From Marinicella sp. (GTDB lineage: Bacteria; Pseudomonadota; Gammaproteobacteria; Xanthomonadales; Marinicellaceae): 64,000 bases of DNA. Within the stretch, counting starts at the first letter, position 1, and the number at the start of each line of letters is the position of its first letter. The position numbers and the translations under genes are program-made. Location: NCBI GenBank assembly GCA_965230295.1, contig OZ246001.1, forward strand, positions 320,001-384,000, in the 5' to 3' direction. Of the stretch, positions 1-64,000 are shown piece after piece. A model generated the notes under the pieces. The model searched no databases. It was given only the letters and a program-made list of their open reading frames with translations, and was not told where the DNA came from.

Positions 1-2
1 CT

Positions 3-551
3 TCAGGATGTTCCGGGGTTTTAGAAATAGCCAATGTGATCACACAATATGACACCGAGGCGTCCATCATTTTCATGTGTTTCATTGAAGAAGAATCAGG
101 CTTATTGGGCTCTGCGGACGTGGTGACGAAATTTACCAACGATGGCGATATCAACAAAGTGAAAACCATGCTTAATCTGGATATGATCAGTTACCGGGGA
201 CCCAACCGCAACACCGCCATTGCTGGAACCAATTCCAGCGCATACCAAACCTTGGCAAACACGATTGCTGCCAATGGTAACCTATACACGGATATTGATT
301 GGCAAGTAAATCTGAACATGTGCTGTACCGATTTTGTCAGTTTTGCCAATGCAGGCATACCGGCTGTGACTTCCAACCAACCCGATATTTCAAGCTATGC
401 GGGCTATCACACCTCTGTGGATTTGGCTTCTAACTTAGATCCTGTATTGGGCGCAGGCATAGTGAGGGCTAGTTTGGTCACTTTGATTGATTTGGTCGGC
501 GTCGATTTCACATCCGGCGACCTTATTTTTGAAGATGACTTTGAAAAGTAA
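3..551 (+). CDS. M28-family metallopeptidase, C-terminal part (gene begins before the window)
   Basis: Frame is open from base 3 (SGCSGVLEIANV...). M28 motifs FIEEESGLLGS, MLNLDMI, TDFVSF and YHTSVD. Ends GDLIFEDDFEK. Confidence 0.8.
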   Translation, partial: SGCSGVLEIANVITQYDTEASIIFMCFIEEESGLLGSADVVTKFTNDGDINKVKTMLNLDMISYRGPNRNTAIAGTNSSAYQTLANTIAANGNLYTDIDWQVNLNMCCTDFVSFANAGIPAVTSNQPDISSYAGYHTSVDLASNLDPVLGAGIVRASLVTLIDLVGVDFTSGDLIFEDDFEK

Positions 552-644
552 CAGCATGCTGCGGGAATTTTAACTGCATTCAATTTAAGGATTTAAGTTA
601 AAACTTAATAAGACAGCATATGTCACTTTGCTTGAACCCTTATG

Positions 645-932
645 TTAGTTGCCATTGTTATTTTCTGCTTTGGCGATGGCCTCTCCTCCAAGTAATCCCG
701 CCAGTAAGCCCAGTATCAATTCAAAAGCATGAATCAACATGGTGTGAATGGCACTTAATTGACTGAAAAAAGCTGTTCCAATGGCGAATACCAAAACCAT
801 CAACAACAACCCTGCAGCCACCAATAGGCGAATTTTATTGAATGCAAATTCAACTCCTTGAGGTTGGTTTTGAGTATCTGACGTTGAATGATCGGCCTGG
901 ACTTTATTGTGAGAGACTTGTTTAATGAACAT
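645..932 (-). CDS. Small hypothetical membrane protein (two hydrophobic segments)
   Basis: 95 aa; AGGAG upstream of ATG; hydrophobic stretches LLVAAGLLLMVLVFAIG and FELILGLLAGLLGG. Confidence 0.55.
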   Translation of the reverse strand: MFIKQVSHNKVQADHSTSDTQNQPQGVEFAFNKIRLLVAAGLLLMVLVFAIGTAFFSQLSAIHTMLIHAFELILGLLAGLLGGEAIAKAENNNGN

Positions 933-1268
933 GCATGACTCCTGACGCTGGTTGAGATTGAAAAGCAGAAATTCGCGATATGTACTGATTAAAAGTAGTG
1001 AGCAAGAATTTCAGGTTCCAATGTACAGTGACTGACGATCAAGCAATCTCTCATCCGCCATTAAGTTTCTTATACAAGAATTCACTGTTATGAGACACCC
1101 TGAAATCATTTTCTCAGTGGCCATTCATAACTCAAATAAACCGCCTCTTATTTCATATACTGATCGAAATTAGTTCAATGATTACATGATGATAGCTATA
1201 CCAAGTGAGAGAATTTGATTTCCTTGCACACCATAGATTAAGATAAATGTACATCTCAGAGGGCCGAT

Positions 1269-2300
1269 ATGGATACTTTAAACCAATCCCGATACAGCTT
1301 AAAGTCAGTCTGTGCGCTTGTTTTTGCGCTGATATTATCAGCCTGCCAAAGTCCAAGTCCCAGATCTGTCTTTACTGATACCATAGAAGACACACCCATT
1401 GAATTACATACCGTTTTATTGGCATCAAAATGTGAATTAGCCAAAGCATTTGTAGCCATAAAAAATCAGGGTATTGACGTTAAAATCTATGATGGCACCA
1501 TGGAATTCAGCGGCACCATTAAAACAACCAAAGACAAAGGTTTCAGTATTTCTGCTGTCATTCCCCTGGGCGCTGAACATGTGCTAGAACCCGATTTTGG
1601 CTACGGGAATACTGCAGTGACCACCCAAAACATCGTTCTTAAAAACAAACTATCCAGTACAGTTAAAGACACTTCAGTGTGTCAATCACCTACATTAGCA
1701 AATTTTGACACCGGCAACTTTATTTCAGAGGCCATCATCAGCACTGCTGATGGCATTGCATCCATCCCAACTGGACCAGATGGCAAGGCTTATCAGCCGT
1801 CATTGAATGAAACCGAACTTAACATCACCACCTCATTCAACGTTGTGAAACTTAAAAATGGCGGCGTGGCTCTTAAGTATGTCTGGCCAACATCTCGAGA
1901 GCACTTGGATGGACTCACACCAGGTGGAACATTGGATAACTCCATCGATACGACCTACACCTTGACCATTAAACTGCCATTGGTTGCAACAAACCCACCC
2001 GTAGACCCACGTAAAATAATGCGCTGTAAAAATGACATCAGTTCAGGTGAAACCATTTGTATAGAGTCTCCCTATATTGTTAGCGCCAATAAAAATGATG
2101 CCATGGAATATGATGACTTCCCAAGTAGAGGCGTCTTGTGGTTTCTGTCAGAAGAATTCATTCAATGGTTAGGAGAAAATGACCTACTTGGCCAAGGAAA
2201 TATGATGCAACAACAATCCCTGCCTTTCAAACTACCTAAGCAGCCTCCTAAAAACCTAAAAGGCAAAGAAGTAGATGACATCTACACACGAGATCGTTGA
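1269..2300 (+). CDS. Hypothetical lipoprotein, possibly with two Trypco-like domains
   Basis: 343-aa ORF with hydrophobic leader and lipobox ILSAC. Confidence 0.65.
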   Translation: MDTLNQSRYSLKSVCALVFALILSACQSPSPRSVFTDTIEDTPIELHTVLLASKCELAKAFVAIKNQGIDVKIYDGTMEFSGTIKTTKDKGFSISAVIPLGAEHVLEPDFGYGNTAVTTQNIVLKNKLSSTVKDTSVCQSPTLANFDTGNFISEAIISTADGIASIPTGPDGKAYQPSLNETELNITTSFNVVKLKNGGVALKYVWPTSREHLDGLTPGGTLDNSIDTTYTLTIKLPLVATNPPVDPRKIMRCKNDISSGETICIESPYIVSANKNDAMEYDDFPSRGVLWFLSEEFIQWLGENDLLGQGNMMQQQSLPFKLPKQPPKNLKGKEVDDIYTRDR

Positions 2301-2576
2301 TTGATAACAAATAAGATTGATTAATTCACCACAAAATAGACTTTAGTAACTTTAACCGCTTCTGCATCTCCTACCAGCATCATGTGATGTCTTCTTTCAT
2401 CAAGATTTTCTGCGTTGTTGAGGTAGAATTAACTACAGAAGCATAATCATTTGCTGAGATCAGAATCTGACCTTGTTGACTTAATAAACCGTCTCTTTTG
2501 CTGAATGTAATTAGGCAATGGTATTGATTTTGGGTAACGGGCAAATATCTAATGAATGCTAATTAATCTTGAACCC

Positions 2577-3323
2577 TTATTCAACTTCACCTTCAATACT
2601 TGACCAATGATCGTCAAATACGCCTGTAAGTAAATTAGAAACAATAAGAAGACAACATCCAATAATTCCAATTGCCATATTTTCGTTTATTGCGCTTTCA
2701 AAAATCGTATCAACATATTTAAGGTAAAATAACATTACAAAAAATGGAAGTACAACGGGGGCATCTATAAAACGGATTAGACCGACTAGGTATCTTTCTT
2801 GCTTAGTATTTTTGATACCTAACTTGTTTGCTTGACTTTTCACATGTCTCAAAGCAATGTAATTTACGAAAAAAAAGAAGATCAGAGGCATCATAGGAAT
2901 GTAAGGTGCAATACCGTGAATTAAAACGTAGAATGCCTTTCCATCCTCTTGAATTTCAAGCAAAGGAATAAGTTCGCCTTGACTATTAACAACCTTTGTT
3001 TCAAAGAAGATCACAGTTAGTTTTATCAGTATAAAAATGCCAATCACATTGAGCACACAACTCTTAATTCGTGCATTGAATTTTCTAGATGCATACTCAA
3101 AACCGCTAAATTGCATCAGTTTTTGTGCCACAAGAAACACATGAACAAGAGCTGCAATCTCCCAAGCTGCCAAAGGAGGTACTTGCCAACCAACGTAAGA
3201 AGAAAGAAATTTAAGATATGAAGCAATAACAAGAATTACAATAAAAACTATTAAGTGCGTCCAAGCTGAACAGCGAGAATATAGAAAATTCTGAACTCGT
3301 TTGAAATATGAAAAAAAACTCAT
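2577..3323 (-). CDS. Hypothetical polytopic membrane protein (about six TM segments)
   Basis: 248 aa with alternating hydrophobic segments; ATGA overlap with the upstream methyltransferase. Confidence 0.7.
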   Translation of the reverse strand: MSFFSYFKRVQNFLYSRCSAWTHLIVFIVILVIASYLKFLSSYVGWQVPPLAAWEIAALVHVFLVAQKLMQFSGFEYASRKFNARIKSCVLNVIGIFILIKLTVIFFETKVVNSQGELIPLLEIQEDGKAFYVLIHGIAPYIPMMPLIFFFFVNYIALRHVKSQANKLGIKNTKQERYLVGLIRFIDAPVVLPFFVMLFYLKYVDTIFESAINENMAIGIIGCCLLIVSNLLTGVFDDHWSSIEGEVE

Positions 3324-4081
3324 TCTAGTTTCTTCCCAATTATAAGATGATCTTGAAAATCAATTTCTAGGGTTGCATCAGCATATTTCACAAGACGATT
3401 TCCAAATGCTTCCGTCGTAGGAATTGTAGGTCGCCAAAACCTTCTAAGTGATTCAAGTTCAGCTTTGCTAAAACCATCTCCATCTGGAAATTGAAACCGA
3501 GAACGTAGCGTGAATGATGATTCATCGAGATTAAATAGGCGAAAGAGTGATTCAACTTTGTTAGCACAATTTGGCAATGGTGGCAAATCTAGAAAGAAAG
3601 GGCTCTGTTCTGGGAGAACTAAAGCAAACACTGCTCCTCCAGGACGCAAATGAAAATTAATCAAGTCCTTTAATGACTCTTCGAAGTTATCAATGTAGTA
3701 GGTAGAGTGTAAAAACAGAATTGCATCAGTAACATAATCTTCAGGAATTTCTTTGATATTAGAAAACGAATTGTATAGAGGTCCTAGTTTTGATCTTGGC
3801 AAGATATGAGCTTTCACACGTTCTCTAGCCGTTTGTGATGGCTCGACTATCGTTAGTGAAGGGAAGCATCTGGTTTTTGTAAATATCTGTTCGCATATTG
3901 TTTCAGTAGAAGTACCTGTCCCACAACCTATATCTAAAATTGATGTTTGGCAACTCTTGGATGAAGCGTACTTTACAATCGCCCCTGCAATTGCACTTGT
4001 TATTTTATACCAATCATCTGTACTGCAGAACTGTGAAAACAACCTGTAAGAATGATCATGCTTTTTCCAAAAGTCAGACAT
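3320..4081 (-). CDS. Class I SAM-dependent methyltransferase
   Basis: Motif I ILDIGCGTG, acidic IVEPS, DAILFLHSTYYI, LRPGG. Confidence 0.85.
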   Translation of the reverse strand: MSDFWKKHDHSYRLFSQFCSTDDWYKITSAIAGAIVKYASSKSCQTSILDIGCGTGTSTETICEQIFTKTRCFPSLTIVEPSQTARERVKAHILPRSKLGPLYNSFSNIKEIPEDYVTDAILFLHSTYYIDNFEESLKDLINFHLRPGGAVFALVLPEQSPFFLDLPPLPNCANKVESLFRLFNLDESSFTLRSRFQFPDGDGFSKAELESLRRFWRPTIPTTEAFGNRLVKYADATLEIDFQDHLIIGKKLE

Positions 4082-4730
4082 GTTTAAGTATGTTGAGTTG
4101 TTTATCTTCTAAAAGAAATACAGCATCAAAAGGGATAGTGAGTCTCCTTTGATATAACAATATAGTAATTTGATTTTTATTCCTGCGTATTTTAACAATC
4201 TCTGAAAGAAGACTAATTTGCAGTTTATTACTTGGACATGGAATCTCATCAATGATTAAAAGGAATGGATCTAGAATATATGCATAAAAACAAACCACTA
4301 CCCGCCAAAGATCTGGATTCGAAAGATCTCTCGGATTACATTCTAAATTTTTTGGAAGCGAGTGTTTTTCTGCGAAATCAATGTAAATATTTTCTAAAGA
4401 TAGTTTATCTGTGCCTATCGCATAAGAATATAATTCATTCCGAACGGATGAACCAAGAATAGATAAATGACCAACCTGTTGAATATAGGAAGTAATTTTG
4501 CACCGTTCTGCTGGTGGGGTGACTGCTGGCGATATTCCATTAATGAAATAGCTTCCACTATCAGGTTTAATTAACCCAGCAAGAAGACGACCAAATGTCG
4601 TTTTTCCTGAACCATTGTCTCCAATAATTAAAATGCTCTGCCCAGCATCAAAATTGCAGTTGATACCTGATAAGATTGGAGAGGTGGGCCCATATGAAAA
4701 TTCCAAATTTTTAATTTGCAATGTAGTCAT
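4074..4730 (-). CDS. ECF/ABC-type ATPase with degenerate signature motif
   Basis: LEFSY start, Walker A GDNGSGKTT, Q-loop YIQQ, Walker B LLIIDE; signature reads LSNPD. Confidence 0.85.
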   Translation of the reverse strand: MTTLQIKNLEFSYGPTSPILSGINCNFDAGQSILIIGDNGSGKTTFGRLLAGLIKPDSGSYFINGISPAVTPPAERCKITSYIQQVGHLSILGSSVRNELYSYAIGTDKLSLENIYIDFAEKHSLPKNLECNPRDLSNPDLWRVVVCFYAYILDPFLLIIDEIPCPSNKLQISLLSEIVKIRRNKNQITILLYQRRLTIPFDAVFLLEDKQLNILKHV

Positions 4731-4735
4731 AATAA

Positions 4736-5257
4736 TTATTGTACCTCGATTAATCTTGATCCAGAACTTTCTAGGTTTCTTGCGTTTATCAGGTGGGGTA
4801 TCAATATCTTATTATCGTAATCAACAAATGCTGTATTTAGAATACCTAAATTCTCAAAACCATCCAAAAGTTTTCTGATTGTTGAATCTGAAAGGTGGCC
4901 AATAAAATCGACGAAAAGTAGATTATTACACATGCGATTCGCGAACAGAGATAACGCCAAAACTTTTCGCCAACCACCAGAAAGGTGATACACTTTTTTT
5001 TCAAGCACCCCCTCCCAAGACCAAAATTCTATAAACTGATTACAGTTCATGCGAGCATCCAGACACTTATTTTGATGGCTAACCACAAGGTCAATTTCTT
5101 CGCTAACAAACTGTGTGAGGCATGAATATTCAGCAAAAAGAACCGGAGCAAAATAAATCACTGGCTTATCTATGAATCTCGCAAATTGGTTACATATAGT
5201 TTGCGGACGTTGTTCCATTAAACTCCAATCTGAACAAGATATTTGGTAAAAATTCAT
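4736..5257 (-). CDS. Truncated ABC-ATPase-like subunit lacking Walker A
   Basis: Signature HLSGGWRKVLAL and Walker-B-like LLFVDFIGHLS; no GxxGxGK; ATGA-coupled to the ecfT-like gene. Confidence 0.65.
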   Translation of the reverse strand: MNFYQISCSDWSLMEQRPQTICNQFARFIDKPVIYFAPVLFAEYSCLTQFVSEEIDLVVSHQNKCLDARMNCNQFIEFWSWEGVLEKKVYHLSGGWRKVLALSLFANRMCNNLLFVDFIGHLSDSTIRKLLDGFENLGILNTAFVDYDNKILIPHLINARNLESSGSRLIEVQ

Positions 5258-5964
5258 AGGCCGTAATTTCGTTGTATGCCGACTAGAAATAACATTACAA
5301 GTGTAATGAAAAGCAACTTTTGCGCTAAAGTCAGTACTGGCTTTCTCGGATTAGTTGGATAAAAGTAGTGAGGACTTCCCACGATTTCTCGATAGCGAAA
5401 TGCATAGGCTGCTTCGCAAATTGCTGATGTTAACAAAGGAACAATCCAAACATTTAGGTGACGAATATGCTGCAATTTCGTTTCCAGCGGTATTCCTCGT
5501 AGAATACTTGTTTCTCGAATAGTTTCAAGCCTTCGTATTAGTCGCTCTCTTGTAGCGAAGACCGAAATAAGTGGTCTAAATGCTCTTAAACCAGTCCAAT
5601 GTGATAACTCGTGAGGTAATCTTTCTCCTTCCAACTCTGAAACCATGAAAAGTCCAGGAAGAATAACAAGAAAATATGCGTACAATGGAAAAGGTAAACT
5701 TTGTATCAGCTTTTCTGCTTCCAATAAGTCTAAATTGCCGTTAATTATCAATGTCATCATAAAAACATATACAAATGTAAACATTACCAGCAGTAATGCT
5801 GATGACCACTTTTTCCGTATTATGAGAAAAATTGGTAAAATTGTGACACAGATCGCTAGATATAATAATTTCTCACCAAGAAAGTACTCAGCACTATTTT
5901 TAAATAGAAATGATACCAAATAAAGCCCTACCAACACGAATACTGTAAAGTTTGGTGACTTCAT
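5254..5964 (-). CDS. ECF transporter transmembrane T component (divergent)
   Basis: N-terminal TM helices, then IRETSILRG and WIVPLLTSAI resembling EcfT coupling helices; lies between the S component and the ATPases. Confidence 0.65.
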   Translation of the reverse strand: MKSPNFTVFVLVGLYLVSFLFKNSAEYFLGEKLLYLAICVTILPIFLIIRKKWSSALLLVMFTFVYVFMMTLIINGNLDLLEAEKLIQSLPFPLYAYFLVILPGLFMVSELEGERLPHELSHWTGLRAFRPLISVFATRERLIRRLETIRETSILRGIPLETKLQHIRHLNVWIVPLLTSAICEAAYAFRYREIVGSPHYFYPTNPRKPVLTLAQKLLFITLVMLFLVGIQRNYGL

Positions 5965-5966
5965 CT

Positions 5967-6548
5967 TTATTCATTTAATGGTTTTGTTTGTGATCGAAGT
6001 CCAAAATCTTTAAAAAACCTTCTAGGAAGGGAACGAAGAATGAGACAAGCAGATATTGACACTAATATCTTGTCAACAATTTCAGAAGAGATTCCAGATA
6101 AAATCACTGAGTTTAAAATATTTTGACCAGTTTGTCGTATTAGGGCTGTTAACAAATCTACACCACTGGCAGTCACACCACCAAACAAATAAGCAGTCAC
6201 TGGTGCTGAAACAATTGCTGCAACCAGAGCCAGAATAATGCCAGCAATAACGCTTGATCGGATATTTCGGAACATTTGTTTTTTTGTAAGCAACTCACAA
6301 GTGATTACAAGGGCTATAAGGGTCGCAGAGTATGCTGGCAAGTATGGGTTGATTATTAAGAAGCCAACTCCTACAGTAATTGAACCGGTTAATAGACCAT
6401 ACCGCCATCCGAGAAGTACAGTTGAGAGAATCAGGCCAATCGAGTCTAAATAGATTGGTAATTTCAACCATGAAACTATCCCACCTATTGTTAAATTGAT
6501 AGCGGCCAATGCCAGAGCAATTGATGTTTTTTGAATATTCATCTTCAA
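5967..6548 (-). CDS. ECF transporter S component, QrtT-like (ATG at 6542 may be the true start)
   Basis: KLPIYLDSIG..LLG, LFGGVTASGVD and IVDKIL match my recollection of the QrtT/STY3230-type S-component family. Confidence 0.85.
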   Translation of the reverse strand: MKMNIQKTSIALALAAINLTIGGIVSWLKLPIYLDSIGLILSTVLLGWRYGLLTGSITVGVGFLIINPYLPAYSATLIALVITCELLTKKQMFRNIRSSVIAGIILALVAAIVSAPVTAYLFGGVTASGVDLLTALIRQTGQNILNSVILSGISSEIVDKILVSISACLILRSLPRRFFKDFGLRSQTKPLNE

Positions 6549-6965
6549 AATTATTTACATGTAATAAATGCTGAACCCATTTTGTATATAAAAAATATAT
6601 CTAGATATTTTGATAATCACTTCAATATATCCTTACTTCCGAACTGAAGGAAAAAATTTTATTAATAATACACAAGACTTGCGTATAAATAAACAATATT
6701 TTACTTTCGATATGTGCAAATAATATTTTAATTACAATTACACTGTAAAATACAGACATGTAAAATTAGCTACTATCGAGGAATGTATCGAGAACCTGAA
6801 ATCAAATATTGCTAGAATTGAGTCTGAAAGAGCATGAACTTAATCCGGACTAGAAATTATATGAACCCGGGTTCAATAATCATAGTGGCCAATTTTCAAG
6901 TGTATTTTACGCCTCATATTACACTCTTGATTTAACCCATTAATGACTTAAACAATAAATAATTT

Positions 6966-6978
6966 TAAGTGATTGATT
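6966..6978 (-). promoter_or_regulatory. IHF-consensus site next to the tRNA 3' end
   Basis: AATCAATCACTTA matches WATCAANNNNTTR, 15 bp past the tRNA CCA. Confidence 0.5.
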
Positions 6979-6993
6979 TTAAAAATAAAAAGA

Positions 6994-7070
6994 TGGTGCG
7001 CTCGGAGGGAATTGAACCCCCGACCTGCCGCTTAGGAGGCGGCCGCTCTATCCGGCTGAGCTACGAACGC
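6994..7070 (-). tRNA. tRNA-Arg(CCT)
   Basis: Cloverleaf GCGTTCG...GCCGC-CTCCTAA-GCGGC...GGTTCAATTCC...CGAGCGC-ACCA. Confidence 0.96.
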
Positions 7071-7088
7071 ATTGGATTTTTGGGTATT

Positions 7089-8024
7089 CTATTCTGTGTG
7101 GGTTTTTTCTGCAAACACTATGGCGATTTGATCGGCTTGGGGGTTGGTGGTCACACGAGTTATTTGGTGTAGATTGGGGTCGTTGAATTCTTGCACAATG
7201 TACCACCGCTGTTGGTCGGTGCTGACGAATAGTGTGTTGTCTCTGCCGGCCCAGAAACGGCCTTTGCTGTCCAGGGTGAAATCTTCCACACCCATGGGTA
7301 AGGCCATCACATCTTCTGCGGCTTTGCTGTCGACTGTGTATCTCTTAATGCGCCAGGGTGTGGTGTTTTTATCAACAAAGTATAAATATTTGTGGGCTTG
7401 ATCGGTAATGAATGCGCGGCCAATGTTGCTGACTTTTTGTGTACTTTTCAAATCTTTGCCTTGGTGGTACAAGTCACCACCATTGTCGTCATTCAAAACA
7501 AACGACCAGAGACTGCCATCGGCTGTCCAGTTAAAATAACCAATTTGCTTCAAATCGCTGTACCTTTTCGCCTGCTCACCTGGTTTCGTTTGGTTATCCA
7601 ACAGCACCACATATTGATCACCTTTATCATCCACTTGCACCACACTCAAGCCCTTGCCGTTTATCAATGGTGTGGGTGAATATTCACTTTCTTTGGTGAT
7701 CAAATAGGGGTTTGTTTCACCGCTGTGCGCATCATATTGGTATATGTCCATTTGGAAGCCATTGTCACTGGTGACCGCATGGGTGTAGTACAGGTATTTT
7801 CCATCCAATGAGAATTTCGGCTGAGAGTCATAACCAGGTTGGTTGGTGATGTTTTTTCCTGCGCCCAGTTCAACCACACCATCAGACCGGTTTTTGATAT
7901 CAAACAACAAAATTTCATTGCCCGGGATCGCTGGCACTGTCGGAGTAGCGGGTGTTTCAGTGACTTCTTCAGAAAGAGATACAGGTGCGATCAGCAGAAA
8001 GAGGATTGAATAGATAAATTTCAT
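7089..8024 (-). CDS. Exported TolB-like/PD40 beta-propeller protein
   Basis: Signal peptide; NITNQPGYDSQPKFSLDG and ESEYSPTP repeats. Confidence 0.7.
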   Translation of the reverse strand: MKFIYSILFLLIAPVSLSEEVTETPATPTVPAIPGNEILLFDIKNRSDGVVELGAGKNITNQPGYDSQPKFSLDGKYLYYTHAVTSDNGFQMDIYQYDAHSGETNPYLITKESEYSPTPLINGKGLSVVQVDDKGDQYVVLLDNQTKPGEQAKRYSDLKQIGYFNWTADGSLWSFVLNDDNGGDLYHQGKDLKSTQKVSNIGRAFITDQAHKYLYFVDKNTTPWRIKRYTVDSKAAEDVMALPMGVEDFTLDSKGRFWAGRDNTLFVSTDQQRWYIVQEFNDPNLHQITRVTTNPQADQIAIVFAEKTHTE

Positions 8025-8383
8025 GTTTTAACTCCAAGCCAAAAGGCCAAAAAACAACAAAAAGTGGTTGCTGCAGTGTAAGCAATGGCTTTACTCAATT
8101 GGTCGTTTTGGATCATCAACACCGTTTCCAATGAAAATGTTGACCAGGTTGTTAATGCACCCAACAAACCCACAGTGATGAACAACCGCATGGCTTCGCT
8201 GATACTTGCATGGGACTGTAAATATTGATAAGCGAATCCCATCAGGTAACAGCCGACCACATTAACTGACAGCGTGGCCCAAAATAACGGCGCATTGAAC
8301 AGGTTAATGACCAACAGGTTGACACCATAACGGATGCTGGCACCCAGTGCCCCACCCAAAGCCACTGCCAGTAAGGACAGCAT
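8021..8383 (-). CDS. crcB: Fluoride channel Fluc/CrcB
   Basis: GGALGASIRY, TLSVNVVG, GLLGALTTWSTFSLE; follows rarA. Confidence 0.93.
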   Translation of the reverse strand: MLSLLAVALGGALGASIRYGVNLLVINLFNAPLFWATLSVNVVGCYLMGFAYQYLQSHASISEAMRLFITVGLLGALTTWSTFSLETVLMIQNDQLSKAIAYTAATTFCCFLAFWLGVKT

Positions 8384-9690
8384 CAGGCATCACTCCTGTT
8401 GGTTTTACTTTGTGCGGCAGTCCGTTGTGAACGAATGAATGATAATTTTTGTCCGATTTTCTGTTCCAGGCCGCTGTCTGCCGGATGGTAATAGGCTTGT
8501 TCGCCCATCTTTTCAGGAAAACCGGTTTGGCTGTATGCAACCCCACCTGACGAATCATGATCATATTGGTAACCTGCACCATAACCGGATTCTTTCATTA
8601 GTTTGGTCGGGGCATTGCGCAAATGCATAGGTACTGGCAAAGTTCCATATTTCGACACGTCAGCCTGGGCCATTTTAAATGCGGTATACACGGCATTTGA
8701 TTTAGGACAACTGGCCAAATAAGCCACAGCTTGTGCCAAAGCCAAATCACCTTCCGGAGGTCCCAGTCGTTCATAACTTTGCCAAGCATCCAGACACATG
8801 GATATGGCACGGGGGTCTGCGTTACCGATGTCTTCACTGGCCATGCGCAAGATCCTGCGGGCCAAGTAAAACGGATCACAACCACCATCTAACATCCGCG
8901 CTAACCAATACAAGGCAGCATCAGGGTTGCTGCTCCTGACACACTTGTGCAAAGCTGAAATTTGTTCATAAAATTCATCACCGGCTTTATCGAAACGCCT
9001 GGCTTGACCTGAGGTTACCAAACCTATGTGCTGCTCATTGACCACACCTTCAGTCACATAGTCTTGTAGTATTTCCAATAAGCCCAGGAGTTTGCGACCA
9101 TCACCATCAGCAGCTCTGACCAAGGTCATTTGCTGCTCATCAGTCATTTCCAATGGACACGCGGCTGCGGCTATACTCTGTTGCAAGAGCTGCAGCAAAT
9201 CTTCATCAGCCAAACTGTTGAGGATGTATACCTTCAAGCGCGACAACAACGCATTGTTCAATGCAAATGACGGGTTCTCAGTAGTGGCACCTATCAAGGT
9301 GATCAAACCACTTTCTAAATGAGGTAAGAAGGCATCTTGTTGAGATTTATTGAACCGGTGTATCTCATCAACAAACAGCAAAGTGCTTTGTGGCAAGGCT
9401 TGTTTGGCTTGCTCAATGGCACTGCGGATGTCTTTGACACCAGACAAGACCGCAGATAAATTAATCAGGTTGGTATCCATGGCCTGGCTGATGATTCTGG
9501 CCAAGGTGGTTTTACCAGTTCCCGGAGGTCCCCAAAATACCATGGAGTGTAAGGTTTGATTTTCCAACATCCGCGCCAAAGGCTTACCACCGGCCACCAG
9601 ATGTTGTTGGCCCACCACTTCAGCCAATGTTTTTGGCCGCAACAAGTCAGCCAACGGTTGGTGCTTCATACCCGCAGTCAAATCATTCAT
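8383..9690 (-). CDS. rarA: Replication-associated recombination protein A (MgsA)
   Basis: PLADLLRP, GPPGTGKTT, FVDEIHRFNKSQQD, ASEDIGNADP. Confidence 0.97.
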   Translation of the reverse strand: MNDLTAGMKHQPLADLLRPKTLAEVVGQQHLVAGGKPLARMLENQTLHSMVFWGPPGTGKTTLARIISQAMDTNLINLSAVLSGVKDIRSAIEQAKQALPQSTLLFVDEIHRFNKSQQDAFLPHLESGLITLIGATTENPSFALNNALLSRLKVYILNSLADEDLLQLLQQSIAAAACPLEMTDEQQMTLVRAADGDGRKLLGLLEILQDYVTEGVVNEQHIGLVTSGQARRFDKAGDEFYEQISALHKCVRSSNPDAALYWLARMLDGGCDPFYLARRILRMASEDIGNADPRAISMCLDAWQSYERLGPPEGDLALAQAVAYLASCPKSNAVYTAFKMAQADVSKYGTLPVPMHLRNAPTKLMKESGYGAGYQYDHDSSGGVAYSQTGFPEKMGEQAYYHPADSGLEQKIGQKLSFIRSQRTAAQSKTNRSDA

Positions 9691-10352
9691 TCATCAATGG
9701 CTTTGATGACATCAACACCTTCAGGCGGAACAAATTGAAACATGGCAGCCTCAAGTTCCGGATTCTTGTTAATCTCAGTAAACTCAAATACCATGGTTTG
9801 ACCAAAATTATTGTGAACTTTGATTTGTGTGATGACATCCTGTTTAACCGCCAACCACACCGACTTGACTTCTTCATTGCGCACTTTAGGCGTCAAACTG
9901 ACCCAATCGATGCCTTCTTTGAAGGCTTCATGTTTGATGTCATAATGCTGTTGGGATTTTTCATCATTGATGATGACATAAATGGGGTTGAGCTCATTGT
10001 CTTGTGTCTTGACCGTCACCTGTTCAAGGTCTTCATCATAGACCCACACATTTTCACCATCTGCCACGATCAATTGTTCTATCGGGTCTTTGTAGTGCCA
10101 GCGGAATTTGTCTGGTGATTGCATCCACACCATCCCTGCATTGGGATCAAGCTGTTCTTGATTTTCTGCCAGCTCATATTGGACAAAGGTTGCTTCCAAC
10201 CCGGTCAGATCTTTTCTGACCCCTGCCAGTAAAGCCAGTGGGTCAGTCTGTGATACTTCGACAGCTGCTACTTGGGGCTCTGCTTGTTCATTTTGTGCTG
10301 TTGTCAACATTGAGACACTGATCAACCACATCACCATAACAATTTTATTCAT
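9687..10352 (-). CDS. lolA: Outer-membrane lipoprotein carrier LolA
   Basis: Signal peptide, PDKFRWHY, QLIVADGENVWVYDEDLEQVT, FQFVPPEGVDV. Confidence 0.93.
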   Translation of the reverse strand: MNKIVMVMWLISVSMLTTAQNEQAEPQVAAVEVSQTDPLALLAGVRKDLTGLEATFVQYELAENQEQLDPNAGMVWMQSPDKFRWHYKDPIEQLIVADGENVWVYDEDLEQVTVKTQDNELNPIYVIINDEKSQQHYDIKHEAFKEGIDWVSLTPKVRNEEVKSVWLAVKQDVITQIKVHNNFGQTMVFEFTEINKNPELEAAMFQFVPPEGVDVIKAIDE

Positions 10353-10453
10353 GGATTTAACCTGTTCAAAACAGTTATTTTACCCAAACAACCTGAACTA
10401 AAGCTAAATTATTTTTAACACACCGGGCTACCAGACGAAGTCTGGAAAATACA

Positions 10454-10481
10454 TTGACAAAAATGTGCAAAGCTTTAAACT
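10454..10481 (+). promoter_or_regulatory. Candidate sigma70 promoter for the adhesin/tail-collar operon
   Basis: TTGACA-16 bp-TAAACT about 90 bp upstream of ATG 10570. Confidence 0.5.
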
Positions 10482-10569
10482 TAATAAAAGGGTAATGAAG
10501 GCAGGCAAATCACTGTATTTTATGTCTTCTGAGAAAAATAAATACAAATAAAATTTTAAAGGGGTAAAA

Positions 10570-13500
10570 ATGGGCCGTCACATCACAGCAGCGTTCTGCT
10601 TTCTCTCATGCATTGCATTTTCTTCTGTTCAAGCGCAAGATCGTTACTATCATGTTTACATCGACAGTGACAATGAAACCACCACTGGGTGTGATGTCAA
10701 CATCCCGGATTTTGCCACCACACTTAATGGCATAGACTCAAGGGTCACCATCACCACCAACAGTGCTTTACCACCTGCCATTACCAACAGCAGTATACAC
10801 ACCTGTACGGGTGCCGCCTTTGATGCGGGTGTGCCCGTTAATGCGGCTGCATTGGGCTTCAACACGGGCTTCAACGGTTCTGATGTGTTTGAGACCAGTA
10901 TTGACCGAACTGATTTGCTTCACACTTCGCAACGCAGCCTGCGCGCTTATTTTGCCACCGACACTGCGGTTGCAGATGATGTGGTGCTGACCAACAGTGG
11001 CGGTGGTGCAATCCTGTTGGGATTCCCTTTTGCCATCCCTACTCTCAGTCTATTCGGTTTATTGCTGATTGCCATGCTGGTTTTACTGGCTTCAAGAAAA
11101 CAGCTCCACAAGCGAATCATGGTTTCTGTGGTATTGGTTGGCGTAGCGACAGTGGCGCTTGCCATGAGCATTGTGGTCGATGGTCAAACCAATGACTGGA
11201 TGAATATCGGGCCGGCTAACACCGATCCCGTTGGTGACACTTCTGCAGCAGGTAATTATGCAGATTTAACTGCCGTCTATTTGACTCAACAAAATGATGT
11301 CATTTTCTTCCGCATGGATGTATCCGATTTGGAAAACCAGGCACCCACAATCACCACAGCTGCAGCAGTCAGCGTGGTTGAAAACCAGACAGCAGTTATT
11401 GATGTCAATTCAACTGACCCAGAAGGCGATGTTGAAGGCGCTGGTTTAAGCTACACCATCACAGGTGCTGTTGATGATGCCCTGTTCACAATCAACCCCA
11501 ACACTGGAGTTCTGACTTTCCTGGTAGCGCCAGATTTCGAAAACCCAAGTGATGTGGGTGCAGACAATGTGTATAACGTGCAAGTCACAGTGACCGACTC
11601 TGGGGCCGCCACCGATGTACAAGACCTGGCTGTCACCGTCACCAATGATGTGGTGGATGACACTTCCGTGGCATTCCAAACAGCCAACAGCAACACCGTT
11701 GATGAAGGCACTGCATTGAATGTGGTTGTACAGCTAACTGCATCAGCACCACTGACAGCGGCGGTATCTATCGACGTAGTGGATGCTGGCGGTGGTTCTG
11801 CCACCAGTGGCTCTGATTACACCGCATTCGGCACACAAACGGTGACGTTCCCAATGGGCGCCACCAATGGCACAACACAGAATGTCATTTTGACTCCCAA
11901 TGATGATGTCAATGTAGAAAACAACGAAACTGTCAATCTACAACTGCAAAATATCAGTGGCCCGGCATTAATTGGCAGCCAAACGGCTCATGTGGTCAGT
12001 ATCACAGAAGATGATGTGGCAACAGTTGAATTTGATACCGCTGCCAGTGGCACAGTTGATGAAAACACTCCATTGGATATAACTGTACGATTAAACATTC
12101 CCAGTGGCGGGCAGTTAGATGTTGCCGTCAGTGCAGATGTGGTTGATGCAGGCACCGGAACCGCGACCAGTGGGGTTGATTACACCGCTTTTGGTACCCA
12201 AATGGTGACATTCCCAATTGGCTCAACCAACGCCAATACACAAAACACAACGCTAACGCCATTGGATGATCCTAATTCAAAAGGCAATGAAACAGTCGAT
12301 TTAGCTTTACAAAATTTAACCGGACCACCAGCGGCATCACTGGGTACTCAAACCACCCACACAGTCACCATTACTGATGATGAAGCCGCAGTATCATTCC
12401 AAGTTACCAGCAGCTCAACGGTAGATGAAGGCACTAACCTGAATGTGGCCGTGGTATTGAGCACACCAATTCCCTTAACGGCACCAGTTTCAGTGGATGT
12501 GATTGACGTTGGTGGTGGATCTGCCATCAGTGGCACAGATTTCATCGCCTTTGGCACCCAAACTGTGACTTTCCCATTGGGTTCAACCAATGGCACCATC
12601 CAAAATGCGGTGTTATCGCCGATTGATGACAACAATGTAGAAAACAATGAAACCGTGAATTTAGAGCTACAAAACCTGGTTGGTACTGGATCGATAGGCA
12701 CTCAAAACACACACACAGTGACCATCACAGAAGACGACACAGCCAGTGTGGCATTCCAAGCGGCCAGCAGTGCAACGGTCAATGAAGGTACGCCACTGAA
12801 TATCAGTGTATTATTGACCATCCCGAGTGGTGGCCAATTAGACATCGCAGTTTCTGCCGATGTGATCGATGCAGGTGGTGGATCAGCCACCAGTGGTGTT
12901 GATTACAATGTTTTTGGCACCCAAGCCATAACATTTCCTGTGGGTACTGGAAACGGTGCCACACAAACCTCAACTTTAACGCCCATCGATGATCCAAATT
13001 CAGAAGGCAATGAAACGGTCAATTTGGCGTTGCAGAATCTAGTTGGACCCATTTCGGCTTCCTTAGGAGCGCCAACCGCCCACACGGCCACGATCACCGA
13101 TGACGAAGCTTCTGTGGTGTTCCAAAATATTGCCAGCTCGACCATTGATGAAGGCACAGCTTTGAATATACCAGTGGTGTTATCAACCCCAATTCCATTG
13201 GGTGCACCTTTGTCTGTTGATGTGGTCGATGCCGGCGGTGGGTCAGCCACCAGTGCTGCAGATTACACGGCCATTGGCACACAAACCGTCACTTTCCCAA
13301 TGGGTTCTACCAATGGTGCCACGCAGAATGCCAATTTCAACCCCATCGATGACACCAATGTTGAAAACAATGAGACGGTCAATTTACAGTTACAAAATCT
13401 GGTTGGTTCAGGTTCGATTGGCACCCAATCCACACAAACCATCACCATCACTGAAAATGATACTGCCACGGTTGAATTCCAGGCTGCCAACAGCGCCACA

Positions 13501-16500
13501 GTAGATGAAAGCACTGCACTGAATATCAATGTGCTATTAAACATCCCCAGTGGTGGCCAGTTAGATGTTGCGATCACTCTGGATGCCATTGATGCCGGTG
13601 GTGGTTCTGCCACCAGTGGTGTAGATTACACCGCTTTTGGCACCCAAATGCTGACTTTCCCTGTTGGTTCAAACGATGGTGCGACACAAAACACCACACT
13701 CACCCCGCTTGATGATGTTGCTACCGAAGGTGACGAAACGGTTAATTTACAGTTGCAAAACCTGGCTGGGCCAATACTGGCTGGTTTGGGTGCACAGACC
13801 ACCCACACCGCCACCATCACTGATGATGACAACACCGCCCCAACGGCCAACCCGGACAGCTATGAAACAATTGGTAACACCGGGCTCAATGCCACTGCAG
13901 GTGCACCATCCACTCCGATACTGCACCCCCAGAATTTGATTTTCAACGACACCGACCCAGAATTGGATCCATTGGTGGTGTCTGAAGCCATGGGTGACTT
14001 GACAGCTCCATTCACAGGAACAGGTACTATGGGCGGTGATGTCGTGGTGCAAGCCAATGGTGATTTCACCTACTACCCACCAGTGGGTGTAACCGGCATT
14101 ACTGACACCTTTGATTACACCGTCAGTGATGGCAGCCTCACTTCATCAGCAACCGTATCAATCACCGTCACAGCCGATTTGGTTTATTATGTAGATAACA
14201 CCGCTGCAGCTGGTGGTACCGGTCGAGATGATGCTCGTTTTGACCAACTGTCAGATGTTCCGGCGGCAGCTGCCAACACCACTGTCTTTGTTTTCCAAGG
14301 TGCCGGTGATACCACAGGTGCCATCACCATGGGAGCCAACCAAGTCTTGATTGGTAATGGTGTCAATCTGGAATTCAATGTCAACAACACCTTACCCAAT
14401 CCAGATGTTTTGATTCCTGCTGCTGGTCGTCCAACATTAACCGGAACCTCAACTTTGGGCACCAACAACACCATCAGGGGCCTGAACATTGGTAACACGG
14501 GTGCTCAGACAGGCATCACAGGTAACAACTTTGGTACCGCCACCATCAACAATGTGGCCATCAACGGTACCGGAAAAGCCCTTGACTTAACCACCGGTAC
14601 AGCAGCAATGACTTTTGATTCAATTGCTTCAACCAACAGTGCTTCTGAGGGTGTTGACCTCAGTGAAGTGAGTGGTAATTTCACAGTTACGGGACTGACA
14701 AACATCACCAATCCAGCACAAATTGGGGTGAACATCCAAAATTCCAATTTGATCTATACTTTTGGCGACGTCACAGTGAACAACCGCAACAGTGCAGGTG
14801 TGTTCATCAATGCCTTCACTGGTGGAACTCAAACCGGTACATTCGGTAATGTGGTCATCAACAACCAAAACACCTCTCCTTCCACGGCCTTTGGCATCGA
14901 CAACACGGTTACTGGTGGTAGTATCATCAATGTGGCCAGCGTGGCCATCGACAACAATGGGTCTAACAGTTCAGCCATCGCCCTGTCTAACAACGATGGC
15001 GCCACCATCAACATCAATGGCGGCAGCGTACAAGGTGCAGCGGGTGCGGCTGTGAGTATATCCAGCAGTGCAGGCAATGCAACTTATGCAGGATCGATCA
15101 ACAACACAGCTGGACGTTCACTACAGGTGTTGAACAACACAGGTGGTGTGACCACCCTATCAGGAAACATCACTGATTCCGGGACTGGCATATTCGTAAA
15201 TAACAACACTGGATCCACCATCAACTTCTCAGGAACCATTGACTTAGACACCACCACCAATACCGCATTCACAGCAACTGGCGGTGGTACCGTAAATGCC
15301 ACTGGCAGTAGCAGCACCATCAACACCAGCAGTGGCATCGCAGTGGATGTGCAAAATACCACCATTGGAGCCAGTAACCTGACATTCCAAAGCATCTCTG
15401 CCGGGACTGGTGCAGGCACAGCAGGGGTTGGCATCAACTTGGTCAATACGGGAAATGCAGGTGGTTTGGCTGTTACAGGAGTGGCCTCCAACGCCAGTTC
15501 TGGCGGTGTCATTCAAAATAAAAATGGCGCCAATGGCAGCACCGCTGGAGGCATTGGTATTCACCTGAACAACACCAGTAACGTTTCACTGAGAAACATG
15601 CAATTGGGCGGCTTTGATAATTTCGCCATACGTGGCACCACAGTGACCAACTTCACCATGATCGATTCTGTGGTCAATGCCAACAGCGGTAATTCAGCAG
15701 CCGATGATGAAGGCGCCATCAGTTTCACCAACCTGTTGGGTACGTCAGTCTTTTCAGGCAACAATGTGGCTGGTGGTTTTGAGGACCAAATCAAAATAAC
15801 CAATACCACAGGAACCTCCAGCATCACCGTTAATGACAGCGCCAATGATGCAGCTGTGATTGGCCTGGATGCCAACCCGGCAGGTACCAATGGCAATGAT
15901 GGCATCTTGGTCGAAAGCCAGATGGCTGCACAAATTAATTTAACCGTAGATGGTGTTGAATTCTTGGGCGCCCGTGGTGACATGATACAAACCAATGCAT
16001 TGAATACATCAAACTTCACGACTTTGATTCAAAACAACAGTTTCAATAACAGCCACCCTAACATTGTACCTGGCGGTGGCGGCATCACCTTATCCGGTGG
16101 TGGGGCGGGTGCCAACATCACCAAAGGCTATGATGTGTTGAATTCCAATTTCACCGGGGCTGTGGGCAATGCCACCACAGTTAATTTTGTTTCAGGTGCT
16201 GGTACCGTCAGTGGCGAAGTCACTAACAACATGGTCGGCACCAATGGTGTACCAGCCTCTGGCTCCACAACTGCCAGCGGGATTTCGATTGGTGCCTCAG
16301 CCAATGTACAACACAACACCACCATTGATAATAATCAGGTCAGGGGTGTCAGTGGTTTTGCCGGCATTGAAACCGTAGCCAATACCGATGTCAACTTCAA
16401 TGCCACCATCATCAATAATGTGGTTGAACAACTGGCAGGAAATGTACTCGGTGCCATGTACAACCTGGTTGGCGGAGCAGGCACTGAAACGGGTACTGCT

Positions 16501-16797
16501 TGCTTAGATGTAAGAAGTAATACTTTTGATGCCAGTGCTGCCCCATTTGCGGGCCACGCCGTATTAAAAGATCAGATCAGTGCTACTGCCAACTTCAATT
16601 TGCCAGGTTATACCGGATCGCCTAACGGCGAATTTGCCTTTGCTTGTGCAACTGGCACTGCCGGTGTTAATGCTGGGGCCCATCATGCCGGAAATTTCAA
16701 TACCATGACCAATGGGCCCTTCCCGTTTATTGTTGGTGGTGTGGATGCCACCATTGTTTGTGGCATGACAGGCATAGGCACCAGCTGCCCGCAATAA
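10570..16797 (+). CDS. Giant surface/adhesin-like protein: signal peptide, internal IPTL-TM segment, cadherin-like domain, six Calx-beta-like repeats, Ig-like domain, beta-helix region
   Basis: 2075 aa. AIPTLSLFGLLL at aa 155-166; NQAPTIT..DFENP..VTND cadherin pattern; SATSGxDY..TFP..DD..E.NETV repeats; NTAPTANPD..DTFDYTVSDG; N/T/G-rich C-terminal half. Confidence 0.85.
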   Translation: MGRHITAAFCFLSCIAFSSVQAQDRYYHVYIDSDNETTTGCDVNIPDFATTLNGIDSRVTITTNSALPPAITNSSIHTCTGAAFDAGVPVNAAALGFNTGFNGSDVFETSIDRTDLLHTSQRSLRAYFATDTAVADDVVLTNSGGGAILLGFPFAIPTLSLFGLLLIAMLVLLASRKQLHKRIMVSVVLVGVATVALAMSIVVDGQTNDWMNIGPANTDPVGDTSAAGNYADLTAVYLTQQNDVIFFRMDVSDLENQAPTITTAAAVSVVENQTAVIDVNSTDPEGDVEGAGLSYTITGAVDDALFTINPNTGVLTFLVAPDFENPSDVGADNVYNVQVTVTDSGAATDVQDLAVTVTNDVVDDTSVAFQTANSNTVDEGTALNVVVQLTASAPLTAAVSIDVVDAGGGSATSGSDYTAFGTQTVTFPMGATNGTTQNVILTPNDDVNVENNETVNLQLQNISGPALIGSQTAHVVSITEDDVATVEFDTAASGTVDENTPLDITVRLNIPSGGQLDVAVSADVVDAGTGTATSGVDYTAFGTQMVTFPIGSTNANTQNTTLTPLDDPNSKGNETVDLALQNLTGPPAASLGTQTTHTVTITDDEAAVSFQVTSSSTVDEGTNLNVAVVLSTPIPLTAPVSVDVIDVGGGSAISGTDFIAFGTQTVTFPLGSTNGTIQNAVLSPIDDNNVENNETVNLELQNLVGTGSIGTQNTHTVTITEDDTASVAFQAASSATVNEGTPLNISVLLTIPSGGQLDIAVSADVIDAGGGSATSGVDYNVFGTQAITFPVGTGNGATQTSTLTPIDDPNSEGNETVNLALQNLVGPISASLGAPTAHTATITDDEASVVFQNIASSTIDEGTALNIPVVLSTPIPLGAPLSVDVVDAGGGSATSAADYTAIGTQTVTFPMGSTNGATQNANFNPIDDTNVENNETVNLQLQNLVGSGSIGTQSTQTITITENDTATVEFQAANSATVDESTALNINVLLNIPSGGQLDVAITLDAIDAGGGSATSGVDYTAFGTQMLTFPVGSNDGATQNTTLTPLDDVATEGDETVNLQLQNLAGPILAGLGAQTTHTATITDDDNTAPTANPDSYETIGNTGLNATAGAPSTPILHPQNLIFNDTDPELDPLVVSEAMGDLTAPFTGTGTMGGDVVVQANGDFTYYPPVGVTGITDTFDYTVSDGSLTSSATVSITVTADLVYYVDNTAAAGGTGRDDARFDQLSDVPAAAANTTVFVFQGAGDTTGAITMGANQVLIGNGVNLEFNVNNTLPNPDVLIPAAGRPTLTGTSTLGTNNTIRGLNIGNTGAQTGITGNNFGTATINNVAINGTGKALDLTTGTAAMTFDSIASTNSASEGVDLSEVSGNFTVTGLTNITNPAQIGVNIQNSNLIYTFGDVTVNNRNSAGVFINAFTGGTQTGTFGNVVINNQNTSPSTAFGIDNTVTGGSIINVASVAIDNNGSNSSAIALSNNDGATININGGSVQGAAGAAVSISSSAGNATYAGSINNTAGRSLQVLNNTGGVTTLSGNITDSGTGIFVNNNTGSTINFSGTIDLDTTTNTAFTATGGGTVNATGSSSTINTSSGIAVDVQNTTIGASNLTFQSISAGTGAGTAGVGINLVNTGNAGGLAVTGVASNASSGGVIQNKNGANGSTAGGIGIHLNNTSNVSLRNMQLGGFDNFAIRGTTVTNFTMIDSVVNANSGNSAADDEGAISFTNLLGTSVFSGNNVAGGFEDQIKITNTTGTSSITVNDSANDAAVIGLDANPAGTNGNDGILVESQMAAQINLTVDGVEFLGARGDMIQTNALNTSNFTTLIQNNSFNNSHPNIVPGGGGITLSGGGAGANITKGYDVLNSNFTGAVGNATTVNFVSGAGTVSGEVTNNMVGTNGVPASGSTTASGISIGASANVQHNTTIDNNQVRGVSGFAGIETVANTDVNFNATIINNVVEQLAGNVLGAMYNLVGGAGTETGTACLDVRSNTFDASAAPFAGHAVLKDQISATANFNLPGYTGSPNGEFAFACATGTAGVNAGAHHAGNFNTMTNGPFPFIVGGVDATIVCGMTGIGTSCPQ
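11665..13830 (+). repeat. Six Calx-beta-like coding repeats arranged (AB)3 with a 723-bp period
   Basis: Equivalent Phe codons at 11674, 12031, 12397, 12754, 13120 and 13477 (alternating 357/366 bp spacing). Confidence 0.9.
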
Positions 16798-16871
16798 ACA
16801 CAATAATATTGTGAAGCTGCATATGTTTTTGTTGTATAATAAAGTAGATATATTTTAAAGGGGGATATCAA

Positions 16872-17378
16872 ATGTCAGAACCATTTTTGGCCGAAATCAG
16901 GATGATGGGCTTTAATTTCGCACCCAGAGGATGGGCACTTTGTGATGGACAAATCTTGCCCATCAACCAAAACCAGTCGCTGTATTCGTTGTTGGGAACC
17001 ACCTATGGTGGTGATGGCCGCACTTCATTCGCATTGCCTGAGTTGCGTGGCCGCACACCTATCCATGTAGGACAAGACGGTGGGAGCAGTTTTACCGAGG
17101 GTCAACAGGGCGGCGAGGAAGCCCATACACTGACCATCAGTGAAATACCACAACACAAGCATGACGTACACACGTCAGCCAATGATGGTAATGCACCGAT
17201 TCCTGTAGACAATACCTTGGGTGGCTTTAACAACGGTTATAACAGTGGCAGCAACCTGCTTAACATGACCAATGAAGTGGCCAATGCTGGCGGCGGCCAA
17301 GCTCATAACAACATGCAACCTACCTTGGCGGTGAATTTTTGTATCGCCCTACAAGGTTTGTTCCCACCAAGAAACTAG
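16872..17378 (+). CDS. Phage tail-collar domain protein (MdpB/microcystin-dependent protein-like), copy 1
   Basis: MSEPFLAEIR..FNFAPRGWALCDGQ..SLLGTTYGGDG..FALPELRGR; PQHKH; NFCIALQGLFP. Confidence 0.92.
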   Translation: MSEPFLAEIRMMGFNFAPRGWALCDGQILPINQNQSLYSLLGTTYGGDGRTSFALPELRGRTPIHVGQDGGSSFTEGQQGGEEAHTLTISEIPQHKHDVHTSANDGNAPIPVDNTLGGFNNGYNSGSNLLNMTNEVANAGGGQAHNNMQPTLAVNFCIALQGLFPPRN

Positions 17379-17387
17379 GAGGTCATC

Positions 17388-17906
17388 ATGTCAGAACCAT
17401 TTGTAGGCGAAATCAGAATGTTTGCCGGGAACTTTGCCCCTCGTGGCTGGGCTTTTTGTGATGGGCAATTACTTGCTGTGTCGCAGAATGACGCTTTATT
17501 TTCACTGTTGGGTACCATCTATGGCGGTGATGGCCGAACCACTTTTGGCTTACCGGATATGCGAGGTCGCATTCCCAACCATGCAGGAACTGGCCCTGGC
17601 CTTTCACCCAGACCACTTGGACAAAAAACGGGCAGTGAAAATGAAACTTTAACCGTTAATCAACTGCCATCACACAATCATGACATGTCGGTATCGACAG
17701 ATGCAGGTACTCAGAGCACCAGCAACGGGCAATATTTGGCCTCATCGCCGAATGTGCGTATTTTCAGACCAGCCGGTCCCAACAGTTCACTGTTGAATAC
17801 ATCAGTGACTAACTTTGGAGGCAGCGGTTCACACGCCAACGTGATGCCATTTTTGTGTGTGAATTTTATCATCGCATTGGTTGGAATTTATCCAAGTCGC
17901 ACCTAA
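17388..17906 (+). CDS. Phage tail-collar domain protein, copy 2
   Basis: Same motifs; PSHNH; AGGAGG RBS. Confidence 0.92.
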   Translation: MSEPFVGEIRMFAGNFAPRGWAFCDGQLLAVSQNDALFSLLGTIYGGDGRTTFGLPDMRGRIPNHAGTGPGLSPRPLGQKTGSENETLTVNQLPSHNHDMSVSTDAGTQSTSNGQYLASSPNVRIFRPAGPNSSLLNTSVTNFGGSGSHANVMPFLCVNFIIALVGIYPSRT

Positions 17907-17916
17907 GGAGCTTATC

Positions 17917-18441
17917 ATGTCAGAACCATTTATTGCAGAAATCAGAATATTCGCAGGTAACTTTGCTCCCAGGAGCTGGGCCTTTTGTAATGGCCAATTG
18001 TTACCTATTGCACAAAACACCGCATTGTTTTCTTTGATCGGCACCACATATGGTGGTGATGGAAGAACCACCACTGCCTTACCTAACTTACAAGGCCGTG
18101 CACCCATGCACCCTGGCCGTGGGCCAGGACTCACAGATCGACGACTGGGTCAAAAAGGTGGTACGGAAACCGTCACCCTTAACGATAATCAGATACCAAG
18201 TCATAACCACAACCTCAACACTTCTACATCACCAGGTACCTCTTTCAGTCCAACAGCGTCTGCTTATTTATCAAGAAGTGTGGGCGGCAATGCATATGAC
18301 AGTGGTGACAACTTGAGCAGTGAAATGAACACTGGCGCCTTACAAAACATGGGCGGCAGCCAGGCTCACAACAACATGCAACCTTTCTTGGCGATTAATT
18401 ACATCATCGCTCTGCAAGGATTGTATCCTTCCAGAGGTTAA
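17917..18441 (+). CDS. Phage tail-collar domain protein, copy 3
   Basis: Start moved to ATG 17917 (MSEPF, AAGGAG RBS); same motifs; PSHNH. Confidence 0.92.
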   Translation: MSEPFIAEIRIFAGNFAPRSWAFCNGQLLPIAQNTALFSLIGTTYGGDGRTTTALPNLQGRAPMHPGRGPGLTDRRLGQKGGTETVTLNDNQIPSHNHNLNTSTSPGTSFSPTASAYLSRSVGGNAYDSGDNLSSEMNTGALQNMGGSQAHNNMQPFLAINYIIALQGLYPSRG

Positions 18442-18443
18442 TC

Positions 18444-18797
18444 ATGAACAGAAGAAATTTTGCCAAAAACATCATCGGTGGTTTAGGACTGTCAATGGTT
18501 GCAGGTCAAACCGTACACGCTGCCAACTCTGAAAAATCAGCACAGCCCTTTGAGGCCGGACACCAAATGCAAACAGCTGATGGCATGAAAATGACACTCA
18601 GCCAGCACTCTTTAGCCACCCAAAATCAGGATCGCCAACAGTTCATTTTGACATTTGATGTGCACAATAACACCGCACCATTAACTGAGAAAATATACCG
18701 ATTGAAAGATCATAACGGAGTGAACCATGAGATCTTTATGAGCCCTGTAGGTAAACAAAAACTACAAGCCTTATTCAATTGGAGAACTCATGCATGA
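18444..18797 (+). CDS. Tat-signal protein, DUF6916-like
   Basis: MNRRNFAK twin-arginine leader ending VHA; QFILTF..IYRL..EIFMSPVG..LQALFN. Confidence 0.7.
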   Translation: MNRRNFAKNIIGGLGLSMVAGQTVHAANSEKSAQPFEAGHQMQTADGMKMTLSQHSLATQNQDRQQFILTFDVHNNTAPLTEKIYRLKDHNGVNHEIFMSPVGKQKLQALFNWRTHA

Positions 18798-19332
18798 AGA
18801 ATGGCTGGCATTTAACGGTGCAGCCAAACTGATTCCTGAGGAAATCACTTTTCAAGCCATGTCAGATAATGACATGGCTTTTTTATCTGAACTTTATCGC
18901 ACCACACGGTGGCAAGAAGTGCAACAGGCACCTTGGAATGACGAACAACGCAAGTCCTTCTTACACCAACAGTTCACCGCCCAACACCAGCATTACCTGA
19001 CTCATTATCCAAATGCACAAAAGTTGCTGATCTTGAAAAATCAACAATGCATAGGCAGGATTTATTTGGACCGTGATGAAGATTCAATCTGCCTGATTGA
19101 TGTGGCCATATTGCCCAATCATCACCGACAAGGAATTGGTACTGCTATATTGAAGGAGTTGCTCACTGAGGCACAGTTGTCACAAAAGAAAGTAATGATC
19201 CATGTTGAAAACTTCAACCCCGCATATCAATGGTATGAAAAACACGGGTTCCGGCAAATTGAAGACAAAGGTGTGTACCAATACATGGAATGGTACCCCA
19301 TACCTAAAGGTCAGGTGAATACAGCCTCATAG
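18790..19332 (+). CDS. GNAT-family N-acetyltransferase
   Basis: DVAILPNHHRQGIGT acetyl-CoA motif; NPAYQWYEKHGF. Confidence 0.92.
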   Translation: MHEEWLAFNGAAKLIPEEITFQAMSDNDMAFLSELYRTTRWQEVQQAPWNDEQRKSFLHQQFTAQHQHYLTHYPNAQKLLILKNQQCIGRIYLDRDEDSICLIDVAILPNHHRQGIGTAILKELLTEAQLSQKKVMIHVENFNPAYQWYEKHGFRQIEDKGVYQYMEWYPIPKGQVNTAS

Positions 19333-19604
19333 TGCACTTCACTGTCATTACCAAAAACAGGAACCAAAAACAAATCGAACTCACCTAATTCCGTGTGACT
19401 GACCCGATAAACCCCTTGTTCATAAACCATTGGATCGGGATTTTTAAACACCACTGAAAACTGCTTTTCACCTTTTTCATTAGGAGTCGCATTTGAAACA
19501 GTGATTTCTTTGATATCACACTTGTCAGGCTGATCTTGAGTGAACTTTATGGAAAAACTATCGTCTTGGTGACTTTCAAACTGATGTAATTGAGGTAGAT
19601 TCAT
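19311..19604 (-). CDS. DUF6916-like protein
   Basis: QFSVVF..EQGVYRVSH..LGEFDLFLVPV..YEAVF, typical of small proteins that accompany tail-collar triplets. Confidence 0.8.
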   Translation of the reverse strand: MNLPQLHQFESHQDDSFSIKFTQDQPDKCDIKEITVSNATPNEKGEKQFSVVFKNPDPMVYEQGVYRVSHTELGEFDLFLVPVFGNDSEVHYEAVFT

Positions 19605-19683
19605 GCTATTGGATAAAAGACAAAATTGATGAATAATTATACATCGTATAACAAAGGTTTTTGCAGCACTTTATCGATCTAAT

Positions 19684-20226
19684 TCAGAACGGATTCAGCG
19701 TAAATCCTTGTTGTTGCAGCTGAGCATGTGCTGTCATGGCAGACAGAGACATTTTGATGCCAGGCAGCAAGTCTTCTGTTTTGACTCCATAGTAAGCAGC
19801 GCTTTGGCCACAAACATAAAACTGAACGCCCTTTTCTTGTAAAGCTTTTATCAATGTGGCATGGCTTTTCTTATCAATCGACTGAGTACTGTCGTGGCTG
19901 GATTGACTGACATCTTTAACAGCTCCACCATGAATGACGACTGCCAATTCAATATTCTCCACAGGAACGCCAGCCGCCGTGTGCATATTAATAAAACGAG
20001 CCGCACTTTCGATAGATCGGTTGATATCACCTGCATTGGCCGCTTTTGCCACATCGAAACTGATTCTGAATGTACTCCCAGAATCAATAGGTAGCCTACC
20101 CGGAACATCGGCATACATGCCAAAATCCGGAATGGTTGTTCCCGCTTTGAACTTGTCCAGTTGGGCCATGGGTTGATTGCTTACCAACACCAGAAAAAAC
20201 AGCATTAAGGATTTTGATTTGAACAT
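19684..20226 (-). CDS. Exported DsrE-family protein
   Basis: Signal peptide; ARFINMH, AVVIHG, GVQFYVCGQSA. Confidence 0.85.
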   Translation of the reverse strand: MFKSKSLMLFFLVLVSNQPMAQLDKFKAGTTIPDFGMYADVPGRLPIDSGSTFRISFDVAKAANAGDINRSIESAARFINMHTAAGVPVENIELAVVIHGGAVKDVSQSSHDSTQSIDKKSHATLIKALQEKGVQFYVCGQSAAYYGVKTEDLLPGIKMSLSAMTAHAQLQQQGFTLNPF

Positions 20227-20244
20227 TCAATAGCTCCTGTTTCT

Positions 20245-22530
20245 TTATTCAACGGATGGTGGCGGTGGTGCCAATACCTCTCTGGCACCATTGTGAGCTG
20301 GTGCCGAAACCACACCATTTTCCTCTAATTGTTCTACGATGGTTGCAGCCCTGTTATAACCGACCCTTAGGCGGCGTTGTACATAAGAGATGGATGCTTT
20401 GCGACTCTCAGTCACCACGAATACGGCCTTGTCATACAGCTCATCCACATCTGACTCAGCACGCTCAGGAACACCTGTTTCATTCAGCATTTGTCCATCG
20501 TCAGTCAATTGTACATTGTCCAATATGCCTTCTTGATACTCAGCCTCATAATGACTGGTTAAATAATTCACCACAGAATGCACTTCATGATCATCCACAA
20601 AAGCACCATGAACCCGATCAGGTTGTGCTTTGCCAGGTGGTAAATACAACATATCACCATGACCCAATAACATTTCTGCACCTCCTTGATCTAAGATGGT
20701 TCTGGAATCTATCCTGGACGACACTTGGAAAGCCATTCTGGTTGGTATATTGGCTTTTATCAATCCGGTGATGACATCGACAGAAGGTCTTTGAGTGGCA
20801 AGAATCAAATGCACACCTGCTGCCCTGGCTTTTTGGGCCAATCGGGCAATCAACTCTTCGACTTTCTTACCCACAATCATCATCATGTCAGCAAATTCAT
20901 CAATCACGACCACAATATAAGGCAAAGGCTTAATCGCCTCCTGCACGGTCCCAATTGGGGCAGTGGTCTCATCGAAGAACGGGTCCATGATCGGTTCACC
21001 CGAATCAATGGCTTTTTGTATCTTTTTATTGAACCCAGCCAAGTTACGCACACCCATGGCTGCCATCAACTTATAACGACGTTCCATTTCAGCCACACAC
21101 CAACGCAATGCATTGGCCGCTTCTTTCATATCAGTAACCACCGGTGCCAACAGATGGGGGATACCTTCATAAATCGAAAGCTCCAGCATTTTGGGATCGA
21201 CCATGATCATCCTGACCTGCTCGGGACTGGCTTTGTAAAGCAAAGAAATGATCATGGAGTTTACTGCCACAGATTTACCAGATCCAGTGGTACCTGCCAC
21301 CAGTAAATGTGGCATTTTTGCTATGTCAGCAATCACCGGGTTACCACCGATGCTTTTGCCCATGGCCAAAGTCAAAGGAGATCGTGATTTGTCAAAACTG
21401 ACTGACCGCAGGATTTCACTGAGATAAACGATTTCCCTGCTGGCATTGGGTATTTCAATCCCAATGTATGGTTTACCAGGAATCACATCTACGATCCTGA
21501 CACTGGTGATCGACAACCCGCGAGCCAGATCTTTGGCCAAACCCATTATCTTGCTGGCTTTGATGCCAGCCGATGGATTCACTTCAAAACGGGTGATGAC
21601 AGGGCCCGGATAAACACCCACAACTTCAGCTTTGACTTTATAATCCGCTAACTTAAGTTCTAACTGTCTGGACAATACTTCCAGCTCCTCGTTGGAATAG
21701 CCAAACTCCTGACTTGGAGGATTATCTAACAAGGATAAAGGGGGTAATTTTCCGGCCGGTAAAGCATGAAACAAGTTCATTTGCTTCTCTTTACTTGAAC
21801 GTTTGCTTTCAACCACCTCATGATCAAACTCTTTGATCACAATAGGTTCTCTTTTTTGTTGGATTTCAGCATCAATTTTTCGCACCACTTCGCGTTCTGT
21901 TCGGGCTTTTTTACCCGCACGCCAATCCTTGAAATGATCCCATTTCAGCCCCAGCCATTGAACAAAGCGAACGGTGAATTGCCCGACTTTATCAGCCAAC
22001 CCAATCCAGGACAGCCCGGTAAACAAGGTAATCCCTGCCAGAAAAGTGGCAGCCAGGATCAGTGAGGCACCAATGCCTCCAAATCCAGAATAGACTGAAC
22101 TACCAACCACATCACCAATGATGCCTCCGCCAGAAAAAGGCATTTCGCCAGTATCCGCGTGCAAATGTGACAGGCCACATCCGGTTAACAAGGTGGCCAC
22201 AAAACCCAATAACTTTATGGTGGTGTCCAACCAACTGTCTTCAACATCTGATTGGTCCTGATACATGCGCCATGCAATGTACAACAGACCTACGGGGATG
22301 AAATAGGCAAAATAACCCAAAAAATGCAACAGAAAATCGGCTATATAAGCACCTGTTAGGCCGCCTAAATTATTAATCTTTGTGACATCTGAAGTGGCAA
22401 AAGAGCCAGGATCTTGGGGGTTATAGGTCGATAGAGACAGCAGAAAATAGGCCGCAACCGGAACGATGATGAATACCAGAGATTCCCTGACTCGATTTCT
22501 GACTTGTTTGGATACTTGGTTCAACAGCAC
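20245..22530 (-). CDS. ftsK: DNA translocase FtsK
   Basis: 4TM N-terminus, [33 protein letters not shown], gamma domain RVGYNRAA. Confidence 0.98.
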
Positions 22531-22608
22531 TCACATAAATGGATTGAATAAGGCACTAAGGATAAGCCTTAATGCCTCAACATTCAATGCATCAATGCAT
22601 CAATTATT

Positions 22609-23667
22609 TCAGTCCATCAATGCTGGATGAACAATTTTACCGGCTTGTACGTTGATGCCTTTCTGTAAAGAAGGTACAGCTTCCCAGCCGGCTTGCGATA
22701 ACCGTTGCACATAAGGCAAAATCGCTGCTGAAATGGCATGTGTAGAAGTCCGGGGAACAGCACCTGGCATGTTGGTGACAGAAAAATGTACCACACCGTG
22801 TTCAGTGAAGGTAGGTTCTGCCCAAGTGGTTGGTCTGGTGGTCTCAACACAGCCACCTTGGTCCACTGAAATATCAGCAATCACAGATCCAGGTTCCATA
22901 CCTTTGACCATTTCTTCGGTAATCACATGTGGGGCTTTTGCACCAGTTACCAAAACGGCACCAATGACCAGATCTGCATTTGAGATTTCACTGGCCACCA
23001 ACTCTTGATAAGGATACAAGGCAGTCACATTGGAGCCCATCGCCATCATTTCTGCCAAGCGGTCTTGGCGCTTATCAAAAACCACCACATTGGCACCACT
23101 GGCTGCAGCCAGGGCTGCTGAGTTACCGCCTGCAGCACCACCACCCAACACCACGACTTTACCGCGCTCGGTTGATGGCAAGCCACCTAATAACAAACCT
23201 TTTCCTCCTAAGGGATGGTGCAAGGTATGGGTACCCACTTGGGTGGCAATTTTACCAGCAATGATACTCATAGGTGCCAACAAAGGCAGTGATCCATCAG
23301 CATCTTCAACAGTTTCAAATGCCACACCAGTTAAACCAATGTCTAACAAAGATTGGGTCAAATCAGGCTCAGCTGCCAAATGCAGGTAACAGAACAACAA
23401 GTGGCCTTCTCTGAGGTATTTCAAATCGCCAGCAATCGGCTCTTTGACTTTAACCACCATCTCAGCAACACCATACAAACTTTCCGCATCGGGCTGGATG
23501 TTAGCCCCTGCTCTAACATAATCGTCATCTGAAAAGCCACTCATCAATCCAGCAGTGGATTGTATATGAACTTCATTGCCAGCCCTGACTAAGTCAGCCA
23601 CTGCTGCCGGTACCAAAGCCACTCGACCCTCGAGTGTTTTGGTTTCTTTTGGAATACCAATTCTCAT
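22609..23667 (-). CDS. ald: Alanine dehydrogenase
   Basis: MRIGIPKE start (ATG 23667), EGRVALVP, KVKEP, ISVDQGGC, NMPGAVPRTST. Confidence 0.95.
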   Translation of the reverse strand: MRIGIPKETKTLEGRVALVPAAVADLVRAGNEVHIQSTAGLMSGFSDDDYVRAGANIQPDAESLYGVAEMVVKVKEPIAGDLKYLREGHLLFCYLHLAAEPDLTQSLLDIGLTGVAFETVEDADGSLPLLAPMSIIAGKIATQVGTHTLHHPLGGKGLLLGGLPSTERGKVVVLGGGAAGGNSAALAAASGANVVVFDKRQDRLAEMMAMGSNVTALYPYQELVASEISNADLVIGAVLVTGAKAPHVITEEMVKGMEPGSVIADISVDQGGCVETTRPTTWAEPTFTEHGVVHFSVTNMPGAVPRTSTHAISAAILPYVQRLSQAGWEAVPSLQKGINVQAGKIVHPALMD

Positions 23668-23911
23668 CTTTCTGCGTCCCCACAAAAGGTAAATTTACGA
23701 TCAGCTTTCAAAATACCTGGTCTGATCATTAGTCACGTGCAAGTCAGGCTTGCACACTGTATTGCATAGGCCGCACATTTTATCTTAATCCAATCAGATA
23801 GAACAAACGATTTATCACTTCTGAACAGTAAATTGAATCGGTTTTTTACTTAACAAGCATGTACTGGCTATTGAATGCCGTTTGATGATGTTAGTTTAAG
23901 CCGCAAACAGT

Positions 23912-25111
23912 TTAATTCACGGGATCGAATCCACTCATGAAGATCAAATCACCGTCAAAATCTGCATCGTTGATTTCGACGACTTGTGAAGATGTTGTGT
24001 AGAATATCCTGCCGTCTTCAGCCTCACCAAACCCAAAAATGCTGCCTGAAACGTCAGTCAACAATTGTGATGACCAAACACCAGGCGTGTTTTCAGTTCC
24101 AAGGAAGATCTCTCCAGTACAAAAATCTGCGTATAAATAACTGCCATACCAAGTGGTTTCTTGACCGCGATAACGATAGCCACCTGTAATTGAGCATCGT
24201 CCCTGTGTATGTGAATACTCTAATACCGGATCTACGAATGTACCAGTGCAGTTGCCTGGCCCGGTGATAGAACCTTCTCTGCAATTCCAACCATAGTTTT
24301 CACCACCCATAGATGTGGCTGATTGAAAATCGATTTCTTCTCTGCTGCCTGCTCCCACATCTGCAATCAGGATGTCACCTGTGTCTCGGTCCATACTGAA
24401 TCGATAGGGATTGCGAAAGCCAATCGCCCATATTTCATCAAGCTCAGGTGAACCAATAAAAGGGTTACTGGCAGGAATTTCATATGCTGTGACCACAGGA
24501 TCTTCAACACTGGGATCTATTCTGAGCATCTTCCCCAGTAAATTACTGATGTTTTGCGAGGTGCTGCTCGAAGCGCCCCCGTCACCCAACGCAATGTATA
24601 AAAAACCATCATGACCAAAATGTAAATCACCACCATTGTGGTTGCCAGCTGGCTGGCCTATGGTTATGATTTCAACACCAGAGTTGACATCAGCCACATC
24701 AGGATCCATGTCATCCACTTCGTATCTGGCAATCACGGTAGTCAATGAATCACCTCCAGTCCCTGTTCGGGTGTAGTTGACATAGAAAAAACCATTATTG
24801 GCGTAATCCGGGTGAAAGGCCAAGCCCAATAGTCCACCTTCAAAAAAGGTATCTACCAAAGATGTGATGTCTAAAAATATGCTCGAAGTTGAAGTATTAC
24901 TTGGATCAATTAAACGGATTCTTCCAGAACGTTCGATAACAAACAATCGGTTGCTACCATCACCAGCATTTCTGACACCTAAGGGTGTACTGAAACTTCC
25001 ACCAATTGGGTTGAACTCGGGGTTCAAAGGCAGCCCTCCTGCCGTAACCTTGATTGTAAAGAACATCATCAGTATTAAAATCATCAAACGTGTCATCATC
25101 ATCTCCTGCAA
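23912..25111 (-). CDS. Exported PQQ-dependent sugar dehydrogenase family (glucose/sorbosone dehydrogenase) protein
   Basis: EGGLLGLAFHPDY, NHNGG, LYIALGDGG, GFRNPYRFS; ends DLIFMSGFDPVN. Confidence 0.9.
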   Translation of the reverse strand: MQEMMMTRLMILILMMFFTIKVTAGGLPLNPEFNPIGGSFSTPLGVRNAGDGSNRLFVIERSGRIRLIDPSNTSTSSIFLDITSLVDTFFEGGLLGLAFHPDYANNGFFYVNYTRTGTGGDSLTTVIARYEVDDMDPDVADVNSGVEIITIGQPAGNHNGGDLHFGHDGFLYIALGDGGASSSTSQNISNLLGKMLRIDPSVEDPVVTAYEIPASNPFIGSPELDEIWAIGFRNPYRFSMDRDTGDILIADVGAGSREEIDFQSATSMGGENYGWNCREGSITGPGNCTGTFVDPVLEYSHTQGRCSITGGYRYRGQETTWYGSYLYADFCTGEIFLGTENTPGVWSSQLLTDVSGSIFGFGEAEDGRIFYTTSSQVVEINDADFDGDLIFMSGFDPVN

Positions 25112-25357
25112 AATATAGTTTACTCAAATAATAAAACGAGAACTGCCTACATGTCCGTACACAGTACCGATCATAAATTTAGTCTAAATGGCATGTTAAT
25201 TTCGTTACAGAACTCTCAAATACAGAATTATTTTTGCTTGTTTGATCACGTCACTTACCATCTAGCCGCACAGCGGTTAATTTATCTGCTTATCATAGAT
25301 AAATCCAATCATCATGACACATTTATTCTAATTTACAATTTTGTCTCTTAGGTATAA

Positions 25358-26347
<990 letters not shown>

Positions 26348-26403
26348 TATTGATATGATTGTGGGTGGATTGAAATACCTTCAACCTACAGTCTGTTGAA
26401 CTG

Positions 26404-27045
26404 ATGATATTACCTTGTGTCGATGGTGAAATGGATTTTCCACCGGTCGAAAGCGCATTGAATGACCCTGATGGCTTGCTCTGCTTTGGTGGTGATTTGT
26501 CAGTTAAAAGGCTCAAAGCTGCTTATCACAAAGGTATTTTTCCTTGGTATTCTGCTGGAGAACCCATATTATGGTGGTCTCCAGCAATGCGCATGGTGTT
26601 GAACCCACAGCACTTACACATCAGCAAAAGCCTGCAAAAATCCATCAATAAATACCAACCTAAATTTTTCTTCAATCGCAACTTCCACGCCGTGATAAAA
26701 CAGTGTGCACAAGTACCGAGAAAAGATCAGGGCACCTGGATTCACGTTGAGATGATTGAAGCCTACTGCGCCATGTACGATGCCGGGCTGGCGTTTTGTC
26801 TTGAAGTTGAAATCAACGAACAATTGGCAGGTGGTATATACGGGATTGTGGCCAATCAGGTTTTCTGTGGTGAATCCATGTTCTCAATAACCACCAATGG
26901 ATCTAAATATGCCATGTATGGCCTTTGCCAGCATATGCTTGAACATGACATCACATTATTGGATTGTCAATTGCACAATACACACCTCGAATCTTTAGGA
27001 GCCAAGTTGATCCCGCGTGCAAAATTCATTCAATATTTAGGTTAA
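26404..27045 (+). CDS. aat: Leucyl/phenylalanyl-tRNA--protein transferase
   Basis: GLLCFGGDL, GIFPWYS, WWSP, FCGESMFS, LDCQ. Confidence 0.95.
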   Translation: MILPCVDGEMDFPPVESALNDPDGLLCFGGDLSVKRLKAAYHKGIFPWYSAGEPILWWSPAMRMVLNPQHLHISKSLQKSINKYQPKFFFNRNFHAVIKQCAQVPRKDQGTWIHVEMIEAYCAMYDAGLAFCLEVEINEQLAGGIYGIVANQVFCGESMFSITTNGSKYAMYGLCQHMLEHDITLLDCQLHNTHLESLGAKLIPRAKFIQYLG

Positions 27046-27968
27046 TCTGTAGATGACTTCAACCGCATTGGAATCGGCACCCCGCAGGCATCCATGTAGT
27101 CATGTTGATAAACAAACCATTCTCCTGTGCGATTTTTACGCGACTCAAGTAATTGCTTGAAGGATTTTGACTGAGAATCCAACACCTCAATCGCTGTCCT
27201 TTGACTGACAGGCAAATCTGCCGAAACCTTTATGTTTTTTATGGTGTTTTTACCTGACATATCTACCGGGCCGTTGAGTCCGCTGCTTCGATGCAAGGCC
27301 TGGATGTGTTGCATCCCTGAAACCACCCGGCCAAAGACTGTGGTGTTGCGATCCAAATATCGCTGGGCCGGGCCATTGATGATATACAATTCAGTGCCGC
27401 CGCTGTCAGCTTCATTGGCGCGTCCCATGGCAAAAGCACCATAACAATGTAACAACCAAGTTTCGTTACTGGTCAAGTCTTTCCCAACCGCATAACTTTT
27501 CAAGAAACCTGTTTGATCGGCATAACCATCATTCTCATCAAATGCAGTGTAGGCACTGCCTAAATCCCCGTTCCAAGTGAACTCAGCAGGTACGTTGAAT
27601 GAACCAGCTGTTAGTTCAGGTTTTTCCGCATCTGTTGCATACATGGGACCGCCTTGTGCCACAAACGCATCTAAAACACGGTAAAAATTTGTACCATCAA
27701 AAATCCCTTGTCGAACCAGTTGTTTGGTGTTCTCCACATGCAATGGTGCCAACTCAGGCACCAACTCAATCACAACAACGCCGGTTTCCAGGGTCATTTG
27801 GAGGGTGTTTTCAGGGTCAATCTGTCGCCACTCTTCAGGTAAAGAAGCACTGACCACCGTTCCAGGTGTTAATTGTTTGGTCTTCGGTGGTTCAGGCGCT
27901 GTTTTGACAGCCAGAGATTGATGACAGCCTGATAAGGCCAACATGATGAGCAAAATTATGAATTTCAT
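27042..27968 (-). CDS. Cyclophilin-type peptidyl-prolyl isomerase, lipoprotein
   Basis: Lipobox LSGC; APLHVEN, FYRV..FVAQGG, RYLDRNTTVFGRVVSGM. Confidence 0.88.
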   Translation of the reverse strand: MKFIILLIMLALSGCHQSLAVKTAPEPPKTKQLTPGTVVSASLPEEWRQIDPENTLQMTLETGVVVIELVPELAPLHVENTKQLVRQGIFDGTNFYRVLDAFVAQGGPMYATDAEKPELTAGSFNVPAEFTWNGDLGSAYTAFDENDGYADQTGFLKSYAVGKDLTSNETWLLHCYGAFAMGRANEADSGGTELYIINGPAQRYLDRNTTVFGRVVSGMQHIQALHRSSGLNGPVDMSGKNTIKNIKVSADLPVSQRTAIEVLDSQSKSFKQLLESRKNRTGEWFVYQHDYMDACGVPIPMRLKSSTD

Positions 27969-28074
27969 GGCATTTGAACTGAAAATAAAACCATAATATA
28001 ACGCAGATGAACAGTTTTGAGAATCTTGAATCAGATGTAAGCAGGAATGATTGACACTCCTGAATTGAATTGCA

Positions 28075-28608
28075 CTATGAAATACAGTCAGGCTCGTTTA
28101 ATTGATACCTGAAGCTGAGTACTTTTTGACCATTGATGGTCAGATACCTGAATCGCCCAGCTTGGTAGTTAAGGTACTTGCGGTGTTTGCGATGAACCCG
28201 ACGAAACATGATTTCCTGGTGGTTATCCAAAGTAGCAAACAGCAGGTACTTGTACCCTATGGCAGCATGAACTTGAGCCGATTCTGACTTGAGGTGTTCA
28301 CCAAAATCTGCTTTGAATTCATGTGCCATGGCTTTGAAATGTGGGCCGTGGCCGTGCTGCAATCCGGCACATAAATGTGCCAATTCATGTCGGATGGTGG
28401 CATCAAGCAATTGCATGGCCTCAGTACCAACAAATGCCTGGTTGACATAGACCCAGCCATCAATGTCAGCCATGCCATATTTGGTCTTGTGATGAGTGAC
28501 TTTGATACCTTGTGGTTCATGACACCATTGCGCAACTGGCATCTGCAATGCCAACTCAGTCAAAACCAGCTGAAAACGGTCTTCAATATATCGCCAATTG
28601 ATCATCAT
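28075..28608 (-). CDS. SprT-like zinc metalloprotease domain protein
   Basis: TIRHELAH and GHGPHFK; ATG 28608 preferred over TTG 28620. Confidence 0.75.
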   Translation of the reverse strand: MMINWRYIEDRFQLVLTELALQMPVAQWCHEPQGIKVTHHKTKYGMADIDGWVYVNQAFVGTEAMQLLDATIRHELAHLCAGLQHGHGPHFKAMAHEFKADFGEHLKSESAQVHAAIGYKYLLFATLDNHQEIMFRRVHRKHRKYLNYQAGRFRYLTINGQKVLSFRYQLNEPDCIS

Positions 28609-28618
28609 GTCATCCCAC

Positions 28619-28652
28619 AAAAAACGGCCTGAAAGTCTAAACTTTCAAGCCG
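28619..28652 (-). terminator. Rho-independent terminator after the peroxiredoxin gene
   Basis: Stem CGGCCTGAAAGT/ACTTTCAAGCCG with A-run on the left (U-tract on the minus strand). Confidence 0.6.
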
Positions 28653-28708
28653 CTAAGCGCTGTTTCGAGGTCAAAGTAAACAGCGTTAGGTGGGTAAGTA
28701 TGTATAGA

Positions 28709-29314
28709 TTACAACTTACCGGATTCTGATGATAAGTATTCGGCAACGCCATCGGGTGATGCATCCATACCTTTGTCACCATCTTGCCAACCTGCTGGAC
28801 AAACTTCGCCATGTTCTTCATGGAAAATCAAAGCATCGACCATGCGCAGCATTTCGTCTACATTTCTACCTAAAGGTAAATCATTGATCACTTGGTGACG
28901 AACCACATTGTCTTTGTCAATCAAAAACGAGCCGCGAAAAGCCACTGCACCATCTGGTGTTTCAACGTCATATTTTTTACAAGCTTTGTGAGTCACGTCT
29001 GCAAACATGGTGTACTTGACTGGTCCAATACCGCCTTGGTTAATCGGTGTGTTACGCCAAGCATTGTGAGTGAATTGTGAATCAATTGAAACAGCAACCA
29101 CTTCAACACCACGTTTGGTGAATTCATCCATGCGATGATCAAAAGCAATCAACTCAGAAGGACAAACAAAAGTGAAATCCAAAGGATAGAAGAAAACCAC
29201 TTTGATCTTACCTTCTGTGGCTTTTTTAAAGTTGTAATCATCAACTATTTCACCATTGCCTAAGACTGCTGCACCTTTTAAATTAGGTGCTTTTCTGCCG
29301 ACTAATACGCCCAT
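28709..29314 (-). CDS. 2-Cys peroxiredoxin (AhpC/TSA family)
   Basis: FFYPLDFTFVCPSE and GEVCPAGW. Confidence 0.96.
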   Translation of the reverse strand: MGVLVGRKAPNLKGAAVLGNGEIVDDYNFKKATEGKIKVVFFYPLDFTFVCPSELIAFDHRMDEFTKRGVEVVAVSIDSQFTHNAWRNTPINQGGIGPVKYTMFADVTHKACKKYDVETPDGAVAFRGSFLIDKDNVVRHQVINDLPLGRNVDEMLRMVDALIFHEEHGEVCPAGWQDGDKGMDASPDGVAEYLSSESGKL

Positions 29315-29386
29315 AAAAATCTCCAAATAATTTTGTGTTAAAAACTATATTTTAGTCCAATATGTACAGTAAATATATTGCGAAAT

Positions 29387-32300
29387 TCAGATTGTTGTTT
29401 TCGATTTTTTGAATAATGATTTGATTTTGTTCATCACACCTTGCTTTTCTTCAATAACATTCGATGAATCTTCAGCGACACCACCAACTGCAGCCATTTC
29501 ACTGTCTCCATCAAAGGTCAAAACTTGTTTATTCGGCGATCTTGCAATCCATCGGCTGGCCAAATTATTTAATCGATCTTTACCCCACAAGCGCAAATCA
29601 TCTAACCATATATACAAACATGGTAACAACACCAATGAAATGATGGTGGAGAAAGTAAGACCACCAATGATGGCCCTCGCCATTGGGAAATAACTGGGAC
29701 CGTTGCCTCCACCCACAGCTGAGACGCTGACACTCAAAGGTAATAAACCCACCACAGTGGTTGATACTGTCATCAAAACCGGACGTATACGATCCAGGCC
29801 ACCTTGTACCACCGCTTCAAATCGGTTCATGCCTTCATCGCGCAAATTATTGATGTGATCGATCAATACAATGCCATTATTCACCACCACCCCAACCAGT
29901 ATCATGGCGCCAATTCCAGCCATCACATTGAATGTGGTACCGGTAATCGCAAAAAAGAAAAAGATGCCTAAAATTGAAAATAATATGGTGTTGTATACAC
30001 AGATGGGAAACAGCAACGATTCAAACATGGCTGCCATCACCATAAATATCACACAAAGAGCGATCAAAAACGGTGCCACCAAATCTAACAATGAAATGTT
30101 GACCCCACTGCCATCTTCATTGAAGGTCCATGAATACCCTGTTGGCAAATTCATACGGTCCATCGCAGCTTTGATTTCGTCTTTGATTTCTTTGACATTG
30201 CTGTCATCCTCAACGTCCAAATCTATTTGAATTGAGTTCATTCGTCCTAGGCGGAATAAACGCTGTGGCGAACTGGTGGACTTTATTTCAGCCACATTTT
30301 CCAAAGGAATAGATACACCATCACTGTTTTTAATCGGTAAGTTTCGCAATTGTTCAATTTCAAATTCACCTTTTTGATAAAATCGCATCTTGACTGGTAT
30401 TTCGCCAGTCTCCGATATGTATTCCTGTAAGTTCATACCACGCATGGCAATTGAAACTGATTGAGCCACTGCTGTGGGATCCAACCCAAGATTTAATGCG
30501 CGTTCTCGATTGACATTGACCTGTAGTTCCTCCCGATTGTTTTTCTGCTCGACTTGAACATTGGTGACCTTGTCTACGTTTCGCAGGATAAACATCGCAT
30601 CATCCAACAACTCATTCCTTAATACTTCTGAAGAATCACCCTGTAAATAGAGTTTAATTCCTTGAGAGCCCAAATTACTGCGCCACTGAAAGGACGGCGC
30701 ACCAATGGTGATTTCGGGCATGTCGGCTAAAATTTCTTTTTTGATTTGAGCGACTGTTTTGGTGGCAAAAGCCTCATCAATCAAAGTAATCATTGAAGTC
30801 GCATTGCCATTTTCGTTGTAATAAGTGTACACCGAATCAATTTCAAATTTTTCCTGGTTGGCATAGAGGTAATTTTCAACCCGATCAATGTCTTTTTTCA
30901 TCCGGTCCAACGTGTAGTTACCTCTGACATGGTATGGTAGCCAAAAGCTTCTGCTGACATTCTGACCGGTTCCATCATCTTGCTTCATTGATGAATAAAA
31001 TGACATACTGATGACGATCAGCAACAAAGCACTGAACACCGTTTTCCATCGATGACTGAGGAAATAAGTCAGGATGCGTTTGTAGTTTTTCACCAAATAC
31101 AAACTGAACAGGAAAAACAGTGAGACATAAGCAAATATGGTGAAATTTTCACTGGGCATACCCATTGACTTGGCCAGCATATACATCAACACATAAAACC
31201 CCGCCACCAATAAAATTTTGTAGCGTTTTTTAAGTTGGGCCCAACGAGCGAAGATACGCTCCTCTAGGCCACTGGTTTTGACTTGCTGTTTTTTCACAAA
31301 CATGCCGATGGCCATCGGAACTGCAGAAATAGACAACATCAAAGAGATCACCAGTGATGCGATGATGGCCACTGCCACATGAGTCAGAAAAATGGCCAAT
31401 AAATTTCCATCTCCAACGATGACAGGTAAAAACACACAGATGGTGGTTAATGTGCCTGCTATAACGGGTTTTATAACCAATTTGACCCCTTTAATCAGAG
31501 CATCTTTCGGATTATCAGGATCCAATTGTCTTTGGGTATAAACACTTTCAGTGATCACCACTGAATTGTCCACCAACATACCAACGGCCAGCATCAAGCC
31601 CATCAACGACAAATTATTCAAACTGATTCCAGTGAAGTACAACACCCCCAGAGTGATGATAATGGAAATGGGAATGGACATGGATATGATCAATGTCATG
31701 GGTAAGTTGCGTAAAAATACAAACAACACCACCAGTGATAACAAGGATCCAGTCACACCAGCTTTAACCACATCTTCCAATGAATTGGTAACAGCTTCAG
31801 ACTGGTTGCTCAAGAAGACCAGTTTAATACCACTCATTTGTGGGGTTTGGCTGATCTCATCAATTTTTTCCATCACCAGTTCGCCCACCTCGACCAAATT
31901 GGCTGTAGACTCTTTAAAAACCTCAATTCCTACTGAGTATTTTTGGTTTAAATGACGCGCATAATCACGTTCTCCATTGATCAACGAGATGGTGGCAATG
32001 TCTTTTAGCCTGATGTTTTTATCATTCAGAATTAAGTTACGGTATTCGTCAATGTCTGTTGATTTAGATTGCGGAGAAACCCTAATGACTTGATCTGGTG
32101 TAAACATGTTGCCAGACTTGACATTGAAATTAAGGTTCCTGAGTTTTGTTTGCAACTCATTGAAGCCTATGCCATAACGACGCATCCGCTCATTATCTAA
32201 TTTAATGCTGATTTCCAGTGGCTCAATGCCTTGCAATTCAACCCGTGCCACACCTGGAATACGCTGTACAGGTTTCACCAAATAATTATTCAGTACATCA

Positions 32301-32812
32301 TATGCTGTCTCCAAATCACGATCACCAACAATCCTGATTTGCATCATGGCCTCATTACCGGGCTGCTCTTTTCGGATGAATATCTGCCGCACATCTGACG
32401 GCAGACTGTCGCGAATTAAGTCAATTTGCTCATTGACCAACATGATCTTTTCGTCAATGTCGACATCCAAATTAAACAACATGAATATGTTGCTGGAATT
32501 GGTGGTCGAATTTGAATTCATTTGCACCACTTCTCCGATAGAAGCCAAAGACTCTTCCAAGGGCCTGGTGATGCTGCGCTCTACTTCTTGAGGGGTTCCT
32601 GCATCATAGGGAACCACCACAATCAAAAATGGCAACTTTATTTCAGGCCAACTTTCTAACGGCAGCATTTTTGATGAAATTAAGCCAAAGGTCACCAATG
32701 ACAGGAACATCATACTGATGGTCACCGGACGCGCCATAGAAAAACTGGCCAATCTTGCTATGCCAGTGGCCTCACTGCTTATTTTTGAATCATGTGCTGT
32801 GCTCATAATCAT
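29387..32812 (-). CDS. RND efflux permease subunit (AcrB-like)
   Basis: RPVT start, GMLVDNSVV, GVVVNNGIVLID, RIRPVLMT. Confidence 0.93.
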   Translation of the reverse strand: MIMSTAHDSKISSEATGIARLASFSMARPVTISMMFLSLVTFGLISSKMLPLESWPEIKLPFLIVVVPYDAGTPQEVERSITRPLEESLASIGEVVQMNSNSTTNSSNIFMLFNLDVDIDEKIMLVNEQIDLIRDSLPSDVRQIFIRKEQPGNEAMMQIRIVGDRDLETAYDVLNNYLVKPVQRIPGVARVELQGIEPLEISIKLDNERMRRYGIGFNELQTKLRNLNFNVKSGNMFTPDQVIRVSPQSKSTDIDEYRNLILNDKNIRLKDIATISLINGERDYARHLNQKYSVGIEVFKESTANLVEVGELVMEKIDEISQTPQMSGIKLVFLSNQSEAVTNSLEDVVKAGVTGSLLSLVVLFVFLRNLPMTLIISMSIPISIIITLGVLYFTGISLNNLSLMGLMLAVGMLVDNSVVITESVYTQRQLDPDNPKDALIKGVKLVIKPVIAGTLTTICVFLPVIVGDGNLLAIFLTHVAVAIIASLVISLMLSISAVPMAIGMFVKKQQVKTSGLEERIFARWAQLKKRYKILLVAGFYVLMYMLAKSMGMPSENFTIFAYVSLFFLFSLYLVKNYKRILTYFLSHRWKTVFSALLLIVISMSFYSSMKQDDGTGQNVSRSFWLPYHVRGNYTLDRMKKDIDRVENYLYANQEKFEIDSVYTYYNENGNATSMITLIDEAFATKTVAQIKKEILADMPEITIGAPSFQWRSNLGSQGIKLYLQGDSSEVLRNELLDDAMFILRNVDKVTNVQVEQKNNREELQVNVNRERALNLGLDPTAVAQSVSIAMRGMNLQEYISETGEIPVKMRFYQKGEFEIEQLRNLPIKNSDGVSIPLENVAEIKSTSSPQRLFRLGRMNSIQIDLDVEDDSNVKEIKDEIKAAMDRMNLPTGYSWTFNEDGSGVNISLLDLVAPFLIALCVIFMVMAAMFESLLFPICVYNTILFSILGIFFFFAITGTTFNVMAGIGAMILVGVVVNNGIVLIDHINNLRDEGMNRFEAVVQGGLDRIRPVLMTVSTTVVGLLPLSVSVSAVGGGNGPSYFPMARAIIGGLTFSTIISLVLLPCLYIWLDDLRLWGKDRLNNLASRWIARSPNKQVLTFDGDSEMAAVGGVAEDSSNVIEEKQGVMNKIKSLFKKSKTTI

Positions 32813-35800
32813 CTCGAGTTAACAATGAAAACATCACTGGTATCACCAATAATGTTAAGAACGTAGATACCAATAAACCACCAATCACGGTGATGGCCAT
32901 GGGTGCCCTGATTTCAGCGCCAGCTGTAGATGCACCGATGGTAATCACCATGGGCAACAACCCCAAAACCGTGGTCATGGTGGTCATGATGATGGGGCGC
33001 AATCTGGAATGACCGGCTTCAATAATGGCAGCTGTTTTGGACAAACCCTTGTCTAAGGATTGTTTAATGATGTCGATCAACACAATGGCGTTATTGACCA
33101 CGATGCCGGCCAACATGATTAAACCAATAAACACCACCACAGAAATGGAGGTTTGGGTGATGTATAAAGCCCAAATGGCACCAATGAATGCCAGCGGCAC
33201 TGAAAATAAAATGACGAATGGGTGAATGAATGATTCAAACTGTGAGGCCAATATCATGTAAACCAAGAACACTGCCAGAGATAAAGCAAAAATCATAGAT
33301 TGATTGGATGACTCTAAATCTTCATTCTGCCCGGTAATTTTGATGTTGACCAAAGGATGAACATTGGCTTGTGCCACCAACTCATTAACTGTAGTCACCG
33401 CTTCACCCAGAGTGGTACCAGCAATGTCTGCTGACACCACCACGGTGCGGTCTTGATTGCGACGCAAGATATATCCAGGCCCTTCAGCTATTTTCACTTG
33501 AGCAACATCTTGTAATCGGATGGGAGCGTTGCTGTCCGGGTTGATGATCAGATTTCTGATGTCTTCTATGGAATCCCTTTGATTCTCCATTGTTCGCACC
33601 CTCAGATCCATTTTTTGGTCCTGCCAGTGTACTGTTGTCTCTACTTTACCCAATACTTTGTTGACTACATTGTTTGCCACCGTAGAGACATTCATGCCCA
33701 ATGCTGAAATTTTTTCTTGGTCAAAATACAACTGAACTTCAGGGTTTCCGACTTCAACACCGTCATCAACATTGATGAATTTATCATTTAATTCCAACAG
33801 CTTAGACAGCCTGACAGCATTCTCTTTCAGTAAATCCAGATCATTTCCTATCAATTCAATTTCTACAGGCTTGGCAAGATCAAAGAATTGTCCGGTTTTT
33901 AATTCACTTTGTAAGCCAGGGGTCTCATTGATTAATGTTAACACTTCATTTTGTATGGCTTGTTTGTTACTTCCGTTAAGAATCCGTAGCGTGATTTGAC
34001 CCGAGTTTTCACCACCTGACAGTGAAGATGTGTCTAATAGATTACCTTCTCCACTATAGCCATAGACCATTTCAACTGTTGCCTTATCTTTGACTTTGGC
34101 GCTTAAACTTTTGAAAAATTCATCAGTGGCTTCTAAAGTTTCACCTTCTGGTAATTTGTAATTTATTTTGATGGTATTGGCATCCATATCAGGAATCAGT
34201 TCAACACCAATCTTTGGAAGAATCATCAATGACAAACCCAAACACACAGTAGCCAAAAACATCACCAATAAGCGATTGTTCAATGCCATGGGCAAAATTT
34301 TTCTATAAATGGCAGCCAAACCATCATACAGCTTATTGACCAAAGTAGCTGGAACAGCCAACAAATACTTTAATGCCACTGATAAAGCAACAAAAGGTAA
34401 AACAATGACATAGAGCAACCGATCAATTAAACCGTTGAAGACCATTTTTCGACCAGACCGCAATACCCGACCCACCTTGGTTCTCGGTTCATAAACCACT
34501 TGTCCGGTTTCAGGGTTGTAACCCTTTTTCCGGTGTTTCATACTGGATAGCATCGGAATCAATATCAAAGCAAAAACCAAAGAAACAATCAAAGTAAAGG
34601 TGACTGTTAATGCTTGGTCTTTGAAAAGTTGTCCTGCAATGCCTTCAACAAAAACAAGTGGCAAAAATACTGCAATGGTGGTTAAAGTTGATGCAGTGAT
34701 GGCCCCTCCTACTTCAGCCGTGCCCTCCCGAACACCATCTATGGGGTTTTTGTGCTGTTTCATTTTTGACGCAATGTTTTCCAACACCACAATACCATTG
34801 TCAACCAATAAGCCCACTGCCAATGCCACCCCTCCCAGCGACATGATATTGAAACTCACTCCAGCTCGAAACATAAAGAAAAAGCCGGCGATCACTGAAA
34901 CCGGAATCAAAACAGCAATGATCACTGTGGCTAAAGCGTCCTTTAAAAATAAGTAGATAATCAATACCGCTAATATACCGCCAATCAAAGCAGCACTGAT
35001 GACGTTGTCTATCGCATCTTTAATGAAGGCTGATTGATCATCAATGATTTCAATTGATGTACCTTCAGGTAGTTGTTTTTTGATGTCATCAAGGTTACTT
35101 TTAACGGCGTCTGCCACATTGACGGTGTTGCTGTCACCCTCTTTATATATGGCTATTTCAATCGCTTCCTTACCATTGAGTCGATTGATTGACTTTCGGT
35201 CCTTATGACCTAATTTGACCTCAGCAACATCATCTATCTTAATGATTCGGCCGTTGTTGTTATTGATGATCAATTGTTTGATGGTCTCAATATTTTCAAA
35301 CTGATTGACGGTTCTGACCAGGTACATCTTGCTGCCCTGTTTGATTGACCCTCCTGACAAGTTGATGTTTTCTTGTCTTAATCGACTGGAAATATCATCG
35401 ATGGTTAATCCCAGTTGAGACAGTTTGAATTGGTCAGGTAGGATTTCGATTTCTTTTTCGTAACCACCGCTTATTTTGACGGCTGCAACACCTGTAATCG
35501 GATCTAATTTTTTCTTTAAATCATTATCTGCATAAGTCCTTAATGCCTTTAACCTGGCTTGGCTGCTTTCTGCAGTCAAGTTCAAGGACAATTGCATGAT
35601 CGGATCTGTAGATGGATTAAATCTCAATAAAATTGGAGAATCAACATCCAATGGCAATTGAACGGCATCCATTCGATCCCTGACATCGTAAGCAGCCCGC
35701 TTCATGTCGGCATCCCAGTTAAATTGCAGTTTTACGTCAGAACGGCCTGTGGTTGATGTTGAATAAATTTTATTCAACCCTTTAACCACACCTACACTTT

Positions 35801-36011
35801 CCTCCAACGGTTTTGTAATTAACAATTCCATTTCTTCTGGACCCGTGTTTTCATATTCTGTCCTGATGGTGAGTGTAGGATATTCCAGAGATGGAAGTAA
35901 CGTGACCGGCATTTTACTCATGGCAATGAAACCAAAAAGTATTAGGCCAATGGCCATCATGGCCACTGTTACGCGTCGAGTGGTCGCGAAATGAGTGACT
36001 GCATCAATCAT
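32790..36011 (-). CDS. RND efflux permease subunit (AcrB-like)
   Basis: GLLVDNGIVVLEN, ASQFES, GIVVNNAIVLID, RLRPIIMT. Confidence 0.95.
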   Translation of the reverse strand: MIDAVTHFATTRRVTVAMMAIGLILFGFIAMSKMPVTLLPSLEYPTLTIRTEYENTGPEEMELLITKPLEESVGVVKGLNKIYSTSTTGRSDVKLQFNWDADMKRAAYDVRDRMDAVQLPLDVDSPILLRFNPSTDPIMQLSLNLTAESSQARLKALRTYADNDLKKKLDPITGVAAVKISGGYEKEIEILPDQFKLSQLGLTIDDISSRLRQENINLSGGSIKQGSKMYLVRTVNQFENIETIKQLIINNNNGRIIKIDDVAEVKLGHKDRKSINRLNGKEAIEIAIYKEGDSNTVNVADAVKSNLDDIKKQLPEGTSIEIIDDQSAFIKDAIDNVISAALIGGILAVLIIYLFLKDALATVIIAVLIPVSVIAGFFFMFRAGVSFNIMSLGGVALAVGLLVDNGIVVLENIASKMKQHKNPIDGVREGTAEVGGAITASTLTTIAVFLPLVFVEGIAGQLFKDQALTVTFTLIVSLVFALILIPMLSSMKHRKKGYNPETGQVVYEPRTKVGRVLRSGRKMVFNGLIDRLLYVIVLPFVALSVALKYLLAVPATLVNKLYDGLAAIYRKILPMALNNRLLVMFLATVCLGLSLMILPKIGVELIPDMDANTIKINYKLPEGETLEATDEFFKSLSAKVKDKATVEMVYGYSGEGNLLDTSSLSGGENSGQITLRILNGSNKQAIQNEVLTLINETPGLQSELKTGQFFDLAKPVEIELIGNDLDLLKENAVRLSKLLELNDKFINVDDGVEVGNPEVQLYFDQEKISALGMNVSTVANNVVNKVLGKVETTVHWQDQKMDLRVRTMENQRDSIEDIRNLIINPDSNAPIRLQDVAQVKIAEGPGYILRRNQDRTVVVSADIAGTTLGEAVTTVNELVAQANVHPLVNIKITGQNEDLESSNQSMIFALSLAVFLVYMILASQFESFIHPFVILFSVPLAFIGAIWALYITQTSISVVVFIGLIMLAGIVVNNAIVLIDIIKQSLDKGLSKTAAIIEAGHSRLRPIIMTTMTTVLGLLPMVITIGASTAGAEIRAPMAITVIGGLLVSTFLTLLVIPVMFSLLTRDDYEHST

Positions 36012-37078
36012 AAATTATCTTCATAATTAACCACATTCACCTTGGTGTCCGGAGTTAAGTTATTTTTACCTGTTGTGATAACTTCTTGTCCTATTGATAA
36101 CCCTGAAATGATTTCAAAAGAATCAACCATTTCATAGCCAAGACTGACTTCTACCTTGTTAATGTCGGAATCTTCTCCCAATACATAAACATAGGCCATT
36201 TCATCTTCTCTGATGATGGCATCTTTACCTACCAGGACAACATCGGACTTTTGGTCATAAATGATATTGGCCTTGGCAAACAAGCCTGGACGTAAGGTCA
36301 TGTTGTGATTGTCCACAGAAACTGTGACTTCAAATGTACCAGAACTTGAATCAATGATTGGGCTGACACGGATCACTTCACCATCGATTGTGGTATCAGG
36401 CAGGGCATCAAACTTAAACTGAACACTTAGGCCTTCTCTCATGATGTTCCATTGGTGTTCAGGTACATCTATTTTAGCTTGGAGTGAATCAAAATCTATG
36501 ACTTCAAAAACTGCGGTGGCGTTTTGAATCAAATTTCCAATTTTAACCATTCGTTTAACTACCACACCATCAAATGGGGCTTTTATTTTCGTGAATGACA
36601 GGTTCATCTTGGCCTGATCCAATGTCGACTTCAACACTTCAGTTTCGAATTTTAAATTGTCAATTTGTTCTTTATTGGTCAGTCCTTTAGCGATTAATTG
36701 TTTGGCCCTTTGGTAATTGTTGAGAGATTTATCATAGTTGGCCCTTGCTGATTTTAATGACAAAGTTTGTTCATCTGACTCAAGCACCAAAAGTACATCA
36801 TCTTTTTTTACCACATCGCCTTCTTCAACCAATATATCTAAAATGATACCGGATGCTTTGGTTGTGACAGTAGCAGCTCGATCAGCTTCTAATACGGCTG
36901 TAGACCTGTATGTTGCAATTGAATCTCCAGAATATGTTTCTGTTGATTCTACATTTATGACGATTTCTTCCTTCTCTTCTTTGTCTCTTGATTTATTATC
37001 CGATTGCTTATTGTCCGATGTATTGCCTTGGCATGCAGCCAAAAACATCAGTGAACTGATCATTAAGAATTTTCTCAT
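36008..37078 (-). CDS. RND periplasmic adaptor (membrane fusion lipoprotein)
   Basis: Lipobox LAAC; VEEGDVVKK, IKAPFDGVV, LRPGLF. Confidence 0.93.
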   Translation of the reverse strand: MRKFLMISSLMFLAACQGNTSDNKQSDNKSRDKEEKEEIVINVESTETYSGDSIATYRSTAVLEADRAATVTTKASGIILDILVEEGDVVKKDDVLLVLESDEQTLSLKSARANYDKSLNNYQRAKQLIAKGLTNKEQIDNLKFETEVLKSTLDQAKMNLSFTKIKAPFDGVVVKRMVKIGNLIQNATAVFEVIDFDSLQAKIDVPEHQWNIMREGLSVQFKFDALPDTTIDGEVIRVSPIIDSSSGTFEVTVSVDNHNMTLRPGLFAKANIIYDQKSDVVLVGKDAIIREDEMAYVYVLGEDSDINKVEVSLGYEMVDSFEIISGLSIGQEVITTGKNNLTPDTKVNVVNYEDNL

Positions 37079-37151
37079 AACGCTTATTTTAAATTTAGAT
37101 ATAAATATTTTACTTATTTAACAGTGAACTTCATGTGCATTTAGTCATTGC

Positions 37152-37182
37152 AAAAAAAAGGCCTGTCATTTGACAGGCCTTT
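37152..37182 (-). terminator. Rho-independent terminator closing the pilMNOPQ-lipoprotein operon
   Basis: AAAGGCCTGTCA-TT-TGACAGGCCTTT with an 8-A run (U-tract on the minus strand). Confidence 0.85.
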
Positions 37183-37201
37183 ACCATGCTTTTAATTAAC
37201 T

Positions 37202-39946
37202 TTATGGGCCACATCCTGGTGGTGTATTGGGAGACACACCGGACAGACATGCATCTTGTCCATTGAAGTTAACGATTGCGACAGGTTCTCCTTCACCGGT
37301 AGTGAATTCACATGTTCCGGTAAAGAACTCATTGATACCATCTAATGCTGACAACACATTCGCTTCAGCCATACCGTTGGCATCTGTTGCGCCTGGTTGA
37401 ACTTGTACCCTCAGTTCACCACCCGTTGATTGACAAGAACCAAACAATGGTACATCAGCGATTCCATTTCCATTGCCATCGAACAAGAACAATGAAATGA
37501 TTTTAACGCCGCTGGTATTGTGGAAAGCAGGGCTAGCTGACAAATAGATTGCACCTGGACTGGCCACCTGAATACAAACACCAAGGTTTTCGGTTACACA
37601 TGTAATGGATCCCACATTGAAAATAAATCCAGTGGTGTCGTCTGTCGTAATAACACCAGTAACTGTGGCCTGACCTGTGGCACAACCATCTGCACCAGTG
37701 CGATTGTCCATCACGCCTGATCCAATGGTACCATCAATATTACCAGTACCGTTTCCGCCAATAAAGGCCCACTCTACATTTGCACCTTGAATCGGATGTC
37801 TCGCAGCATCAAGAACACAGACTGTTACTGGTGTGGTTTGATTGGCCGGAATAATTGATGGTGATACAGTAATGATCGGTGTTAACTCCGTTCCTGGAAC
37901 TGAACCTGCACCAGGATATAGAATAAGTTCAACATCAGTTACAGAACGGGTATTGCCACCAACAGTAGCCCCTTGGCCTTTGGCATAAATTCCAGCAATT
38001 TTACCCAGTTTTGAAACAGGATAATTAATTTCTGTTGAAGCCACACCATTTTCATCAATGATTGCCGTGGCATTGATGTTGCCATCAACTGCTCTACCAA
38101 TGATGTATGGGAAAATATCCAGGTCATTGATGATAGCGCCTGATAAATCATTTCTATTGAAAGATTCTGCAATGGTCAATGAAGTGTCGGAATTGATTGT
38201 TTGGACAGTCACTGCACTTTCTAAATCTTCATTTCTTGGAATTTCCTCACCAAACACCAACAAGGTGTCGGCTGGTTGGACATCCGCAGTACCATTGATG
38301 AAATCTCCACTTAATGCAGTAAATAGACTACCACCTTCCTGAGGGTCACCATCAGGCCCAGAATTAATAAAAGTACCAGGACCATCTTGTGGAAAGCCTG
38401 CGACAGGACTGTCAATCAATCCGAATTGTACAGTTTGTGGTAAAGCAGGATTGCCGCCTTTATCGGTACCAATCGCGCTGACAGTCAGGGTATATGACCC
38501 ATCTAAATTACCAATCCCATTTTGATTGACTACACCACCATCTACATTATTGATGAACAAATTACCTATGTTAGGGCTGGTGATATCTAACCCAAACAAA
38601 ACACCATCACTGATTGCAAAATTATCTTGTGCCGTGATTGGGTCTTGTAAACCGTTGTCTACATTGTTATCTGCCCTATCAGTGGTCACTGTCATGATAA
38701 CTGTATTTGGCGAGTTACCACTTAACAATTGGAAAGATGCCACACCATTGATGGTATCAACACTTATGGTTTGGCCTTCTACCGGCAAACCTTGTGCATT
38801 AACACCTGTAACTTTCTCGCCGCTGTTTGCCGCATCAGTAGTGATATCGACCATAACATTGTTAAATCCATTCGGATTAGGAACGGGTACGTTTGGTGCC
38901 GAATCAACAAACGCCTGCACTACTTGGCTTTGCGGACCACCGGAACCGTTGATGTAGTTTGCTCCAGATCCAGCCAATGCAATTGATGTTGGTTGATCAA
39001 TAGGTCCACTATCAACCAGAATATCAACTTGTGTACTGATTTCCATATTCGTGAATTGATCGAATGCAGTGACTGTAATCGTGGCCACGCCGGGTTGATC
39101 AGCCCATATAAATATGGTTCCCTTACCAGCAACCATGTCAACAGGACCTTGGCCTAATAATATAAATATTTCATTCTCTTCTGTCAGTGGATCACCATCA
39201 TCAGTGGTTTCCGGGTCATCCAATGTCGAAAATGCAGCCACCAGTACCGGATTAATGGCCACACCTACAGTTGATGTTTCACCAGTAGTCAATGGGTTGA
39301 TGAAGTTTCCTAAAGGATCTCTGAATGAAATGGCTGCTTCAGTCATATACACCGTACCGATGGCTTGTCTTGGTGACAAGTTGAACACATTGGCAGGTAA
39401 AGTAGTTGTAACAGGTTCAATTGACAAACGGTCAAATGGTTCAGGACCAGGTAAAATTGAATAAGTAAAATTAGCTGTCGATGTCCTTCCTGTTTGTGGA
39501 TCAACCGCAGATGCTGTCAATGTGACATTTCCAGCTGATACACCGTGGATGAAAAAGGTACCATTACCGCCACTTGCCTCAGTTCCAATAGAGCCAAAAA
39601 ATGAAGCAAATTCATCAACATCAGTGGTTTCCGGGTCATCCAAAGTCGAAATTGGCGCCACTTGAACATTTGAAGTTGAAAGTTGAATGTTGGTTGTGTC
39701 CGGAACAGGCGTGCCATTGTCAAAAGTCACATTAACATTCAATTGTGTTAAAAATGGAGAATCTATCAATATAGGATAATCATTGGTATTTGCAGGAACA
39801 TTCGCTTTCACTGCTGAAAATGTGATTCTCAGGTTTGACACCGATGGACCAGGAGAGGCTCCACCACTGTCACTACTCCCACCACAGGCCGACAACAGGA
39901 CAGCCACTAATGTACATACAATCAAATTTTTTGCGTATTTAAACAT
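37202..39946 (-). CDS. Large lipoprotein with invasin/Ig-like repeats
   Basis: 914 aa; lipobox LLSAC-GG; Ig-like patterns GTPVPD, AGNVTLTASA, HPIQGANVEW, TDANGMA; starts 19 bp after pilQ. Confidence 0.75.
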   Translation of the reverse strand: MFKYAKNLIVCTLVAVLLSACGGSSDSGGASPGPSVSNLRITFSAVKANVPANTNDYPILIDSPFLTQLNVNVTFDNGTPVPDTTNIQLSTSNVQVAPISTLDDPETTDVDEFASFFGSIGTEASGGNGTFFIHGVSAGNVTLTASAVDPQTGRTSTANFTYSILPGPEPFDRLSIEPVTTTLPANVFNLSPRQAIGTVYMTEAAISFRDPLGNFINPLTTGETSTVGVAINPVLVAAFSTLDDPETTDDGDPLTEENEIFILLGQGPVDMVAGKGTIFIWADQPGVATITVTAFDQFTNMEISTQVDILVDSGPIDQPTSIALAGSGANYINGSGGPQSQVVQAFVDSAPNVPVPNPNGFNNVMVDITTDAANSGEKVTGVNAQGLPVEGQTISVDTINGVASFQLLSGNSPNTVIMTVTTDRADNNVDNGLQDPITAQDNFAISDGVLFGLDITSPNIGNLFINNVDGGVVNQNGIGNLDGSYTLTVSAIGTDKGGNPALPQTVQFGLIDSPVAGFPQDGPGTFINSGPDGDPQEGGSLFTALSGDFINGTADVQPADTLLVFGEEIPRNEDLESAVTVQTINSDTSLTIAESFNRNDLSGAIINDLDIFPYIIGRAVDGNINATAIIDENGVASTEINYPVSKLGKIAGIYAKGQGATVGGNTRSVTDVELILYPGAGSVPGTELTPIITVSPSIIPANQTTPVTVCVLDAARHPIQGANVEWAFIGGNGTGNIDGTIGSGVMDNRTGADGCATGQATVTGVITTDDTTGFIFNVGSITCVTENLGVCIQVASPGAIYLSASPAFHNTSGVKIISLFLFDGNGNGIADVPLFGSCQSTGGELRVQVQPGATDANGMAEANVLSALDGINEFFTGTCEFTTGEGEPVAIVNFNGQDACLSGVSPNTPPGCGP

Positions 39947-39965
39947 ATTTAACCTTCAGTTAATT

Positions 39966-42149
39966 TTATAAACTTTCTTTAATAATTGTTGGAGTCACAA
40001 ATATCAATAACTCCGCCTTGTCATCTTGTATAGCTTTATTTCGGAATAGCCCACCTATACCAGGAATGTCACCTAAAACAGGAACTTTAGACTTGGTGGT
40101 TCTTCTGATTTGCTCATAAATCCCACCCAGAACAACAGTTTGTCCATTATTCACCAACACCCTGGTTTCTACAGAACGGGTATCAATAGATGGAATGCTG
40201 CCGCCTAATGAAGTTGACACCTCTTGACCGATGGCATCTTGATCAACTTTTAATGTTAAGTCAACCCTTTCATCAGGTGTAATCAGAGGAACAACACTCA
40301 AAGACAAAACAGCATCTCTGAATGTGATTGACGTGGCTCCACTTGAAGTGGCTTGTTCATATGGGATTTGTACACCTTGTTTTATGACAGCTTGAGATTG
40401 ATTGGCTGTTATGACCCTTGGAGAAGAAATGACTTCACCACGGTCTTCGGACTCTAATGCGGACAATTCCAAATCCAGCAAAAAGTCTGCAGCCAATATA
40501 CTGGCAGCCCATCTCCCAGCCGTTGAAGAAGCTGATGGTAAGTTAACATTCAAGCGTTCACCTAAAGGTGGGCCAGCAATTACTTCAGCCAATTCGCTGT
40601 CAGGTGTCAATGTTGGCAAACCAGATCCACTGGGTGATGTATACCTTCTGTTCAAAGCAGCATTATTGAGTCTGTCAACAGCAATGGCACTACCACCTGT
40701 ACTGATGATGTTGCCGTATTTGTCTTCATGCGAACCTGTGACACCAAATCGGACACCCAGTTCATCACCAAACCTTTCTGAAGCCACCACAATTCTTGAT
40801 TCTATTTGTACTTGTTGTACAGAGCGGTCTAATGTCGCCACTAAATCCTGAATAATAATTAATCGATCTGGCACATCATTGACTAATAAAGTATTGGTTC
40901 TTTCATCAAACGCTACAGAACCACGATCAGACAACAAAGTATTGCCAGATCCTTCACCAGCTTCACCACCCGAACCGCTGATCAATTGTGCCAATTCTTC
41001 TGCTTTGGCATAGTTAACCTGGATAAAAATGTTGTCTAGTGGCTCCAACTCTTCCTTTTTACTCAAGGCTTCAAGTTTTTCTTGTTCTCTGGCTGCAATC
41101 TCAGCTGCAGGTGCAACCCAAATCACATTACCACGGCGTCTTTGATCTAATTGCTTACTTTGTAAAACTATATCAAGTGCCTGGTCCCATGGCACATCAT
41201 TTAACCTCAATGTCACATTTCCAACCACATTATCAGCCACTACAATGTTGAGCTGAGAGGCATCAGCAATCAATTGAATCACAGATCTGACCGGGATGTC
41301 TTGGAAGTTAAACCCAACCAAATTACCTGTATAAACAGGCTCATCATCAATCAATTTTGAGCTGTTAGCCAAATCTTGATCAACTTCACTGATCTCAATT
41401 GTATATTGATTACCTGTTTGATAAACAACCTTATCAAAAGGACCTGATACTTCCACATCTATTTTGACATCTGTTCCAGATTGTCTGGCATCAACAAAAG
41501 TAACGGGTGTGGCAAAGTCAATCACGTCCATTTTCTTATCCATCGCTTCGGATAATTGGCTGTTGGCAATTTCTATGGTTACTTTTCCTAAAGTTTCACT
41601 GTAATTGATGACTGCATCAGTATTCGAAAATCCGACTTGGACAACACCTTGTCCATCCGCACCTCTTCTGAAATCAACCATATTAACTTCAGTGACACCC
41701 GCAACTCGAGTTCTGGTGATGTCTCTTTCACTCATTAATGACACACTGACCACATTGTTATTGACACTGATTTCGTGTTTCATTTGATTCATTAAATCAA
41801 TAACAACTCTGGTTTTATCATTACTTGAAACGACGCGCAATCCTTTGGCTCCGCCAGTACCAATGGCCATATTTCTTTTACTGCTACCATTCATGGTCTG
41901 GGAAAAGTCTAAGGCCAACCTCGGTGGTAAATTTGTTGAAAAAACTTCAGGCTGGACAACAGCATCACTGAACTTGAAATCTACGATAACACTTCCATTA
42001 GCCCCTGTTCTTATATCAATGTCCTCAATTGTTGACTGGGCAAATGATTGATTGATAACAAAGAAACAAAACAAACAGAATGTCACTAGTTTTTTGTTCA
42101 CTGTATTCAAAGTTAAATTATTCATTTTCATAAATTCACTCACATTCAT
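39966..42149 (-). CDS. pilQ: Type IV pilus secretin PilQ
   Basis: AMIN domains, NFQDIPVR, VPWDQALD, SSPRVIT, KVPVLGDIPGIGGLFR. Confidence 0.97.
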   Translation of the reverse strand: MNVSEFMKMNNLTLNTVNKKLVTFCLFCFFVINQSFAQSTIEDIDIRTGANGSVIVDFKFSDAVVQPEVFSTNLPPRLALDFSQTMNGSSKRNMAIGTGGAKGLRVVSSNDKTRVVIDLMNQMKHEISVNNNVVSVSLMSERDITRTRVAGVTEVNMVDFRRGADGQGVVQVGFSNTDAVINYSETLGKVTIEIANSQLSEAMDKKMDVIDFATPVTFVDARQSGTDVKIDVEVSGPFDKVVYQTGNQYTIEISEVDQDLANSSKLIDDEPVYTGNLVGFNFQDIPVRSVIQLIADASQLNIVVADNVVGNVTLRLNDVPWDQALDIVLQSKQLDQRRRGNVIWVAPAAEIAAREQEKLEALSKKEELEPLDNIFIQVNYAKAEELAQLISGSGGEAGEGSGNTLLSDRGSVAFDERTNTLLVNDVPDRLIIIQDLVATLDRSVQQVQIESRIVVASERFGDELGVRFGVTGSHEDKYGNIISTGGSAIAVDRLNNAALNRRYTSPSGSGLPTLTPDSELAEVIAGPPLGERLNVNLPSASSTAGRWAASILAADFLLDLELSALESEDRGEVISSPRVITANQSQAVIKQGVQIPYEQATSSGATSITFRDAVLSLSVVPLITPDERVDLTLKVDQDAIGQEVSTSLGGSIPSIDTRSVETRVLVNNGQTVVLGGIYEQIRRTTKSKVPVLGDIPGIGGLFRNKAIQDDKAELLIFVTPTIIKESL

Positions 42150-42667
42150 TCTTCTTTCAAAGCCATTGCTGCATTGCGTTCACGCCATGCGCCTAAGCCG
42201 TCATTAATCCATTCTTGAATTTGGATTTCATTTTCATAAATTGCCAATACCTGACCGTGGTTGTGGCCCAAATAATGGCCTTGGGACACACGGTGTAAGG
42301 TTCCTTCTGGGTCAACAACTATGGCCCAATAATCATTTTCTTGTTGATATGTTCCTACCATCAACAAACTATCTAATGGATAAGACTCTAAAAATTCTTT
42401 TCTACGTGTTAAATCTGGGCCTCTGCCATCTTCTGTAATAGCCAATGCAGCTTGTTCAACTTCATCAGCCACTTCCAAATCATTTGAAAATGGATCTCTA
42501 GATGCATTGGCATTGTATTCAAACACTTCATGCGGCTTGAGCTGTGGTAAAGGGTCAATGGGTTTGACTGGTTTGGTTTTTTGATGGGCAATGAATTCAT
42601 TCAAATCATCAAAACCATTGTTACAACCCATTAAAAACAGAAACATCAAAATAACTGAATTTCTCAT
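42146..42667 (-). CDS. pilP: Type IV pilus lipoprotein PilP
   Basis: Lipobox LMGC, RDPF, RRKEFLESYPLDSL. Confidence 0.95.
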   Translation of the reverse strand: MRNSVILMFLFLMGCNNGFDDLNEFIAHQKTKPVKPIDPLPQLKPHEVFEYNANASRDPFSNDLEVADEVEQAALAITEDGRGPDLTRRKEFLESYPLDSLLMVGTYQQENDYWAIVVDPEGTLHRVSQGHYLGHNHGQVLAIYENEIQIQEWINDGLGAWRERNAAMALKEE

Positions 42668-43302
42668 TTCTTAGCTCCTGCACCTTGGTCGACGCTTGAC
42701 ATCTCTTCGTCATCTAGATAACGGTAAGTTTTGGCCGTCCCTTCAAGCAGCAATCGTCCACCCAACAGTGAATCGCCTAAAGGTTTTAATGAAATGTCAT
42801 GCATGGTCAGTATCACCACCCTGGGTAATGAAGCCACACCACTCACAAAATCACCAAATTCATGGTAGTTACCTTTCATTTTTAAACTGATGGGTTTTTC
42901 TGCATAAAAATCCTTGACAGCTTCTGCACCAGGTTCAAATAGTTCGTTTTCAATACCACTGGCCAATGCAGTTTGTGAGACATCAACAATCAAATCAGAC
43001 ATCTCATTTTTGCTGGGCAATTGTCTGAGCATTGATTGAAGAATGATCTCCATTTCTTCCAATTGTTCTTTATATGCATCAAGCTGAGCTGCTTTTTGAT
43101 ATTTATACGAGTATGTGTTTTTTAAGTCATTCTCGGTTTTTTGTAAGCCTTCTAAGCTGGTGATCATGTCTTTTACAAACATGAAATAGCCCCCAACCAA
43201 TATCAAAATTGCCAACGCAACCACCGATGCCACTTTAATTGATGTAGGCCAGCCCCCTGGATTACTCGTATCTAAACTATTAATTTCATCAATAAAACTC
43301 AT
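42664..43302 (-). CDS. pilO: Type IV pilus protein PilO
   Basis: LRQLPSKNEM, FYAEKPI, FVSGVASLPRVV. Confidence 0.96.
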   Translation of the reverse strand: MSFIDEINSLDTSNPGGWPTSIKVASVVALAILILVGGYFMFVKDMITSLEGLQKTENDLKNTYSYKYQKAAQLDAYKEQLEEMEIILQSMLRQLPSKNEMSDLIVDVSQTALASGIENELFEPGAEAVKDFYAEKPISLKMKGNYHEFGDFVSGVASLPRVVILTMHDISLKPLGDSLLGGRLLLEGTAKTYRYLDDEEMSSVDQGAGAKK

Positions 43303-43877
43303 GACACTTCCTCAACATCAGTATCTTTCTTACGATTTGGGTTTACTAAACGAACACTCAATTTAAATTTTTGCTCATGTGTTCCCAAAGTACTATCTGC
43401 TTTGATGTAATCTAACTCGATTTTTGAAAACCACTCTGAATCATCCAAACGTCTCATATAATCGGAAACCCTAGAATGGGACTGAGAATACCCTTCCATC
43501 GAAATTCTGGTTCCTTGTTGGGTTATTTTTTCTAAAAATACGCCATTTGGAATGGTTTTTACCAACTCATCAAACAAATGAACCATTTGTGTCCTGTTGG
43601 CTTGCAATTCCTCTATCACTTGTTGTCGAGCTATTAAACTTGCTTTTTTAGCTTCTAACTTTTCGATTTCTAAAATCTGTTGATCTAATTTGGTGATCTC
43701 AGTGGTCAAAAAAGAGTTCCTTTGATTCTGAAACTTGATACTTTGATCAAAGTAGTAATAAGCCAATCCAAAAACCACCAGTGCGAAACCAGCAGACAAC
43801 GCCAGCAGCAGATAATACTCTTTGGTTTGTTGTTGGCGCCTTTCTTCACGCCAGGGCAATAAATTAATCTTAGCCAT
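43299..43877 (-). CDS. pilN: Type IV pilus protein PilN
   Basis: MAKINLLPWREERR start. Confidence 0.96.
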   Translation of the reverse strand: MAKINLLPWREERRQQQTKEYYLLLALSAGFALVVFGLAYYYFDQSIKFQNQRNSFLTTEITKLDQQILEIEKLEAKKASLIARQQVIEELQANRTQMVHLFDELVKTIPNGVFLEKITQQGTRISMEGYSQSHSRVSDYMRRLDDSEWFSKIELDYIKADSTLGTHEQKFKLSVRLVNPNRKKDTDVEEVS

Positions 43878-43878
43878 A

Positions 43879-44955
43879 TTAATCAAAATTCCTCAGTGCT
43901 AATCCCACCACCGACATCATTGCCGGGGCATCCGCCTCAAGTGCTTCATGACTGACTTTTGACGAAAGTTTAAAATTGTGTACAGGATTGATTATTTCGG
44001 TAGGCACACCCACTTGATCTTCTACCAATGCATCTATTTCTGGTATGGATGCACAACCTCCACCCAATAAAATTCTATCCACATTACCAAATTCAGTTGC
44101 CGAAAAGAAAAACTGCAATGCCCTGCTCACTTGTTGAACCAACGTGTCCTTAAAGGACTGCAATACTTCTGACTCGTAACTTTCTGGCAACCCACCTTGT
44201 CGTTTAGCCAATCCAGCTTCTTCATAAGAAAGACCGTACCTTTGCATAATCTCCTCAGTCAGTTGTTTGCCACCAAATGATTGTTCTCGACTGTATATAC
44301 CAGTTCGTTTATGCATGGCGTGCATGGTCATGGTATTGGCACCAATATCAAACAATGCCACCACTTCTTCATCGTTGATTTCGTATTGCTCTCTGACCAG
44401 GTTAAAACACCTTTCTATGGCAAATGCTTCAACATCAACCACTTTTAAATCCAAACCAGCACCTTCAAAAGCCTCAATAAAAACATCGACATTTTCCGAT
44501 CTAGAACTCGCAATCAGTACGTTACTGACTTCTTCATTCCCTTCTACCGGGCCCAATACACAAAAATCCAAACTGACTTCATCAATTGGATAAGGAATGT
44601 ATTGTGTGGCATCCAATTCAAGCTGAGCTTCGAGCTCTTCATCTGTTAGCTCACTTGGCATTTGAATGATTTTGGTAATTACAGCAGAGCCAGATACGGC
44701 AGTTGATGCACCTTTTATCTTGATGCCTGCTTTATTGACCGCTTTACTGATGGCAGCCGACACCAAATCGACTTCAGCAATGTTGTTATCCACAACGGCA
44801 TTTACAGAAAGAGGTTCGACTGCGTATCTTTCTACCTTTAAGTTATCTAGACTACCTGACAGCTGTAATATCTTGACTGCTGATGAACTGACATCAACCC
44901 CGATTAACTGAACTTTATTTCTACCTAACAATTGCAAAACTATCTCTCTCTTCAA
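43879..44955 (-). CDS. pilM: Type IV pilus protein PilM (start uncertain)
   Basis: IGVDVSSSAVK, YIPYPIDEV, VDVEAFA, FGGKQLTEEI. Confidence 0.96.
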   Translation of the reverse strand: MKREIVLQLLGRNKVQLIGVDVSSSAVKILQLSGSLDNLKVERYAVEPLSVNAVVDNNIAEVDLVSAAISKAVNKAGIKIKGASTAVSGSAVITKIIQMPSELTDEELEAQLELDATQYIPYPIDEVSLDFCVLGPVEGNEEVSNVLIASSRSENVDVFIEAFEGAGLDLKVVDVEAFAIERCFNLVREQYEINDEEVVALFDIGANTMTMHAMHKRTGIYSREQSFGGKQLTEEIMQRYGLSYEEAGLAKRQGGLPESYESEVLQSFKDTLVQQVSRALQFFFSATEFGNVDRILLGGGCASIPEIDALVEDQVGVPTEIINPVHNFKLSSKVSHEALEADAPAMMSVVGLALRNFD

Positions 44956-45015
44956 TAATTGCTATATATGTTCTTCTTACTTGCAACCATTACACACATT
45001 CATCAATTTCAAATC

Positions 45016-45031
45016 TGTGCCACTAATCACA
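45016..45031. promoter_or_regulatory. CRP/Vfr/Clp-type box upstream of pilM
   Basis: TGTGC-N6-TCACA, one mismatch to TGTGA-N6-TCACA, AT-rich flanks. Confidence 0.55.
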
Positions 45032-45209
45032 ATTTACATCAATACTTTACTTTTTTTAAGAAGACAATGCAAGAATAACCTTTAAAGTACTGAATAATCA
45101 AGATATATTTAAAAAATAATACCAGAATGTGGGCATCAAGAAGTTGCGTGTCAAAGTCTGGACGACTAAATAGTTCGAATCTCACGAGGGATTATTGTGT
45201 GCGGAAGAA

Positions 45210-45286
45210 TGGTGGGCCTGGTAGGACTCGAACCTACGACCAATGGATTATGAGTCCACTGCTCTAACCAACTGAGCTACAGGCCC
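45210..45286 (-). tRNA. tRNA with CAT anticodon, most likely tRNA-Ile2 (lysidine)
   Basis: GGGCCTG acceptor (C4/C5), GTGGA-CTCATAA-TCCAT anticodon arm, CCA end; lacks initiator features. Confidence 0.9.
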
Positions 45287-45349
45287 TGAAATGTAGCAGC
45301 GCATTATAACTGATGAAAAATGGGACTGCACCAATTTATTTGTCTTGAT

Positions 45350-45952
45350 TTACGCATCGATCATTGCCTGATAGAAGTGAAACATTCGGGTTGCATTAAG
45401 TGCCAATTCTTGCAAGCCCTGATTGTTCGCAATGACATCTGTGGCCAGTAACAATCGCTCCTCACGTGACAACTGGGAGTCTATGATGGCTTGCGCTGCA
45501 ACCTCATCTAATTGATCTCTATTTTGGATGCGTGATAACTGTATGGATTCATCCACATCAATGACCAAAACCCGATCAAAGGTTATTCTCGTCGAATGCT
45601 CGCTATACAAGGGAATGACCCACAATTCCATTGGCAAATGATTCATGATTGAAGCCTGCTCAGCGGCTTCCCAAATCAATGGATGCAAAATACCATTTAC
45701 GGTTTTTCTCTTATCATCATCAGAAAAAATCAATTGTTTTAAATGCCTGCGATTGAGTTCACCGTCAGACAATAATATTTGATCACCAAACGCATCAACC
45801 AATTGAGACAACCCCGCCGAACCTGGCTCCACCACATGTCTGGCCAGTATGTCCGTGTCAATGATGCAGGCACCCAACGTGGCAAAATGGTCTGAAACAA
45901 ACGTTTTACCTGATGCAATACCACCGGTTAAACACACTTTGAGTTTATTCAC
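45350..45952 (-). CDS. coaE: Dephospho-CoA kinase
   Basis: LTGGIASGKT, IIDTD, ILHPLI; follows pilD. Confidence 0.95.
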   Translation of the reverse strand: MNKLKVCLTGGIASGKTFVSDHFATLGACIIDTDILARHVVEPGSAGLSQLVDAFGDQILLSDGELNRRHLKQLIFSDDDKRKTVNGILHPLIWEAAEQASIMNHLPMELWVIPLYSEHSTRITFDRVLVIDVDESIQLSRIQNRDQLDEVAAQAIIDSQLSREERLLLATDVIANNQGLQELALNATRMFHFYQAMIDA

Positions 45953-46810
45953 TTACAGTCCAGGAAAGAGGTAAGCAAGGATTTGTGCACCAAACACATA
46001 GCTAACAAAGATACCAATGGACAGGTACGGCCCGAATGGTATTTTATTTTGACCTTTCTTCATGGCAGCTTGAGCCAATGCAAAGATCAACCCACTGATT
46101 GAAGCAATGAATAACACTGCGATCAACAATTCCGGGCCCAACCATGCGCCACCAGCAGCCAACAGTTTAAAATCCCCATAACCCATGCCTTCTTTGCCAG
46201 TCAACAATTTGAACAAATGGAAAACCAGCCACAAGGATAAATACCCCACCAAAGCGCCTTGAATCGCTTGGACAGGTGTTATAGAAAACTCAAATAAACT
46301 GAAAAACAAACCCAGCCACAACAATGGCAGGCTTAACTGATCAGGTATTAAAAATGTATCAAAATCAATCCAGGTAATTGCAATCAAAAACCACAACAAC
46401 AAACAGGCAGCCAACAGCGCTAAACCAAACCCCAATTGATAAGCCAGAGCAGCAGTTAACAACGCAGTGAGCAGTTCAATAAATGGATAGCGGAATGATA
46501 TGCCCTTGCCACAAAAATGACATTTACCACGCAACAATAGATAACTGAGAACCGGTATGTTGTGCCATGCCGACAACTGATTTTTACATTGCGGACAATG
46601 CGAACGGGTCAGTGCTATGCCAGGTGGTTGCTTTTCCTTAAATTCATTTTCATTGAACTCAGCAAACTCTTTTTTCCAGTTGTATTCCATCAATGGTGGC
46701 AAGCGCAGTATGACCACGTTGAGAAAACTACCCACCAGAAGGCCAAATACAAATGCAACTACATTCAATAATAACGGGTACTGGTCAAATACCGCTGATA
46801 ACTCTGTCAC
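45953..46810 (-). CDS. pilD: Prepilin peptidase/N-methyltransferase
   Basis: GSFLNVVILRLP, two CxxC motifs, EGMGYGDFKL, PFGPYL; GTG 46810 preferred as start. Confidence 0.96.
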   Translation of the reverse strand: MTELSAVFDQYPLLLNVVAFVFGLLVGSFLNVVILRLPPLMEYNWKKEFAEFNENEFKEKQPPGIALTRSHCPQCKNQLSAWHNIPVLSYLLLRGKCHFCGKGISFRYPFIELLTALLTAALAYQLGFGLALLAACLLLWFLIAITWIDFDTFLIPDQLSLPLLWLGLFFSLFEFSITPVQAIQGALVGYLSLWLVFHLFKLLTGKEGMGYGDFKLLAAGGAWLGPELLIAVLFIASISGLIFALAQAAMKKGQNKIPFGPYLSIGIFVSYVFGAQILAYLFPGL

Positions 46811-46811
46811 T

Positions 46812-48035
46812 TTAAAATACAGATGCCATTTTAAAGATCGGCAAGTACATGGCAACAACCATCACACCCACCAAACCACCAACCAAAACCATGATGATTG
46901 GCTCCAACAAACTACTCAAGGCATCCACCGCATTGGAAACTTCCTGCTCATAATAGTCTGCCACTTTAGCCAGCATCGCATCTAAATTACCCGATTCCTC
47001 ACCAATGGCAGCCATTTGTATCACCATATGTGGAAATAAATTGGCTTGACTCATGGCCAATTGCAGTTGATGACCTGTAGATACATCGTCTTTAATTTGC
47101 AAGACAGCATCTCTGAAGACCACATTACCCACTGCGCCAGAAACCGTATCCAAACCTTCAACCAAAGGAACACCCGCAGCAAAAGTGGTCGATAATGTGC
47201 GAGCAAAACGTGCCACAGCTGCATCAAATAAAATACCGCCGACAATAGGAATCTTTAATGACAGCCGATCCAATGCATGGGCAAATTTCAGCGACCTTTT
47301 TTTCAATTGTGAAAAGCCAACCACGATACCAACCAAGACACCAATCACAATCAACCAGTATTCTTGCATGGTTTTAGAGGCATTGACCACCATCAAAGTC
47401 AGCCCTGGTAAATCTGCACCAAAACTGGCAAACATACTTTGGAATTCTGGCACCACCTTCACCAACAATAAAATGGTCACACCGACGGCAACAAACAAAA
47501 CAGCAGCCGGATAAAACATGGCCTTCTTAATTTTACCCTTGATCTCCTCAGTCCGCTCTTTATAGGTGGCGATGGTATCTAACAACTCATCCAGCACACC
47601 TGCTTTTTCTCCGGCATTGACCAAGTTGCAATACAACTCATCAAAATACAGTGGATGCCGACCTAAAGATTCAGCCAATGAAGACCCTGATTGAATTTCA
47701 GTTTTCACTTCATTCAATAACTTGGCCATTCTTGGGTTGGTTTGCCCGCCCTCAATAATCTCAAAGGCTTGTACCATTGGCACTCCGGACTCCATCATGG
47801 TTGCCAGCTGCCTACTGAATAAAGCAATGTCTTGTGGTTTGATGGCCTTACCACCATCGAATAATGATTTCCTTTTTTTATAAATCTTTTTGACTTGAAT
47901 GCCTTGGCGTCTCAATTCATTTTTCGCCAAAGTCGTTGATTTGGCTTGCTGAACGCCTTTCAGCTTTTTACCAATTTTATCAACACCAACCCATTCAAAG
48001 GATTGCAATTCATCAATTTTTTGTGCTTTTGCCAT
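46812..48035 (-). CDS. pilC: Type IV pilus platform protein PilC
   Basis: FSRQLATM, AGEKAGVL, KAMFYP, IGEESG, AMYLPIF. Confidence 0.97.
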   Translation of the reverse strand: MAKAQKIDELQSFEWVGVDKIGKKLKGVQQAKSTTLAKNELRRQGIQVKKIYKKRKSLFDGGKAIKPQDIALFSRQLATMMESGVPMVQAFEIIEGGQTNPRMAKLLNEVKTEIQSGSSLAESLGRHPLYFDELYCNLVNAGEKAGVLDELLDTIATYKERTEEIKGKIKKAMFYPAAVLFVAVGVTILLLVKVVPEFQSMFASFGADLPGLTLMVVNASKTMQEYWLIVIGVLVGIVVGFSQLKKRSLKFAHALDRLSLKIPIVGGILFDAAVARFARTLSTTFAAGVPLVEGLDTVSGAVGNVVFRDAVLQIKDDVSTGHQLQLAMSQANLFPHMVIQMAAIGEESGNLDAMLAKVADYYEQEVSNAVDALSSLLEPIIMVLVGGLVGVMVVAMYLPIFKMASVF

Positions 48036-48040
48036 AATTT

Positions 48041-49750
48041 TTAATCCACAGTTACACGATTGGCCTCAACCAAACCAGTGATGCCGTTTTTAACTTTTAA
48101 CAATGCTGACTTTCTCAGGTTTGCGATCCCGTCATTTTCAGCTGCTTCGGCAATATCCAATGAATTGCCGCCCTCTAAAATAATTTTCTTGATGCCGTCG
48201 GTAATGGGCATGACTTCATATATACCCACCCGGCCTTTATAACCTTCGTTACACTTAGGACACCCAACCGGATCAAATATAGTTGCACTTTCTAATTCTT
48301 CTTCAGCAAAGCCAGCTTGAATCAAAGCCTCTTTACTCAGCTCTGTGGGCTTCTTGCAGTCACACAACCGCCTGGCCAACCTTTGCGCAATGATGATAGA
48401 TACGGCGGAAACCACGTTGAATGGCGCCACCCCCATATTCACCAAACGACTCACCGTTTCGGGTGCATTGTTGGTGTGCAAGGTTGACAACACCATGTGA
48501 CCAGTTTGTGCCGCTTTGATGGCAATTTCTGCCGTTTCCAAATCCCGAATCTCACCGACCATGATCACATCAGGGTCTTGGCGCAGGAATGACCGCAGTG
48601 CCGCAGAGAATGTCATCCCTTGTTTGGCATTTTGCTGCACCTGATTGATGCCATCAACCCGGATTTCTACAGGATCCTCTGCCGTTGAAATGTTTCTGCC
48701 TTCGGTATTCAGTATGTTCAATGCAGTATACAGCGAAACCGTTTTACCACTACCCGTAGGACCTGTTACCAACACCATGCCATAGGGCTTGACGATGGCA
48801 TCCATAAATAGTTTTTTCTGATCGTCTTCATAACCCAGCTTGTCAATACCCATTTTAGCTGCTGATGCATCCAAAATACGCATCACAATCTTTTCACCAA
48901 ATAAAGTTGGGCAGGTACTTAAACGAAAATCGATTGAATTGTTCTTGGATAAATTCAATTTAACACGACCGTCTTGGGGCACCCTTTTTTCAGCAATATC
49001 CAGTTTTGACATGACCTTCAGTCTTGAAGCTATTTTCTGTGTCATGTTCTTGGGCGGTTTGATCATGGTCTTAAGCATACCGTCAATACGATAACGTACA
49101 CGGTAAGTCTTTTCATAAGGTTCGAAATGTATATCAGAAGCACCACGCTTAATGGCGTCCAAAAGTACTTTATTGACCAGTTTTACAGCTGGTGAGTCAG
49201 CCAGGTCTTCAACAGCATCAGAACTGTCAGCATATTCGTCTTCATCATCGTATTCTAAATTCTCAAGCCCTTCATCGCCCAAATCATCCATCACTGAAGA
49301 AGCTTCTTTCAGTGCTTCTTCAATGGCGCTGAGTAGTCCGTCATGCCTGACTAAAATCGGTTCAACCGCTAAATTGGTGTGGAACCTCACTTCTTCTAAT
49401 GCCCGAACATTGGTGGGATCAGAAATTCCGATAAAGACTTTTTTACCTCTGACAAACAAGGGTAAAACCTGATGTTTCTCGACCAAGTTATCAGACACCA
49501 AGCCCATGGGTAATTGAGCCATGTCCATGGCATTAACATCCAAGACAGGCACACCATATTCATTTGATGCCGCGTCACACAAATCGCTGGCATCAACCAG
49601 GTTGTTATCAGTCAGGTAAGCAAACAATGGAATTTTCTGCTTTCTGGCCGTTTCATTGGCTTCAGCAGCTACTTCCATGTCAATCAAGCCATTTTGCACC
49701 AATCGACGCAAAGCACCACTGACCATAGTTTTAGTACTAGTTACACTCAT
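48041..49750 (-). CDS. pilB: Type IV pilus assembly ATPase PilB
   Basis: ASDIHFEP, GPTGSGKTVSLY, TAEDPVE, LRQDPD, GHMVLSTLH. Confidence 0.97.
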   Translation of the reverse strand: MSVTSTKTMVSGALRRLVQNGLIDMEVAAEANETARKQKIPLFAYLTDNNLVDASDLCDAASNEYGVPVLDVNAMDMAQLPMGLVSDNLVEKHQVLPLFVRGKKVFIGISDPTNVRALEEVRFHTNLAVEPILVRHDGLLSAIEEALKEASSVMDDLGDEGLENLEYDDEDEYADSSDAVEDLADSPAVKLVNKVLLDAIKRGASDIHFEPYEKTYRVRYRIDGMLKTMIKPPKNMTQKIASRLKVMSKLDIAEKRVPQDGRVKLNLSKNNSIDFRLSTCPTLFGEKIVMRILDASAAKMGIDKLGYEDDQKKLFMDAIVKPYGMVLVTGPTGSGKTVSLYTALNILNTEGRNISTAEDPVEIRVDGINQVQQNAKQGMTFSAALRSFLRQDPDVIMVGEIRDLETAEIAIKAAQTGHMVLSTLHTNNAPETVSRLVNMGVAPFNVVSAVSIIIAQRLARRLCDCKKPTELSKEALIQAGFAEEELESATIFDPVGCPKCNEGYKGRVGIYEVMPITDGIKKIILEGGNSLDIAEAAENDGIANLRKSALLKVKNGITGLVEANRVTVD

Positions 49751-50046
49751 ATGTCACTTTTTATAAAGTTAAAATACATACCACATACAACAATACTTTA
49801 CCTGAAAATATCAATTGATTACAACTATTTAGCAACTTCATTTTAAGGATTTTGCAAAACAGCTACTCGCGACAGCCAAGACTTCAACTTAATCTGTACC
49901 CGATGTCCCACACCAGTCCAGCTTCAACAATCAGAAATTCTTGGGCATGTCAGTAAATAAAATCCAAATCTTTGCCTTTGGCCCAACAGCCATAAACAAC
50001 ATTGAAACAAGCCTTTCTCAATTATATGCAATCGTGCTTTGGTAAC

Positions 50047-50062
50047 TGCGAACACATTCACA
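50047..50062. promoter_or_regulatory. CRP/Vfr/Clp-type box in the pilB-sucC divergent intergenic region
   Basis: TGCGA-ACACAT-TCACA. Confidence 0.5.
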
Positions 50063-50234
50063 TTAACAGCCATCCAAAGTATTCCGATATAGAATTTCAA
50101 CGCTTGATTCTGCCCCCACTATCGGCAATCTTTCCACCATGCAAAATCACACATAAATTCACACAAAACACGGCTTGTTTCAGCTAAAATACAGCGCGAC
50201 TTTGAACTATATCAATTAACCAGGAATAGACAAT

Positions 50235-51398
50235 ATGAATTTTCATGAATACCAGGCCAAAGAACTGTTTGCCAAATACAACATACCCATCCCCAATGGT
50301 GAGGTGGCAAGAACGGCTGAAGAAGCCGTTGCAGCCGCTAAATCCTTGGACTGTGACATGTGGGTGGTCAAAGCCCAGGTGCATGCTGGCGGACGCGGCA
50401 AAGCCGGTGGTGTAAAGCTGGCAAAAACCTTGGATGAAGTTAAACAATATGCCAACGACATGCTTGGCATGAAAATTCAAACGTACCAAACAGGTGGCTT
50501 GGCATTACCGGTGAATGAAGTATTGATCACTGAAGCTGCAGACATTGAACAAGAAATTTATCTGAGTTTGTTGGTAGATCGAGCCAATAAATGCCTGTCA
50601 TTTGTGGCCTCTGCAGAAGGCGGTGTCGAAATTGAGGAAGTGGCCAGAACCAATCCTGAGAAAATCCACACCATTCAGGTCGACAACACCGAAGGCCTGT
50701 TCCCTTACGCCTGCCGTAAAGCTGGATTTGCTATGGGCTTGAACAGCAAGCAAGTCAGACAACTGACTCACATCATGATGCAAATGTACAAGATGTTCCT
50801 TGACTTGGACTTGTCATTAATTGAAGTTAATCCGTTGATTATTGATGACAATCAAGATGTCATTGCGTTGGATGCAAAGATCAATTCCGATGACAATGCA
50901 GATTTCAGACACAAAGACCTGGCTGATTTACGCGACATCACTCAAGAAGACCCTGCCGAAGCCAAAGCCCATCAACATGACCTTAATTACATCAAATTAG
51001 ATGGCAACATTGCATGTATGGTGAATGGAGCCGGTTTGGCCATGGCAACCATGGATGTGATTAAATTAAAAGGTGGCGAACCTGCTAACTTTTTAGATGT
51101 GGGTGGTGGCGCCACTGCAGAGCGTGTGGCCATCGCTTTCAAAATCATCTTGTCAGATCCCAACGTGAAATCAATTCTGGTCAACATTTTTGGTGGCATT
51201 GTCCGCTGCGACCTGATTGCTGACGGCATCATTGCAGCCATCAAGGAAGTCGGTGTTGAAGTACCCATCGTGGTTAGACTTGAAGGCACCAATGTCAACG
51301 AAGGCAAGAGAATTTTAGACGAAAGTGGTTTGGCTGTTATCTCAGCTGATAATTTAGACGATGCTGCCAACAAAGCAGTGGCTGCAGTAGGAGCATAA
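50235..51398 (+). CDS. sucC: Succinyl-CoA synthetase beta subunit
   Basis: [43 protein letters not shown]. Confidence 0.98.
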
Positions 51399-51399
51399 C

Positions 51400-52269
51400 A
51401 TGAGTGTATTAGTTAACAAAGACACCCGTTTATTGGTACAAGGATTTACAGGGTCACAAGGCACATTCCACAGTGAACAAGCCATTGATTACGGCACCAA
51501 CCTGGTGGGTGGCGTTACCCCTGGGAAAGGCGGCAGTCAACATTTGAACAGACCTGTGTTCAACACGGTTGCCGACGGTGTTAATGAAGCAGGCGCGAAC
51601 GCTTCTGTGATTTTCGTACCACCACCATTTGCTGCAGATGCGATCTTGGAAGCGGTAGATGCCGGTATAAAATTGATTGTAACCATCACCGAAGGTATTC
51701 CTGTTTTAGATATGATGAAAGTCAGAACTGTATTGGATGCCAACCCTGACGTGGTCATGATTGGTCCCAATTGTCCTGGTATCATCACCCCGGGTGAATG
51801 TAAGATTGGCATCATGCCTGCTGCCATACATCAGCCAGGCCGCATTGGCATTGTTTCACGTTCAGGTACTTTGACCTATGAAGCGGTTCATCAAACCACG
51901 TCGGTCGGTTTGGGTCAGTCAACCTGTATAGGTATAGGCGGTGACCCCATTCAAGGCACCAACTTCATTGATTGCTTGAAATTATTCCAAAATGATGACC
52001 AAACAGATGGCATCATCATGGTGGGTGAAATCGGTGGTTCTGCAGAAGAAGAAGCCGCTGAATACATCAAAGCCAATGTCACCAAGCCAGTGGTTTCATA
52101 CATTGCTGGTGTAACCGCACCTGAAGGAAAGCGCATGGGTCATGCAGGTGCTATTGTTGCTGGAGGGAAAGGCACAGCTCAAGCCAAGTATGAAGCCTTG
52201 GAAGCCGCTGGTGTTAAAACCGTCAAATCTCCGACTTTCTTAGGTGAAAGCATCAAAGAAATGCTGTAA
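51400..52269 (+). CDS. sucD: Succinyl-CoA synthetase alpha subunit
   Basis: [31 protein letters not shown]. Confidence 0.98.
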
Positions 52270-52321
52270 ACAGCGCCTGGATTGAGCACCATCACTGGAA
52301 TCAATTCCAGACCCTACGAGG

Positions 52322-52353
52322 AGCCAGCTGTTGATCAACAGCTGGCTTTTTTT
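52322..52353 (+). terminator. Rho-independent terminator after sucD
   Basis: Perfect palindrome AGCCAGCTGTTGATCAACAGCTGGCT followed by a T-run. Confidence 0.85.
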
Positions 52354-52424
52354 ATCCCTCACACTATGATGACGAAGGCAGTGCTTTGTGTTATATTGAT
52401 AGTAACTACAACTGGAGAATCAAT

Positions 52425-52865
52425 ATGGTAAAACCTCGCATCACTTTGGCCTGCTTGGCCTTATTGTTTTCTATTTCAGTTCTGGCTGAGCAGAAAGTAT
52501 CTCAAGGCGATTACGAATTGCACTACAACACTTTTCCATCAACTTTTTTATCAAAAGAAATTGCCAATGCCTATCAAATTGTTAGATCGAAAAACCGTGG
52601 GATCATCAGTATTTCTTTGCTAGACACCTCTAAAATACCTGCCATGGCCGTGGAAGGAGACATTGAAATTTCTGCCAAAAACCTCCTGAATCAGACCAAA
52701 GAGGTAAAATTGATAAAAATCACAGAGAAAAACCAAGCTGTCTATTATTTAGGCACCTTTGCTTTAAACAACCAGGAAGATGTTAATTTTTCTTTGACGG
52801 CAATTCCAACAGGCAGTGAAGAACGCATTGCTGCTAAATTTTCCAGGGAATTTTATACCGATTGA
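52425..52865 (+). CDS. Exported DUF4426-like protein
   Basis: GGAG RBS, signal peptide, YELHYNTFPSTFL..IA..Y.IVRS, AVYYL. Confidence 0.8.
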   Translation: MVKPRITLACLALLFSISVLAEQKVSQGDYELHYNTFPSTFLSKEIANAYQIVRSKNRGIISISLLDTSKIPAMAVEGDIEISAKNLLNQTKEVKLIKITEKNQAVYYLGTFALNNQEDVNFSLTAIPTGSEERIAAKFSREFYTD

Positions 52866-52869
52866 TCCC

Positions 52870-54342
52870 ATGAGATTGATTTTCACACTCACACTTCTGA
52901 TGGCACAAAATATGATTCAGGCCAATACCAGTATCACCATATACTCAGGCAAACAGCAAGGGCATTTAACCCCCAGTCAACTTCAAAACGCACACAACAT
53001 TCCTGGCTTTGCAGTGATTAAGCAGACCAGAAGCGCTCAATTTGAAAAAGGGCAATTCACTTTGGCATTTGATGATGTGGCAGAACACATCGATCCCACC
53101 ACCGTCAGCTTTAATACACCTGACAATCCCGACGCTGCTGTGGTCTTAGATCAAAATTTTCAATTTGATTTGGTGGGTACTGATAAACTGTTACAAAAAT
53201 ATCTGGATCAAATCATCACTGTCAACCACAGCCAGGGAGCCCAAAGTGTAAATACAACAGGTGTGCTTCTGAGCACTCAGGGTGGTGTTACGTTACAAAA
53301 TGAATCAGGCATCATCACCATCAATCAGTGGAACCACATTCAATTTCCAGAACTACCAGGCGGTTTGTTAACCAAGCCCACCCTCGTGTGGTTACTGGAG
53401 TCAACATCAGCCAAGAAAGAACTGATATCAATGAGTTACCAAACCCAAGGAATGACATGGTGGGCCGATTACAACATCACGCTGAAAGGCGATTCCAACG
53501 ACTGCGAGATGGATTTGTCTTCATGGGTTTCCATAGTCAATAAATCCGGTGCCAACTTCAGCGACACCCAACTGAAATTAATCGCTGGCGATGTCAACCG
53601 AGCTCCAAATAATAGCGGCCGCAATCAGTTTGCCAGAAAAGAGATGATGGCCGCCAGTGCTCAAGACTTTACCGAACAAGCTTTGTTTGAATACCATTTG
53701 TATAAACTACCCAGAAGTATTGACCTACCTAACAACTCCACCAAACAAATTCAACTTCTGAATCATGCCAACAACATCAAATGTGTCCGTACACTGGTCT
53801 TCAATGGCAGCGGCCAACAACGCATCAATTACCACAGACCTATCACGGATGCTGGGTATCTTCGGCATACCGAAGCCAAAGTTGAGGCATTTTTAGCTTT
53901 TAAGAACAGTCGTGATAATCAACTGGGAATCGCCTTACCTGCTGGTCGTGTAAGGGTTAATATGGTGGACCCAACTGATGGCAGTTTAGAATTCATCGGT
54001 GAAGACAGCATTGACCACACACCTAAGAATGATTCGATCAATTTAAAATTAGGGCATGCTTTTGATGTCAAAGGTACACGCATCCAAAGGAATTTCAAAC
54101 TGGTTCCAAACGGGGTGACTGAACACATCGAAATCACCATCAACAACCAAAAAGATCACACCCAACCAGTGACTGTCATAGAACCATTGTTCAGGTGGTC
54201 AAATTGGCAAATCACTGAGCACAATGAACCATTTGAAAAAATCGATGCATCAAGCATTAAGTTTATGATCAGCGTGCCTTCTGAAAGCAAAAAAACCATA
54301 CGCTATACAGTCCAATACAACTGGCCCTCAAATAAAAAGTAG
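52870..54342 (+). CDS. DUF4139-family exported protein
   Basis: LDQNFQFDL, GLLTKPTLVW, WWADY, FEYHLY, LPAGRVR, FIGEDSIDHTP. Confidence 0.85.
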   Translation: MRLIFTLTLLMAQNMIQANTSITIYSGKQQGHLTPSQLQNAHNIPGFAVIKQTRSAQFEKGQFTLAFDDVAEHIDPTTVSFNTPDNPDAAVVLDQNFQFDLVGTDKLLQKYLDQIITVNHSQGAQSVNTTGVLLSTQGGVTLQNESGIITINQWNHIQFPELPGGLLTKPTLVWLLESTSAKKELISMSYQTQGMTWWADYNITLKGDSNDCEMDLSSWVSIVNKSGANFSDTQLKLIAGDVNRAPNNSGRNQFARKEMMAASAQDFTEQALFEYHLYKLPRSIDLPNNSTKQIQLLNHANNIKCVRTLVFNGSGQQRINYHRPITDAGYLRHTEAKVEAFLAFKNSRDNQLGIALPAGRVRVNMVDPTDGSLEFIGEDSIDHTPKNDSINLKLGHAFDVKGTRIQRNFKLVPNGVTEHIEITINNQKDHTQPVTVIEPLFRWSNWQITEHNEPFEKIDASSIKFMISVPSESKKTIRYTVQYNWPSNKK

Positions 54343-54411
54343 CTCTAAAAAATCATCAGAATTTATTGTAATTTGCCTGTCGGAACCCTATTCTTACATG
54401 ATGGTTCTGGA

Positions 54412-54454
54412 TGTGAACACATTCACAATTTAATGTACATTCCAGTGCTATAGT
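54412..54454 (+). promoter_or_regulatory. Candidate class II CRP-type promoter of the DUF1631 gene
   Basis: Perfect TGTGA-N6-TCACA (54412-54427) and extended -10 TGcTATAGT (54446-54454). Confidence 0.7.
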
Positions 54455-54481
54455 CAGCAATAACATGACTGGCCTATTATC

Positions 54482-56800
54482 ATGACAACCAATAAAAACG
54501 ATAAAAACGTAGTAAACATAAAAACAGAATCACCTGAGAACATCAACCAGGGCGTCATTCTCCCACAAATACATAAATTGTTTATCAAAGGATTGAAACC
54601 AACCATTCGTGAATATTATGACAAGTTAGACGATTCATTGTTTGATTTAGCCGAAAAAGCTCAAAACAACGAAAAACAGACTCATTTCTTCGAAGCCATG
54701 CGTGAAGTACGTAAGAAAAAGGAGCTGATGGTTAGAAAGTTTTCAGAAAATGTGCAGCATGCATTTAAACGCTTTAAACAAGGGAAATTCAATTATTTCG
54801 GCACAGAAGAAATCACTGAGGACACCTCCGCAGACGGTTTGTCTCTGGTTGATGAACATGAGTTGGATCAAAAACTGGCTGCCACTCAACTGACTGAAAA
54901 AGCCAACACCTACCTACATCAACATTTATTTGCACTGGAAAAACGATTCACTTTATTGGCTGGTGGCAGCGAAATTAAGGTTGATCAAATTCCTGTGTCA
55001 CCCGCAGTCATTGTGGGTTCTTTCGCCGCTACATTTGAACATTTGCACATCGATGACACCATCCATTTAATCATGCTTAAACTGTTTGAGAGAAGCCTGA
55101 TAAAAAATCTGGTGCAGCCATACATTGACATCAATCAAAAGCTCATTGAGTCCGGTATATTGCCAAACTTAAAGTTCAGGGTAAGCAGCCAAGGCTCACG
55201 AAGGCCGGCGTCTAACTATGTGCCTGGTGCGGCCACACCAGAAGGTGAAGAATTGGTCGAGCAGATGGTTCCTGTAGATCCCTTAACACAAAACACCGCC
55301 ATGGTGGCAGATGATCAATACCAGGCCATTGCTTCAGCCTTGCACCAAAGGCACTCTCAGGGACCAACTGTACCCAGCATGTCATTATTTGACGCATCCA
55401 TTGTCAACAATGCGCTGAATATACTTCAGGTAGAAGAGTTGAACAGCCTCAATTCAAGACAGGCTTCATTAAGCCCTACTGAAATCAAAAATGCATTACT
55501 CGCACGATTGAAAGACTTGGACAGCGAAGGGGAACAAAAACAAGTCAATCAACAAGATGAAGACACCATTGATCTGGTCGGTATGTTATTTCAGTTTCTG
55601 GTTGATGATCGAAACTTACCTGACAGGATCCAGGCTTTACTGGCAAAATTACAAATACCCTACTTGCACCTGGCCCTTAAGGACCGGAAATTGTTTTCCA
55701 ACAGAGAAAACAATGCCAGAAAATTGCTTGATATCATTGCCAAAGCATCAATTGGTTGGAGCGAAGCCGATGACAAAAAAGGCAAATTCATCAACAAAGT
55801 GGAAGAAATAGTCCAGAAAGTTTTGGAAACTGATCATGAGGAACTCGATTTTCCGGACTTGATCGAAGATTTTCAAGAATTCGATGCCAAGAACAGCAAA
55901 AGAAGCCAGGTCATTGAGAAACGCACCTCGGAAAAAGCACTGGGTCAAGAACGCATCATCAAAGCCAAAGATGAGACTGCAAAAATCCTAGAAGGCAAAA
56001 TGAAAAAGCATTCTTTGCCCAAAATGGTCACCGACATTTTACTCACCCCATGGGCCAATGTGCTCATCCTGGCCTATTTGCGGCATCAGGATGAACCTGA
56101 ACTGATAGAAAACTACACCAGATTTGTCGATAAATTGATCTTTGTCTCGGTCAAGAATAAGAAAAAAATGGCCACCAATGCACAAATCAGCCATGTCTGC
56201 GATCAACTGAGTAAAGGTTTGCGCTTGGTGGCTTTTGACGAATTCAGTATCAAAGAAAAAAGTCAGGACTTGTATCAATTGTTACTGAACATCAATGGCA
56301 TCGATAACAAACAAGAAGAAGTCGAACATGACTACGTTTTGCCACAAGAAGCATTCAATGTAGACGAATATGAATCTGCAGAAGAACAACCGGAAATAGT
56401 TCATTTCATCGCTGACAAGAAATTTAATAACTTAGACAAAGAAGTCGTTCATATAGATGACGCCTTTTACCAACAAGCCAAGAGTTTACAAACCGGTGAA
56501 TGGGTAGAATTTCTTGAAGAACAAGAAGAAGTGGAAAACCTCAGGGCCAAGTTATCCTGGGTTTCTCCGATCAGTCACAAACTGTTGTTTGTCAATGCAC
56601 GTGGAGTCAAAGTAACTGATAAAAGTTTGGATGAATTGGCCCAGGATCTACGAGAAAAATTAGCGGTGGTGTTACAACAAATCCCCTTGTTTGATCGAGC
56701 CATGTCAGCAATTGCTAAACAAGTGGTTAAAGAAGGTACCGACGGATCAAAAAACAATGATTCAACTGCTGAAAAATCTGCACCGGAAGCATCAGAATAA
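54482..56800 (+). CDS. DUF1631-family protein
   Basis: LFDLAEKA, LSLVDE.EL, DTIDLVGMLF, LQIP, GEWVEF..KLSWVSP..LFVNARG, PLFDRA. Confidence 0.88.
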   Translation: MTTNKNDKNVVNIKTESPENINQGVILPQIHKLFIKGLKPTIREYYDKLDDSLFDLAEKAQNNEKQTHFFEAMREVRKKKELMVRKFSENVQHAFKRFKQGKFNYFGTEEITEDTSADGLSLVDEHELDQKLAATQLTEKANTYLHQHLFALEKRFTLLAGGSEIKVDQIPVSPAVIVGSFAATFEHLHIDDTIHLIMLKLFERSLIKNLVQPYIDINQKLIESGILPNLKFRVSSQGSRRPASNYVPGAATPEGEELVEQMVPVDPLTQNTAMVADDQYQAIASALHQRHSQGPTVPSMSLFDASIVNNALNILQVEELNSLNSRQASLSPTEIKNALLARLKDLDSEGEQKQVNQQDEDTIDLVGMLFQFLVDDRNLPDRIQALLAKLQIPYLHLALKDRKLFSNRENNARKLLDIIAKASIGWSEADDKKGKFINKVEEIVQKVLETDHEELDFPDLIEDFQEFDAKNSKRSQVIEKRTSEKALGQERIIKAKDETAKILEGKMKKHSLPKMVTDILLTPWANVLILAYLRHQDEPELIENYTRFVDKLIFVSVKNKKKMATNAQISHVCDQLSKGLRLVAFDEFSIKEKSQDLYQLLLNINGIDNKQEEVEHDYVLPQEAFNVDEYESAEEQPEIVHFIADKKFNNLDKEVVHIDDAFYQQAKSLQTGEWVEFLEEQEEVENLRAKLSWVSPISHKLLFVNARGVKVTDKSLDELAQDLREKLAVVLQQIPLFDRAMSAIAKQVVKEGTDGSKNNDSTAEKSAPEASE

Positions 56801-56834
56801 CTGGGGAATTACCTGAGGATCAGTCCCTCACAGG

Positions 56835-57680
56835 TCAAAGGCTTGCTTCGTAGGTGTTTTGCATCAAGGTGGCCACCGTCATCGGGCCTATGCCACCTGG
56901 AACGGGGGTGATCCAACTGGCCCGTTCACTGGCTTTTGCGAAATCAACATCACCGCACAAACCGCCTGCTACTTTTCGATTGATTCCGATATCAATCACT
57001 ATGGCGCCTGGTTTGATCCAATTGGCATCAACGATGTTCGGATTACCTACAGCCACACAGAGCAAATCGGCTTGATTAACATGTTTTTCCAGTTCCTTGG
57101 TGAATCGATGGCATACGGTAACTGTGGCTCCGGCAAACAACATCTCTAACATCAGTGGCCTGCCAACAATGTTAGAAGCCCCAACGACCACACAATGCAT
57201 ACCCTTTGGGTCAATTCCATAATGGTGTAATAATGTCATCACGCCACGAGGTGTGCAAGGGCGCAAACCGGGTTGACGCAAAGCCAAATGCCCTACATTA
57301 CTGGCATGGAAACCATCAACATCTTTGATTGGATCGATGCGATTGGTTACTTCGGTTTCGTTGATGTGCTCAGGTAAAGGAAGCTGGACCAAAATTCCAT
57401 GAATATCCGGATCTGCATTCAGCTCATCAATCAAAGCATTCAAGGCTTTAGAAGAAGTTTGGCGGGGCAGTTGGTGGGTCACAGACCTGATGCCAGTCCG
57501 TTCACAGGCCTTGATTTTGTTATTGACATAGACGTGAGATGCCTCATCATTGCCAACCAATACCACCGCCAGTCCAGGTGCTTGATGACCATCATTGACA
57601 CGTTTGGTAATGGCTTCTGCCACTTTCTCCTGGATTAAACCTGATACTTTCTTGCCATCTAAAATTTGCGGTTCTGTCAT
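56835..57680 (-). CDS. folD: Methylenetetrahydrofolate dehydrogenase/cyclohydrolase
   Basis: [36 protein letters not shown]. Confidence 0.98.
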
Positions 57681-57691
57681 CTCATCACCCG

Positions 57692-58753
57692 TTAATGTTC
57701 GCAGCTTTCACTTTTGTTGACGGGGTATTTTAACACTTTAAATCGATGGTTGAGTAAGTCATATGACAACATTTGGTGTTGCAATGATTGGCCCATTCCA
57801 GTCAAGTATTTAATCGCTTCGGTGGTTTGGATCAATGCCGCTACACCAGGTACAGAACCCAATATTCCCTCTTGAGAACAATTGGCAATGGCATCGGCAT
57901 CTAGATCCGGAAACAAACAACGGTAACAGGGCTCATCTTTGTGACCACTGAAAAAGGTTATTTGCACATCAAAACCCGTTACAGCTGCAAATATCCAAGG
58001 CTTATTCAGACGCAAACTGAAATCGTTGATCAAATAGCGGGTGTTGATGTTGTCAGATCCATCCAAAATCAAATCCACTTCAGCCATCAAGGCTTCGGCA
58101 TTATCTGCACTCAAGAATTCATCAATCACATTGATTTTAATTGCAGAGTTTAAATTTTCTAATCGACGTTTGGCTGATACAACTTTACTTTCACCAACAT
58201 CCGATTCTGTATATAAAATTTGTCGGTGTAAGTTATGTAATGCCACCGTGTCTTCATCAACCAAGGTCAAGGTACCCACACCACTGCCCGCTAAATACAA
58301 CAATGCCGGACTGCCTAAACCACCTGCCCCAACCACCAAAATGTGTGAATGCCTTAGTTTTTCTTGGGCCTTCAGCCCAAACCCATGCAGCTTCACCTGC
58401 CTGTCGTAGCGCCACATTTGTTCATCAAGCTCTGGCAGCTCAATGGGAAGATCCAATGCCAACCAGGCCTCAAAACCACCTGTCACAGAAACAAAGTTAT
58501 CAGCAACTGTTCTGTTCAATTCGGACGCCACCTGCAAAGAAGTCTGGCCACGGTAACAAAGGATAAAAACATGTTCATGGTCGTTAGCCAAATCAACTGA
58601 TTCAGCAATCAATTGTTCCCGATTCATGCATTTTGCGCCTTTGGGGACACCGGCTGACCAGTCACTTGATGACCTCAAATCCACCAAAACACCAGCCCCT
58701 GATTGGATCAATTTTAAGACTGAAACTGGGTCTTGGTTGCTGTTTACTGACAT
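57692..58753 (-). CDS. moeB: MoeB/ThiF-family adenylyltransferase with N-terminal rhodanese domain
   Basis: Rhodanese [14 protein letters not shown]; then [24 protein letters not shown]. Confidence 0.88.
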
Positions 58754-60030
58754 TTTCTGAAATCAGTAAAGGGCTGAATCACCACTGTGTCACCAGCAAA
58801 CAAGTCCTGTTGAGACTCATTCAAAACGATGAAGCAGTTGGCTTGTGACAATGACTCAATGCGACTGGATTGTTGGCCGCCGCACACAGACACTTGTAGG
58901 CTGCCTTGGTGGTCAACTTCAAACATACCGCGCATGTACTCGCGACGCAAATGTGATTTTTTGATGTCATGTGCCAACATGGCTCGCCAGCTGGTCAAAT
59001 GTGGTGCCTGTTGAGTCATAGATTGGATGGCTGGAAAAACGTACTGACACAGGGTCGTGTAGCTGGAAACAGGGTTACCCGGTAAACCGTAAAACAAGGA
59101 TTGTCCGAGTTCGCCGAATAACAGAGGAAAACCTGGTTTAATGCGCAATTTATGGAACACCACTGTTCCCTGTTGTGACAAGGCTTTGGGTATCCAATCC
59201 TTCTCGCCCATAGAAACACCTCCAACCGTAATGATGAAATGAAATGCTTCTTTTGCCAAGTCTTCAAGTCTTCGATTGACCGCTTTTTCTGAGTCTTCTA
59301 AGGTCTGAAACAAAGTCACTTGACAGCCCATTTCTTGCAACAAGTGACTTAACATCACCGAATTGCTGTCATAAATCTGTCCCGCAGCACAGGGGTTACC
59401 TGGCTGAACCAATTCATCACCTGTCATCATCAACGCAACCCTGGGCTTGGATAACACTTGTACTTCAGCAATACCAAGTGATGACAGCAACCCCAAACTG
59501 GCGACACACAAATCCTGATTGGCTTTGACCACTGTTTGACCCAGTTGCAAATCTGAACCTGAAGTACGTATGTATTCACCCTTCTTAGGCAATTTGTCAA
59601 AGTACAAGGATCCTTCCTTTACTTGCCCGTGTTCTTTGAGGACAATGCCATCAGCGTCGACTGGCAACAAGCCCCCTGTCATAATGGGTAAAGCCATTTC
59701 ATCACAACTCAACTGCCTTGATTGTTTGGCCGCATGGATCGGTTGGCCAATTTTAAGCACATACTCTGTTGGTCTTGAAGTATTTGCTGTATCAGTTTGG
59801 TTGGCCTGAATTTCAGACAAATTGATGGCATAACCATCCATGCTGCTACAGGCGGCAGAAGGCACATTGATGGGGGCGGTAATGGCTGTCGCAGTTGTTC
59901 TGCCAAAAGCATCTGCCAATGCAATGGTTTCATGCGTGCTTGTTAGTTTTTCTGCGTGCTGGATAATCAGCTTGATCGCCTGACTGTGATTCAGGGCCTG
60001 ATTACGATTGTTTGGTTTCACCGTTGTCAT
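58744..60030 (-). CDS. moeA: Molybdopterin molybdotransferase MoeA
   Basis: SMDGYA, IMTG, TGDEL, IYDSN, GGVSMG, GLPGNPVS. Confidence 0.95.
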   Translation of the reverse strand: MTTVKPNNRNQALNHSQAIKLIIQHAEKLTSTHETIALADAFGRTTATAITAPINVPSAACSSMDGYAINLSEIQANQTDTANTSRPTEYVLKIGQPIHAAKQSRQLSCDEMALPIMTGGLLPVDADGIVLKEHGQVKEGSLYFDKLPKKGEYIRTSGSDLQLGQTVVKANQDLCVASLGLLSSLGIAEVQVLSKPRVALMMTGDELVQPGNPCAAGQIYDSNSVMLSHLLQEMGCQVTLFQTLEDSEKAVNRRLEDLAKEAFHFIITVGGVSMGEKDWIPKALSQQGTVVFHKLRIKPGFPLLFGELGQSLFYGLPGNPVSSYTTLCQYVFPAIQSMTQQAPHLTSWRAMLAHDIKKSHLRREYMRGMFEVDHQGSLQVSVCGGQQSSRIESLSQANCFIVLNESQQDLFAGDTVVIQPFTDFRKCQ

Positions 60031-60074
60031 GGAATAATTTAAAAATGACCACAAAAAATGTGGAAGATGTCATT

Positions 60075-61478
60075 TTAACTGTTGTGTTTGTGTTTGGGTA
60101 AATTATGCGCTTTTTTTCTGCGTGAGGGGTACTGGTTGTCTGGATTTTTCTTATCTTTATAAGGGTTTTTACCATCTCTGAATTGCATGATGATTGGCAC
60201 ACCTTTCAGTTCAAATGCTTTCCTGAATGTATTTTCCAAATACCTTTTATAAGATTCTGGCAACTTGGTGGTTCGCTTACCATGAATGACTATTCGCATG
60301 GGGTGATTACCACCAGAATGGGCAAACTTCAACTGAGAACTTAAGCCTTGTACCAAGGGCGGCTGATGGGCTTTATAGGCTTCATTCAATACGTTGGTTA
60401 GTTGATTGGCAGACAATTCCTGATCGGCTTTATCCATCAACAAGTCAACCCGTTCCATCAACACCCGCAAACCTGATCCATGTAATGCCGAAATATACAA
60501 CAATGGCACCCACTCGAATGCTTGCATTTTCAGGTTGATTTTTTCTTTGACGTAATTGCGGTGGTCTTCACTTAAGTTATCCCATTTATTGATCACTAAA
60601 ATAACTGGCTTGGCATGGTATACAGCCAATCCTAACAAGTGTAAGTCCTGATCCGTAATGCCTTCTGTGGCATCCATCATCACCACACAAATTTGTGATA
60701 ACTTAATGGATTCAATGGTTTTAAGGATACTGAATTTTTCAATGCCCTCCCCAATTTTTGATCGTCGCCTGACACCGGCAGTATCAATCAAAGTGTATGG
60801 TAGATCGTCCCAAATCAAAGGCAAGGATATGCTGTCTCTGGTGGTGCCAGGCATGTCATATGCCAGCACCCTGTCTTCTCTGAGTAACCGATTGACCAAA
60901 GTCGACTTGCCGACATTGGGTCGGCCAATGATGGCAATTTTAGGACCATGATCTTCTATCACTTCTGCAGTGAACGCTGCTTCATTGGCTTTGAAAAAAT
61001 CATTCAAATAAAGTTTCAAATCACCCAAGCCTTTGCGGTGTGCTGAACTGACTGCCAAAAGGTCAACCACGCCCAATTGATAGAATTCTGCCAACGCCAT
61101 CTCATTGACCTGACCTTCGGCTTTGTTGGCCAAAAGTAAAATGGGTTTGGCTGCCATTCTTATACGCTCTAATATGCGTTCGTCATCACCCACCAATCCT
61201 TCTCTGGCACTGACCACAAACAGCACCAAATGTGCTTCTTCGATGGCCTGGATGATTTGTTGATCCATCAACTCTGTGAGCTCACCCTCATCACCCAACA
61301 TGCCGCCGGTATCAATCAGTGTGGTTTTGAAATCGGCCAACTCAAGTTCACCATATTGGCGGTCTCGGGTTAAACCTGGCATGTCTGCCACCAATGCATC
61401 ACGCGTATTGGTTAAAGCATTGAACAGTGTTGATTTACCAACATTCGGACGGCCAACTATGGCAATAACAGGTGTCAT
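60075..61478 (-). CDS. der: Ribosome biogenesis GTPase Der
   Basis: Two GRPNVGKSTL G-domains. Confidence 0.98.
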   Translation of the reverse strand: MTPVIAIVGRPNVGKSTLFNALTNTRDALVADMPGLTRDRQYGELELADFKTTLIDTGGMLGDEGELTELMDQQIIQAIEEAHLVLFVVSAREGLVGDDERILERIRMAAKPILLLANKAEGQVNEMALAEFYQLGVVDLLAVSSAHRKGLGDLKLYLNDFFKANEAAFTAEVIEDHGPKIAIIGRPNVGKSTLVNRLLREDRVLAYDMPGTTRDSISLPLIWDDLPYTLIDTAGVRRRSKIGEGIEKFSILKTIESIKLSQICVVMMDATEGITDQDLHLLGLAVYHAKPVILVINKWDNLSEDHRNYVKEKINLKMQAFEWVPLLYISALHGSGLRVLMERVDLLMDKADQELSANQLTNVLNEAYKAHQPPLVQGLSSQLKFAHSGGNHPMRIVIHGKRTTKLPESYKRYLENTFRKAFELKGVPIIMQFRDGKNPYKDKKNPDNQYPSRRKKAHNLPKHKHNS

Positions 61479-61522
61479 GTGGCCTCATCAATGGAAAGCA
61501 GCACAGCAGCTAGACCCGCCGA

Positions 61523-61660
61523 GTCGGTTGGCGAGCGAAGCGAGTCAGAGACGAAGAGCGTGAAATAGGGAGACATGCTCGCCGTGGTCGCTTTCATTTT
61601 AGTCGAGAACACTTCGGTTTCGCTCAGTACGAACAAAAATGAATGAAGACCCAAGAGCAT
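61523..61660. repeat. Structured intergenic element (REP/MITE-like hairpins) between bamB and der
   Basis: Nested inverted repeats ATGCTC/GAGCAT and TTCATTTT/AAAATGAA; contains GCGAGCGAAGCGAG and CTTCGGTTTCGCTCAGTACGAAC. Confidence 0.45.
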
Positions 61661-61667
61661 TCCTTAG

Positions 61668-62801
61668 TTATTTAGTGAATTGCAAAGCACTGAGTGTGCC
61701 ATCATAATTGTAGGCATAAATCATGTCGCCTACAATCAAAGGCGCATGGTAAAACTGATCTCCGCCAACACGAGTGCGGTTGATGATGTCACCTGAAACA
61801 CCATCAACGATGTGTAAGTAACCTTCAAAATCACCCACCACCAGATCACCTAAGTAGAAACTGGGTTTGGTCACGTTTCTATTCAACAATTGATCCTGGC
61901 TCCAGCCACGAGATCCATCAGCGCGGTTCAACTGGTGTAGCACTGATTGATTATCAGACAAATAAATGGAACGCCTGGATACAGTAACACCTGTGACTGA
62001 TCCAATATTTTGACTCCACAATGCACGCCCTGATTCTGTGGCCACTGACATGGTTTTGTCTGCTGCACTGGATATATATAAGTCGGTTGCCACCACATCA
62101 ATATCACCATCAATGTCCGCAATTCGGTCGATCTCTGTCTTGCCTTGGCTGTTGATCACATTTTGCTGCCACAGCACAGATCCATCTAAAATGTTTAACG
62201 CAGCAACCTTGCCATTGTCAAAGCCGATGTAGATGCGGCCACCTTTGGCTATCGGGGTACTGTTTCCTCGTAAAGTCAAATTTGGGATGTTGGTGTCAAA
62301 ACTCCAATCCCGCTTACCAGACTGAATGGCGAATCCATAAACCCTACCATCTTGGGTTCTCACCACCACTTTATTGCGATCAATCACTGGTGGGCTCAGT
62401 ACTTCTGAAGTCACACTGGTTTGCCAAAGTACTGTACCAGAATCAATGTCCATGGCCACCACCTGACCTTCAGGACCACCGACCACCAGAACCGTGTCAC
62501 TCACACCTGGGCCGGCGCTGATCTCAGACTCAAGGTCATGTTCCCAGTTGATTCCACCGGTTTTGGCATCTAGGCTGTATACTTTTCCTTTCTGGGTTGC
62601 TACGTACAAATTACCATTTTTCTCAGCAGGTATTAATTTGTAACCAAAAGCTTTTTCAGAAGCAGAAAAATCACGTTTCCAAACAGACTTGATGTTGCCT
62701 TGTTCAGTGACATCGATCAATTCACTGGGTTTAATCTCATCTTTTTTGTTTCCACAAGCAACTAAAAGCAACAGTAAAAAATAAATGGGTAGACGTTTCA
62801 T
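61668..62801 (-). CDS. bamB: Outer-membrane protein assembly lipoprotein BamB
   Basis: Lipobox LVAC, PQQ-like propeller repeats, LTLRGNSTP, EIDRIADID; lies between yfgM and der. Confidence 0.95.
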   Translation of the reverse strand: MKRLPIYFLLLLLVACGNKKDEIKPSELIDVTEQGNIKSVWKRDFSASEKAFGYKLIPAEKNGNLYVATQKGKVYSLDAKTGGINWEHDLESEISAGPGVSDTVLVVGGPEGQVVAMDIDSGTVLWQTSVTSEVLSPPVIDRNKVVVRTQDGRVYGFAIQSGKRDWSFDTNIPNLTLRGNSTPIAKGGRIYIGFDNGKVAALNILDGSVLWQQNVINSQGKTEIDRIADIDGDIDVVATDLYISSAADKTMSVATESGRALWSQNIGSVTGVTVSRRSIYLSDNQSVLHQLNRADGSRGWSQDQLLNRNVTKPSFYLGDLVVGDFEGYLHIVDGVSGDIINRTRVGGDQFYHAPLIVGDMIYAYNYDGTLSALQFTK

Positions 62802-62862
62802 GAGCACCTCTGGTATCAATATTTTATATGGGTCTGGAATGTATCGGTTTCATTAACCACTG

Positions 62863-63498
62863 TTAATTGGTGGTTTTGATGTCTGCCAATTTCATCTCAA
62901 TGATTTGTTTTCCAGAATAGCCCTCACCTTCATTAAGAGCCAGCTGGTATGCATCAATGGCTTTGGCAGCATCGCCCTGAGCCACATAGATGTCACCAAT
63001 AACTTCTTCGACAATGGTTTGGTAAGCTTTGGATTGCACCAACCCCAATTCAGCCAAGGCAGTGGTGTATTCACCTTCAGAAACCAACAATCTGGCCAAT
63101 CTTAAACGCACCATTTCGGCAATTGGTTTATCAGGTTTGGCTGCAATCAACAATTCATATTGAGCTTTGGCTGCAGCGATGTCATTGGCTTCCACCAGTT
63201 TATTGGCTGCATTCAGCCTGGCTTGAATGGTATAGATGTTATTGCCATAATTATTTTCATATACGGTGATCAATTTTGGTGCATCAGCAGCCTCAATGAC
63301 CGAAAGTGCCGCTTCAAGTTGGGTGAACTCTGTGGCTGCTTCTTGGTTTTGTAAACTTCTGTTGTCCTGCCATTTGCCATAACCCCATAAGCCGCCAATA
63401 CCTAATGCAATTCCAGCGATTATGGTGAACCAGTTTTTACTCAGCCATTCCTTGACCAACTGTTCTTGTTCAAAATCATCATATTCTTCAAATGCCAT
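62863..63498 (-). CDS. yfgM: YfgM-family TPR membrane protein
   Basis: EQEQLVKEWLSKN, single TM, RLRLARL, GDIYVAQG. Confidence 0.9.
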   Translation of the reverse strand: MAFEEYDDFEQEQLVKEWLSKNWFTIIAGIALGIGGLWGYGKWQDNRSLQNQEAATEFTQLEAALSVIEAADAPKLITVYENNYGNNIYTIQARLNAANKLVEANDIAAAKAQYELLIAAKPDKPIAEMVRLRLARLLVSEGEYTTALAELGLVQSKAYQTIVEEVIGDIYVAQGDAAKAIDAYQLALNEGEGYSGKQIIEMKLADIKTTN

Positions 63499-63696
63499 AA
63501 AAAATCTTCCAATGGTTAATCAATTTAACAAAGCGAGCTATTTTACATGATGGTTTGTAAAATTTCATCAATGCCTTGATGCTAAAGCTCCGTAACAGTG
63601 AAACTAAACTCAGTGCCGACATAAACTCGACATCGTGCATCAGTTGCCTCAAAAAATCATTGACAACAGACAACCTTAAACCACATTCATTCACGC

Positions 63697-63724
63697 AAAA
63701 AAAAACCGCTTATTCAGCGGTTTT
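63697..63724 (-). terminator. Terminator after tRNA-Asn
   Basis: AAAACCGCT-TATTC-AGCGGTTTT with a 9-A run. Confidence 0.8.
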
Positions 63725-63733
63725 CTTCTAATT

Positions 63734-63809
63734 TGGCTCCCCGGGACGGGCTTGAACCGCCGACCTAGTGATTAACAGTCACCCGCTCTACCAGCTGAGC
63801 TACCGGGGA
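63734..63809 (-). tRNA. tRNA-Asn(GTT)
   Basis: TCCCCGG acceptor, GGTGA-CTGTTAA-TCACT anticodon arm, GCCA end. Confidence 0.96.
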
Positions 63810-63842
63810 AAATTGGTCTGTCTTGTTTCACAAGAGATGCGC

Positions 63843-63870
63843 ATTTTACCGCTTAAGGAAAAACTGTCAA
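63843..63870 (-). promoter_or_regulatory. sigma70 promoter of tRNA-Asn
   Basis: TTGACA-16 bp-TAAAAT followed by a GC-rich discriminator (GCGCATC). Confidence 0.75.
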
Positions 63871-64000
63871 GCAATAAATTAATCCTGTGGTAAAAATACC
63901 TTCATTTTTTTATATTCTTGTTAATTGCACTCAAAAATCCACGCAAAATATCCATCTCATGTTTCTCAATGTTCAAGCGATTGAACATCATCCTCAGTTT

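Follow-up and report, generated by a model that had tools for sequence, protein, structure and literature searches.

Gene content and genomic setting of the cassette

The window, a stretch of 64,000 nucleotides from Marinicella sp. (assembly GCA_965230295.1, contig OZ246001.1, positions 320,001 to 384,000), carries a block of seven genes at its positions 10570-19604. They encode a giant protein, three tail-collar proteins (Collar, PF07484), a DUF6916 protein with a Tat signal, a GNAT acetyltransferase and, convergently, a second DUF6916 protein. Open reading frames, translations and Pfam matches place every gene of the original prediction at the coordinates given there. GC content is 0.481 in the block vs 0.423 in the rest of the window.

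The giant surface protein (2075 residues; 10570..16797, plus strand, as are all features below except where stated) has Pfam matches to Cadherin, to Calx-beta in three stretches, and to Big_9. A Sec-type signal is followed by an N-terminal domain and a membrane hairpin. Cadherin and Calx-beta repeats come next, then Big_9 and two stretches of beta-helix, and the tail at the C-terminus is conserved. The signal-peptide-like N-terminus (residues 1-22, 10570..10635) was read from the translation; 17 aligned giant homologues have a hydrophobic N-terminus and then the same domain of roughly 130 residues. The hairpin (11032..11178), conserved in this alignment across several phyla, consists of an IPTL-CTERM-like helix with a basic loop (residues 155-178) and a second helix (residues 183-203), which ends in an AxA-like motif in most of the aligned homologues and precedes a DGxxxDW domain. 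Its PF18203 match scored 22 bits in a six-frame search (cut-off 20.8) and 18.7 bits in the protein scan.

The collar genes follow at 16872..17378 (paralogue 1, 168 residues, a shaft-less fibre-tip protein; PF07484 E 1.3e-28, Gp10_C 29.7 bits), 17388..17906 (paralogue 2, 172 residues; E 1.7e-30) and 17917..18441 (paralogue 3, 174 residues; E 1.6e-27). PF07484 E-values over the three run from 1.6e-27 to 2e-31, and identity to the first paralogue is 48-56%. Paralogue 2 starts 9 nt past the stop of paralogue 1. For paralogue 3, a TTG at 17881 was considered as the start codon; the ATG at 17917 is most likely instead, with AAGGAG upstream and orthologues beginning at the same MSEPF. All three collars begin MSEPF, and none has a hydrophobic N-terminus or signal peptide.

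The Tat-signal DUF6916 paralogue (117 residues, 18444..18797; PF21880, 32.6 bits, cut-off 27) opens with MNRRNFAK, a hydrophobic stretch and VHA-A. Its stop is overlapped by 8 nt by the start of the GNAT gene (180 residues, 18790..19332; PF13508 and PF00583), whose product has an acetyl-CoA motif, QGIGTA, at residue 114 and whose best solved relative is 6wqb (E 8e-8), deposited as 'N-terminal acetyltransferase, GNAT family'. The signal-less DUF6916 gene (97 residues, 19311..19604, minus strand; PF21880, 77.2 bits) converges on the GNAT gene with a 22-nt overlap, and its product is modelled as a small six-stranded beta-barrel (pLDDT 93.3).

The genome is complete, a single contig of 4.0 Mb (rated 97.9% complete), and profile searches found only these three Collar and two DUF6916 genes in it. 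The locus had been described as phage-free. This is true genome-wide, with zero matches to Phage_sheath_1, Baseplate_J and VipB, a result that also bears on the possibility, raised with the prediction, of a contractile system encoded elsewhere. The collars do match PHROGs phage tail families and tail fibres in the PDB, as would be expected if the genes were left over from a prophage, tailocin or contractile injection system, or served one encoded elsewhere. This reading is barely tenable against those zero counts, a search of 50,697 phage records that gave no DUF6916 match, and the lack of a PHROGs match for either DUF6916 or the giant module; moreover, identity stays below 60% for all phage relatives (the best listed about 36%), against 56-69% for cassette relatives from other phyla.

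In congener G013, where Collar and DUF6916 are both absent, AlaDH, ftsK, lolA, rarA and crcB are contiguous; G019 has the same ftsK-lolA adjacency. Because ftsK and lolA lie 100 bp apart in a congener without the block, the block is an insertion. Among 31 related genomes, Collar and DUF6916 occur together in the same 21 and are both absent from the same 10; three Collar matches were found in 19 of the 21. Judged by gene content and order, the cassette is this genome's copy of a cellular (non-phage) unit that moves horizontally, inserted here between lolA and ftsK. The earlier idea of a phage-free unit is supported by the empty site in relatives, the genome free of these phage genes and the phage-record search alike.

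Carriers comprise 14/18 congeners and 7/13 genera, the pattern of a patchy accessory block. Such patchiness, with parts of the phage receptor-binding type, would also suit a role against phages, such as that of a decoy or receptor mask made from a receptor-binding protein. However, PADLOC gave no match among the seven proteins scanned and nothing else in the cassette looks like a sensor or effector, and we consider a defence role highly improbable.

Recurrence across phyla and the giant-protein module

Related loci number 592, and the nearest 80 were analysed. The loci come from Acidobacteriota, Chloroflexota, Verrucomicrobiota, Planctomycetota, Gemmatimonadota, Bacteroidota, Actinomycetota, Calditrichia, Alphaproteobacteria and Gammaproteobacteria. 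Of the 80, 78 have at least three collar genes and 67 have them in the order 1-2-3, with a doubled triplet in a further 3. GNAT occurs in 77 of the 80 and DUF6916 in 68; the two genes lie within 50 bp of each other in 52 of the 67 loci having both. Tat-like DUF6916 copies were found in 19 of the 80, with two more recognized by eye (L007 and L053). They recur in Gammaproteobacteria, Verrucomicrobiota, Chloroflexota and Alphaproteobacteria, always with a signal-less copy alongside. Of the 31 loci with complete flanks, 27 have an open reading frame of at least 1000 residues no more than 2 kb from the core. The original prediction held that tail-collar triplets with a GNAT recur beside giant proteins; the recurrence is real and far beyond chance, and the linkage of GNAT, DUF6916 and giant protein to the triplet is genuine. 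No further gene family was found to recur across the 80 loci. Literature searches found no description of the cassette, which is widespread across bacteria and seemingly unstudied.

In 50 of the 80 loci the collar triplet has a homologue of the giant protein as its neighbour, on the collar strand in 47 of these and within 400 bp in 39. What these neighbours have in common is a C-terminal module, residues 1080-2075 of the Marinicella protein (13807..16794; model mean pLDDT 84.4). Matches extend over residues 1100-2000 in 32-40 of the 50 loci, one variable stretch excepted (17 loci); for the Calx-beta repeats the number is only 4.

Residues from about 1580 to 2057 (15307..16740) are predicted to form a right-handed parallel beta-helix of the pectate-lyase/tailspike type. 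The best VIA-align match is the epimerase AlgE4 (Z 30.0; 332 aligned, rmsd 3.2), followed by the polysaccharide lyase RbmB and phi29 gp12 (both Z 28.5). Polygalacturonases, phage tailspikes and PL6 lyases score Z 22-27, and the adhesins PfbA, Vag8 and pertactin Z 25-27. The protein profile scan gave no sequence-level family match for the region, and its most conserved columns hold Gly and Asn rather than obvious catalytic residues. On these comparisons the giant protein is the regular partner of the triplet, and the end of its conserved C-terminal module is a beta-helix resembling those of tailspikes or polysaccharide lyases.

Co-transferred genes need not bind one another, and the collar proteins could act without the giant protein, as soluble lectin-like proteins in the cytoplasm or periplasm or after release by lysis or vesicles; the giant gene would then be a frequent neighbour only through block transfer. 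The missing signal peptides, a cassette that encodes no secretion apparatus, the small share of loci with a Tat-signal partner, and detection of the giant homologue in 50 of 80 loci rather than all are consistent with this, as are the listing of RhiB, a COG4675 member, under function unknown in the part of PMC6969944 that treats it and the detection of COG4675 proteins in bulk soil metaproteomes (as described in PMC5579227). We nevertheless think it unlikely, given the shared strand and short distance of the giant gene, the large neighbour in nearly all fully flanked loci, and the finding that giants share one specific module, not generic repeats. The collars also have a hypervariable head, typical of outward-facing proteins.

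Three collar subunits and a putative single knob

The HxH motifs are exactly as first noted (PQHKH, PSHNH and PSHNH, with HxH at residues 95-97, 96-98 and 96-98), and HxH is invariant in 30 of 30 orthologues of each paralogue. The reported pattern of conserved termini around a variable middle is borne out by the frequency of the commonest residue, which is 0.80-0.96 at residues 1-60, 0.34-0.55 at about residues 100-140, and 0.75-0.89 near the C-terminal end, except for the two-residue final block of collar 2 (0.48). Collar differences from the closest congener fall almost entirely within residues 60-150. The proteins share the start motif M-[S/A]-[E/D/Q]-P-[F/Y], and 224 of 234 collar homologues have Ser, Ala or Thr as their second residue, a count partly biased by the retrieval of loci with collar N-terminus patterns.

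In a tree of 201 collar proteins, position labels require 10 changes; shuffled labels average 95.5, and none of 200 shuffles was as low. The clade of paralogue 1 holds 67 rows, 63 of them first-position genes (SH-aLRT 99). Twelve signature residues are specific to single paralogues, and such residues are found within a collar base that is otherwise invariant. By phylogeny and gene order, the three collars are distinct and ancient subunits that are always kept together.

T4 gp12 and gp37 tips are homotrimers, and HxH in T4 fibres holds metal. By analogy, each paralogue could form its own homotrimer, giving three knobs of three specificities and no heterotrimer. The report on the virophage DSLV2 (Aquatic Virophage 1 lineage; J Virol 2025, PMC12724248) describes gp37 as a homotrimer and one DSLV2 homotrimer as fairly stable in molecular dynamics. 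The same report describes three consecutive PF07484 proteins of DSLV2 that co-purify 1:1:1, give one native band of roughly 55 kDa, form 16-nm fibres and bind Synechococcus LPS. With this precedent, the fixed order with exactly one of each paralogue retained across phyla, and the signature residues in the base, we regard separate homotrimers as quite improbable, and the heterotrimer of the original prediction is the best reading. The three collars would most likely assemble 1:1:1 into a single shaft-less fibre-tip knob, with an almost invariant collar base, the HxH site and a hypervariable distal head that may bind a ligand, probably a glycan.

Proposed working and comparison with known systems

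The cassette products probably build a surface recognition device. On balance we lean towards a specific form of it, in which a heterotrimeric knob, its modification by GNAT, putative carriage by the Tat-signal DUF6916 protein, and the giant protein together serve recognition or adhesion. The cytoplasmic GNAT would modify the knob, its most plausible putative target being the collar Ser/Ala N-terminus exposed after removal of the initiator Met. The folded knob would then have to cross the inner membrane. A TatC gene is present in this genome, and the Tat-signal DUF6916 protein is the obvious candidate carrier, by Tat 'hitchhiking'; this cannot be the general export route, since so few of the 80 loci have a Tat-signal copy. 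With a cytoplasmic hairpin loop of only about 5 residues, the giant protein and the collars cannot meet inside the cell. Outside it, the knob would work with the Sec-exported, hairpin-anchored giant protein in recognition or adhesion, possibly also in glycan processing.

In Tat hitchhiking, a folded partner without a signal is carried by a twin-arginine subunit, as in hydrogenase-2 (HybO/HybC) and DMSO reductase (DmsA/DmsB) of E. coli. The cassette resembles these pairs in the translational coupling of its Tat-signal DUF6916 gene to the collar genes, with a putative DUF6916-collar partnership, but differs in that most cassette loci are without a Tat-signal copy. AlgE4, RbmB, phi29 gp12 and the Det7 and Pam1 tailspikes have the same fold as the final 480 or so residues of the giant module (Z 26-30), although with no sequence-level family match and with adhesins of the same fold scoring nearly as high; an enzymatic role is putative.

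T4 gp12/gp37 and gp10 (PF07484 plus PF21939) share with the cassette collars the collar domain, HxH and a C-terminal strand running back to the collar; sequence matches include 1ocy (gp12, E 5e-4) and the long tail fibre 8kec (E 1e-5). The T4-type proteins, however, form long fibres as homotrimers, and their N-terminal shaft is anchored in a baseplate, whereas the cassette proteins start directly with the collar and exist as three paralogues. In PHROGs, the matched profiles are 266-1150 positions long, and the collar-matching part is found within them or at their end.

To our knowledge, MrpB/MdpB of Microcystis are small cellular COG4675 proteins outside phages with no assigned function. RhiB of Rhizobium leguminosarum, likened here by description, is another small cellular non-phage COG4675 member ('microcystin-dependent protein') given no assigned function in the relevant part of PMC6969944; rhiABC is a different operon, under quorum-sensing control, with no described triplet, GNAT or DUF6916.

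The DSLV2 genes lie in a viral genome beside capsid genes and their products attach to the capsid (PMC12724248), whereas the cassette is chromosomal and found in many bacterial phyla. The DSLV2 proteins are longer (196-247 vs 168-174 residues); the available text of that report describes no DUF6916 or giant-protein partner, and the word 'acetyltransferase' does not occur in its main text. A 1:1:1 heterotrimer that binds LPS was demonstrated there. The two systems are alike, on the description given in PMC12724248, in having three consecutive, co-oriented small PF07484 genes whose products combine a collar base with a variable head.

Gene content and chromosomal setting

Seven genes occupy 10570-19604 of the window. 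The first, on the forward strand at 10570-16797, is a giant ORF of 2075 aa with Cadherin, Calx-beta and Big_9 domains. Three co-oriented genes of the Collar family (PF07484) follow on the same strand, with gaps of 9 and 10 nt between consecutive members: collar 1 (16872-17378, 168 aa), collar 2 (17388-17906, 172 aa) and collar 3 (17917-18441, 174 aa), the last with its start best placed at the ATG at 17917, which AAGGAG precedes. They score 99.2, 105.2 and 95.7 bits against a Pfam gathering cut-off of 24, and the paralogues are 48-56% identical to collar 1. Beginning 2 nt past collar 3, a forward-strand gene at 18444-18797 encodes a 117-aa DUF6916 protein with a twin-arginine signal. The start of a GNAT gene (18790-19332, forward) overlaps its stop by 8 nt, and the end of the GNAT gene is overlapped by a second DUF6916 gene on the opposite strand (19311-19604, 97 aa). 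The two DUF6916 (PF21880) scores are 77.2 and 32.6 bits, with a gathering cut-off of 27. Predicted promoters and terminators do not rise above shuffled expectation (11 vs 15.0 expected and 16 vs 11.5, respectively).

The original prediction listed an adhesin-size gene, a collar triplet, a Tat protein, a GNAT and a convergent DUF6916 gene. All are present, and as an observation it is correct on every point that could be checked. The translations bear out its statement that the three collars have no signal peptide and that each keeps HxH: all three start with MSEPF, without a hydrophobic N-terminus, and carry HKH, HNH and HNH, respectively, at residues 95-98.

The genome is a single contig of 4.0 Mb, rated 97.9% complete, in which these are the only three Collar genes and the only two DUF6916 genes. 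The cassette is flanked by lolA, rarA and crcB on one side and by a DsrE-like gene, ftsK and alanine dehydrogenase on the other. A congener, G013 (97% complete, without Collar or DUF6916), has alanine dehydrogenase, ftsK, lolA, rarA and crcB contiguous with an ftsK-lolA gap of 100 bp, and ftsK adjoins lolA also in G019, from another family of the order. Because of this adjacency, the 9.9 kb at 10353-20244 is a chromosomal insertion between lolA and ftsK, relative to those two genomes. Its GC content is 0.481 vs 0.423 in the rest of the window; no direct or inverted repeats of at least 10 nt were found flanking it. Elsewhere in the window, positions 2001-6000 have a GC content of 0.35-0.36 vs about 0.42 for the window, and six co-oriented minus-strand ORFs lie at 2577-6548, of which the one scanned (5967-6548) has no Pfam match. 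This stretch may be another acquired block.

The cassette had been described as phage-free, and the whole genome agrees: profile searches of it returned no match to Phage_sheath_1, Baseplate_J or VipB. The absence of sheath and baseplate genes from the genome speaks against membership in a tailocin, an eCIS or a T6SS. A PADLOC search of the seven proteins gave no matches. TatC is encoded in the genome (E 2.5e-67).

Recurrence of the cassette

Relatives were sought among contigs from one genome per species, and at least 592 related stretches were confirmed. For the best 80 of these, ORFs were called and then searched with the window proteins. The set, drawn with patterns from the collar N-terminus, consists of the closest relatives and is a non-random sample. 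At 56-87% identity, its loci represent Acidobacteriota, Chloroflexota, Verrucomicrobiota, Planctomycetota, Gemmatimonadota, Bacteroidota, Actinomycetota, Calditrichia, and Alpha- and Gammaproteobacteria. Among named relatives, Marinicella species come nearest, with collar 1 identities of 87% and 72%.

At least three collar genes occur in 78 of the 80 loci, in the order 1-2-3 in 67 and doubled in a further 3. GNAT is found in 77, DUF6916 in 66 by phmmer and 68 by family HMM, and a homologue of the giant protein in 50. Contig ends truncate many of the loci. Fully flanked loci, with at least 7 kb to either side of the small genes, number 31; an ORF of 1000 aa or more lies within 2 kb in 27 of these, and 23 of them include a detectable giant homologue. 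The expectation that collar triplets with a GNAT recur beside giant proteins thus holds, with GNAT at 77/80 loci and the large ORF at 27/31. Arrangement is conserved as well, with the GNAT and DUF6916 genes no more than 50 bp apart in 52 of the 67 loci containing the two, and the giant gene on the same strand as the collars in 47 of 50. No further recurrent gene family emerged from the 80 loci, and no secretion apparatus; one more large cluster resembles antisense ORFs over collar genes in GC-rich genomes. The 9.9-kb insertion also encodes a DsrE-like protein with a signal peptide (19684-20226, reverse strand). This protein is probably not a core part of the cassette, because it was found beside the cassette at only 3 of the 80 loci (L006, L007, L018), all close relatives.

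Whole genomes give a matching picture. DUF6916 occurs in 21 of 31 genomes (the window's own and 30 relatives), Collar in exactly those 21, and both are absent from the same 10; these genomes are kin, and the co-occurrence is therefore no statistical test. By genus, each family is present in 7 of 13. Three Collar matches were found in 19 of the 21 carrier genomes, the remaining two being broken by contig ends. Comparison shows that these seven genes make up a transferable unit. A 47.5-kb contig of a public run matches only conserved collar stretches (17385-18062), at about 80-86% identity and high depth, which suggests a related cassette in another organism of that sample.

The giant protein

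The module shared with the giant neighbours of other triplets comprises residues ~1080-2050 and excludes the Calx-beta repeats. Of the 50 loci with a hit, 32-40 cover this span except for one variable stretch, and 4 cover the repeats. Modelled with 26 homologues, residues 1080-2075 (mean pLDDT 84.4) show an Ig-like domain and two beta-helix stretches, with the last ~480 ordered residues forming a right-handed parallel beta-helix. VIA-align placed this helix closest to the AlgE4 epimerase (Z 30.0, 332 aligned, rmsd 3.2), the Vibrio lyase RbmB (Z 28.5) and phi29 gp12 (Z 28.5), followed by polygalacturonases, phage tailspikes and PL6 lyases. The fold emerged with VIA-align only; Foldseek of the 996-aa module returned no match at E <= 0.001, and the beta-helix module has no Pfam match. 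Beta-helix polysaccharide lyases, epimerases and tailspikes are built on the same kind of right-handed parallel helix as the module's model. Beta-helix adhesins score nearly as high as the enzymes, and Gly and Asn make up most of the nearly invariant columns. The modelled fold would be as compatible with glycan cutting as with glycan binding.

About 100 residues before the end of the protein lies the motif RxRQR..TT.RLPGY.G. The final ~60 residues are poorly modelled, and Cys-Pro stands at or close to the C-terminus in about half of the 26 aligned rows. This tail could be a candidate docking site.

The N-terminus has an unusual, conserved layout, aligned across 17 homologues: a signal peptide, a domain of ~130 aa, an IPTL-CTERM-like helix and basic loop, another helix that ends in an AxA-like motif in most homologues, and a DGxxxDW domain. 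The match to IPTL-CTERM (PF18203) is 22 bits in a six-frame search and 18.7 bits in a protein scan, against a cut-off of 20.8. IPTL-CTERM sorting signals are C-terminal, whereas the motif here is at residues 155-178 of 2075, near the N-terminus. A search of the genome for Exosortase_EpsH gave no match. Elsewhere in the genome, IPTL-CTERM exceeds the cut-off only at G000:C1:2285662-2285724 (reverse strand, 21.1 bits), in an open frame of 261 aa. The stretch of the giant protein encoded at 10570-11199 resembles an in-frame fusion of two proteins. The first, from the signal peptide through the basic loop, is a separate ORF at two related loci, L073 and L045; the second would start with the helix that follows.

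Collar subunits, their partners and known systems

A tree was built from 201 collar proteins, representing the window and 66 loci with clean triplets, with the 14 loci lacking a clean triplet left out. It sorts by operon position, needing 10 label changes (minimum 2), where shuffled position labels average 95.5 and none of 200 shuffles is as low as 10. Collar 1 falls in a clade of 67 rows, 63 of them first-position genes (SH-aLRT 99). Across all three groups, 36 alignment columns share the same residue with at least 90% conservation, and 12 residues are signatures of one single paralogue. For each paralogue, 30 of 30 orthologues keep HxH. Constant termini around a variable middle had been predicted and were recovered, with residues 1-60 and the C-terminal strand nearly invariant and residues ~100-140 variable and rich in indels. 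Compared with the closest congener, nearly all collar differences lie within residues 60-150. A single complex with three set positions for its subunits and a rapidly evolving, exposed head would show such a pattern. Comparison shows the three collars to be non-interchangeable subunits. From the orthogroups and fixed order we infer a putative 1:1:1 heterotrimer, and the three conserved paralogues argue against a gp12-style homotrimer of one gene product. Complex predictions of collars 1, 2 and 3, each with the signal-less DUF6916 protein, gave 0.28, 0.37 and 0.28 around a mark of 0.32, run without controls; these scores speak neither for binding nor against it.

The model of the 97-aa DUF6916 protein (pLDDT 93.3) has one helix and a six-stranded barrel. 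Foldseek against PDB and BFVD found nothing at E <= 0.001. The best VIA-align matches, to the PilZ/YcgR-N-like barrels of MrkH (Z 7.9) and the YcgR N-terminal domain (Z 7.4), lie within the noise band, where a Z below 8 may reflect a mere common arrangement. A protein Atlas search returned only DUF6916 clusters. DUF6916 is a large family, with 9,310 representative clusters (50% identity) at E <= 0.001. The best 150 matches are mostly stand-alone proteins of ~100 aa, and no fused forms were found among longer proteins, which is weak evidence. The best match of the DUF6916 profile in a representative library, P0002 (E 3.5e-36), has 237 aa with two tandem DUF6916 stretches, which shows that a single chain can contain the barrel twice.

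The GNAT protein matches PF13508 (49 bits) and PF00583 (46.7 bits). The acetyl-CoA motif of GNAT proteins is [RQ]xxGx[GA], and QGIGTA occurs here at residue 114. RimI equivalog status was rejected, as the score of 40.9 bits for the NCBIfam model TIGR01575 is far below the cut-off of 86.4 and denotes a weak likeness. Its closest relative of solved structure, 6wqb (E 8e-8), was deposited under the name N-terminal acetyltransferase. The typical start of collar homologues is M-[S/A]-[E/D/Q]-P-[F/Y], with Ser, Ala or Thr as residue 2 in 224 of 234, a count partly biased by how the loci were found. A Ser or Ala N-terminus left after Met removal is a classic kind of substrate for N-terminal acetylation. 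The GNAT may therefore acetylate the collar N-terminus.

We propose that the collars would form a 1:1:1 knob with a variable binding head, which the GNAT would modify, perhaps with DUF6916 as adaptor. The folded knob would be exported, in this genome possibly on the Tat-signal DUF6916 protein, and would act at the cell surface with the hairpin-anchored, tailspike-like giant protein. The putative export signal of that DUF6916 protein (MNRRNFAK...VHA-A) has a twin-arginine motif, a hydrophobic region and an AxA site. By pattern, a Tat-like second DUF6916 occurs in 19 of the 80 loci, each time next to a copy without a signal; two further cases, L007 and L053, were recognised by eye. Topology is the weak point of the export and surface model. 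A non-surface role, in which the knob would stay intracellular or periplasmic or be released and would not act with the giant protein, stays a serious rival because the collars have no signals and most loci have no Tat-signal DUF6916 copy. The surface model in its fullest form, a new surface organelle built from two phage receptor-binding parts, with a GNAT-acetylated, metal-clamped heterotrimeric tip, handed over by DUF6916 through Tat hitchhiking, docked on the giant C-terminal tail and bearing an exchangeable, strain-specific head, we regard as improbable in all its parts together.

The cassette is very common, judging from the at least 592 related stretches and the abundance of DUF6916 clusters. 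To our knowledge, decades of annotation have assigned no function to small cellular Collar proteins (COG4675: MdpB, RhiB). The cassette supplies this family with a fixed partner set and concrete tests. No description of it was found in the main texts of the literature searched, nor any paper on DUF6916 by name. Soil metaproteomics has detected such COG4675 proteins (PMC5579227). If the proposed mechanism is true, many phyla reuse phage receptor-binding modules, a fibre tip and a tailspike-like helix, for their own surface recognition, and a dedicated acetyltransferase and possibly an unusual export route accompany the reused modules.

Viral relatives concern the collars. By sequence these match a long tail fibre, 8kec (E 1e-5), and T4 gp12, 1ocy (E 5e-4). 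Because their PHROG matches lie inside or at the end of tail-family profiles of 266-1150 positions, the phage versions are tips of long fibres and the cassette collars shaft-less tips; DUF6916 and the giant module have no PHROG matches. Of 50,697 phage records, 469 match collar 2, none reaching 60% identity (~36% for the best listed), and no record matches DUF6916 at E <= 0.01. Among the best 80 of 209 IMG/VR relatives, 7 have three collar genes, 72 a single collar and 3 a GNAT; none has DUF6916 or a giant homologue. Three IMG/VR loci (L087, L088, L089) carry another type of triplet, with proteins of 183-206 aa far more alike than the three of the cassette, and no GNAT is visible on their short contigs. 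In a fourth, L092, a GNAT and a triplet are followed by an open ORF of 1563 aa, which phmmer did not link to the giant protein.

T4 gp12-type fibres have HxH in the head domain, as do the collars, in which metal binding is putative. They join a baseplate through a long N-terminal shaft, whereas the collars begin 5 residues before the first collar strand, in a genome without baseplate genes. In the virophage DSLV2 the tail proteins are encoded, as in the cassette, by three consecutive co-oriented PF07484 genes. Chu et al. (J Virol 2025, PMC12724248) report that these three proteins co-purify through one tag, form a single native species of ~55 kDa and fibres of 16 nm, and bind Synechococcus LPS. 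The DSLV2 assembly is a 1:1:1 heterotrimer, the form proposed here for the collars. The DSLV2 triplet stands in a viral genome beside capsid genes, whereas that of the cassette is chromosomal, between lolA and ftsK.

Follow-up and report, generated by a model that had tools for sequence, protein, structure and literature searches.

We predict, with a probability of roughly one-half, that the conserved first 258 residues of a giant adhesin-like protein encoded in the window (i.e., the whole 64,000-nt stretch of DNA analyzed here) serve as an N-terminal module for the processing and anchoring of such proteins in bacteria that carry exosortase H (XrtH). According to this prediction, the Sec pathway would export a first domain (domain A), and an IPTL-type helix that follows it would serve as a stop-transfer segment; a second helix would restart export for a second domain (domain B) and the passenger. 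XrtH would then cut at the IPTL motif and hand the new C-terminus of domain A to an acceptor, and a further cut, behind Ala198, may be made by signal peptidase I. With the hairpin discarded, the 1877-aa passenger would be held at its N-terminus through a non-covalent A-B sandwich. The cleavage at IPTL, the cleavage at ALA/M, and the tether role are all predictions that we infer. If the reading holds, a sorting machine of the C-terminal type is able to fix the N-terminus of a 2000-residue adhesin, and the CBM9/DOMON superfamily gains a circular permutant interrupted by a membrane hairpin.

The gene (positions 10570 to 16797, plus strand) is a single frame of 2075 aa plus a stop codon, without internal stops, in which the N-terminal module precedes a giant passenger; an AGGGG-type ribosome-binding stretch lies a few bases 5' of its ATG. 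The first signal peptide, MGRHITAAFCFLSCIAFSSVQA (aa 1 to 22; 10570 to 10635, plus strand), ends at a putative cleavage site (VQA/Q) and contains a helix at residues 3 to 16 in the AlphaFold2 model. Domain A (aa 23 to 153; 10636 to 11028, plus strand) is beta-rich, includes YHVYIDSDNETTTG (aa 27 to 40) and FETSIDRTDL (aa 107 to 116), and has conserved residues at D32, D34, G40, C41, C79, G100, D105, E108, and D137. It is followed by the internal IPTL-type (i.e., exosortase H) sorting signal AIPTLSLFGLLLIAMLVLLASRKQLHKR (aa 155 to 182; 11032 to 11115, plus strand), with IPTL itself at aa 156 to 159, and by a second hydrophobic, signal-peptide-like segment (aa 183 to 198; 11116 to 11163, plus strand) that ends in ALA/MS (IMVSVVLVGVATVALA followed by MS; aa 183 to 200). 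Domain B (aa 199 to 258; 11164 to 11343, plus strand) carries IVVDGQTNDW, DPVGD, DLTAVY, and IFFRMD, all within aa 201 to 250, and contains a beta-hairpin (residues 233 to 251) that is followed by the linker DVSDLENQAP. The passenger (aa 259 to 2075; 11344 to 16794, plus strand) contains a cadherin domain, Calx-beta domains (six stretches), and Big_9/Cadherin_4, while its last ~870 aa have no family match. All of the sequence elements named in an earlier note on this DNA were found in the translation, and the chain downstream of Ala198 comprises 1877 aa, compared with the ~1880 aa given there.

The module is conserved over its full length and is found in front of passengers of various kinds. 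A search for related loci that started from the single protein gave one locus. An exhaustive HMMER search with aa 1 to 277 as the query yielded 426 representative clusters at an E value of ≤1e-3 (235 at ≤1e-10 and 46 at ≤1e-30). Among the matches listed, 146 of 150 align in one stretch that begins at query residue 34 or earlier and reaches residue 234 or beyond. Conservation was counted in an alignment of 151 sequences (150 representatives of the 426 clusters were listed). In domain B, D204 is kept in 143 of these sequences, G205 in 145, and W210 in 150.

The layout resembles the end of one gene followed by the start of another, as it would if a sequencing or assembly error had deleted a stop codon and fused a small IPTL-CTERM gene with a large secreted-protein gene. 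The probability of such an error is close to nil, and the artifact is effectively refuted, given the uninterrupted alignment of the 146 matches and the loci in 26 related genomes, which have the same layout and no internal stops. In addition, a 335-nt contig from another public run covers positions 10980 to 11314, across the junction, without indels, and the six distinct substitutions found in three contigs are all synonymous third-position changes. The absence of a stop codon between the two membrane segments is confirmed both by a contig that independently bridges the junction and by the loci of the 26 relatives. Annotation pipelines name such proteins by their passenger repeats only; therefore, the module is invisible in databases.

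The internal IPTL-type sorting signal is present and conserved, with Pro157 kept in 150 of the 151 sequences and I/V156 in 136. It has the tripartite design of sorting signals (i.e., a signature motif, a hydrophobic helix, and a basic cluster), which are ordered here as AIPTLSLFG, LLLIAMLVLLAS, and RKQLHKR; its place is at aa 155 to 182 of 2075, not at the C-terminus where IPTL-CTERM signals are located. With PF18203 (cutoff, 20.8 bits), the whole protein scored 15.3 bits and its N-terminal piece scored 18.8 to 19 bits; a six-frame search of the genome gave 22 bits at the signal. TIGR04174 had no match at the locus of the signal. Among 19 module sequences, PF18203 matches 5 (best E value, 1.4e-7) and TIGR04174 matches 6 (best E value, 1.4e-4). 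NF033207 matches 17 of the 19 at an E value of ≤10 (best, 4.1e-8); on the window protein it scored 18.8, 20.1, and 22 bits, below its cutoff of 45.

The second signal-like segment is likewise present and conserved (Ala198 and A/V196 are each kept in 134 of the 151 sequences). It ends in a candidate signal peptidase I site, A196-L197-A198/M199, after a short hydrophobic core. Among 143 sequences, the -3/-1 positions read AxA in 71 and VxA in 41, and a small -1 residue is combined with a permissive -3 residue in 136. In 143 of the 151 sequences, the first basic residue follows Pro157 at a median distance of 19 residues, and the -1 position follows the last basic residue at a median distance of 16.

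The same genome encodes XrtH (TIGR04177; 163 bits against a cutoff of 86; G000:C1:2414702-2415169), 2.08 Mb from the module gene, and the associated protein XrtH_assoc (NF041730; 163.2 bits against a cutoff of 35), which is also not adjacent. Exosortase_EpsH (PF09721) had no match in the genome; the short XrtH was caught only by TIGR04177. Among the relatives, XrtH occurs in 25 of 26 module-bearing genomes. Since XrtH is nearly universal in this order (38 of 41 genomes), its co-occurrence with the module there says little. In a sample of the class, XrtH scored above the cutoff in 9 of 201 genomes, and the full module was found in two, the source genome (G000) and G211, both of which are XrtH positive. 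Beyond this order, the co-occurrence of the module and XrtH amounts to one independent genome (G211). Our literature search found no published experiments on XrtH substrates.

AlphaFold2 models the two hydrophobic segments as a helical hairpin (residues 161 to 176 and 181 to 196). Such a hairpin might be a permanent anchor, in which nothing past the first signal peptide is cut and both helices hold domains A and B and the passenger at the periplasmic face of the inner membrane. The IPTL-like motif would then be retained for helix packing or for a non-cleaving docking of XrtH. The PF18203 score below the cutoff and the fact that the cleavages are read from the sequence also fit a permanent anchor. 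We consider it unlikely, because both hydrophobic runs are short (median, 16 residues between the last basic residue and the -1 position), because the second run has a conserved AxA/VxA-type end (112 of 143 sequences), and because Pro157 is kept beyond the need of a plain membrane helix. Furthermore, a 1877-aa adhesin fixed in the inner membrane would presumably be unable to reach the surface. Processing of the module by XrtH is the reading we prefer.

Computation supports a model in which domains A and B pack into one beta-sandwich at the outer face of the inner membrane. The AlphaFold2 single-chain model has a mean pLDDT of 84.5 and a pTM of 0.79, with pLDDT values of 86 to 95 for the blocks of domain B. 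In a mean-field coupling analysis of 177 sequences, the top A-B couplings were F128-V236 (2.52), G96-T207 (2.25), T99-T207 (1.99), and S104-T234 (1.91), and A-B pairs made up 13 of the top 30 couplings, compared with 7.6 expected. When domain B was shuffled among the sequences six times as a control, the highest A-B score was 0.90 to 1.28 and no A-B pair entered the top 30, although such shuffling also strips shared ancestry and therefore overstates the significance of the couplings. An antiparallel ladder of couplings (126-238, 128-236, and 130-234), taken together with the secondary structure, supports a predicted pairing of strand 233 to 241 of domain B with strand 123 to 131 of domain A. 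As a caveat, pairs between A and the cadherin domain also reached or exceeded expectation in a wider coupling run over 320 columns (13 of the top 50; 8.2 expected). A two-chain prediction of A plus B scored 0.54 (best control, 0.01), a result graded as weak support by the tool; at least 91% of contacts recur between its runs, and the pLDDT of the partner is at least 58. The earlier suggestion that the two parts form a single beta-sandwich gains indirect support from the chain model and from couplings that exceed all six shuffles, and weak support from the two-chain prediction.

By hhalign (probability, 97.45%; E value, 8.9e-12), domain B is homologous to the start (first 55 residues) of an unsplit domain, of which we gathered seven relatives. 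In these relatives, the sandwich continues for ~100 residues beyond the B-like part, and those ~100 residues are missing from the stretch after domain B in the window protein. The model of the unsplit domain resembles the CBM9 structure 1i82_A (Z = 10.0; 147 residues aligned; root mean square deviation, 3.6) and six further chains (Z = 8.0 to 10.0), including 4jpq_B (Z = 10.0) and 2ivf_C (Z = 9.7); its best Foldseek E value was 5e-3. The model of domain A gave weak matches to the C-terminal ranges of 7uwu_A (Z = 5.5), 1ulv_A (Z = 4.8), and 4jpq_B (Z = 4.7), three entries that the model of the unsplit domain matched as well, and the Atlas lead for this domain was a Glucodextran_C cluster (0.89). 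We propose that, in a permuted CBM9/DOMON-like sandwich, domain A supplies the C-terminal two-thirds. The order of A and B would be reversed relative to the unsplit relatives, so that the hairpin would link the former C- and N-termini of the domain. It is thus plausible that the module forms a CBM9/DOMON-like sandwich that is both split and circularly permuted. The DOMON/CBM9 label proposed in the earlier note gains indirect support from the structural matches of the unsplit relatives of domain B, but the Pfam models CBM9_1, DOMON, EB_dh, and Glucodextran_C did not match the protein, A, B, or the unsplit relatives even at an E value of ≤10. As for the permutation, the equivalence of domain B with the unsplit N-terminus and the weak resemblance of domain A to C-terminal ranges speak for it, but a profile of domain A alone did not resemble the remainder of the unsplit domain (hhalign probability, 0.43%; hmmsearch, 2.2 bits). 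A profile of the module gave nothing meaningful against PDB sequences (best E value, 0.49), and Foldseek found no match of the module model to the PDB at an E value of ≤0.001. Most rows of a wide structure search with the module model were helical-hairpin matches to residues 154 to 198.

If XrtH and signal peptidase both cut, the result might also be two unrelated products, with domain A sorted as a small XrtH substrate and the B-passenger chain separating from it. Canonical midcut-by-XrtH proteins carry neither A nor B, which indicates that the hairpin itself needs no split domain, and B-like sequences without A occur in other proteins. However, the A-B couplings match the strength of couplings within a domain, and domain B is modeled confidently only within the whole chain. 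On its own, it would be an incomplete fold, with ~100 sandwich residues absent after it. No stand-alone domain A was found among the relatives, and a search for stand-alone proteins of 100 to 319 aa that consist of a signal peptide, domain A, and an IPTL tail found none; this search was word limited and missed known 280-aa fragments. Two apparent cases of stand-alone domain A, in G034 and G039, were ruled out, as the contigs end there. We therefore regard the separation into two independent products as improbable and favor the non-covalent tether formed by A and B.

Exosortases are widespread, yet to our knowledge the acceptor of their substrates is not known. A recognition signal that lies between the halves of one co-evolving domain offers a clean handle on this question, and the predicted products carry defined new termini. 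It is conceivable, at very long odds, that XrtH acts as a transpeptidase in an exosortase-driven splicing reaction and joins the IPT carboxyl end of domain A to the amino group of residue 199. In such a reaction, signal peptidase would free residue 199, and the pre-folded A-B sandwich would keep the ends together. If splicing were true, it would yield a membrane-free continuous protein with a circularly permuted CBM9/DOMON-like head; it would also mean that an exosortase drives protein splicing as an enzyme, and it would provide a first acceptor for this enzyme class.

A mid-protein XrtH signal is already catalogued in the curated NCBIfam model NF033207 ("midcut-by-XrtH protein"); what is new here is the split domain. 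Our literature search found no paper on the NF033207 family, and nothing that describes the present layout was found in the literature on XrtH, IPTL-CTERM, and midcut proteins; the accessible part of a 2023 myxosortase preprint does not mention mid-protein signals. Midcut-by-XrtH proteins share with the window protein an XrtH-type mid-protein signal, a basic loop, a second hydrophobic helix, and further protein downstream. In contrast, the true members in G058 and G205 are 182 to 248 aa long, with ~15 residues ahead of the signal and a tail that contains Cys; they lack A and B and resemble the window protein in the hairpin only. The window protein has the [IV]P[AT]L[GS]xxG motif of the IPTL-CTERM/exosortase H system, together with the hydrophobic helix and basic cluster of that system, and its genome encodes both the enzyme and the associated protein. 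Unlike IPTL-CTERM proteins, it carries the signal from residue 155 of 2075, and its own C-terminus has no such tail. The unsplit relatives of domain B are modeled with the fold of CBM9/DOMON-type sandwiches (1i82_A, 2ivf_C, 7b04_C, 1d7c_A, and 4zel_B), and the related sandwich structures include glucodextranase (1ulv_A), Sas6 (7uwu_A), and 4jpq_B. The module differs from these in the reverse order proposed for its parts and in the 45 membrane residues interposed between them. In SEA and GAIN domains, shared beta-strands hold a cleaved chain together, and giant RTX adhesins (e.g., LapA) are anchored at the N-terminus by a retention module. These systems have other folds and other secretion routes and operate without a sortase-type enzyme; the likeness of the module to them would be one of functional analogy only.

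The giant gene is a single uninterrupted 2075-aa frame (window 10570-16797, + strand), and translation of this ORF recovered every sequence element that the earlier note had read in it, each at its position. A signal peptide (aa 1-22), which ends in VQA with the cut mark before Q, precedes a beta-rich domain A (aa 23-153), an IPTL-type exosortase signal in which motif, helix, and basic cluster are all present (AIPTLSLFGLLLIAMLVLLASRKQLHKR, aa 155-182), and a second segment (IMVSVVLVGVATVALA, with MS behind the cut mark; aa 183-200). Domain B (aa 199-258) carries IVVDGQTNDW, DPVGD, and the hairpin DLTAVYLTQ/VIFFRMDV and ends with DVSDLENQAP. In the passenger (i.e., the remainder after B, on the same strand), a family search identified a cadherin domain, Calx-beta domains (six stretches), and Big_9/Cadherin_4, with no family match in the last ~870 residues. 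No Pfam or NCBIfam model covered A or B in family searches of the protein and its relatives. Domain A (aa 22-123, window 10633-10938) shows a faint likeness to the main part of Firmicu-CTERM proteins (TIGR04145; 16 bits, cut-off 50; positions 34-142 of the 191 in the profile; seen in 4 of 19 module sequences). In those proteins, the matching part sits immediately before the C-terminal sorting tail, and the likeness may be a trace of an ancestral protein made of domain A and a tail.

An exhaustive HMMER search (query, aa 1-277) returned 426 representative clusters at E<=1e-3; the module (i.e., the first ~258 aa) also heads other passengers. Among the matches listed, A and B were covered by one stretch in 146 of 150 clusters, and the module stood at the start of proteins 253 to 2643 aa long. 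Database names of the homologues reflect their passengers only (Calx-beta, tandem-95 repeat, Ig-like, and FG-GAP), and the named organisms include Marinicella, Aquimonas, Ottowia, and Contendobacter. In the alignment of 151 sequences, Pro157 (150), I/V156 (136), Ala198 (134), A/V196 (134), D204 (143), G205 (145), and W210 (150) are kept. Both anchors align in 143 of these sequences. There, the first basic residue comes at a median distance of 19 from Pro157, a median of 3 basic residues lie in the hairpin loop, and the second hydrophobic run extends over a median of 16 residues to the -1 position; at -3/-1 before B, 71 sequences have AxA and 41 have VxA. A hairpin that stays uncleaved and anchors the protein is an alternative that we consider unlikely. 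At the junction of the signal and the second segment, for which the earlier note had proposed a check against reads, a 335-nt contig of a different public run crosses 10980-11314 without indels, and the six distinct substitutions in three matching contigs are all synonymous and at third positions. This independent contig and the layout shared by the listed clusters effectively exclude an artefact as the origin of the module. A 478-aa variant (L028:3091-4527, - strand; G038:C17) combines an A-like domain and a two-helix hairpin having a degenerate motif with a reduced B-like piece that has no VDG..DW start and with a different, shorter passenger.

The packing of A with B is supported by computation: three calculations, none of them decisive, agree on a predicted A-B unit. 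A mean-field coupling analysis (177 sequences, 262 columns) recovered the predicted within-domain pairings (Y27-T130 and I61-T109, and L233-V251 and T239-F246 in the B hairpin). A-B pairs ranked 2, 3, 5, and 6 (F128-V236, 2.52; G96-T207, 2.25; T99-T207, 1.99; S104-T234, 1.91) and made up 13 of the top 30 couplings (7.6 expected); A-to-membrane and A-to-signal-peptide couplings were depleted. An antiparallel ladder in the scores (126-238, 128-236, and 130-234) would place B's strand 233-241 beside A's strand 123-131. When B was shuffled among sequences (six runs), a control that also destroys the shared ancestry of A and B, A-B scores peaked at 0.90-1.28 and no A-B pair entered the top 30. A wider, noisier run (114 sequences, 320 columns) also had A-to-cadherin pairs at or above their expected number among the top 50 (13 versus 8.2), but fewer than expected among the top 200 (20 versus 32.6; A-B, 49 versus 31.6); T99-T207, S104-T234, and F128-V236 remained in its top 10.

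Structure prediction addressed the joint fold proposed in the earlier note with one chain and with two. AlphaFold2 modeled aa 1-277 (alignment of 32 rows; mean pLDDT 84.5, pTM 0.79) with block means of 86-95 across B (residues 201-250) and with helices at 161-176 and 181-196. In the two-chain test, the pair of aa 23-152 and aa 199-262 scored 0.54, compared with 0.01 for the best control; the tool rates this "weak support". Of 80 solved complexes, 58 reached the tool's mark, as did 2 of 110 mismatched pairs; at scores <=0.60, only 7 of the 80 complexes did so, plus both mismatches that passed. At least 91% of contacts agreed between runs, and partner pLDDT was at least 58. That one gene instead yields two independent products seems doubtful to us beside these signals of an A-B unit.

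The module profile also found B-only matches in other lineages, inside 3100-aa frames (G412 and G326) and directly behind an ordinary signal peptide (G129). In these proteins ~100 further beta-rich residues directly follow the B-like 55 residues, forming an unsplit domain. Against an alignment of eight such sequences (A3), hhalign equated B (aa 199-252) with positions 12-65 (97.45% probability, E 8.9e-12). The AlphaFold2 model of the unsplit domain (pLDDT 76.1, pTM 0.77) contains the same hairpin as B, then six strands. It matched CBM9 1i82_A (Z 10.0, rmsd 3.6, 147 aligned), 4jpq_B (Z 10.0), ethylbenzene dehydrogenase gamma 2ivf_C (9.7), Nxr gamma 7b04_C (9.1), Sas6 7uwu_A (8.9), glucodextranase 1ulv_A (8.8), the cellobiose dehydrogenase cytochrome domain 1d7c_A (8.0), and dopamine beta-hydroxylase 4zel_B (6.9), exceeding the Ig-like background (Z <=5.6); Foldseek agreed weakly (2ivf_C at E 5e-3). 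An unannotated CBM9/DOMON-like domain of this kind lies at L046:1597-2136 (- strand), with relatives in loci L047-L052, inside proteins of 3049-4265 aa; in a single genus from another family of the phylum, 7 of the 14 genomes searched carry it, and a Pfam search gave it no match.

Among the top ten entries for the module model, the only beta-sandwich matches of A were 7uwu_A (Z 5.5, residues 336-572), 1ulv_A (Z 4.8, residues 800-1020), and 4jpq_B (Z 4.7, residues 106-250); all three also rank among the six best entries of the unsplit domain. In these, the unsplit domain spans 223-570, 702-1018, and 33-248, respectively, and A takes up the C-terminal part of each span. An Atlas feature search with A gave, as leads only, a Glucodextran_C cluster (0.89) and a part-CBM9_1 cluster (0.81). 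The low structural Z-scores of A count against a permutation. In sequence, the earlier claim of a split, permuted DOMON-like domain has indirect support from B, which aligns to the start of the unsplit domain, and none from A, for which an A-only profile detected no similarity to the unsplit family. We consider it probable (roughly 0.6) that the two make up a CBM9/DOMON-like sandwich in swapped order, B supplying its N-terminal third and A its C-terminal two-thirds, and that the membrane hairpin connects what used to be its ends.

The source genome (G000; one contig, C1, of 4,008,074 bases) encodes exosortase H (XrtH; C1:2414702-2415169; TIGR04177, 163 bits versus a cut-off of 86), 2.08 Mb from the giant gene, and an XrtH-associated protein (C1:868052-868600; NF041730, 163.2 bits versus 35). 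For the internal signal, PF18203 gave 18.8-19 bits with the protein piece (cut-off, 20.8) and 22 bits in a six-frame search of the genome, one of only two above-cut-off matches there. The module is present in 26 of 41 relatives and XrtH in 25 of these carriers; since XrtH is near-general among the relatives (38 of 41, module or not), this co-occurrence says little. In a class sample of 201 genomes, XrtH exceeded the cut-off in nine, and the full module occurred in two (G000 and G211), both with XrtH; in a phylum sample of 401 genomes, it occurred only in G000 and G035, which also carries XrtH. Four frames of G000 end in XrtH-like tails, in which an opening motif leads into a hydrophobic helix and then a basic end (C1 ~2285718 [-], VPGLS; 3776 [+], VPVNS; 2783674 [+], VPVNS; 820300 [-], VPAID). 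Only VPGLS passes PF18203 (21.1 bits), and canonical IPTL-CTERM substrates (i.e., proteins with the normally C-terminal XrtH sorting tail) therefore seem few in this genome.

A mid-protein XrtH signal is already known as a curated NCBIfam model name (NF033207, "midcut-by-XrtH"), and a literature search found no publication on such signals. NF033207 matches aa 153-235 at 20.1 bits (cut-off, 45) and picks up 17 of the 19 module sequences (E<=10). Its true members (in G058 and G205) are 182-248 aa long, with ~15 residues ahead of the signal and an unrelated, Cys-containing tail, and the likeness is thus confined to the hairpin of signal plus second helix. What our analysis adds is that the halves co-evolve, that B is homologous to unsplit CBM9/DOMON-like domains, and that the order of the parts is probably reversed.

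Alongside the observed layout, its conservation, and the presence of XrtH, general paradigms (i.e., Sec signals, stop-transfer segments, the positive-inside rule, and exosortases) suggest a route of export. The first signal peptide would export A, the IPTL helix would halt transfer with RKQLHKR staying cytoplasmic, and the second segment would restart export for B and the passenger. A and B could fold jointly at the membrane surface, XrtH would cut the IPTL signal and pass A to an acceptor, and signal peptidase I may cut behind Ala198; the passenger would then be held N-terminally via the A-B sandwich. Ligation by XrtH of A to the freed N-terminus of B, splicing out the hairpin, appears very improbable.

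A 776-aa protein (L014:7534-9864, - strand; ~C1:2415533-2417863) adjoins XrtH (L014:6700-7239) in convergent orientation and has cadherin-like repeats and, by eye, an OmpA-like region, which makes it a possible partner or acceptor in the XrtH system. By coordinate comparison, a cadherin-repeat match in a ~770-795-aa frame lies within ~1.5 kb of XrtH in at least eight genomes of the genus. Directly downstream of the giant gene, three tandem small genes of 168, 172, and 186 aa (window 16872-17378, 17388-17906, and 17881-18441, + strand) each encode a phage tail collar domain (PF07484; E 1e-27 to 1e-30); Gp10_C is a further match for two of them. In window 2001-6000, G+C content falls to 0.35-0.36 versus 0.40-0.50 in the rest of the window, and this stretch coincides with six minus-strand frames between 2577 and 6548.
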